Source: Methanococcus maripaludis
GTDB lineage: Archaea > AGJL01 > Methanococci > Methanococcales > Methanococcaceae
Assembly (NCBI RefSeq): GCF_002945325.1
Contig: NZ_CP026606.1
Coordinates: 1,440,001-1,472,000 of the forward strand
Length of the DNA stretch: 32,000 nt
Direction: 5' to 3'
Below are positions 1 to 32,000 of this stretch, in pieces; within the stretch, counting starts at the first letter, position 1; each line of letters opens with the position of its first letter. Position numbers and translations under genes: made by a program. The notes under the pieces are model-generated. The model did not search any database and was not told the origin of the DNA. It saw only the letters and a list, made by a program, of their open reading frames with translations.

Positions 1-1
1 A

Positions 2-1201
2 CCTGGAACTGAAGTTTACAATGCATCTGAAAAGATTTTGGGAGAAATTTTTTCAAAAGGAACAATTGAAATTGGAAATTTAATTTCAGCAGATTCAAAA
101 GTTAAACTCGATGTAAACAAGTTATGTTCGAGACACTTGGCAATACTTGCAATTACTGGAATGGGTAAGTCAAATACCGTTTCTGTTCTTTTGGAAGAAT
201 TAAATAACATTCATGCAACCGTTTTAGTTTTTGATATGCACAGGGAATATGTTGAAATCGAAGCAAAGAGCAGTATAATTCGAAGAAATATCATAAAACC
301 AAAAATAAACGTATACAACATGTCATATGACGCATTAATGTCTCTTGCAGGAGTTGACCCACAAGCTACAGTTCAAAGGGCAATGGGAAGGCGTGCAATG
401 AAAAAAATCAAGGAATCCAAAAAGGAAGTTGATTTTAATACTGTTGATGAGTATATAAACTCGATTATCAATGAACTCAATTATTACATGGGTATGGATG
501 AATTTAAGAGCAAAGTGGACAGTATTTTAACATTGATTATGCGATTTGAAGATTTGATGACTTTTAAAGATAAAATTACTGCGATAAATTACAATCCTAT
601 TCAAGATATAAAAGAAAATTATGTGAATATTGTTGATATAAGCGAATTAGACGAAAGCAGTACCGATTTAATAATCTCTTACTTTACGGGGGAGATTTTA
701 AAGGATAGAAAAAAAGTTTTATGGAATACAAAAGTTGCAAAACCAATATTTATAATATATGAGGAAGCACATCTTATTGTGCCACAAAACAGGCCCACAA
801 AATCCAAGATTCCGATTTCAAAAATTGCAAGGGAGGGTCGTAAATTTGGTGTAGGAATTTGTCTTGTTTCACAAAGGCCAAAAACCCTTGACCAAGAGTC
901 GCTATCCCAGTGCAACAACTTTATAATTTCAAAATTAATTGAGCCAAGCGATCAAAAACACGTCCAACACGCATCAGAAAATTTAAGCGAAGACTTATTA
1001 AATCAGCTTCCAGGCTTAAACGTTGGGGAAGCAGTAATAATTGGCCCTTGTTTGAAAATCCCTGCAATGGTAAAAATAAAAAGATTTGAAGGGGAATATG
1101 GTGGTGAAGACGTTAAATTTGATGAACTTTGGACTACTGAAAAAGAAAAGAATATTCCTGAATTTATAGAAAGTAATGAACTTTTTAATGACGATTTGTA
1201 G
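2..1201 (+). CDS. HerA/DUF87-type P-loop ATPase, 5'-truncated by the window edge
   Basis: The frame is open from nt 2, with no stop before the listed TTG at 38, so the gene continues upstream. Walker A LAITGMGKSNT, Walker B-like IFIIYEEAHL and the ICLVSQRP motif are typical of HerA/FtsK-like ATPases. Confidence 0.75.
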   Translation, partial: PGTEVYNASEKILGEIFSKGTIEIGNLISADSKVKLDVNKLCSRHLAILAITGMGKSNTVSVLLEELNNIHATVLVFDMHREYVEIEAKSSIIRRNIIKPKINVYNMSYDALMSLAGVDPQATVQRAMGRRAMKKIKESKKEVDFNTVDEYINSIINELNYYMGMDEFKSKVDSILTLIMRFEDLMTFKDKITAINYNPIQDIKENYVNIVDISELDESSTDLIISYFTGEILKDRKKVLWNTKVAKPIFIIYEEAHLIVPQNRPTKSKIPISKIAREGRKFGVGICLVSQRPKTLDQESLSQCNNFIISKLIEPSDQKHVQHASENLSEDLLNQLPGLNVGEAVIIGPCLKIPAMVKIKRFEGEYGGEDVKFDELWTTEKEKNIPEFIESNELFNDDL

Positions 1202-1216
1202 AGTCAAGAGGCGTTT

Positions 1217-2029
1217 ATGAGCTTTGAAGTTACATTTGACGGAATGAGATACTCTTGCGTTAACTGCGCTTACTGTTGCAGTTGCAAAAATTGGAGAGTA
1301 TTTTTAAGTTATTTTGACATGATGAGACTAAAAGGCTATGAAAATTATATTGAAAAGTCAAATTCAAATTATGAACATGTTTTAGCCCTTAGAAATGGAA
1401 AGTGCGGCCTTATCGAGAATAATTTATGTAGAATACAGCTTGAAAAAAGCTATGATACGAAACCTGCAATGTGCAGGCTGTTTCCCTTCAGTTTCATGGT
1501 AAAATGGAATGGGGACTTACTTTTGATTTTAAAACACTACTGTAGTGGTGTTCAGGTAGGTAAATGCAGTAAAAAAACTATAAAACATGCAATAGAATGC
1601 TGTGAAGAATTATATCACGACCAACTTTCGGAATTTTCCTTAGACTTTGCTGAAAGAAGTGATAAAACTTCTTTAAATGAAAAAACAGAAATTTGTTGGG
1701 AAGAAAGGGCAGAACTTGGAAAATACTTCTTTAAAATTAAAAAATTTGATAGTTTTTCTGAAAAATATTCTGAAATATTTTCTGAAGATATATCTGACTC
1801 TATTGAAAAATTAAAATCAAAAAACAATGGTTTTGATGAAAAAACTCAAAAATTGCGTGAAAAAGAGACTTTACGCTATATGTATGAGTTGAATAAAAGA
1901 GAACATTTTAGAAAAATGTCTTTTAAAAAAGAACTGGATAATCTTATAAACGTTGGAATCATTATTGATGATTATAAAGATTTACTCAAAGGTGAAGGTG
2001 CAGTAGATTCAAAACTCCTTCTTAACTGA
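1217..2029 (+). CDS. YkgJ/UPF0153-family cysteine-cluster protein (CxxCxxCC metal-binding domain) with a long charged C-terminal extension
   Basis: The N-terminal CVNCAYCC matches CxxCxxCC, and the second half-site GKCGLIENNLCRIQ...KPAMCRLFPF is typical of the family. SD AAGAGG lies 5 nt before the ATG, 15 nt after the ATPase stop. Confidence 0.6.
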   Translation: MSFEVTFDGMRYSCVNCAYCCSCKNWRVFLSYFDMMRLKGYENYIEKSNSNYEHVLALRNGKCGLIENNLCRIQLEKSYDTKPAMCRLFPFSFMVKWNGDLLLILKHYCSGVQVGKCSKKTIKHAIECCEELYHDQLSEFSLDFAERSDKTSLNEKTEICWEERAELGKYFFKIKKFDSFSEKYSEIFSEDISDSIEKLKSKNNGFDEKTQKLREKETLRYMYELNKREHFRKMSFKKELDNLINVGIIIDDYKDLLKGEGAVDSKLLLN

Positions 2030-2046
2030 GACGAATTGTGAAAACT

Positions 2047-2574
2047 ATGTCTGTAAAAGAATACCTCATTATTTTAATAATTGTTTTAATTTTTGCAGCA
2101 GTCCCACTGATAATTTTGCAGGAAAAAAAGGATAACCTTTCAGAAATGCAAGAATTTGAAAAATACGGGGTTTACGAAGTAAAAAAAATTAATTCGGAAG
2201 ACGGAAATATATTAAGGGTTTTTCAAATTAGAAATACTATCGGAGAAAGATTAAGGGGAGAACTTGATAAATCTGCAAAATTAGACCTTTGTTATATCCT
2301 TTGGTATTCATACAACAATTTTGAGGATATAAACTCTGTAGAAGTGTTTTCTTACTATAATAACAGTGGAGATATGAAGATTTATTACCTTTACGAGATA
2401 GGAACAAGAGAAATAGAAATTTCGGAGCTTTCAAACGCGACTGAAGCAGAAGTTATGGCTTATATGGAATATTATTATCGTAAAATAGTTAAACTAGGAA
2501 ATTTAAATGTAATGGATGAGAATATCCCCTACTGGAAGGAGGCAGATAATGGTTACGATAGTTCCAATAAATGA
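2047..2574 (+). CDS. Hypothetical protein with a single N-terminal transmembrane anchor
   Basis: The hydrophobic segment YLIILIIVLIFAAVPLIIL follows the start. ATG 2047 is preferred over GTG 2038 because GTGA-N5-ATG precedes it. No recognisable domain. Confidence 0.5.
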   Translation: MSVKEYLIILIIVLIFAAVPLIILQEKKDNLSEMQEFEKYGVYEVKKINSEDGNILRVFQIRNTIGERLRGELDKSAKLDLCYILWYSYNNFEDINSVEVFSYYNNSGDMKIYYLYEIGTREIEISELSNATEAEVMAYMEYYYRKIVKLGNLNVMDENIPYWKEADNGYDSSNK

Positions 2575-3121
2575 GGAAGAAAGGGCAAGCATAATAAACG
2601 GGCTTAAAAGTTCAGTACCTGCTACTAAATTAATCACTTTGAAAAAAATTGTTGATTTAACTGTTTTAAGACCTGAATCATTGCAGTACATGGAAATGAC
2701 CGACAAAATGGCAATTCAGAGAATAGTTTCGGGAATTGAACGAATAATGGAATATGATATTGATGAAGTTTTAAAAAGAGAGGCTTCAATTGCTCTTGAA
2801 AAACTCAAAGTAACTCTTGGTTCAAAATTTGTACAAAATTTATTTTACTGTCAAAACTGTAATGGTGTAGTTGATATTGGCTGGGAAAACTGTGCAAATT
2901 GCGGTGCAAGTTTGGCAGAAATGGAGTTTGCTGAAACAAAACCTTGTCCAAACTGTAACAAACACACCTCTGAAAACTGGAATAACTGTGCACACTGCGG
3001 ATTCCAACTTATCAAAGAAGAAGATAAAATTCAAAAATGCAGCGGTTGTAAAAGAGAAGTTGATCCAACGTGGATGGTCTGCCCATACTGTGGAACGAGA
3101 CTTAAAGTTTCGAAAAAATAA
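2549..3121 (+). CDS. Triple zinc-ribbon protein with an alpha-helical N-terminal domain
   Basis: AAGGAGG (2536-2542) lies 6 nt before ATG 2549, so the start overlaps the end of the previous gene. There are three tandem CxxC-x(11-12)-CxxCG modules: CQNC..CANCG, CPNC..CAHCG and CSGC..CPYCG. Confidence 0.6.
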   Translation: MVTIVPINEEERASIINGLKSSVPATKLITLKKIVDLTVLRPESLQYMEMTDKMAIQRIVSGIERIMEYDIDEVLKREASIALEKLKVTLGSKFVQNLFYCQNCNGVVDIGWENCANCGASLAEMEFAETKPCPNCNKHTSENWNNCAHCGFQLIKEEDKIQKCSGCKREVDPTWMVCPYCGTRLKVSKK

Positions 3122-3133
3122 GGCAAATATCTC

Positions 3134-3156
3134 TTTTTTAAATTTTTAAACTTTTT
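3134..3156 (+). terminator. Oligo-T tracts (T6, T5, T5) downstream of the zinc-ribbon gene; archaeal-style terminator
   Basis: ctcTTTTTTaaaTTTTTaaacTTTTTaaaa starts 13 nt after the stop. Archaeal RNA polymerase terminates at oligo-T runs. Confidence 0.4.
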
Positions 3157-3189
3157 AAAATTATCGAGTTTATATTTTTTACTGTAAAT

Positions 3190-3197
3190 TTTATATA
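3190..3197 (+). promoter_or_regulatory. TATA box (TTTATATA) for the substrate-binding lipoprotein gene
   Basis: A consensus archaeal TATA element sits about 36-43 nt upstream of the GTG start at 3233. Confidence 0.4.
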
Positions 3198-3232
3198 TTT
3201 AAATACATATTTTCTATGAATGATTATTTGAG

Positions 3233-4381
3233 GTGTTAATTATTAAAAAATTTGTAATAATTGCAAGCTTATTATTGGCACTTTTATTTGCAGGTTGTAC
3301 GGATAGTACTACTTCAGATGGGGAAGTTGCTGACTTGAAGGTTGCATACCTTCCATCAGACCACGATGCACCGTTATTTGTTGCAGCAGAATATCCTGAT
3401 GTATTCAAAGACGAATATGGCGTATATTTACAAGAAGTTGAGAATAAAAAAACATACGAACTTTATGAAAACGATAAACTCGTAGCAAATGTTGAATTTA
3501 TAAAAGTTATTGAAGGTGGAGCGAAAATCATGACTTTGATGGCACAAGGTCAGATTGACGTTGGATTAAACGGAGTTCCTCCTGCAGTATTCTCAATTGA
3601 TCAGGGAACTGCTGCAAAAATTGTAAGCCCTGCTCAATCAGAAGGTTCAGCAATCGTTATTAAAAGCGACATTCCTGCTAAAACATGGGAAGAATTTGTA
3701 GTTTACATAAAAGAACAGGCAGAATCAGGAGTACAGGTTAAAATTGGACACCCGCTCCCTACCTCAATCCAATATGTTATGATAAAATCAGCACTCGATG
3801 CTGAAGGAATTACCTACACAGAAAATCCAAATGATGAAGATACAATGGTTCAGCTTATCAACTGTAAGGGTCAGGGAACAATGCCACAGTTATTAAGCAG
3901 CAATGAACTCGATGCAGTAATTGCATGGGAACCAACACCAGAGCAGTTAGCAGTTTCAGGAATTGGAAAACCAGTAATTTATTCCGGAAACGTTCCACCT
4001 GAAGGAATGTGGGAAAACCACCCTTGCTGTGTATTTGTTGCATCAAATAATGCAATAGAAAACAAAAGAGAAGGCGTAAAATCATTCTTAAAATTAATGG
4101 CTTTAGCAAACAATGAAATTACGGCAAATCCAAAACTTGCAGTAAATGCAAGTGCTGAATGGCTCGGAACTGACTTAGAAGTTGAAGAACGTTCAATTCC
4201 AAACATCGGATTTACAAATGAAATTGGTTCTTTAGAAGCTATTGGACCTGAATTTGTAAAAGTTATGGATGAACAAGGTGCAATGACTGGCCAATTAGCA
4301 GGACTTGAAGATGCTGAAGAAATAAATGCAATTCTCTACGATTTCACATTATATAATGAAATCATGGAAGAAATACAATAA
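3233..4381 (+). CDS. Lipoprotein resembling ABC-transporter substrate-binding proteins of the NitT/TauT (SsuA/NMT1-like) family
   Basis: Signal peptide plus lipobox LLFAGC. LKVAYLPSDHDAPLFVAAE and the overall layout resemble sulfonate/nitrate/bicarbonate-type binding proteins. GTG is the only start codon in frame after the upstream stop. Confidence 0.65.
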   Translation: MLIIKKFVIIASLLLALLFAGCTDSTTSDGEVADLKVAYLPSDHDAPLFVAAEYPDVFKDEYGVYLQEVENKKTYELYENDKLVANVEFIKVIEGGAKIMTLMAQGQIDVGLNGVPPAVFSIDQGTAAKIVSPAQSEGSAIVIKSDIPAKTWEEFVVYIKEQAESGVQVKIGHPLPTSIQYVMIKSALDAEGITYTENPNDEDTMVQLINCKGQGTMPQLLSSNELDAVIAWEPTPEQLAVSGIGKPVIYSGNVPPEGMWENHPCCVFVASNNAIENKREGVKSFLKLMALANNEITANPKLAVNASAEWLGTDLEVEERSIPNIGFTNEIGSLEAIGPEFVKVMDEQGAMTGQLAGLEDAEEINAILYDFTLYNEIMEEIQ

Positions 4382-4528
4382 TTTTCATAAACTTTCTTTT
4401 TTTAATTAATTATGATGTACTCTATTTTAAGAATTTTAATAGCCATTATTTGGATATACGCGGTTTAAAATTAAAAAAATGCTTTTTTAGGGCTCTATTT
4501 GATTAAATTTTTGTTATTATCAATTAAA

Positions 4529-4536
4529 TTTATATA
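4529..4536 (+). promoter_or_regulatory. TATA box candidate (TTTATATA) upstream of the NADH oxidase-family gene
   Basis: It lies in the 227-nt AT-rich spacer. SD GGTGA is at 4597-4601, before ATG 4609. Confidence 0.35.
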
Positions 4537-4608
4537 TTTGAAAAAAGCTCCTATATTCTAAGAATTATTCGAAATTTACACAAATTTTTTAATTATTTTG
4601 GTGAAAAT

Positions 4609-5937
4609 ATGGACGTAGTAATAATAGGAAGCGGTGCAGGGGGACTTACAACTGCATCAAACATAAAAAAACACGATAAAAATGCAAAAGTAACAGTAAT
4701 TACCTCAGATAAATATATTGCATACTCACCATGCGCTATACCTTACGTAATTGGTGAAGAAATTGCAGATTTTGATACTATTATCATGCACACACCTGAA
4801 GATTACAAGGCAAAAGGAATCGATGTAATTGTCGAAGCTGAAGTTTTAGACGTGATTTCAGGCGAAAACAAAGTAATTTACAAAAAAGATGGAAACGAAA
4901 CAGAAATTAAATACGATAATTTAGTTTTAGCAACTGGGGGAACTCCATTTGTACCTCCGATCGAAGGAGTAAATTTAGATGGCGTATTTAAAGTAAGAAC
5001 TATTGAAGATGGTCAAAAAATAACCGAATGGGCAAAAGACACTAAAAATGTAGTGGTTGCAGGTGCTGGAGCAATCGGCATTGAAATTGCATTTGGATTA
5101 AAAGAAATTGGGTTAAACGTAACTGTTGTTGAAATGGTTCCACAAGTATTCCCAAGAGCACTCGACCCAGACATGGCAGAAACTGTCCAAAAATATTTGG
5201 AAGAACAGGGAATTAAAATTATTCTTGAAAAACCTGTTGGAAAAATTATTGGAAACGACAAGGTCGAAGCTGTTTTAGTTGGCGAAGAAACAATTCCTGC
5301 AGAAATGGTAATTATGTCAACAGGAGTTAGATCAAACATCCAACTTGCTAAACGCGCAGGCTGTGACATTGGAAGATGGGCAGTTCTTACAAATGAAAAA
5401 ATGCAGACATCAATCCCAAACATCTATGCAGTTGGAGATTGTGTTGAAGTAATCGATGCAATAACAATGCAAAACACACTTTCACCATTTGGAACAACCG
5501 CAGTAAGGCAGGGAAAAGTAGCAGCTAAATGTATTGCAGGACTTGAAGCAGAAATTAAACCTGTATTAAACAGTATGGTTTCAAAAATCGGAAAGCTTGA
5601 AATTGGTGGAACTGGAATGACTGAAACCGCTGCAAAGATGAATGGAATTGAAATTGTCTTAGGATACTCAAAATCACTTACAAGAGCAAGATACTACCCT
5701 GGCGGAAAACCAATTTACATAAAAATGGTTGCTGACAAAATGACGAGAAAAGTAATCGGTTGCCAGATTATTTCAGAAGAAAGAGTCGCAGAAAGAGTAG
5801 ATGCAATGTCAGTTGCAATTTCAAATGGAATGACTGTTGAAGAATTAGCAAATCAAGAATTCTGTTATGCACCACCAGTTTCAATGGTAATTGACCCGAT
5901 AGTTTTCGCTGCAGAAGATACGCTCGATAAATTTTAA
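4609..5937 (+). CDS. FAD-dependent pyridine nucleotide-disulfide oxidoreductase, NADH oxidase / CoA-disulfide reductase family
   Basis: FAD-binding VVIIGSGAGG, the single redox Cys motif YSPCAIPY, a second Rossmann motif VVVAGAGAIGIE, and GDC near the C-terminal third. Confidence 0.85.
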   Translation: MDVVIIGSGAGGLTTASNIKKHDKNAKVTVITSDKYIAYSPCAIPYVIGEEIADFDTIIMHTPEDYKAKGIDVIVEAEVLDVISGENKVIYKKDGNETEIKYDNLVLATGGTPFVPPIEGVNLDGVFKVRTIEDGQKITEWAKDTKNVVVAGAGAIGIEIAFGLKEIGLNVTVVEMVPQVFPRALDPDMAETVQKYLEEQGIKIILEKPVGKIIGNDKVEAVLVGEETIPAEMVIMSTGVRSNIQLAKRAGCDIGRWAVLTNEKMQTSIPNIYAVGDCVEVIDAITMQNTLSPFGTTAVRQGKVAAKCIAGLEAEIKPVLNSMVSKIGKLEIGGTGMTETAAKMNGIEIVLGYSKSLTRARYYPGGKPIYIKMVADKMTRKVIGCQIISEERVAERVDAMSVAISNGMTVEELANQEFCYAPPVSMVIDPIVFAAEDTLDKF

Positions 5938-5960
5938 GTACGATTATCGGCATCTCAGCC

Positions 5961-5976
5961 TTTTTTAAACTTTTTT
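5961..5976 (+). terminator. Two T6 tracts after the oxidoreductase gene
   Basis: cagccTTTTTTaaacTTTTTTatt begins 24 nt after the stop codon. Confidence 0.4.
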
Positions 5977-6079
5977 ATTGAATTTGAAAACAAAAACTAT
6001 TATATTGTTTTAAACTATAATTTTTGATTACGACATATAATATATAATTTTAACAATTAATATACGATCAGGCGATTAA

Positions 6080-7048
6080 ATGTTAATAAGGCCAAGAAGA
6101 CTTAGAAAAAACCAGAAAATTAGAGATTTGGTAAGAGAAACCGTTTTAACTAAAAACGATTTAATAATGCCAATTTTCGTAGATGAAAATTTAAAAAACG
6201 ATGAAAAAACTCCAATTAACTCAATGCCTGGACAATTCCGGTATGGTGTAGATTCCGCAGTTAAAGAATGCGTTGAAATTTCAAAATTGGGAGTTCCCGG
6301 AGTAATTTTGTTTGGAATTCCAACTGAAAAGGACGAATTTGCAAATTCTGCGGTAAATGAAAACGGTGGAGTTCAAAAGGTTATTTCAAAAGTAAAGGCC
6401 GAACTTGGGGACGATCTTTTAGTAATTGCGGATGTCTGTATGTGTGAATACACAAGCCACGGGCACTGCGGTATAATTAAAGGAGAAGAAATTTTAAACG
6501 ACGAGACACTTGAAATACTTGGAAATATTGCTCTGTCATATGCAAAGGCCGGTGTTGATATTGTTGCACCATCTGACATGATGGATGGAAGGGTTTTAAA
6601 AATTAGAAATGTTTTGGATGAGAATGGATTTAAAAACGTTTCAATAATGAGTTATGCTGCAAAATATGCATCAGCATTTTACGGGCCATTTAGGGATGCT
6701 GCAGAGAGCACACCGCAATTCGGGGATAGAAAATCATACCAGATGGATATGGGAAACTCAAGAGAAGCCATAAAAGAGATAGAACTCGATATAAAAGAAG
6801 GTGCTGACTTAATTTTGGTAAAACCAGCTCTTCCGTATCTTGATATTGTAAAAATGGCAAAAGAAATATCTAATGTTCCAGTCGGAGGATACTGTGTAAG
6901 TGGGGAGTATTCAATGATTGAAGCAGCGGCAGAAAAAGGATGGCTTGATAGGGAAAAAGTAATATATGAAACGCTTTTAAGCATAAAACGGGCAGGGGCT
7001 GACTTTATAATAACATACTGGGCAAAAGAAGCTGCTACGTGGCTATAA
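6080..7048 (+). CDS. hemB: Porphobilinogen synthase (delta-aminolevulinate dehydratase)
   Basis: The N-terminal RPRRLR signature, the metal-site Cys cluster [14 protein letters not shown], and active-site Lys contexts (VKPA, YxxSGEY). Confidence 0.95.
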
Positions 7049-7066
7049 ATAATTATGAGGGGGATT

Positions 7067-7744
7067 ATGGGATTTATAACTTCACTATCAAAACATAGTT
7101 TATCACCGATAAGTGGAAAATTAAATGAATATCCATTAAGTTTATTTTTAAGAAATCTTGATAAAAAGGATTATTTCATTTTAAAAGATTATAATCTGGG
7201 CCGTAATGGTAATTTAAGCGTTATCGATTACATCATAGTTTCAAAATACGGAATTTTCGTTATAAATTCAAAAAATCTGCCTGGAACTATTACAAATAAA
7301 GACGGTAAGTGGGTTCAAAAAATAAATGGATCTGAAAATTTAATTGAAAATCCTGTTTTAGAAACTTATAATTTAGTAAATTTATTAAAAAAAGAAGTTA
7401 TTGCAGTAAAAGATATCGAAATAATTCCTATAATAATATTTAATGCTACATCAAAACTTGATTTTAATTTGGATGGCATTATAAACAGCCCTGAAATCAT
7501 TAGAAAAATAAAAAGTTATAATAATCCGATAATCACCCAAAAGAAATGTGAAAGTATAATTTACAGTCTTTTACAGCCTAATAATTCAAAGAATGGATTG
7601 AATGTGGTTAAGTATCCTGTAAAAAAAATCATTGATGAAGGTAATAAACATTTCTGCCCAAAATGCGGTTCAAAACTTAAAGTTTCAGAAATCGAAAAAA
7701 GTTTTGTATGTCCAAATAATAAAAAATGCGGCTCAAAATTATAG
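7067..7744 (+). CDS. NERD (nuclease-related domain) protein with a C-terminal topoisomerase-type zinc ribbon
   Basis: The DYIIVSKYGIFVINSKN core is typical of NERD. The C-terminus is CPKCGSKL...CPNNKKCG. ATG 7067 is preferred because GAGGGGG lies 3 nt upstream; ATG 7055 is the alternative. Confidence 0.65.
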   Translation: MGFITSLSKHSLSPISGKLNEYPLSLFLRNLDKKDYFILKDYNLGRNGNLSVIDYIIVSKYGIFVINSKNLPGTITNKDGKWVQKINGSENLIENPVLETYNLVNLLKKEVIAVKDIEIIPIIIFNATSKLDFNLDGIINSPEIIRKIKSYNNPIITQKKCESIIYSLLQPNNSKNGLNVVKYPVKKIIDEGNKHFCPKCGSKLKVSEIEKSFVCPNNKKCGSKL

Positions 7745-8248
7745 TTAAATTTTGTTATTATTTTTATCTTTAATTCCCTTTAAATACCATTCAGGCGCTT
7801 TTCTTTTAGACCATTTACAAAAACTCGATTTTTCAGATATGTAGTAGTTGCGATATGCAGTTACAGCATTATCTGAGGTATATTCTTTTGGTATTGCCTG
7901 TGCAAAAGGTGTTAACTCAGTAATATCCGATTTTACCGGATTATATTCTAAGTATTTTAAAAGTTCAGAAGATTTATGTATTTTCCCGTATCTAAAAGTA
8001 TATTCTGATAAAAGTGCTTTTAAAAGAGATAGCGCCCATTCGTAGTTTTTAGGAGATTTTGAAGCCCATATAACACAGGGGTGTTTTTCGTGCGTTTTTT
8101 TATAGCATTTTTCTTTATAAATTGAATCATGAATGTGGTGAACTGTTGATAAAATTTGTGCAGCTTCAAGAGGCATTTTTACAACGTGTTTGTCGCAGTG
8201 CATTTTAGCAGCTTTTAGTGGATCGCTATCTAAAATAAAAAGTTGCAA
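7745..8248 (-). CDS. Conserved hypothetical protein with a tentative T4 endonuclease V / pyrimidine-dimer glycosylase-like fold
   Basis: TTG start with SD GGTGA 6 nt upstream. CDKHVVKMPLE has D-x-H-x6-E spacing like DQHLMAEYRE around the catalytic Glu of T4 EndoV, and the C-terminal RKAPEWY resembles QRPTWY. The T4 sequence is recalled from memory. Confidence 0.4.
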   Translation of the reverse strand: MQLFILDSDPLKAAKMHCDKHVVKMPLEAAQILSTVHHIHDSIYKEKCYKKTHEKHPCVIWASKSPKNYEWALSLLKALLSEYTFRYGKIHKSSELLKYLEYNPVKSDITELTPFAQAIPKEYTSDNAVTAYRNYYISEKSSFCKWSKRKAPEWYLKGIKDKNNNKI

Positions 8249-8313
8249 GATTGTTCACCTTTTGAAATTAAAAAATGATTTAAATTAATTTATGTCAAAA
8301 AAAGTTAAAATAG

Positions 8314-9978
8314 TTATTCGATAGTTATTTCAAATCCAACTACTGGATGTTCGAGTTCGAAGTTTAAAATAACTTCGGGGTGTATTTCTCCAAAGAATCC
8401 AACTTCTTTTCCACTTTTAAGTATTTTTGCACATCTTCCAGCTATGAATGCTGGGTGTTCATAGTTTTCAAATTCAAAACCTTCAAAAAACTCCCTTAGG
8501 AGTGCTTCAGTTGAGCTTTTTATTTCGTTAAAGTTCGTTAAAGGGTGTGTTATTGCACCCGCAATTTTCTTGATATTTTTACACTTTGTATCAGTTTCAG
8601 TATCTTCTTCATCGATAACTACACAGTCACCAACTTCAAATATTTTTTGAGGAAGAGCATTGTGCTTGTTAATGTAAAGCGTTTCCAAAAGAAGCGGTAA
8701 AATCGAAGTTCTAAGGACCCTATGTTCAATTGAAGCAGGTTTTAAAACTTCGATATAATCTTTTTCATCCACTTTTAAATTCATCTTTTCAAACAACGTG
8801 TCTTGATTTGAAAGTGTTAAATTCATAACTTCGTAGAATCCAAGTCCAATCATTAAATCAGACATTGCACTACATTTTTTCTCAACAGGATCTTTTGAGC
8901 CGGTAGTTGCAACCGAGGGTAATTTTCCTTCGAATTTCTCATATCCATAGTTTATAGCAATTTCTTCTTTCAAATCAACGTTATGCAAGATGTCATTTCT
9001 GTATGCAGGAATTTTTACAATCAAATTTCCATCTTCATAAAGTGCATCCATTCCTGATTTTTTAACAGCCTGAATTATTTCTCCAGGATTTAAATTTAGT
9101 CCTAATTTTTTATTAATTGATTCAACGGAAATTATTCTTGATTTTGGAGTCAAATCTGGATATTTTTTCCCGTTAACATCTACTGAAACAATGGTTCCGC
9201 GTCTTTCTGCAAGTGCACAGACGATAATGTTTAGTGTTTCTTCAACCGCTTCTTTTTCAGTTCCGGTAATGTCAATAAGTAAATTTTTAGATGTTGGGGT
9301 TACTTTTGTTAATGTTCCATTGATTATTGGAGGCATTGAAAGAACTTCGCCATTTACATCGACAATAATTGGGAATTTATCGTCTTGAATTAAATGGGCG
9401 TATTTTATTCCTTTTTCGTGTTTTTCAATAATTTCTCTAGGTGTCATTTCTTCGTTTTCATAACCTAATGGAACAAATTTAATTTCATCCCCTTTGATTT
9501 CTTTGTAAGTAAATGGAGCTTTTACTTTATCGAAGTCGTGAATTCCAATTGCAAGTTTCTTTCTATCTCTTCCAATTGCCCAGTGTAATTTTTCCTGAAG
9601 GTTTATCATGCTTTCAAGGACAAGGTCATCCATTAAAACATTTTTAACAAGTGCAAATGCGACATAAGGTCTTGTTTCATTTTCTTCAACAGTTACTTTA
9701 ATGTCTGAATCAATCACTTCAAATTCTTGGATTCCTGTAGTAATTCCCATAAATCCTCTAAAACCTCTTGCAAGGCCTTCAACACTTAAATAATCTGGCC
9801 TATCAGGATTTATTGAAAACTGCACCATGTTCTGTTTTTTCCCGTTTTTATCGACTTCTTCGAATATTTCTTCTACTTCAACACCCATCATTGGGAATCT
9901 ATCTTCTATTAATTTGTCCGAAAGCGAAATATTGCTCAATCGTTCCAAATCTACTTTATTCACGTTAATTGTAGGCAC
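8314..9978 (-). CDS. pheT: Phenylalanine--tRNA ligase beta subunit (archaeal type)
   Basis: The length and sequence (PTINVNKVDLERL..., B3/4 and B5 regions, C-terminal catalytic-like fold) are characteristic. GTG 9978 is preferred (GGGTGA-N5-GTG) over GTG 9987, which lies inside that SD. Confidence 0.93.
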   Translation of the reverse strand: MPTINVNKVDLERLSNISLSDKLIEDRFPMMGVEVEEIFEEVDKNGKKQNMVQFSINPDRPDYLSVEGLARGFRGFMGITTGIQEFEVIDSDIKVTVEENETRPYVAFALVKNVLMDDLVLESMINLQEKLHWAIGRDRKKLAIGIHDFDKVKAPFTYKEIKGDEIKFVPLGYENEEMTPREIIEKHEKGIKYAHLIQDDKFPIIVDVNGEVLSMPPIINGTLTKVTPTSKNLLIDITGTEKEAVEETLNIIVCALAERRGTIVSVDVNGKKYPDLTPKSRIISVESINKKLGLNLNPGEIIQAVKKSGMDALYEDGNLIVKIPAYRNDILHNVDLKEEIAINYGYEKFEGKLPSVATTGSKDPVEKKCSAMSDLMIGLGFYEVMNLTLSNQDTLFEKMNLKVDEKDYIEVLKPASIEHRVLRTSILPLLLETLYINKHNALPQKIFEVGDCVVIDEEDTETDTKCKNIKKIAGAITHPLTNFNEIKSSTEALLREFFEGFEFENYEHPAFIAGRCAKILKSGKEVGFFGEIHPEVILNFELEHPVVGFEITIE

Positions 9979-10018
9979 AGTATTCACCCATATTTTTAAT
10001 TTAAACGTATATTCTAAA

Positions 10019-11068
10019 TTATTCCATTATCATTTTTTTGTTATTGTATTCGACTAAAACTGTTTCTTTTTTAGTTTCGCCATTTACTTCAACGCTGTCT
10101 TCGATTTTTCCAATTACAAATGCAGGAATGTTGTGGTGGTTTGATATTTCAATTATTTTTTCTGCATCTTCCTTTTCAACAATTACACAAAATCCAATGC
10201 CCATATTGAATGTTTTAAACATTTCTTCATCTGCTACATTTCCTAAATTCTGCATTTCTTTAAATATTGGAAGAATTTCGGGTAATTCATCGATTTTGTA
10301 ACATACTTCTTTGTTTAATCTTTTTAATTTTCTAAAACCGCCGCCAGTAATGTGTGCGAGTCCTTTTACATTCACTTGTTTAATCATTTCTAAAACTGGT
10401 TTCACGTAAATTTTTGTAGGGGTTAAAAGCTCTTCAGCAACTGTTTTTCCGTGTGATAATTTGCTGTTAACGTTGAGGTTTGCGATATCGAAAAATACTT
10501 TTCTTGCAAGTGATAAACCGTTACTGTGAATTCCACTGCTTCTTAAACCAACGATTAAATCACCAGGTTTTACTTCTTTTCCAGATACGATTTCATCTTT
10601 TTTAACAACTGCAAGAACAGTTCCTGCCAAATCTACTCCTTTAATCATGTTTGGAAGTGATGCAGTTTCTCCACCGATTAAATTGATGTTTGATTCTTTT
10701 ATTCCGTCATTCAATCCTTTTCCAATTTGTGATGCAATGTCTTCTGTGATATCTTCAACAGCCATGTAGTCAACGAGAGCAACTGGTTCTGCTCCAATAC
10801 AAATTGCATCGTTTACGTTCATTGCAATCATGTCAATTGGAACGGTGTCGAATTTGTTTGCCATTTCCGCAACAACCATTTTACTTCCAACACCATCAGT
10901 ACAGAGCACTAAATAATAATCTCCAAATTCAATAGCTCCTGCATAGTGTCCTTTTAAATCAGCAGGTTTTATTGCATCAGTTCGTTCAAATTTAATTTGT
11001 GAAGCAAGCGCCCTTATGACCTTGTCTTCTTTATAAATATCCACACCAGCGTCTTTGTAAGTTACCAA
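10019..11068 (-). CDS. purM: Phosphoribosylformylglycinamidine cyclo-ligase (AIR synthetase)
   Basis: VTYKDAGVDI N-terminus, DGVGSK and GGETA motifs. TTG start with AGGTGG 4 nt upstream. Confidence 0.95.
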   Translation of the reverse strand: MVTYKDAGVDIYKEDKVIRALASQIKFERTDAIKPADLKGHYAGAIEFGDYYLVLCTDGVGSKMVVAEMANKFDTVPIDMIAMNVNDAICIGAEPVALVDYMAVEDITEDIASQIGKGLNDGIKESNINLIGGETASLPNMIKGVDLAGTVLAVVKKDEIVSGKEVKPGDLIVGLRSSGIHSNGLSLARKVFFDIANLNVNSKLSHGKTVAEELLTPTKIYVKPVLEMIKQVNVKGLAHITGGGFRKLKRLNKEVCYKIDELPEILPIFKEMQNLGNVADEEMFKTFNMGIGFCVIVEKEDAEKIIEISNHHNIPAFVIGKIEDSVEVNGETKKETVLVEYNNKKMIME

Positions 11069-11130
11069 AATACCACCTTAAAAATAAATGAATAAATGTT
11101 TTTCTCTATTGTAATCTGCCTTTATTAATT

Positions 11131-12030
11131 TTAAACTTTACTTATCTCTTTCCTTAAAAGAACGTTATCGCCTTCACATACTCCAACGTGTTCGGCAACA
11201 GGCTCACATTTTGCCTTTAAAATATAATAAACCGGAATTTTTTCAGAGTTTTGTCCGTGTTTTTCTTCATATTCGGTTAAACTTTCGTAATTTCCCATTC
11301 CTTTTGCAATAACAAAATCAGAACTGTTTAATTCATTTATGAATTCTTTTGAAGATTCTTCAAACCTTATTCCAATTGCATCAGTTCCGCTTGTAATTAC
11401 TTTTGTTACTTGGTCGATTCCTGCGGTTTTAACGTCTTCGAGTGTTGCATCGTTTAATATTGGACTTCCTTTAACCGAAACAACAACTTCAACATAATTT
11501 TTAAGTTCTTTTATTAATGGAAGATCAAAAACAATTTCTCCCGCATTGTCGCAAGTGTAAAATACTTTTTTTGAATTTTTAAGTTCATTTAATAATTCTT
11601 CACTAAAATCAATATCTAATTTTCCATCAAGTGTTGATTTTACCATATTTTCGATATTGACTCCTGTACTATACGGGCCAAAATCAATTACGTTTCCTGC
11701 AATTGCTAATTTTACTTTTTTCTGCAATCTTTCAAGTTCATCATCACTTTCAAGTAATTTTTCAACATCATTTAGGTATTTAAGAGCAAATTCGTTTGCA
11801 ACATCTTTTAAATTTTTGTAAGGGTCGCTATTTTTAGTCATTTCTTTTATGTATCTGTGAATTTCAGTACCCATAAATGATGGAACGGATGATTCACCAT
11901 ACATTTCGGAGATTTTTTCGAGTCCCCAACTTATAATTTTGAACTGTTCAGCTTTATCATCAGTTATTTCTTTTGCAACATCTACAACTTGCCGTGTAAT
12001 GCAGAGTGCGCATTCTGGTTTAATTCTCAA
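11131..12030 (-). CDS. DUF89 / ARMT1-like damage-control phosphatase family protein
   Basis: N-terminal KPECALCITRQ, CDNAGEIVFD and AKGMGNYE motifs are typical of DUF89. TTG start with GGTGAT 5 nt upstream. Confidence 0.8.
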   Translation of the reverse strand: MRIKPECALCITRQVVDVAKEITDDKAEQFKIISWGLEKISEMYGESSVPSFMGTEIHRYIKEMTKNSDPYKNLKDVANEFALKYLNDVEKLLESDDELERLQKKVKLAIAGNVIDFGPYSTGVNIENMVKSTLDGKLDIDFSEELLNELKNSKKVFYTCDNAGEIVFDLPLIKELKNYVEVVVSVKGSPILNDATLEDVKTAGIDQVTKVITSGTDAIGIRFEESSKEFINELNSSDFVIAKGMGNYESLTEYEEKHGQNSEKIPVYYILKAKCEPVAEHVGVCEGDNVLLRKEISKV

Positions 12031-12150
12031 AAGTCATCACCGGTAATGTAATAATCAAATTTGAAAAATAATAGTAAATATCACTATAAAAAATAAATGC
12101 CATTAAAAAAATAAAAATATAAAAAAAGTTAGTAATTTTTCAGTTATTAT

Positions 12151-12990
12151 CTATTTTTTGTAAATGCACTTTACAATATCTTTTTCAGTAATTAATCCAA
12201 TGAGTTTTTCCCCATCAACTACAGGGAGTACCCCAATATTTAATTCGTTCATCTTTTTAATTGCATCAATTAATTTAATATCCGAAGTTACTGAAACAAT
12301 ATCTGTTTTCATAATGTCCTGTATTCTTACGTTCGTAATTTCTCGAATATTTCCTGTTTTCATGTGGTTAAATGCCCAGTCACTTCCAAATAATTTTACA
12401 AAGTCCGTTGAAGTGATTATACCAACTAATTTTTCTTCAGAAACCACGGGAAGTCTTCTAAATCCATTTCTAAGCATTGTTCGTGCAACATCCTTTAATC
12501 TTTCCCCAGGTGTTGCAGATACTACGTTTTCAGTCATGCAGTCTTTTACAAGAAGCTTTTCGTCAACCTGGTCTTTTAAATATTTTATAACGTCCCTTTC
12601 GTTAATGGTGGTAATTAAAACGCCTGATTTATCAATTACGGGCATTCCACCAATTTTTTTTTCAACATATAAATCAATTACTTCATTTAATTCTGCATTC
12701 TCCTTTATTAATACCACATTGTCGGTCATTATTTCTTTCACAGGCTCGTTGATAGCAGAAAGCATGTTGTGATTGTGTTTGAACTTTACGAGGTTATATT
12801 TAGAGCCTCCTCCGAGAAAGTCCACAATATCCATGTTCGTCAAAATTCCTTCTACCCTTCCAGTTCCCGGATCTGCAACACATATCCTTCTGACGTTTTC
12901 TTTATCCATCATTGTGAGTGCTTCAATAATTTTTGTTGTAGGGTATACTTTTTCGACTTTTTTTTCGCCGACAATGGTTTTTATTTTCAA
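12151..12990 (-). CDS. Protein with four CBS motifs (two Bateman modules)
   Basis: It shows four repeats of the CBS pattern (...RRLPVV, GGMPVID, GVLPVVD...). I prefer TTG 12990 (GAGGG-N6-TTG, 22 nt after the upstream stop) over ATG 13041, which has no SD and overlaps the upstream gene by 29 nt. Confidence 0.8.
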   Translation of the reverse strand: MKIKTIVGEKKVEKVYPTTKIIEALTMMDKENVRRICVADPGTGRVEGILTNMDIVDFLGGGSKYNLVKFKHNHNMLSAINEPVKEIMTDNVVLIKENAELNEVIDLYVEKKIGGMPVIDKSGVLITTINERDVIKYLKDQVDEKLLVKDCMTENVVSATPGERLKDVARTMLRNGFRRLPVVSEEKLVGIITSTDFVKLFGSDWAFNHMKTGNIREITNVRIQDIMKTDIVSVTSDIKLIDAIKKMNELNIGVLPVVDGEKLIGLITEKDIVKCIYKK

Positions 12991-13012
12991 AATATCCCTC
13001 TTTTTTAGATAA

Positions 13013-13573
13013 TTACTCTTCTTCGCCTTCAGAATCTTCATTGCAGTTTTTACAGATGTATCTTCCGTTGATGTAATTTACACTGTCTGTACTTCCGCAA
13101 ATTTCACAAATCCCTTCAATTTCCTCATTTTTCGAGTACGGGTATTCTGAATTATGAATCTCGTTTGTTTCGACCATAATGTTGAAAAGTTCAGGAGATA
13201 GTTTTGTAATGTCGCTTACTGTAACTATTCCAAGTAACTCATCACCATCGATTACAGGGAGTCTTTTTACATTTTCCGCGTCCATTTTTCTAGCTGCATC
13301 CATCAGCGTAGATTTTGGAGCAATTGCTATTAATTTTGAAGAGGAAATTTCTTCAACAATTACTTCTTTTGATTTTAAATTCCTTGAAACAACTCCGAGT
13401 GCTAAATCCCTTTCTGTTATGATACCTACCGGTTTTCCAGCATCGTTTAACACTACTAAACATCCGATTCCTTTGTCTTTAAGGATATTTGCCACGTCGT
13501 AAGCTGTGGTATCCAATGTTACAGTGGCTACCGGAGTACTCATGGCTTCAGTTACTGAAAGCTCCAGGTTCAT
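13013..13573 (-). CDS. CBS-pair protein with a C-terminal zinc ribbon
   Basis: Two CBS motifs are followed by CEICG...x11...CKNC. SD GGTGAT lies 3 nt before the ATG. Confidence 0.8.
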   Translation of the reverse strand: MNLELSVTEAMSTPVATVTLDTTAYDVANILKDKGIGCLVVLNDAGKPVGIITERDLALGVVSRNLKSKEVIVEEISSSKLIAIAPKSTLMDAARKMDAENVKRLPVIDGDELLGIVTVSDITKLSPELFNIMVETNEIHNSEYPYSKNEEIEGICEICGSTDSVNYINGRYICKNCNEDSEGEEE

Positions 13574-13663
13574 GTTATCACCAGGTTTAGAAAATAATCA
13601 TGCTAAAAGTGTGCAAATTATAATTTATATAAATTTTTATTTGATTTTACGCCTTTTACACTA

Positions 13664-14167
13664 TTATTTCAAGTGTAGGGTGTATCTTGCACCCTGTCCA
13701 ATTCCTTCATTTACTGTAGTTTCAATCCATTCGATCGACTTTTCAAGATCCATTTTTTGAAGCTTATCTTCAATATAGTTCGTAAAGTAAATGGATAGGT
13801 CTTCTGCAGTAGTTGATTTTAAAGGGAGTAAATTAATGTCCTCTACGGGAAACATGTATTTTTTTACATTTCCCGATTTTTCAACGTATTCTAAGTAGAT
13901 TGAATCTCCTTCCATTGAATATTCCATATTTTCATGGTCTCTTGGAACAAGCAGTTTATGGTCGAGTTCACTGCAAAGTTCTTTTACAATCTGTTTTAAT
14001 ATTTTAAAATCACAGACAAATCCAAATTCTCCTGATGGCTCCCCAGAGAGTTTTACGTCTACATAATAAGAGTGGCCGTGAATTACTCCGCAGCTGTCAT
14101 GTCCAAATACAATGTGTGCTGCTGAAAATCGGAGCCCTGCATAAATTCCGTTTAATTCTAAAATCAT
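13664..14167 (-). CDS. queD: 6-carboxytetrahydropterin / 6-pyruvoyl-tetrahydropterin synthase family protein (QueD-like)
   Basis: FSAAH and the CGVIHGHSY (CxxxHGH) signature. ATG 14167 is preferred (GGAGG upstream) over the 20-codon longer ORF. Confidence 0.7.
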   Translation of the reverse strand: MILELNGIYAGLRFSAAHIVFGHDSCGVIHGHSYYVDVKLSGEPSGEFGFVCDFKILKQIVKELCSELDHKLLVPRDHENMEYSMEGDSIYLEYVEKSGNVKKYMFPVEDINLLPLKSTTAEDLSIYFTNYIEDKLQKMDLEKSIEWIETTVNEGIGQGARYTLHLK

Positions 14168-14259
14168 AGTAGTCCTCCTTATTCTATAATTGATACTATA
14201 CATATAGGAGTATAAAAAATAATTCAAAATAGCATTAATTTCAAAAATTAAAAAAAGTA

Positions 14260-15078
14260 TTAAATTAAGTTTTTATTGTTTTCAATTGCTGCGTAAAGCT
14301 GTCCTTTTGGTTTTGTGTTTACGTAGTCTCCGCTGAATTTTATAAATGTTCCTTTCAACTGAGTTCCAGCATCTTTTTTAGATAATTTAACGAGTGGATC
14401 TTCAACTATTCCTTCGAATTTAAATGATGGAAGCGGTTCTAAGATTTTACCGTAAACTACGATAGCACCTTTCATCATTTCTCCACCAGCTCTTCCTTCA
14501 ATATCTCCTTCGATGATAATCATACCGCCGTTTTGGTGAATTCCAGGCATTATTTTTGTGTTACCTTTAATAACAATCGTTCCACCTTTCAGGTACTCTC
14601 CAAGTTCGGATCCAGCATTACCAGTAATGGTAATTTTTCCACCGCTCATTCCTCTCCAGTCGCCCCTGTATGCAGAACCTACGTAGTTTTCAGCGTTTCC
14701 GTTGATGATGATTTCTCCGCCTTTAAGGTTTTGACCTACCCAGCTTTCAGCATCACCATTTACAGTAATTTTTCCGCCTTTCATTTCGACTCCAACGTAC
14801 ATTCCAGCGTCCCCGTTTACAACGATTTCGCCGGATGTCATTTTTTCGCCGATTCTTTTAACTTTTTTACAGCAATTGTTAATTGTTACTTTTGAAACAG
14901 GGCTTTCTTTGAGTTCAACGTCAAAGATTTCGCTTACTTTAGCAGTTTTGTTTCCCTGTATTAATTCAATTCCAGAAATTTCTTCTAAACTCATTTCTTG
15001 AATTTTTTCAGGAATTATTTTGTCCATTTCAACAGGGACTGATACATCGCCCTTCAAATTAAGAATTAATTCATTCAT
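14260..15078 (-). CDS. fwdC: Formylmethanofuran dehydrogenase subunit C
   Basis: Repeated beta-helix motif GG(K/E)I(T/I)(V/I)NG(D/N)A..(Y/W)VG as in FwdC/FmdC. AGGTGA lies 4 nt before the ATG. Confidence 0.9.
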   Translation of the reverse strand: MNELILNLKGDVSVPVEMDKIIPEKIQEMSLEEISGIELIQGNKTAKVSEIFDVELKESPVSKVTINNCCKKVKRIGEKMTSGEIVVNGDAGMYVGVEMKGGKITVNGDAESWVGQNLKGGEIIINGNAENYVGSAYRGDWRGMSGGKITITGNAGSELGEYLKGGTIVIKGNTKIMPGIHQNGGMIIIEGDIEGRAGGEMMKGAIVVYGKILEPLPSFKFEGIVEDPLVKLSKKDAGTQLKGTFIKFSGDYVNTKPKGQLYAAIENNKNLI

Positions 15079-15111
15079 AATTTCACCTTAAAAAGATTAA
15101 ATAAGATTTCC

Positions 15112-16815
15112 TTATTGTATTTCCGTAGCATCAATGTTTATTGGCATCCAGCTGTTTGCGTAAGCATCTTGAACTGGGTAGTTTTCCATATTTACGGAAT
15201 AGAGTTTTTTAAACTTCATGTTGAGGTCTTTTAAAAGTTCTGCTTCTAAACTCTCGTTTATCTCTGCATTTACAAAGATTGTATCTCCGTAAACTTCTTT
15301 TACAACATTTCCGTTCTTTACAACTACATCGCCGTCTTTTAAAACATAAGCTGCTTCGAGGAATGCTTTTTCTATCTTTTTACCTGATTTTTCTTCAGGG
15401 TCGATGTCGTATATTGAAATGTCTGCTTTAGCACCAACGCCCAAATGGCCTCTGTCGCCGCTTAAACCAAGTACTTTTGATGAGTTTGCTCTTGTTATCT
15501 GTGCAATGTCATACATTGAGTATTCTCTGTCGGTTTCAGTTATATGGCTTTTTTCTGCAGCCCATTTGTGAACCCTATTTTGAATCCAGTCATCTCTGTA
15601 TTCTTTGCTAAGTAACCAAGCGATAACTCTCGGGTATCTTATGAATGGTCCTGCATTAGGGTGGTCAGTTGTTAAAATCAATTTTTCAGGGTTTGTATAG
15701 AGGAAAATGTCTAAACCAATAGCCCACTGGAGGGAATAAACTGGTCCTTTTGGTGAGTAGATAAATGGAACAACACCTGAACCGGTTTCAAGTTCAACGT
15801 CACAGTTTGCCCATTTAAGGCCATTTGTCATGTGAAGATCGTATTCCATTGGTCCGTCAGCAGTCATGGTTGTAGTTTCATCAAGTGTAACTTGACCAAC
15901 ATCAATCATTACGTGTTTGTGTTTGTTCACGTAATCTGCAGTTTCTACTCCTTTACTTACACAGTCTTTCCATGAAGTTCCACCGTATGAGTGGAATTGG
16001 AGGTGCGTGTTATAGTAAACAGTATCTCTGTCGCCGAATTTTGGTTTAGCTTTGATATCTTTTACACAGTCCATTGTATCAATGGTGGTTTCCCAGTTTC
16101 CTGGGTGACCGAGGTTATTTGGGTGTACGTGAACGGAATGAGGTAACCCGAGCATTTCGTTTACTTTTGTAAGTCCTGTTACGATTTCTCTTGGTGTAAT
16201 TCCAAAGTATGGGACTTCGTCATCTAACCCGTGTACGTTTTTACCCCAACCCCAAGCTTCTGTTCCGCCAGGGTTTACGATTTTTATTGCAAATCCTTTT
16301 GTTACTCTTAAAAGCCATGCAACGTATGCAGCACACATACTCAAATCGCCGTTTTTCAAGTACTCAAGTACCATCCAGCTGTTACCAAATAATGGCATTG
16401 CAGCTTTGTCAATTTGTGGTAAATCCATAAATTCTTCGTGTGTGTGTCTTGCAACAAGCGGAGGCATAGCTGCTTCGATAACTGTTGTGTAACCCATACC
16501 TGAGTATTGGTAACCTGTTTTGAATGTCGAAGGTATTGAAAATCCTGATCCTTGTCTCAATCCTTCTTTTGAAAATAGATCTTTTTTACTGTCTTCAGGT
16601 CTTAATGTCCTTCCAGTATTTACTTTAGCTCCTGCAATGTGGCTGTGTGAATCAACACCGCCTGCCATTACTACTTTATTATTTGCATCAATTTCTAAAG
16701 CATTTTTTGATACAGATTCTACGATTTTTCCGTCTTTCACGCAGATATCCATCTTTTCTCCGTTGACCTTGTTTAATGGGTCAAAGACGGTACCATTTCT
16801 TATGATATATTCCAT
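15112..16815 (-). CDS. fwdA: Formylmethanofuran dehydrogenase subunit A (amidohydrolase)
   Basis: Amidohydrolase metal motif GGVDSHSHI, appropriate length, and position between fwdD and fwdC. ATG 16815 is preferred (GGGTGAT upstream, 22 nt after the fwdD stop). Confidence 0.9.
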   Translation of the reverse strand: MEYIIRNGTVFDPLNKVNGEKMDICVKDGKIVESVSKNALEIDANNKVVMAGGVDSHSHIAGAKVNTGRTLRPEDSKKDLFSKEGLRQGSGFSIPSTFKTGYQYSGMGYTTVIEAAMPPLVARHTHEEFMDLPQIDKAAMPLFGNSWMVLEYLKNGDLSMCAAYVAWLLRVTKGFAIKIVNPGGTEAWGWGKNVHGLDDEVPYFGITPREIVTGLTKVNEMLGLPHSVHVHPNNLGHPGNWETTIDTMDCVKDIKAKPKFGDRDTVYYNTHLQFHSYGGTSWKDCVSKGVETADYVNKHKHVMIDVGQVTLDETTTMTADGPMEYDLHMTNGLKWANCDVELETGSGVVPFIYSPKGPVYSLQWAIGLDIFLYTNPEKLILTTDHPNAGPFIRYPRVIAWLLSKEYRDDWIQNRVHKWAAEKSHITETDREYSMYDIAQITRANSSKVLGLSGDRGHLGVGAKADISIYDIDPEEKSGKKIEKAFLEAAYVLKDGDVVVKNGNVVKEVYGDTIFVNAEINESLEAELLKDLNMKFKKLYSVNMENYPVQDAYANSWMPINIDATEIQ

Positions 16816-16837
16816 GAGATCACCCAAAATATTCCAG

Positions 16838-17224
16838 TTATTCAATGTATGCTTTTCTCATTAAATCAGACATTAAAAGTACTTCTTCGTCAGTTTTTTC
16901 AACTTCTACTTCAAGAGGCCCTTTGAAAGAAGGCATTGCAGTACTTTCAGTATCTGGTAAAACAACTCTGTTTGCCCAAGGTCCCATTGGGATAAATATC
17001 ATTCCAAGAGGCGCTGGCTGGTCAGTTGTAATTGCATTTACTGCAACATCACCGTATTCTGAAATTACTTTTATTGCATCGCCATCTTTAACGCCCAATG
17101 CATCCATGTCTTCTGGGTTCATGTAGCAGACTGCTGCAGCTTTTCTGTACATTTCAAGGTTCTTTCCAGCTTCAATGGCTTCGCCTTGCCAGATGGTTCG
17201 TCCCGTATTTAGCATAAATTTCAT
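16838..17224 (-). CDS. fwdD: Formylmethanofuran dehydrogenase subunit D
   Basis: A small molybdopterin-dinucleotide-binding-domain-like protein (LNTGRTIWQGE..., VNPEDMDALGVKDGD) in the fwd operon. Confidence 0.88.
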   Translation of the reverse strand: MKFMLNTGRTIWQGEAIEAGKNLEMYRKAAAVCYMNPEDMDALGVKDGDAIKVISEYGDVAVNAITTDQPAPLGMIFIPMGPWANRVVLPDTESTAMPSFKGPLEVEVEKTDEEVLLMSDLMRKAYIE

Positions 17225-17264
17225 AATATCACCAACAATAGATAAGATATGCTTAAAATCTTAG

Positions 17265-17507
17265 TTATTTTACAATAACTAATTTAATGGCATCAACAGG
17301 GCATGCTTCAATACATGCACCGCATCCACCGCATAAGTCCCCGTTTACGATGGATACAACACCATTTTCTACTCTCATAATTAATTTTTCATCACTGCTT
17401 GGTCCTTTGCCACCATATACATCAGGATCTTGTGCGTTTACAGGGCATGCAACAACACAGTTTCCGCATCCGTGACATTTTTCAGGATATACTTCGAGTT
17501 TGTACAT
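17265..17507 (-). CDS. fwdG: Formylmethanofuran dehydrogenase subunit G (2x[4Fe-4S] ferredoxin)
   Basis: Two CxxCxxCxxxCP motifs (CHGCGNCVVACP and CGGCGACIEACP). ATG 17507 is preferred (AGGTGAT upstream). Confidence 0.8.
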   Translation of the reverse strand: MYKLEVYPEKCHGCGNCVVACPVNAQDPDVYGGKGPSSDEKLIMRVENGVVSIVNGDLCGGCGACIEACPVDAIKLVIVK

Positions 17508-17529
17508 TAAATCACCTATAATATTCAAA

Positions 17530-18588
17530 TTATTTCATTAATTTTGAGAAAGCTTTTTTCCATGCAGGTGCATTTGCTTCGGTCATATTTATTTTTGTTC
17601 TTTTAACTGTTAATGCATCAACAGGGCATGAATGCGTACATGCACCACATAAAATACATACATCCTGATTAACTACAACATTAGGTACTTTGTCTCCCTG
17701 TTTTTCAGGTTGAGGGAATACAAGTGCGTTACATGGACAAACTGAAATACATGCACCACAAGCGTTACATGCAGGCTCATCGATGATTAATTCTCCTTCA
17801 AATGGTTTTTCAACTTCTATTGCGTCAGCAGGACAGATGTTTGCACACCATCCACAGGATACACAGAGGTCTTTGTCGATGTTTGTTTGTCCTTTGATTT
17901 CGCCGTAGAGTTCTGGCTTTTTAATTTTGCTTGCAAGTGGACATTTGTAACAAATTGCTTCAATTGCATTGTGCGGACATGCTTTTTCACATACTTTACA
18001 GTACACACAAGCGTCTAAGTCTATTTTAATATCTGCAATTGGATTTAAGCTTAAAGCGTTCATGTCGTTTGGAATTAATTCAATTGCATCAGCAGGACAG
18101 TATTCAGCACAAATTCCACATAAAACACAATCATCTTTTTTAATTGTGATTTCTCCTAATACTAAGGATTTTCTTTCAGGAACTTCTCTTTCAACGTCAA
18201 TAGCACATTGAGGGCATACTAATTCACACTGTTCACATAAAACACATTTGGATTGATTTAATTCAATTCCTCTTTTGATTTTAGGGTACTGTGGCATTTC
18301 AGTGATTGGTTTGTCGTTAATGCTTAATTTAACAGCATCGAATGGACATGCACATGCACACATACCGCACAAAACACATTTTTCTGAGATGTCTAATTTT
18401 GGAGCATCAATGTCCCCTTTAAAAATAGCACCTAATGGCCCCATTTCTATAGCGCTTGTAGGACAGATTTCGCTACAAATACCGCAACCAACGCAGGTAC
18501 AGTCGTCCCATTTCAAGACTCTTTTTTCAACGCCAGATCTTGAAATTTCAATGACGCCATCATTTTCGTCTTTTTTGAAGTTTTTCAT
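17530..18588 (-). CDS. fwdF: Polyferredoxin, formylmethanofuran dehydrogenase subunit F
   Basis: Eight CxxCxxCxxxCP motifs counted by hand. GGGAGG SD upstream of the ATG. Confidence 0.85.
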   Translation of the reverse strand: MKNFKKDENDGVIEISRSGVEKRVLKWDDCTCVGCGICSEICPTSAIEMGPLGAIFKGDIDAPKLDISEKCVLCGMCACACPFDAVKLSINDKPITEMPQYPKIKRGIELNQSKCVLCEQCELVCPQCAIDVEREVPERKSLVLGEITIKKDDCVLCGICAEYCPADAIELIPNDMNALSLNPIADIKIDLDACVYCKVCEKACPHNAIEAICYKCPLASKIKKPELYGEIKGQTNIDKDLCVSCGWCANICPADAIEVEKPFEGELIIDEPACNACGACISVCPCNALVFPQPEKQGDKVPNVVVNQDVCILCGACTHSCPVDALTVKRTKINMTEANAPAWKKAFSKLMK

Positions 18589-18610
18589 TGTACTTCCTCC
18601 CTAATTTCGA

Positions 18611-19057
18611 TTATTTGACTATTTTCAAAGCACCAACAGGACATTCGGAAACGCATTTGCAACAGAGAATACACTTTTCCCTGTCTATTGATATGCCAAT
18701 GTCTTCGGAATATACCGAAATTGCCCCGTATTCGCATTCAAGGCATTTGCCACATGCGATACACTTTTCCATGTCAATACTTATTGTTATATTGTATATC
18801 CGTTCTATTAACTTTTTAGTAATCTGCTTGTTGTCACCAAGCGAAGTAATTAATGGAATGCCGTGTTCTTTGGGTAAAGATATAATCTCTTCAGAGACTC
18901 TCATGACCTTATCTGATGGATATCTGCCGTGTAAGTAGTGGGAGATGATTGAACGATCCATTTCTAGAAACTCTGCTATTTCTCTTTGAAGTTTCCCTTC
19001 TTTTCGCATATTTATTGCGACTACTGCTTTGATCCCGGATAGTATATGTTCTGGCAT
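18611..19057 (-). CDS. Helix-turn-helix domain fused to a 2-cluster ferredoxin-like domain; first gene of the fwd operon (FwdH position)
   Basis: N-terminal LQREIAEFLEMDRSIISHYLHGR looks like an HTH. The C-terminus has CIACGKCLEC (atypical spacing) and CILCCKCVSECP (canonical). It lies 22 nt upstream of fwdF. Confidence 0.6.
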   Translation of the reverse strand: MPEHILSGIKAVVAINMRKEGKLQREIAEFLEMDRSIISHYLHGRYPSDKVMRVSEEIISLPKEHGIPLITSLGDNKQITKKLIERIYNITISIDMEKCIACGKCLECEYGAISVYSEDIGISIDREKCILCCKCVSECPVGALKIVK

Positions 19058-19260
19058 AATTTCATCTCATGTGAGTCATATACAACATACACCTCATTTC
19101 TATATATATGATTCTTCTAAATTCAAATGATAAGTTATATATACAGATGTTAGGTTTGCTAACGTTATCTTTATATTAATAAAGGATAATTATATTTTAA
19201 ATTGAAAAATTTAATTGAAAAATGTCAATTTTAAATAAATATATTATTTGTGTGGTTTTT
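19058..19260. promoter_or_regulatory. Divergent promoter region between the fwd operon and the E1-like gene
   Basis: A 203-nt AT-rich spacer with TATA-like runs at 19101-19109 (tatatatat, about 48 nt from the fwd-operon ATG), 19135-19143 and 19188-19199. Confidence 0.5.
19198..19223. repeat. Tandem 13-nt direct repeat TAAATTGAAAAAT / TTAATTGAAAAAT
   Basis: The two adjacent copies are 12/13 identical by hand alignment and lie inside the divergent promoter region. Confidence 0.5.
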
Positions 19261-19875
19261 ATGGATATTAAAGCACTAGAAGATAAATTAAAGCCAAAAG
19301 GAACTGTTTCTATTATTGGATGTGGAAGGTTAGGGATTAGAATTGCAATGGATCTTTTGGAAGTTCACAGGGGCGGATTTGAAAAGATCCAGATTTTTGA
19401 TGCAGCAAGGATTGATCAAAATGATATAGTCCACAGAAAACATGGTGCAAAACTTGGAGAATATAAAATAAATTTTTTAAAAGAATTTTTCCCTGAAAAA
19501 ATTGAAGCATTTTTTGAAGATGTCAATGAAGAAAATATAAAAAAAATAACTGGCGATGTTGTTTTAATTGTTTTTGCAGGTGGAAATACTCTTCCAATTA
19601 GGAAAAAAATTGTAGACTACTGTAATAATACTAAAAAAGTTGCAATTGGAACTAATGGGGTATTTGGATTTGATCCTGCAATTAAAATTGGAGATGCGAA
19701 GACTGAAAAAGGCCCTGTAGAATTTTTAAAAGTGGAAAGTGAAGGGCATTTGGTAGTTGGCACGGGTAAATTTATAAAAGATATGGAACCAATAACACCA
19801 TACACTTTAGATGAGATGGCAAAACACCTCGTTATTGAATCTTTGAAAATCAAAAAAGAATTACTGAAAAACTAA
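19261..19875 (+). CDS. Short ThiF/E1-like Rossmann-fold protein (adenylyltransferase-like), function unknown
   Basis: IIGCGRLGIRIA (GxGxxG) is followed by IFDAARIDQNDIVHR, matching the ThiF/MoeB D-x-D-x-V-x2-sN-L-x-R pattern. ATG 19261 is preferred over 19222. It has no CxxC zinc motifs. Confidence 0.5.
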   Translation: MDIKALEDKLKPKGTVSIIGCGRLGIRIAMDLLEVHRGGFEKIQIFDAARIDQNDIVHRKHGAKLGEYKINFLKEFFPEKIEAFFEDVNEENIKKITGDVVLIVFAGGNTLPIRKKIVDYCNNTKKVAIGTNGVFGFDPAIKIGDAKTEKGPVEFLKVESEGHLVVGTGKFIKDMEPITPYTLDEMAKHLVIESLKIKKELLKN

Positions 19876-19927
19876 TAACCTAATAAAACAATGATTCAGG
19901 TTAAAATCACAAAGTTCTGGTGTTTTT

Positions 19928-20845
19928 ATGGATATAATTGAGAGAATAAACAAATTGAAAAACGAGAAAAACGCAGTAATTTTGGCACACAACTACCAGC
20001 CAGAAGAAATCCAAAAAATTGCAGATATTATTGGAGATTCACTAGAACTCTGCATTGCTGCAAGAGATACCGATGCAGATGTAATCGTATTCTGCGGTGT
20101 AGATTTCATGGCAGAAACGGCAAAAGTATTAAACAGTGGGAAAAAAGTACTTATTCCCGAAATTATTGAAACAGACTGCCCAATGGCACACCAACTTCCC
20201 CCAGAAGTGATACTTGACGCAAAAAAAGAGTATCCTGATGCAAAAGTTGTAATTTATGTAAATACACTTGCTTCTGCAAAAGCACTGGCTGACGCAACAT
20301 GTACTTCTGCAAATGCTGATAGGGTTGTGAATTCTTTCGAAGAAAACGAAGTATTATTTGGTCCAGACAATAATTTGGGTTATTTTGTATCAAAAAGGTC
20401 AAATAAAAAAATTATTCCAATGCCTGAGGGCGGACACTGCTATGTTCACAAAATGTTTACAATTGATGATGCAAAAGCAGTAAAAGAAAAGTATCCAAAT
20501 GCAGAACTTTTAATACACCCTGAAAGTGACCCAAAATTACAGGAAAGTGCTGACTACGTGATGAGTACTGGTGGAATGGTAAAACACGTTTTAAATTCAG
20601 AATGCAGCGAATTTATTATCGGAACAGAATGCGACATGATATCCCGGCTTAAAATAGAATTGGAAAAAGTGGGGAAATCAAAAAAACTAATTCCTTTAAG
20701 AACTGACGCAATCTGCAAATCGATGAAAAACATAACTTTAGAAAAAATAGAACAATGTCTTTTGGAAGAAAAACATGAAATAACGCTTGATGAAAAAATA
20801 ATTGAAAATGCAAGAAAAGCAATTGAAAGAATGCTTTCAATTTAA
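19928..20845 (+). CDS. nadA: Quinolinate synthase
   Basis: NAVILAHNYQ, CGVDFMAETAK and other NadA signatures, with the three-domain length. Confidence 0.95.
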   Translation: MDIIERINKLKNEKNAVILAHNYQPEEIQKIADIIGDSLELCIAARDTDADVIVFCGVDFMAETAKVLNSGKKVLIPEIIETDCPMAHQLPPEVILDAKKEYPDAKVVIYVNTLASAKALADATCTSANADRVVNSFEENEVLFGPDNNLGYFVSKRSNKKIIPMPEGGHCYVHKMFTIDDAKAVKEKYPNAELLIHPESDPKLQESADYVMSTGGMVKHVLNSECSEFIIGTECDMISRLKIELEKVGKSKKLIPLRTDAICKSMKNITLEKIEQCLLEEKHEITLDEKIIENARKAIERMLSI

Positions 20846-20855
20846 TTTTTTTATT

Positions 20856-21215
20856 TTATTCTTCTTTTACGTAGTATCTAACCATTTCTTCGGTTTCATC
20901 GAATATTTCAGCTTTGTAATACTCTACATCGCCGTTAGTATCGACTTTTACATATACATTTTCTACATTTTTGTATTTTTCACCAGTTTGAGCAACCCTC
21001 GGGGTAGCCGCTTGTGAAAATGCGTCCCCTTCTCTTGTGTATTCAAATATTATGTTTTGACCTTCAACAGTGTATCCTTGGTATTCTACGCCGCCCATAC
21101 TAAAGGTAACTCCTAAAAATACGTACTTTTCAGGAGTATCTGGCCCAAATGAGAAATATATTGCGCTCGCAAGAATTAAAAGCGCAATTACTGGGAGTAT
21201 ATACTTAGAACTCAT
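20856..21215 (-). CDS. Small protein with an N-terminal membrane anchor or signal peptide, translationally coupled to SepCysS
   Basis: Hydrophobic YILPVIALLILASAIYF is followed by a beta-rich ectodomain. ATG 21215 is preceded by AGGTGA-N5, where TGA is the SepCysS stop codon. Confidence 0.55.
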   Translation of the reverse strand: MSSKYILPVIALLILASAIYFSFGPDTPEKYVFLGVTFSMGGVEYQGYTVEGQNIIFEYTREGDAFSQAATPRVAQTGEKYKNVENVYVKVDTNGDVEYYKAEIFDETEEMVRYYVKEE

Positions 21216-21220
21216 TAAAT

Positions 21221-22363
21221 TCACCTTAACTCGTTTATAATAGATTTCATGCTATTTATCACGTAGTCAACTTGAGTATTGGTTAATCCATAAACACTCA
21301 TTTTGAATTCTTTTGTAACTCCTCTTCTGATTCCGCCGATTCCTCTTTTCTTCAATTCTTCGTAGAAGAAAAATCCTCTTCGTTTATCTTTTTCTGCAAT
21401 TTCATCTAAAATCGGGGTTTCAAATCTTATGATATCGTGGTTTCTTGGTCTTTCCCCAATCTGTTTAAATCCTAATGGTTCAAGCTCATTAACCACTTTT
21501 CTTGTTTTTTCAAGTTCTAAATCCCAATTTTTAACTCTTTCAATCAGGTGTTCAAAGCTTGCCATCAAACTTAAAATTGGAATTCCTCGGCTAGTGCAAC
21601 CAAGCATCTGGAGTTCTTTTAATACATTTACTTTTGAAGTTTCAAGCACTTCATCTTCATATTTTTTATTTATTGAAAGAAGACCGCATGGGCCAGATGC
21701 AGCCATACTTTTGTGTCCTGATGCTGCAATAAAGTCCACATTTAATTTTTTTCCATCAATTGGCATTCTTCCCGCAGAATATGCACAGTTTAATAAAAAT
21801 GGATATCCTTTAGATTTTGCAATTTTTCCAACCTTTTCAACATCTGCAACGTTTCCGTAATTTCCATCAACGTGTGTTAAAAGGATTAATCCGATATTTT
21901 TTTTAGAATCTTCGAGCATGTCAATTTTTTCAGCATAACTTTCAGGAATTACTCTAAATGTCGGGTATTCTTCAATTTCAGTTCTTTCGTAGTTTAATTT
22001 AGCTCTTTCAAGTGCTACATATGAAGTATAGTGGGCATTTCCATCCAAAACTACGTAATCGCCTTCTTTACAGATGGAATTCATAACAGCGTATTTACTT
22101 TCCCTTGCACCGTGTGTAGGTCTTGTTATGTCCATTCCTAAAAATTTGGACATGTCTTCTAAAAATTCGTTTATAGGGGGAGTTTCGATTTGGTCGAGTC
22201 TTCCTGAACAGTAATCGCAGACACTGTACCCATCCCAGTATTCATAGATTATTTTCTTAGATTCAGTTGGTAGGATTCCTCCTCTCTGAATTGGATTTAA
22301 GTTAATCATTTCTCTTTCGAGATTTCTAGTAATATTTTTGTATTTATCAGTATTTATCTCCAT
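21221..22363 (-). CDS. pscS: O-phospho-L-seryl-tRNA(Cys):Cys-tRNA(Cys) synthase (SepCysS), PLP enzyme
   Basis: N-terminal ...NLNPIQRGGILP...WDGYSVCDYCSGRLDQI and the PLP-lysine context ASGHKSMAASGPCG are characteristic of SepCysS. GGTGAT SD. Confidence 0.88.
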   Translation of the reverse strand: MEINTDKYKNITRNLEREMINLNPIQRGGILPTESKKIIYEYWDGYSVCDYCSGRLDQIETPPINEFLEDMSKFLGMDITRPTHGARESKYAVMNSICKEGDYVVLDGNAHYTSYVALERAKLNYERTEIEEYPTFRVIPESYAEKIDMLEDSKKNIGLILLTHVDGNYGNVADVEKVGKIAKSKGYPFLLNCAYSAGRMPIDGKKLNVDFIAASGHKSMAASGPCGLLSINKKYEDEVLETSKVNVLKELQMLGCTSRGIPILSLMASFEHLIERVKNWDLELEKTRKVVNELEPLGFKQIGERPRNHDIIRFETPILDEIAEKDKRRGFFFYEELKKRGIGGIRRGVTKEFKMSVYGLTNTQVDYVINSMKSIINELR

Positions 22364-22390
22364 AAAATCACCAATTCTCGCGTAATTTAA

Positions 22391-23158
22391 TTATTTAAAA
22401 TTGAGGTCGAGTACAACCTTTTCAAACCCTATTTTTTTAAGTTCTGTATTTATTATTTCTATCGAATCATTATCAAATATTTTTTTTGATTCTTTTTTAG
22501 TCATCTCGATAATTGCAATATTTTCAAGGTATCGAACCCTTAAATAACTTTCAATATGGAAGTTTGATTTTATAAACGCTTCTGCTAAATTCGATTTAGC
22601 CATATTTTCTTTAGAAATTGGCGCTGATAAAATACGGGTTGCCATACAGGTATCTTTTTTTGGAATATCAATTTTCAAGTATTTTGATAATTCAAAAACA
22701 TCATTTTTACTGAATTTTAAATTAGAAAGGGGGGAAATTATATTTTCTTCATTAAAAGCTTTTATTCCCGGCCTATCTTCAAATATATCATCGTAAATTG
22801 TTCCATCGACAATGATATCATAGTTCAATTCATTTTTTATTCTTTTAAGTTCTTCTGCAATTCTTTTTTTACAGTTGTAGCATCTGTTTTTTAAGTCTTT
22901 TGAAATGATTTCATTTAAATAATCTATTTTCATGGTTTTTTGAGGAATGTTGTATTTTTTAGCACGATTTTCCGCTTTTTTTATTACATTTTCAGAAAAA
23001 AATCCGTTATCAATCGTTACCGCAAGTGTTTGTGCATTATCGCTTGCAATTTTTGAAATAAGTGTGCTGTCAACACCCCCAGAATATGCAACAACCACTT
23101 TTTTGTTTTTGAAAAACTCAAGTAACGAGTTATATTTTTCAAGCAAACCTTTTTTCAT
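22391..23158 (-). CDS. LarE-like (TIGR00268-type) PP-loop ATP-dependent sulfur transferase, three-Cys variant
   Basis: PP-loop VAYSGGVDST, RCYNCKK (CxxC), and DTCMATRI at the position of the LarE catalytic Cys. ATG 23158 is preceded by GGTGA-N5, where TGA is the upstream stop. Confidence 0.75.
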   Translation of the reverse strand: MKKGLLEKYNSLLEFFKNKKVVVAYSGGVDSTLISKIASDNAQTLAVTIDNGFFSENVIKKAENRAKKYNIPQKTMKIDYLNEIISKDLKNRCYNCKKRIAEELKRIKNELNYDIIVDGTIYDDIFEDRPGIKAFNEENIISPLSNLKFSKNDVFELSKYLKIDIPKKDTCMATRILSAPISKENMAKSNLAEAFIKSNFHIESYLRVRYLENIAIIEMTKKESKKIFDNDSIEIINTELKKIGFEKVVLDLNFK

Positions 23159-23163
23159 GATTT

Positions 23164-24147
23164 TCACCGCTCAAAACCCATTTCTTCAATCATTTTTAAA
23201 TCAGACTGGATATTTTGCCCATTTGTAGTTAAATAGTTTCCAATCATTAAACCATCAAGTGCAAGAAGTGAATATTTCTGCATATCTTTTAAAACATGTT
23301 CTCTTCCACCACAAAGCCGAATTACTTTATCTGGAAGTGCAATTCTTGCAATACATATCGATTTTAATGCATCACGGGAATTAATTCGAGATATATCTCC
23401 AGAATATATTCTATCATGAATTTTGGTACCGTAAATTGGATTTAGTAAATTTAGAGCAACACTATCAACATCAAGTTTTTTTAACTCCATAAATAAATCA
23501 ATCCTATCTTCAATAGATTCACCCATTCCAAAAATTCCGCCGCTGCACATCTCAAGCCCTATTTTTTTAGCTTCGAGAATTACTTTTACTTTTTCGCTGT
23601 AATCGTGGCTTGTACAGATATTTTTAAAGTAGTTTTCAGATGTTTCAAGGTTATTGTGGATTCTTACGTTTCTTTCTTTTAAAGCTTTTAATTTATCTTT
23701 ATTTAAAAGCCCTAATGAAACGCAAACCTTTAATTTCGTTTTATTTTGAATTTCTTCAATCGATTCAATAATATTTTCAAATTCTAAATCTGTAACTGTT
23801 TTTCCACTAACAACAATCGAAAAGCGGTTTGAATATTTTTCAACCGATTTAGCATTTTTTAAAATCTCTTCTTTTGATTTTAATCCGTAAGTTTCTATTT
23901 TTGAACGGTTATGTTTTGATTGAGAGCAGAATATGCAGTTTTCAGGACAGATTCCTGATTTGGCATTTATAATTGAGCACAAATCAATATTATCCTTATT
24001 AAATAATTTTTTTAAGTTATATGATATATCTAGCAAATCATTTAAGTTTAAATTCCACAAATCAATTAAATCGTTTCTATTTAGTTTTTCAGAAGCTGAT
24101 TTTTCGTAAATTTCTAAAGAATCAGAATTTAATTTAATTTCCTTCAA
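23164..24147 (-). CDS. Biotin-synthase-like radical SAM protein
   Basis: SGICPENCIFCSQS (CxxxCxxC, compare BioB GACPEDCKYCPQS). BioB-like blocks are KLKVCVSLG, HNNLETS, GLEMCSGGIFGMGES and IRLCGGRE. TTG start with AGGTGG-N5. Confidence 0.8.
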   Translation of the reverse strand: MKEIKLNSDSLEIYEKSASEKLNRNDLIDLWNLNLNDLLDISYNLKKLFNKDNIDLCSIINAKSGICPENCIFCSQSKHNRSKIETYGLKSKEEILKNAKSVEKYSNRFSIVVSGKTVTDLEFENIIESIEEIQNKTKLKVCVSLGLLNKDKLKALKERNVRIHNNLETSENYFKNICTSHDYSEKVKVILEAKKIGLEMCSGGIFGMGESIEDRIDLFMELKKLDVDSVALNLLNPIYGTKIHDRIYSGDISRINSRDALKSICIARIALPDKVIRLCGGREHVLKDMQKYSLLALDGLMIGNYLTTNGQNIQSDLKMIEEMGFER

Positions 24148-24224
24148 AAAACCACCTTTATGGCGAATAAGTTTCTAAAATAATTTTAAAAATAGTATTT
24201 GTTTTTACATTTTAAATTTAATGA

Positions 24225-24425
24225 TCATCTATTTTCTTCAGATCCATACGGTTCATCATTTGAATTATCGTATTTTTCTTCGTTTTCTTCTTCATATTCT
24301 TCGTTTAAAACGGCGGCCTGAACAGTTTCGTTTGACGGATCAGTGTAGTCGGCACATCCTGTGAGGATTATGCAGAATATTATTGTAGAAATTAAAATTA
24401 TACCTTTGATTGCTCTTGAATTCAT
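24225..24425 (-). CDS. Small lipoprotein with a highly acidic tail (hypothetical)
   Basis: Signal peptide plus lipobox ILTGC, followed by an E/D/N-rich tail. A TGGTGT SD-like motif lies 5 nt before the ATG, 30 nt after the UPF0280 stop. Confidence 0.45.
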   Translation of the reverse strand: MNSRAIKGIILISTIIFCIILTGCADYTDPSNETVQAAVLNEEYEEENEEKYDNSNDEPYGSEENR

Positions 24426-24455
24426 GATTTACACCAATTATATTATAATTTTACA

Positions 24456-25199
24456 TCAAACCATTTCAAAAACATTTCCTAAAACTTCTTTTTTATCCGT
24501 TTTTATCAATTGAGGTATTTTTCCAATTTTTCCAGCGTGTTCTCCAAATACTACAAAAACACCATCAATTTTTGAAATAGTTTCAGCTTTTTCAAGGCAA
24601 TTATTTATTGCATCAACAGCATTTCCAACTGCAAAATTTCCAATCGAAGTTGCAACAGCATCGGCAATAATCGCAGATTTTGAAAAAACTGTAACTGAAT
24701 CGGCATTTCCAAGGCTTACGGAGTGTCCGACAGTTCCTGAGGAAGTACAGATTCCATATCCATTTTTCATTTTTTCTTTTTTTAGTTTAAATCCTAAATT
24801 TCCAGAAAGTGATGAATTTCCTGCATAAAGCCCGACAGTCGTATCCATTTCGCATTTTAAACAGATATCTCCACCATTTTCAGAAATTGCATTTTTACAG
24901 TCATTTTCAATTAAATTTTCAACAATTAATTGGCTGAATGTTCCTGCAACTGCTGCCATTGGTCCAACATCTGCATTAAATCCAGCTTCAGCCATTAATT
25001 TTATAATTTCTGGTGCATTATCTGGCACTTCAACGGGAGAATAACTAGTTAAAAATATGGGATTTCTTAAAATATAATTTTCAAGGTTTAATCTTTCATT
25101 AATAATTGTATTTTTCGCCATTTTAAAAAATTTGGGATTATCTACTTTTAAAAGAATATTTGTTTCTTTAATGGATATTTTTTCTTGAAAAAATTTCAT
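24456..25199 (-). CDS. UPF0280 family protein (ApbE-superfamily-like), function unknown
   Basis: GPMAAVAG, ENGGD and CTSSGTVGHSVSLGNADSV blocks resemble the UPF0280/ApbE-like family of methanogens. Confidence 0.65.
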   Translation of the reverse strand: MKFFQEKISIKETNILLKVDNPKFFKMAKNTIINERLNLENYILRNPIFLTSYSPVEVPDNAPEIIKLMAEAGFNADVGPMAAVAGTFSQLIVENLIENDCKNAISENGGDICLKCEMDTTVGLYAGNSSLSGNLGFKLKKEKMKNGYGICTSSGTVGHSVSLGNADSVTVFSKSAIIADAVATSIGNFAVGNAVDAINNCLEKAETISKIDGVFVVFGEHAGKIGKIPQLIKTDKKEVLGNVFEMV

Positions 25200-25236
25200 A
25201 GTATTCCTTTTTAAAATTAAAATAAATTAGAATGAT

Positions 25237-25662
25237 TTAGTGTTGTTCTACCCAGTAGGAACCATCTTTTGAAAATTCCTTTTTCCATATTGGAACTTCT
25301 TCTTTTAAGCTGTCGATCAAATATTCACAGGCTAAAAATGCTTCTTTTCTGTGTTTTGCTCCAACAACTATCAATACAATATTATCCCCTACTTTTAGCG
25401 TTCCAATCCTGTGAATCAATGTAGCATCGATAATGTTAAACTTTTCAATCGCCCTATTTTTTAATTCTTCAAGTTTTTTTGAAGCCATCTGTTCGTAGCA
25501 TTCAAATTCAATAAATTCAGCCTCTTTTTCAACGCCTTTATTGTAACCTACGTTTCTAACAACCCCTACAAAATTTACAAGTCCACCTATTTCAGGATGA
25601 TTTTTTAAAAGGGCTTTAGTTTCAACGTCAATGTTAAAATCTTCATTAGACACTCTAATCAT
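25237..25662 (-). CDS. moaE: Molybdopterin synthase catalytic subunit
   Basis: GGLVNFVGVVR, IVLIVVGAKHRKEAF and PIWKKE are MoaE signatures. The start overlaps the moeB end by 8 nt (GGTGG-N5-ATG). Confidence 0.9.
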   Translation of the reverse strand: MIRVSNEDFNIDVETKALLKNHPEIGGLVNFVGVVRNVGYNKGVEKEAEFIEFECYEQMASKKLEELKNRAIEKFNIIDATLIHRIGTLKVGDNIVLIVVGAKHRKEAFLACEYLIDSLKEEVPIWKKEFSKDGSYWVEQH

Positions 25663-26374
25663 TTAAACCACCGCAAATTTTACATTCAGGATTTTTCTTT
25701 ATATTAAACGTGAAATAGTCATTTGTTCGCATATTTATTGAAAGCAATTTATTTTTTAAAGGAGTTCCAATTCCAGTTATTAATTTTATCGCTTCACTCG
25801 CCTGAATTGAACCAATTACTCCAGGGGTTACTCCAAGTACCGGAAAAGACTTATTTTTTTCTTCATCTTTTAATTTAAAAATACATTCAATACATGGAGT
25901 TTTATTTGGAATTATCGTTGTAACCTGGCCTCTTAAATCTTCAATTGCGCCATGAACGAGGGGGATTTTATATTTATTTGAAAATCTATTTAATAAATAT
26001 CTAGCTTTAAAATTATCAAGACAGTCAATAATAACATCTGAATTTTTGATGTGATTTTCGTTTACTTTTTCAGGATAAATTTCAATGTTTATCTCTGAAT
26101 TAATACTTTCTAACTTTTCTTTTGCAGAAATAACCTTTTTTATTCCAATGTCCTTTTCAAAATGCAAGATCTGTCTGTTTAAATTTGAAAGTTCAACTTC
26201 CTGATAATCAACTAATTTTAAGTTTCCAACTCCTGCGGCAGCTAGATATTGTGAAACAACGGTTCCAAGGCCCCCAACACCGACAACAGTTACAGTTGCA
26301 TCTAGCAGTTTTTTTTGGCCAGTTTCTCCGAAATCATCCATTAAAATCTGTCTTTTGTATCTTTCCAAGTTCAT
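25655..26374 (-). CDS. moeB: MoeB/ThiF/UbaA-type E1-like adenylyltransferase
   Basis: RYKRQI, VVGVGGLGTVVSQYLAAAGVG, DYQEVELSNLNRQ, and two CxxC pairs (CIEC and CKIC). Confidence 0.85.
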   Translation of the reverse strand: MNLERYKRQILMDDFGETGQKKLLDATVTVVGVGGLGTVVSQYLAAAGVGNLKLVDYQEVELSNLNRQILHFEKDIGIKKVISAKEKLESINSEINIEIYPEKVNENHIKNSDVIIDCLDNFKARYLLNRFSNKYKIPLVHGAIEDLRGQVTTIIPNKTPCIECIFKLKDEEKNKSFPVLGVTPGVIGSIQASEAIKLITGIGTPLKNKLLSINMRTNDYFTFNIKKNPECKICGGLND

Positions 26375-26453
26375 AGTATCACAGTTATTTAAACAACTAT
26401 ATGCTTTAAGTTATAATAATATTGATGGTATGATTTTGGAGTGTGGTGTAAAA

Positions 26454-27155
26454 ATGTCTAAAATGGTTACAAAAGTTAAAACGTATTCTTGGAGCGCAGA
26501 AAAAGGGCTTTTAGAAAAAGAAGACACGATAGTAACTGAGGATTTTTATGAATTATACCTTGACGGAAAATTAATTGAAACAATGGTCGTATCTCCTGAA
26601 AATATTGAAGAATTGGGTATTGGATACACTATTTCAGAAGGATACATCGCTCCAGAAAGTTTTTCAGAAATTAAGATAGATGATAAAAAGATATATGTAA
26701 ACTCAAAAGAACTGGAAAAAGTAGATACAAAAAAAGGTAACGTAAATTTAAAATTGAGTACAATTAAAAAAATCATGGAAACCATGCCTACTCTTTCAGA
26801 CACCTGGAAGATAACCGGTGGAGTTCACTGGGCAGCACTCTTTGATTTTTCAGGAAACAAAATAGTTTATTTTGAAGATATCGGAAGGCACAATGCAGTA
26901 GATAAGGTAGTTGGATACGCTGTTTTAAACAATATTGATTTAAACAATTGCGTACTTGCATCGAGTGGAAGACAGCCAACAGCAATGGTTAAAAAGGTAG
27001 TAAATTCTAAAATTCCCGTAATAATTACGAAATCCCCGTCAACAGATAAGGGGGTAATTTTGGCGAAAGAAAATGATATTTTATTAATCGGTTTTGCAAG
27101 AATTGACCGATTTACCGTATATCATGGAGTAGAAAAGATAGATTTTAAATCATAA
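26454..27155 (+). CDS. fdhD: FdhD-family formate dehydrogenase / W-Mo-bisPGD enzyme accessory (sulfur-carrier) protein
   Basis: GGVHWAALFD, EDIGRHNAVDKV, SSGRQPTAMVKK and LLIGFAR blocks. ATG 26454 is preferred (GGAGTGTGGTG upstream) over the 33-codon longer ORF that would overlap moeB. Confidence 0.85.
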   Translation: MSKMVTKVKTYSWSAEKGLLEKEDTIVTEDFYELYLDGKLIETMVVSPENIEELGIGYTISEGYIAPESFSEIKIDDKKIYVNSKELEKVDTKKGNVNLKLSTIKKIMETMPTLSDTWKITGGVHWAALFDFSGNKIVYFEDIGRHNAVDKVVGYAVLNNIDLNNCVLASSGRQPTAMVKKVVNSKIPVIITKSPSTDKGVILAKENDILLIGFARIDRFTVYHGVEKIDFKS

Positions 27156-27205
27156 TGTTTATTTTTTCTAACGTAATCTAATTAATTTAAAGATATGTGG
27201 GTTAT

Positions 27206-28096
27206 ATGGATAATAATCTTGAATTTAGACCTTGGACGCAAAATAAGCGAAATTTAAAGCATTTAAATCAGTTAAAAGAAGATATTTTAAACAATTTTGA
27301 AGATTTGAATTTAAAAGATGAAAAAATAATTGTAATGCTCAGTGGTGGAAAAGATAGTGCCGTTTCACTTGCAATTGCAAAGGAACTTGGATTAAACGTT
27401 CATTTGTGTGTTCATTTTGTCCACAAATGGAGTTGGGATATTTCAACAAACGAAGCAAAAAAATTAGCAGATCGATTTAATGTACCGATAATATTTCCAG
27501 ATATTACTGAAGAACTGGCCAAAAAAACACAGGGTGCCAAAGGAAAAAGCATCTGCCGAATTTGTAAAACTATAATGAAAGCTCGAATGATAGATATTGC
27601 GAAAGTCGAGAATGCAAAAATAATAATGACTGGGGAAACTGCACTTGAAAAAATTGCAGGCCCTGTTTTTCAATATATCCGTGAAAATAATGCAAATGTT
27701 AAAAGAAAAGATGAATTTGAACTCTACAAAAAAATGGAGATTACAAAGGTTCCAAAAAGATACAAAATTCATTTTTTTAGGCCTTTAATTCGTGTTGGAC
27801 ATTTTGATGTATTTAATCTTCAAAAACACTACAAGATAGATATAAAACGTGTAAGCGAAGCCGGAAATAAAATCGGATACTGGAGAGAGGGGTGCTGTCT
27901 TCAGTACTGTACTCCAACTTGCGAACTGACAACTGAATTATTTGATGATTTATATAAAATAAATAAAAAAGCAACAGAAATTGCGCGAGATTGTGGATTT
28001 AGGGCATCAATTACCCTTCCAGCAAAAGAAATAACTGTAATTCCAGAAGAAGAAAAAAACTTTAAAAAGATCGAAGAACTTTTAAAAGAGATTTAA
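27206..28096 (+). CDS. PP-loop ATPase with a TtcA/TtuA/Ncs6-like Cys arrangement (putative thiolation enzyme)
   Basis: PP-loop VMLSGGKDSA, then CRICK about 70 residues later, then the GCCLQYCTPTC cluster about 110 residues after that. ATG 27206 is preferred over GTG 27197. Confidence 0.6.
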   Translation: MDNNLEFRPWTQNKRNLKHLNQLKEDILNNFEDLNLKDEKIIVMLSGGKDSAVSLAIAKELGLNVHLCVHFVHKWSWDISTNEAKKLADRFNVPIIFPDITEELAKKTQGAKGKSICRICKTIMKARMIDIAKVENAKIIMTGETALEKIAGPVFQYIRENNANVKRKDEFELYKKMEITKVPKRYKIHFFRPLIRVGHFDVFNLQKHYKIDIKRVSEAGNKIGYWREGCCLQYCTPTCELTTELFDDLYKINKKATEIARDCGFRASITLPAKEITVIPEEEKNFKKIEELLKEI

Positions 28097-28116
28097 TTTT
28101 AAATTTTATTTTTAAT

Positions 28117-28521
28117 TTATTTTCTAAGTGTTGCAATAAGTCTTTTTTCATTTAAAAGCAGATTTATCGCATCTTTTATATTGTTAATCACGATATCTGA
28201 CTTTAAAAGTGCATTTGTTGATGCCCCTTCTTCCCCGATTATTAATATTCCAAGTTCACTTTTTTCAAGCATCATGCAGTCGTTATTTCCATTTCCAATT
28301 CCAATATATGGAGAATATTTTTCAGCAGCATTTACTTTTTCTATTTCGTTTTTAATCCTGTCAACTGCAATTGGAAGACCTTTGAATTCTTTTTCCAACG
28401 TTCCGTAAGTGTCTGCCGTAAGTACAACGAGTTTGTAAGTTTTTCCAAGTTCTTTTAAAAGTTCTTTTATTTTCTCACTTACAAGCCCATCGACTGCCAA
28501 AGTCCCGTTTAAATCAAACAC
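28117..28521 (-). CDS. Small HAD-superfamily / soluble P-type-ATPase-like (COG4087-like) protein; the true start is possibly upstream
   Basis: FDLNGTLAVDG (HAD motif I variant), VVLTADT, and GNGNNDCMML (motif IV). The listed GTG 28521 has no SD, while the frame is open to 28575 with GGGTGG at 28570-28575. Confidence 0.6.
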   Translation of the reverse strand: MFDLNGTLAVDGLVSEKIKELLKELGKTYKLVVLTADTYGTLEKEFKGLPIAVDRIKNEIEKVNAAEKYSPYIGIGNGNNDCMMLEKSELGILIIGEEGASTNALLKSDIVINNIKDAINLLLNEKRLIATLRK

Positions 28522-28594
28522 AACTGTTTTAGAAGTTATTTTTCCGTAATTTGGAATATCAATAATAATACCACCCTAAAAAGAAGAAAATTAA

Positions 28595-29653
28595 TTATTT
28601 AGCCAATTTTACGTATTCATTAAATGCTTCTCGAGTAGTTCCAACAACAACTCGTTTGTAAGTTTCTTTTCCATAAACTTCTTCTAGTTTTCCGCGAACA
28701 ATAATTTCTTCGCCATTATATGTGGATCCAGCATAAGTGTGGGTAAATGATACCACTTCTTCAATTTCAGATGCTAAAACTTCTGCATTATTTTCATTGT
28801 TTAAAATTTCGACATTTTCAACTTTGTACACGGCAGGATTATCAAAAACAAAGGTATCGTCTTTAACTTTTGCTTTAATCTGGATAAATCCTAAATTTTT
28901 GTATTTTTTATCCCCATAGTTTTCAGTTATTTCATCCCATTCTCTTGTTGCAAGTAAATCAAACATTACGCCATCAACAACGCCCCTGTTCAATTTTCTC
29001 TTTTCATGCCAAACAAACTCATCGTAAGTTAATGTTCCATCTTTTATTCTTTTTACATATGCTTTTTTCCAGAAATCTTCAGAAAGTGGTTCTAAAACGC
29101 CATCTTTAAAAGTAACGGATAGAATTTCTCTTGCAATTTTGTGTTTTTCCATCCCATAAATTACAAAATCAATGTCTGAATTTTCATTGTTTAGTTTTAA
29201 AACGGTTGAACCTGAAACTCCCATATTTTTATATTCAAGCCCGTAATCATGAAGCGTATCTGCTAATTTTGCACATTTTATTTCAGCTTCAGTATTTTGT
29301 TCATTTAAAACTTCTTCTAATCTTTTTTGGGGGCTCAGAATTTCTTTAATGTTATTTTTAGGAATTGCATGCAAAAGCACGTCGTTTATTTCATCATAAA
29401 ATAAATATTCTGGGTAGTATTCTTTTAAAATTGCGTAAGCTTTGCTACTATCTGCCACTTTTATGAATCTTTCCCCATTAAGTATTCTTATGTCGTTTTC
29501 ATCAAGATCATAGTCTTTTAAAAGATGATTTCCAATTTTATCGATATTTATGTATCTTAAAAAAGAAATAACTGAATTTTCTGGATGATAATAAGTATTT
29601 ACTGCAAAATAACCTTCATTAGTTTTTACAAAATCCCTGATACGAGTATCCAT
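28595..29653 (-). CDS. Predicted Pol-beta-superfamily nucleotidyltransferase with a C-terminal OB-like domain
   Basis: GVSGSTVLKLNNENSDIDFVIYG matches the GS-x(9-13)-DxD NTase motif. The beta-rich C-terminal part is about 90 aa. Confidence 0.5.
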   Translation of the reverse strand: MDTRIRDFVKTNEGYFAVNTYYHPENSVISFLRYINIDKIGNHLLKDYDLDENDIRILNGERFIKVADSSKAYAILKEYYPEYLFYDEINDVLLHAIPKNNIKEILSPQKRLEEVLNEQNTEAEIKCAKLADTLHDYGLEYKNMGVSGSTVLKLNNENSDIDFVIYGMEKHKIAREILSVTFKDGVLEPLSEDFWKKAYVKRIKDGTLTYDEFVWHEKRKLNRGVVDGVMFDLLATREWDEITENYGDKKYKNLGFIQIKAKVKDDTFVFDNPAVYKVENVEILNNENNAEVLASEIEEVVSFTHTYAGSTYNGEEIIVRGKLEEVYGKETYKRVVVGTTREAFNEYVKLAK

Positions 29654-29725
29654 AATTTCACTTCTTAAAAATTAAAAGAATATGAGTTTATCATATATTT
29701 TATGGTACATATAATTCAATTTAAA

Positions 29726-30028
29726 TTATCCCTGTTTTAACCCAACTGCGGCCCCTGCTGCAAATCCTCCACCTAAAGATACAGAATGAATTAATCCAAC
29801 AGCTAAACTTCCATAAGACATCACTGCACCTTCTACATTTCCAACAAGACCAAATAATGCATCTACATTTATTGAAATAACCCCTAAATTACTCAGGTAA
29901 ATTAAACTGAATACATAAAGGCCCATTAACGCAATAACCACTTTTAGGGCTATTTTAATTCCCCAGCCAACAATAAATCCAGTTATAAATCCGGTTCCAA
30001 GGTCCGGAACAAATTGCAGTATGTCCAT
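29726..30028 (-). CDS. Small Gly-rich integral membrane protein (FUN14-like)
   Basis: Three predicted hydrophobic helices in 100 aa, rich in G/I/V. The resemblance to archaeal FUN14-family proteins is judged from memory. Confidence 0.45.
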   Translation of the reverse strand: MDILQFVPDLGTGFITGFIVGWGIKIALKVVIALMGLYVFSLIYLSNLGVISINVDALFGLVGNVEGAVMSYGSLAVGLIHSVSLGGGFAAGAAVGLKQG

Positions 30029-30122
30029 GATTTATACCCTTTTTACGCTTTTATATTGATATTATTTATTCGTTAAACATTTTTTATATCTTTTTATTTG
30101 GGTTTTAAAAATTAAACGTTTT

Positions 30123-30770
30123 TTAAGACGCGGAAGTAATATTCATTTTAAATAAGCTGTTATTAATGTCACCAACAGGAATTCCATTTTCTAACACGTA
30201 AGTTCCAAGTAACAAGTCGTCATTTTCAATAATTGTTCGATTTATAATATTTTTACCTGCAATATCATCAATATTTTCCATGAAATATCTATTTTCGTTT
30301 AAATTTTCTGTAATTAGTTCAGCGTAATTATATTCTTCGCCAATTTCTATGAATATCCCATAATTTTTGTTATAGACAATAACGTCGTTATAATTAAGGG
30401 GTTTATTGTATTTAAGATCTGGTTTTTGAACGTAATCTGAATTTAAAAATATCATTCCATTTTTCGTTTGTATATTTTCATCTGCAAAAAGGCTTCCAAA
30501 TCTCCATAAAGGGGTTTTTACAGCTATTTTTGAATAGTTATTCTTATCAATGTACGCCCCATCAAATATTATAAAGAAATAGTCTGGAGTTTGATGTTCT
30601 GAAGTTTTATTTGTAACTAATTTTAGCATATCTTTATTTAAGTAGATAAATTCTGGATAAGGGCTATTTTCAACGATTTCAACAGAGCTGTAGTCGTTTC
30701 CGATACATCCTGAAAATGAGGTTAATAGTAATAATCCAAAGACTGAAAGTAAACTGGCTACTTTTTTCAA
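30123..30770 (-). CDS. Hypothetical lipoprotein
   Basis: Signal peptide plus lipobox SFSGC. TTG start with GAGGAG-N6, 13 nt after the cbiE stop. No recognisable domain. Confidence 0.5.
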   Translation of the reverse strand: MKKVASLLSVFGLLLLTSFSGCIGNDYSSVEIVENSPYPEFIYLNKDMLKLVTNKTSEHQTPDYFFIIFDGAYIDKNNYSKIAVKTPLWRFGSLFADENIQTKNGMIFLNSDYVQKPDLKYNKPLNYNDVIVYNKNYGIFIEIGEEYNYAELITENLNENRYFMENIDDIAGKNIINRTIIENDDLLLGTYVLENGIPVGDINNSLFKMNITSAS

Positions 30771-30783
30771 AAGTATCTCCTCT

Positions 30784-31410
30784 TTAGTTTATAATGCAGA
30801 CCAAAAGGTAAGAATAATCATTTTCCATTAAATTTGATATTTTATCCGTAATTATTCTTTCGTTTGAATATGAAAGATTTTCAAGAACGGTTATTTCTTT
30901 TTCGTCCGAAATTCCATTTTCAATCAAGAATTTAAGGTCATTTTTTAAATTATTCGGTAAAAAAATCACTTTTTCATCATTTTTCACATAATCTAACAGC
31001 TTTTTTAAATTTTCTTCTTTTCCATGTATTGTTAAAATGTTATAATCTTCCCAAGATATTTTGGCTTTTGCAGCTGCCATTTGAATTGACGAAATTCCAG
31101 GGATCACTTCAAAATCTTCTTTTTTAATAAAATCAAATGAAGATATAGTTTTTAAAAGACCGCTGAAACACGGGTCCCCCGTTGAGAGTATCGAAACCTT
31201 TTCTTTAGGATTTGAATTTTTATAGTTTTTTAAAAATTCATAAAGTTCGTTTTTAAGATTTACCGTAAGTTCTATTTTTTTTCCGTTAGTTTCAAAGATT
31301 TCAAGGGACCTTTTACTTCCCAAAACAAAATCCGAAGTTTTAACTGTATCAACTGCTTTTTCTGTAACATAATCCCTGCTTCCAGGCCCAATTCCAACGA
31401 TATAAATCAC
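30784..31410 (-). CDS. cbiE: Cobalt-precorrin-7 (C5)-methyltransferase / precorrin-6Y methylase subunit
   Basis: IYIVGIGPG, LSTGDPCFSG and PGISS motifs of tetrapyrrole methylases, at the roughly 200-aa size typical of CbiE. Confidence 0.85.
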   Translation of the reverse strand: MIYIVGIGPGSRDYVTEKAVDTVKTSDFVLGSKRSLEIFETNGKKIELTVNLKNELYEFLKNYKNSNPKEKVSILSTGDPCFSGLLKTISSFDFIKKEDFEVIPGISSIQMAAAKAKISWEDYNILTIHGKEENLKKLLDYVKNDEKVIFLPNNLKNDLKFLIENGISDEKEITVLENLSYSNERIITDKISNLMENDYSYLLVCIIN

Positions 31411-31524
31411 TGTATCCCATTTATAATTTTTTTTGAAGAAAATTTAGCGAAACTATATTTAAAATGATATTTAATATAAGATTTAAAAACTATTAATCTT
31501 TCGAAAAAATTTTTCAGGAATATC

Positions 31525-32000
31525 ATGGATTTTGAAAAGTACGATGTGGTAATTGTCGGTGGCGGGCCTTGTGGATTTATTACTGGAGAGAATATTAAAA
31601 ATAAAAATGTTCTCGTTTTAGAGGAGCATCAGGAAATTGGGGTTCCATTTCAGTGTGCAGGGCTTTTAAGTAAAAAATGTATAAATGAACTGGGAAATCC
31701 TAAAGGTTCAGTAAATAAAGTTAGGGGGGCGCATATTTATTCAAAAAACAGTTCTATTACGGTTGGAAATGAAGAAATCAGGGCAGAAGTTTTTGAAAGA
31801 AAGGTAATGGATAAAGATATTGCCGTCAGGGCTTCTAAAAATGTGGATATTTTATTAAAATCGTACGGAAAAATTAAAAATTCAAACAATTTATCCAATC
31901 GCGATAAATGTATGCATAATTTGGAGATAATGCACATTGGGGACACTTTCGAAATATCTCCTGAAATAATTATCGGGGCTGACGGGATCAGGTCCACAAT
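31525..32000 (+). CDS. Geranylgeranyl reductase family flavoprotein, 3'-truncated by the window edge
   Basis: It is absent from the ORF track because no stop is reached. I hand-translated it from ATG 31525: MDFEKYDVVIVGGGPCGFITGE...IIGADGIRST (FAD GxGxxG and GADG motifs), with no in-frame stop to nt 32000. Confidence 0.8.
   Translation, partial: MDFEKYDVVIVGGGPCGFITGENIKNKNVLVLEEHQEIGVPFQCAGLLSKKCINELGNPKGSVNKVRGAHIYSKNSSITVGNEEIRAEVFERKVMDKDIAVRASKNVDILLKSYGKIKNSNNLSNRDKCMHNLEIMHIGDTFEISPEIIIGADGIRST

Follow-up and report, generated by a model that had tools for sequence, protein, structure and literature searches.

Four minus-strand genes in the window, the 32-kb stretch of Methanococcus maripaludis DNA analysed here, are the M. 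maripaludis operon MMP1238-MMP1241, whose components and operon structure are already known. We consider it likely that this one operon combines three sulfide-dependent, sulfur-incorporating enzymes (BioB, LarE and SepCysS), each working independently of the others, with one unrelated small exported protein.

Identity and layout of the four genes

Reading the window on the minus strand gave gaps of 5, 27 and 5 nt between the four genes, so the spacings and coordinates in an earlier note on this DNA were exact. The features are as follows:

24147..23164, minus strand: bioB (MMP1238 equivalent), 327 aa, TTG start after AAGGTGG, TGA stop at 23166-23164
23158..22391, minus strand: larE (MMP1239 equivalent), 255 aa, PP-loop ATP-dependent sulfur insertase of the [4Fe-4S] (three-Cys) type
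22363..21221, minus strand: sepCysS (MMP1240 equivalent), 380 aa, O-phosphoseryl-tRNA:Cys-tRNA synthase, TGA stop at 21223-21221
21215..20856, minus strand: small gene (MMP1241 equivalent), 119 aa
24148..24224, minus strand: spacer upstream of bioB, 77 nt
22390-22364, minus strand: larE-sepCysS spacer, 27 nt
22364..22400, minus strand: larE 3' end plus the 27-nt spacer, with a conserved TTTTAAATAATTAAAT...GCGAGAA...GGTGA element
23168-23156, minus strand: junction 1, bioB/larE; GGTGA at 23168-23164 including the bioB TGA, 5 nt (AAATC), ATG at 23158-23156
21225-21213, minus strand: junction 2, sepCysS/small gene; GGTGA at 21225-21221 including the TGA stop, 5 nt (ATTTA), ATG at 21215-21213
24456..25199, minus strand: UPF0280/COG2122 ApbE-like protein (MMP1236 equivalent), in the separate upstream operon MMP1234-1237

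Gene order and product names agree gene for gene between the window and MMP1232-MMP1243 of strain S2. As in the window, the S2 operon (Zhang et al. 2023, NAR, PMC10450193, Dataset S1) comprises bioB, a hypothetical gene (= LarE), a Sep-tRNA:Cys-tRNA synthetase and a further hypothetical gene, flanked by nadA/ThiF-type genes (MMP1242/1243) and, at the opposite end, by ThiF/MoaE/MMP1236/MMP1237; that study lists MMP1238-MMP1241 and leaves them undiscussed. The window derives from an M. maripaludis strain other than S2 (its LarE is ~95% identical to 8CNZ and ~90% to that of strain C5). Sulfur-handling genes are abundant in the window, including those for FdhD, a PP-loop protein, MoeB, MoaE and COG2122.

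BioB scored 339 bits against the TIGR00433 bioB equivalog (cut-off 225) and only 68 bits against HmdB/HcgA, and its best solved relatives were 8VDW (E 2e-71) and 8VCW (5e-57), with E. coli 1R30 at 1e-35 behind them. At the positions of E. coli S43 and C97 it carries Cys and Ser, respectively, the swap described as the signature of Type II biotin synthases (PMC10813225), and by these residues it is classed as a Type II enzyme. Archaeal Type II BioBs reportedly did not complement E. coli (PMC10813225). The genes bioW, bioF and bioD lie elsewhere in S2 (MMP1575-1573), with similarly low FPKM values (PMC10450193), and the sole other 'bioB' annotation in S2, MMP0126, which is co-operonic with flpA, is most likely HcgA rather than a second bioB. 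These findings speak against the earlier suggestion that the BioB-like protein belongs to a sulfur relay.

LarE passed the TIGR00268 LarE equivalog (183 bits; cut-off 150) and matched the M. maripaludis structures PDB 8CNZ, 8CP3 and 8CP4 over its full length at ~95% identity. Its only Cys residues are the CxxC pair and a third, and alignment showed SGGVDS, RCxxC, C171 and R175 to be invariant in archaeal and bacterial LarE. M. maripaludis LarE has been purified as a [4Fe-4S] dimer (PMC8961635), and we assumed its native substrate to be that of known LarE. SepCysS scored 574 bits against TIGR02539 (cut-off 365) and matched the M. jannaschii structures PDB 3WKR/5X6B at E 6e-183, with K218 and Cys49/52/256 invariant in the alignment; mmp1240 is already known as SepCysS (PMC5688128).

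The small protein had no Pfam or NCBIfam family match. Near the N terminus it has a hydrophobic helix bearing an ASA-type motif, then an acidic all-beta domain, and the AF2 model (mean pLDDT 59.6) places a helix at residues 6-22 and seven strands, an architecture suggesting that the protein is probably exported or externally anchored. Homologues were found in seven clusters, all from the M. maripaludis group, and in M. vannielii at 56% identity, where the gene shows an apparent frameshift in the N-terminal region; at 82-83% nucleotide identity between strains it is also the least conserved gene of the cluster. Judged by these homologues, the small protein is genus-restricted, to the M. maripaludis/M. 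vannielii group. The earlier note had thus named all four products correctly: a radical SAM protein of the BioB type, an Fe-S-type LarE with three Cys, SepCysS and a small protein anchored by an N-terminal hydrophobic stretch.

Transcription and gene junctions

Transcription was examined in the published dataset for M. maripaludis S2, a strain other than the window's (PMC10450193, Dataset S1). Its operon map assigns MMP1238-MMP1241 to one operon and MMP1234-1237 and MMP1243-1242 to separate ones (PMC10450193). Wild-type FPKM values were 25.9 for bioB, 23.4 for larE, 230.7 for SepCysS and 145.2 for the small gene, indicating that SepCysS is expressed ~10-fold above BioB and LarE, and MMP1240 carries an 'ioTSS' flag (internal TSS) (PMC10450193). 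Co-transcription of the four genes, as the earlier note had it, is borne out by the operon map. Upon aCPSF1 depletion in S2, bioW, bioF, bioD, bioB and larE rose ~2- to 3.5-fold, and SepCysS stayed flat (PMC10450193).

The 77-nt spacer upstream of bioB contains AT-rich TATA-like runs and the AAGGTGG Shine-Dalgarno site, and the S2 data place the boundary between operons MMP1234-1237 and MMP1238-1241 there (PMC10450193); the operon's primary promoter is probably located in it. It is 100% identical in M. maripaludis C5 and 94.7% identical in Methanococcus sp. CF, compared with ~83-93% for the flanking coding DNA. The 27-nt larE-sepCysS spacer is also 100% identical in C5, and its element, which may serve sepCysS as internal promoter and leader, can still be discerned in M. 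vannielii. Between strains, both spacers are conserved as much as coding DNA or more.

Both 5-nt junctions show GGTGA-N5-ATG with the upstream TGA inside GGTGA, as the earlier note described. An in-frame GTG overlaps each stop (GTGA), with an alternative GTG start at 23167 in junction 1, which leaves the choice of start codon ambiguous. The 32-kb window holds two exact copies of GGTGANNNNNATG, at these two junctions, but since shuffled sequence gave a mean of 0.75 sites, and at least two in 17 of 100 shuffles, this count by itself is unremarkable. GGTGA or GGTGG stands 4-7 nt ahead of the start codon at ~14 of the window's 37 genes and is this genome's usual ribosome-binding site; the stop-inside-Shine-Dalgarno layout thus follows from very short spacers and a normal site, with no special design. 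The junction 1 sequence of C5 and Methanococcus sp. CF is CGATGATAAxCATG, with the Shine-Dalgarno site gone and an ATGA start/stop overlap annotated, and their junction 2 keeps GGTGA at a 4-nt spacing. M. vannielii has TAA-T-ATG at junction 1 and TGA-GGTGA-N5-ATG at junction 2, and bioB-larE junctions of other genera differ in sequence and are still tight. In these comparisons, tight coupling is conserved between strains and species; the particular junction architecture varies.

A stereotyped termination-reinitiation design was rejected, given that GGTGA/GGTGG is generic in the genome and junction 1 differs in other strains. The fixed stoichiometry that the earlier note had derived from such a design is contradicted by the generic Shine-Dalgarno site, the internal TSS and the ~10-fold SepCysS mRNA excess.

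Distribution of the linkage and competing explanations

M. vannielii, strain C5 and Methanococcus sp. CF carry the full four-gene cluster. In M. okinawensis, Methanothermococcus sp. Ax23 and one MAG, the bioB-larE-sepCysS trio lacks the small gene, and M. aeolicus and Methanotorris igneus have bioB-larE without the sepCysS link. LarE lies apart from BioB in Methanocaldococcus and in M. voltae, whose SepCysS sits after purM-pheT with LarE elsewhere. Of the SepCysS loci, 62 had 2.5 kb or more of upstream sequence; BioB-LarE accompanied two of them, both from Methanothermococcus, and none of the 48 informative Methanobacteriaceae loci showed the link; by sequence reading, SepCysS neighbours there were GAPDH-like, PHP-phosphoesterase-like and GyrI-like, and no SepCysS neighbour was conserved across orders. 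On this sampling, SepCysS linkage is limited to M. maripaludis, M. vannielii and some Methanothermococcus, part of one family, and is missing from M. voltae, M. aeolicus, Methanotorris and Methanocaldococcus. In M. maripaludis, M. vannielii, M. aeolicus, Methanothermococcus and Methanotorris, bioB lies directly upstream of larE, with an 11-nt overlap to a 17-nt gap. The conserved unit is this bioB-larE pair, kept in four Methanococcales genera.

Furthermore, across 80 diverse metagenome LarE loci (0.4 Mb), the usual neighbours by sequence reading were LarC-like (14 loci) and LarB-like (12 loci), in agreement with PMC13082051. BioB shared an apparent operon with LarE in two, against a rough chance expectation of ~0.1: L107 (LarE, PP-loop, Thi4, unknown, BioB) and L172 (BioB, PP-loop, LarE).

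The earlier note had read the four coupled genes as a stoichiometric sulfide-activation or Fe-S relay, anchored to the membrane by the small protein and feeding SepCysS and a C-S bond-forming radical SAM enzyme. One operon with two translationally coupled junctions, the window's many sulfur-handling genes and the use of sulfide, not cysteine, as the sulfur source of M. maripaludis (cited in PMC12584684, bioRxiv 2024.03.05.583561) would fit such a relay. Against a dedicated relay stand the internal TSS and 10-fold expression step between larE and sepCysS, the established and differing jobs of BioB and LarE, and a small protein that is confined to one species group, is probably exported and has an apparent frameshift in M. 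vannielii. The note had named a narrow linkage as grounds for abandoning the relay; the linkage is essentially that narrow, being broken in M. voltae and M. aeolicus and, with 2/62 loci and 0/48 in Methanobacteriaceae, not extending across orders. By its own terms the relay is close to refuted, and we regard it as very improbable.

Gene order might instead be an accident of a compact genome, with read-through that brings no adaptive co-regulation and tight junctions produced by compaction, an account to which we assign a small chance. This genome has many short spacers and Shine-Dalgarno-in-stop junctions (an 8-nt overlap joins moeB and moaE, for example), SepCysS position varies freely in Methanococcales, and junction architecture varies by strain. 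Such neutrality is harder to reconcile with a bioB-larE order kept in four genera amid extensive surrounding rearrangement, with metagenome contigs that independently cluster BioB and LarE with sulfide-dependent enzymes (e.g., Thi4 and a ThiI/MnmA-like protein) and with the strong conservation of both candidate promoter spacers. The tight bioB-larE pairing in four genera, together with the co-occurrence of BioB and LarE in two unrelated metagenome operons, goes beyond what neutral drift would give and could reflect a direct functional link.

A [4Fe-4S] LarE-type protein can hold a fifth, non-core sulfide. LarE might thus reload or gate sulfide on the BioB auxiliary [4Fe-5S] cluster at each turnover, or share a sulfide or cluster supply with BioB, SepCysS and the small gene being later passengers; we hold this unlikely, to much the same degree as the neutral account. 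It would explain why bioB stands immediately 5' of larE, overlapping or within 17 nt, in all paired genera, why the S2 mRNAs are near 1:1 (25.9 vs 23.4 FPKM), why all paired BioBs are Type II, and the excess of L107 and L172 over chance, although these two loci share one architecture and may go back to a single evolutionary event. The sulfide source of Type II BioB was left unknown by a study whose search for a helper gene failed and which itself named LarE as a [4Fe-5S] analogue (PMC10813225); its survey of Type II BioB neighbourhoods, however, found no sulfur gene enriched (PMC10813225). Moreover, LarE chemistry is the ATP-dependent adenylation of a substrate carboxylate, its catalytic motifs are all conserved as in bacteria, and nothing in its sequence indicates a protein-to-protein donor. 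LarE is separated from BioB in Methanocaldococcus and M. voltae and usually neighbours LarC-like or LarB-like genes, and at the millimolar sulfide present during growth free HS- could load the cluster directly. Nevertheless, the bioB-larE pair offers a modest lead to the sulfide donor of Type II BioB.

Proposed mechanism and comparison with known systems

Under the preferred reading of three independent enzymes, a promoter in the 77-nt spacer would yield a low-abundance bioB-larE message, on which larE translation would be coupled to bioB termination, so that the cell would produce comparably little of both proteins, as would suit enzymes of cofactor biosynthesis. A second start at the larE end, ~10-fold stronger, would supply sepCysS and the translationally coupled small gene. 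Each enzyme most likely takes sulfide by itself. In BioB and LarE the site would be an open iron, in the auxiliary [4Fe-4S] cluster of BioB (which becomes [4Fe-5S]) and in the three-Cys [4Fe-4S] cluster of LarE; SepCysS would use its conserved cysteines, aided by SepCysE and possibly by the nearby upstream COG2122 protein, both from genes outside the operon. The bioB-larE pair would be the old unit. sepCysS would have joined it on the downstream side within the Methanococcus/Methanothermococcus lineage, and the gain of the small gene would be confined to the M. maripaludis/M. vannielii group.

The COG2122 gene, overlooked in the earlier note, lies 1.3 kb upstream on the same strand (2.1 kb from sepCysS), and its product matched NF003321 (PRK04334; 425 bits) and PDB 2O34 (E 7e-27). 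The COG2122/MA1715 family is a published candidate for sulfur trafficking to SepCysS and COG1900 (PMC5764234, PMC12068725), and it was found within 7 kb of SepCysS at one other locus only (L004). It stands beside SepRS and SepCysE (MMP1217), both encoded outside the window, among the known or proposed SepCysS partners. SepCysS itself is canonical, having the conserved Lys and three Cys of the M. jannaschii structures.

BioB resembles the Type II enzymes with an auxiliary [4Fe-5S] cluster (PMC10813225; 8VDW, 8VCW) in its CxxxCxxC radical SAM motif, BATS domain and C128 and C188 equivalents. Methanococcales BioBs have an additional invariant Cys in RLCGGRE, where the solved 8VDW and 8VCW enzymes have Ala or Ser. 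Similarly, LarE shares PP-loop SGGxDS and CxxC...C with the [4Fe-4S]-dependent LarE of Thermotoga maritima (PMC9283937) and with 8CNZ/8CP3/8CP4, and its third Cys aligns with the sacrificial Cys176 of L. plantarum LarE. Most LarE carry a C-terminal G[YF]R[ST]GSMN motif, whereas Methanococcaceae LarE lack it, and Methanococcaceae larE follows bioB, whereas other larE typically lies beside larB/larC.

Gene layout, junctions and expression of the operon

Four minus-strand open reading frames, separated by spacers of 5, 27 and 5 nt, were located at coordinates that agree with those of the earlier note, which had proposed that they form an undescribed sulfur-delivery module:

24147-23164, minus strand, bioB, 327 aa, with a TTG start preceded by AAGGTGG
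23158-22391, minus strand, larE, 255 aa
22363-21221, minus strand, sepCysS, 380 aa
21215-20856, minus strand, small gene, 119 aa

At both 5-nt junctions (bioB/larE, junction 1; sepCysS/small gene, junction 2), a GGTGA ending in the upstream TGA is followed by 5 nt and an ATG, exactly where the note had placed them. The pattern GGTGANNNNNATG occurs twice in the window, both times at these junctions; in shuffles it occurred 0.75 times on average, with at least two copies in 17% of them. When the 30 nt before every likely gene in the window were inspected, GGTGA or GGTGG was found 4-7 nt 5′ of the start in about 14 of 37 genes, indicating that GGTGA is the normal ribosome-binding site of this genome. 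The stop-in-SD arrangement is a product of very short spacers. Furthermore, an in-frame GTG overlaps the stop at each junction, which makes the exact start codons ambiguous. Junction architecture is not conserved among the Methanococcales compared. Junction 1 is an ATGA overlap in M. maripaludis C5 and Methanococcus sp. CF, with GGTGA degraded to GATGA; it reads TAA-T-ATG in M. vannielii. Methanothermococcus and M. aeolicus have ATG...TAA overlaps there, and Methanotorris has a 17-nt spacer that brings its own SD. The spacing of junction 2 is 4 nt in C5 and CF. With a generic SD motif and a variable junction, the stereotyped termination-reinitiation design read from these sites was not borne out.

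Gene order and products in the window match those of M. maripaludis S2 from MMP1232 to MMP1243 one-to-one (PP-loop, FdhD, ThiF, MoaE, MMP1236, MMP1237, bioB, hypothetical, SepCysS, hypothetical, nadA and ThiF-type). In Dataset S1 of Zhang et al. (PMC10450193), "MMP1238 MMP1241" is given as one operon, with an internal TSS (ioTSS) flag on the MMP1240 row, and MMP1234-1237 and MMP1243-1242 are separate operons. The wild-type mean FPKM values in the same dataset are 25.9 for bioB, 23.4 for larE, 230.7 for SepCysS and 145.2 for the small gene. The flag and the FPKM step together indicated that SepCysS and the small gene are expressed mainly from the internal start and are approximately 10-fold more abundant. 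Thus, co-transcription of the four genes held in S2, but the internal TSS at SepCysS qualifies the single transcript and the FPKM values contradict the fixed stoichiometry that had been claimed; these are two coupled pairs rather than one stoichiometric quartet.

Strain C5 shares both the 77-nt spacer before bioB (24148-24224) and the 27-nt one preceding sepCysS at 100% identity; coding DNA of the two strains is 83-93% identical, and the genes flanking the 77-nt spacer differ by about 10%. An element TTTAAATAAT...GCGAGAA...GGTGA before sepCysS is recognisable also in M. vannielii. The identical spacers and this shared element fit the two-promoter picture with an internal start. Conservation of the 77-nt spacer suggests that it may be a regulatory element beyond a minimal promoter; no Rfam family matched anywhere in the window, this spacer included. 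The main text of an M. maripaludis RB-TnSeq preprint makes no gene-level statement on MMP1238-1241.

Identity of the four products and of neighbouring genes

The radical SAM protein carries CPENCIFC, which is the CxxxCxxC motif, matches both PF04055 and PF06968 (BATS domain) and scores 339 bits on TIGR00433, the NCBI bioB equivalog (cut-off 225), so that its naming as BioB-like was confirmed. HcgA/HmdB was rejected as its identity, as it scored 68 bits against a cut-off of 321, compared with 339 bits on the bioB model. Its best solved relatives are 8VDW (E 2e-71) and 8VCW (5e-57), both entitled "Biotin synthase", with E. coli 1R30 far behind (1e-35). Alignment to these three structures placed a Cys at the E. 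coli S43 position and a Ser at the C97 position (DLCSIINAKSG, RFSIVVSG) and retained the equivalents of C128 and C188; the Type II residues are invariant in 6 Methanococcales BioBs. By the definition in PMC10813225, this Cys/Ser swap marks Type II BioB, the class whose auxiliary cluster is [4Fe-5S], and the window BioB belongs to it.

The S2 dataset places bioW-bioF-bioD at MMP1575-1573, with FPKM values low like that of bioB, and holds no gene named bioA. Upon aCPSF1 depletion in S2, bioW, bioF and bioD rose approximately 2- to 3.5-fold and bioB and larE approximately 3-fold, with SepCysS flat. MMP0126, the only other gene annotated "bioB" in the dataset, shares an operon with the fibrillarin homologue flpA, presumably the position of HcgA next to hmd. 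The cluster BioB is probably the organism's biotin synthase.

An extra cysteine, C279 (motif RLCGGRE), is invariant in all 6 LarE-adjacent Methanococcales BioBs of the BioB alignment. It lies three residues N-terminal of the Arg aligned to E. coli R260, at a site occupied by Ala or Ser in solved Type I and Type II enzymes, and could be an additional auxiliary-cluster ligand.

The larE product contains SGGVDS, the PP-loop SGGxDS motif, and scores 183 bits on TIGR00268 (cut-off 150). Across 16 LarE sequences, C93, C96 and C171 never vary, and archaeal and bacterial LarE share an invariant SGGVDS, RCxxC, distal Cys and one Arg. The equivalog score and the retained CxxC and distal Cys support the assignment to a three-Cys, Fe-S-type LarE-like protein. 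It is 90% identical to LarE of strain C5 and differs at about 13 of 255 positions (about 95% identity) from M. maripaludis PDB entries 8CNZ, 8CP3 and 8CP4. Zecchin et al. 2024 is said to be the structure paper on M. maripaludis LarE. Neither larB nor larC was found within the window or any examined Methanococcales locus, and LarB- and LarC-like metagenome sequences used as queries gave no match in the window or the archaeal loci examined. LarC (UPF0272) homologues are annotated in Methanococcus. Purified M. maripaludis LarE was treated as a [4Fe-4S] enzyme in dimeric form (PMC8961635).

In the LarE alignment, the Methanococcaceae proteins end in ...LDLNFK and lack the C-terminal motif G[YF]R[ST]GSMN, which L. 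plantarum LarE and the majority of archaeal and bacterial LarE possess.

SepCysS passed its curated cut-off (TIGR02539, 574 bits against 365) and matches PDB 3WKR/5X6B at E 6e-183; the PLP-binding K218 and C49, C52 and C256 are invariant in the SepCysS alignment. Its identity is thus upheld, and mmp1240 is the published SepCysS (PMC5688128).

No family matched the small protein, whose sequence recurs at 100% identity in an NCBI M. maripaludis entry. Its homologues comprise 7 clusters confined to the M. maripaludis group and one M. vannielii copy of 56% identity. The AF2 model, at low confidence (pLDDT 59.6), has an N-terminal helix and an all-beta domain. Since the N-terminus (MSSKYILPVIALLILASA/IYF) resembles a signal peptide or signal anchor, the beta domain would lie outside the cell. 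The membrane anchor claimed for this protein is therefore plausible, but the protein is restricted to the M. maripaludis/M. vannielii group and its domain is predicted to be extracellular.

In an M. vannielii-like contig (L087:7945-7990), the SepCysS TGA is followed by GGTGA-N5-ATG and a frame ending after 5 codons, and homology to the M. maripaludis small protein restarts at ATG 7987 in a different frame; this looks like a 1-nt frameshift that would remove most of the N-terminal hydrophobic segment.

The neighbouring operon encodes a COG2122/UPF0280 member, 1.3 kb upstream of bioB (NF003321 425 bits; PDB 2O34 7e-27). The earlier note had not considered this gene. Rauch and Perona 2016 reportedly dealt with MA1715. 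Passages of PMC5764234 and PMC12068725 present COG2122 (MA1715 family) as a candidate for sulfur trafficking to SepCysS.

Between the COG2122 gene and bioB lies a 66-aa ORF (24225-24425) with a lipobox-like LTGC behind a hydrophobic N-terminus and an acidic tail, a probable small lipoprotein by these features. Its M. vannielii counterpart is 47% identical over 45 aa, and it is expressed in S2 as MMP1237. More broadly, the 9 kb at 19222-28096 are unusually dense in sulfur and Fe-S handling genes, containing NadA, the four-gene operon, COG2122, MoaE and MoeB/ThiF as well as the following:

19222-19875, ThiF-like gene
26451-27155, FdhD
27197-28096, 299-aa PP-loop protein (MMP1232), with weak similarity to TtuA, LarE and ThiI

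Gene linkage across archaea and metagenomes

A SepCysS profile scan at one genome per species returned 80 loci (18 Methanococcales and 62 Methanobacteriaceae), of which 62 with at least 2.5 kb upstream were informative (14 and 48, respectively). BioB-LarE-SepCysS linkage occurred in 2 of the 62, both Methanothermococcus, that is, in 2/14 Methanococcales and 0/48 Methanobacteriaceae loci. The recurrent SepCysS neighbours in Methanobacteriaceae, labelled by eye from their sequences, are GAPDH, PHP phosphoesterase and GyrI-like proteins, none of them sulfur-related. Exact-protein look-ups extended the survey beyond the profile scan.

Arrangements found by exact-protein look-up
M. vannielii, M. 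maripaludis C5 and Methanococcus sp. CF: all eight genes in conserved arrangement
M. okinawensis IH1: bioB-larE-sepCysS, then an unrelated gene
M. aeolicus: bioB-larE only, with an 11-nt overlap
Methanotorris igneus: ThiF-MoaE-ApbE-like-bioB-larE, then convergent eRF1
Methanocaldococcus sp. 16A: larE alone, before the same eRF1 as in Methanotorris igneus
M. voltae: larE alone; sepCysS directly after purM-pheT

These arrangements indicated that the conserved core is bioB-larE. SepCysS was added in some Methanococcaceae only, and the small gene only in the M. maripaludis/M. vannielii group. Four-gene linkage is therefore no general property of SepCysS-encoding archaea, and it is broken even in M. 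voltae.

Adjacency of purM-pheT to sepCysS in M. voltae (L081:2892-7200) contrasts with their position in the window (purM 10019-11068, pheT 8314-9987), 11 kb from sepCysS, indicating that the region has been rearranged within the genus. Two single-cell Methanothermococcus assemblies each carry two SepCysS loci on different contigs (L002/L003 and L007/L008; 69% identity to the query), which could reflect gene duplication or mixed assemblies. A Logan contig, L084, is the same DNA as window 11215-32000. Its calls of a 382-aa SepCysS, a 376-aa BioB and a truncated 180-aa LarE were rejected as artefacts, since the contig matches the window at 100% identity and the calls read through TGA. An alternative genetic code was evidently used on this AT-rich archaeon, and derived protein clusters, P0001 for example, hence carry artefactual ends.

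A metagenome scan with a LarE profile yielded 80 diverse loci (26-38% identity, 0.4 Mb), whose neighbours were clustered. With the LarC-, LarB- and NifS/IscS-like labels read from representative sequences rather than from a family scan, LarC-like genes occurred at 14 loci, LarB-like genes at 12, NifS/IscS-like genes at 5 and AIRS-domain genes at 5; the LarB/LarC counts agree with the neighbourhood statistics in PMC13082051. BioB shared an apparent operon with LarE at 2 of the 80 loci:

L107, 238-4687: LarE, ThiI/MnmA-like PP-loop protein, sulfide-dependent Thi4, unknown 272-aa protein and BioB, all overlapping
L172, 203-3019: BioB, PP-loop protein and LarE

Chance would place about 0.1 BioB in 0.4 Mb by a rough estimate, so the excess near LarE is small and suggestive. 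The two PP-loop proteins are 53% identical to each other, GC contents are 46% and 58%, respectively, and the two loci may share ancestry. The L172 BioB is of Type II, and that of L107 has Cys at both positions. Apart from the 272-aa protein, these apparent operons encode sulfur-inserting enzymes.

At another metagenome locus (L116:14-2590), COG2122/UPF0280, a 108-aa ORF, LarE and a SufS-type cysteine desulfurase stand in a row on one strand; here an unrelated organism connects LarE with the COG2122 sulfur-trafficking family. LarE homologues on Altiarchaeales-like and other archaeal contigs are adjoined by AIRS-domain (PurM/HypE/SelD-like) genes, not larB/larC; the AIRS-adjacent loci are L093:5774-6550, L094:5820-7229 and metagenome L095, L096, L098, L099 and L101.

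Sulfide acquisition and relation to known systems

We consider it likely that two promoters of the operon drive three sulfide-dependent enzymes that work independently of one another. BioB and LarE would be made together at a low level through termination-reinitiation coupling, and the internal start would supply sepCysS and the small gene at a level approximately 10-fold higher. Each enzyme probably acquires sulfide by itself, BioB and LarE on a [4Fe-4S] cluster whose three ligands leave one iron open and SepCysS via its own cysteines, with helpers that would be encoded elsewhere. A relay of all four proteins, as put forward in the earlier note, is very improbable, because expression (the internal start and the 10-fold step), the distribution of the linkage and the character of the small protein all speak against it, so that the undescribed module is not sustained. 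A purely neutral neighbourhood would account for the variable position of SepCysS; we regard it as unlikely, as it leaves the persistence of bioB-larE, a pair conserved in four Methanococcales genera, unexplained.

A BioB-LarE partnership appears about as unlikely as neutrality. It draws on the conserved tight pair, the matched mRNA levels and the metagenome clusters, and on the fact that the sulfide donor of Type II BioB was stated to be unknown after a failed helper search (PMC10813225). However, LarE adenylation chemistry is conserved, most LarE genes neighbour LarB/LarC, and bioB and larE lie apart in some genomes. The pair in four genera and the L107 and L172 clusters make it possible that LarE acts as a helper of Type II BioB. 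More specifically, the helper sought earlier might be a [4Fe-4S] LarE-family protein that provides the fifth sulfide or restores it, or such a protein might have a second, non-NPN substrate in biotin-related sulfur chemistry, a proposal we hold to be improbable.

A genuine operon-encoded relay would matter as a sulfide route to SepCysS and Type II BioB in organisms without cysteine desulfurase. The cluster is very probably not that relay; it is an operon already mapped, with known enzymes, two probable promoters and a lineage-specific SepCysS linkage. For the SepCysS sulfur route, the COG2122 protein encoded just upstream is a better published candidate. Within the cluster, comparative data support a functional link for the bioB-larE pair alone; this coupling offers a testable idea on the Type II BioB sulfide donor and is a modest lead rather than a finding. 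The order-wide coupling and its echo in two metagenome operons may be unreported in the literature examined; the components (the published Type II BioB class, M. maripaludis LarE with its solved structure, and SepCysS MMP1240) and the operon MMP1238-MMP1241 itself are already in the literature.
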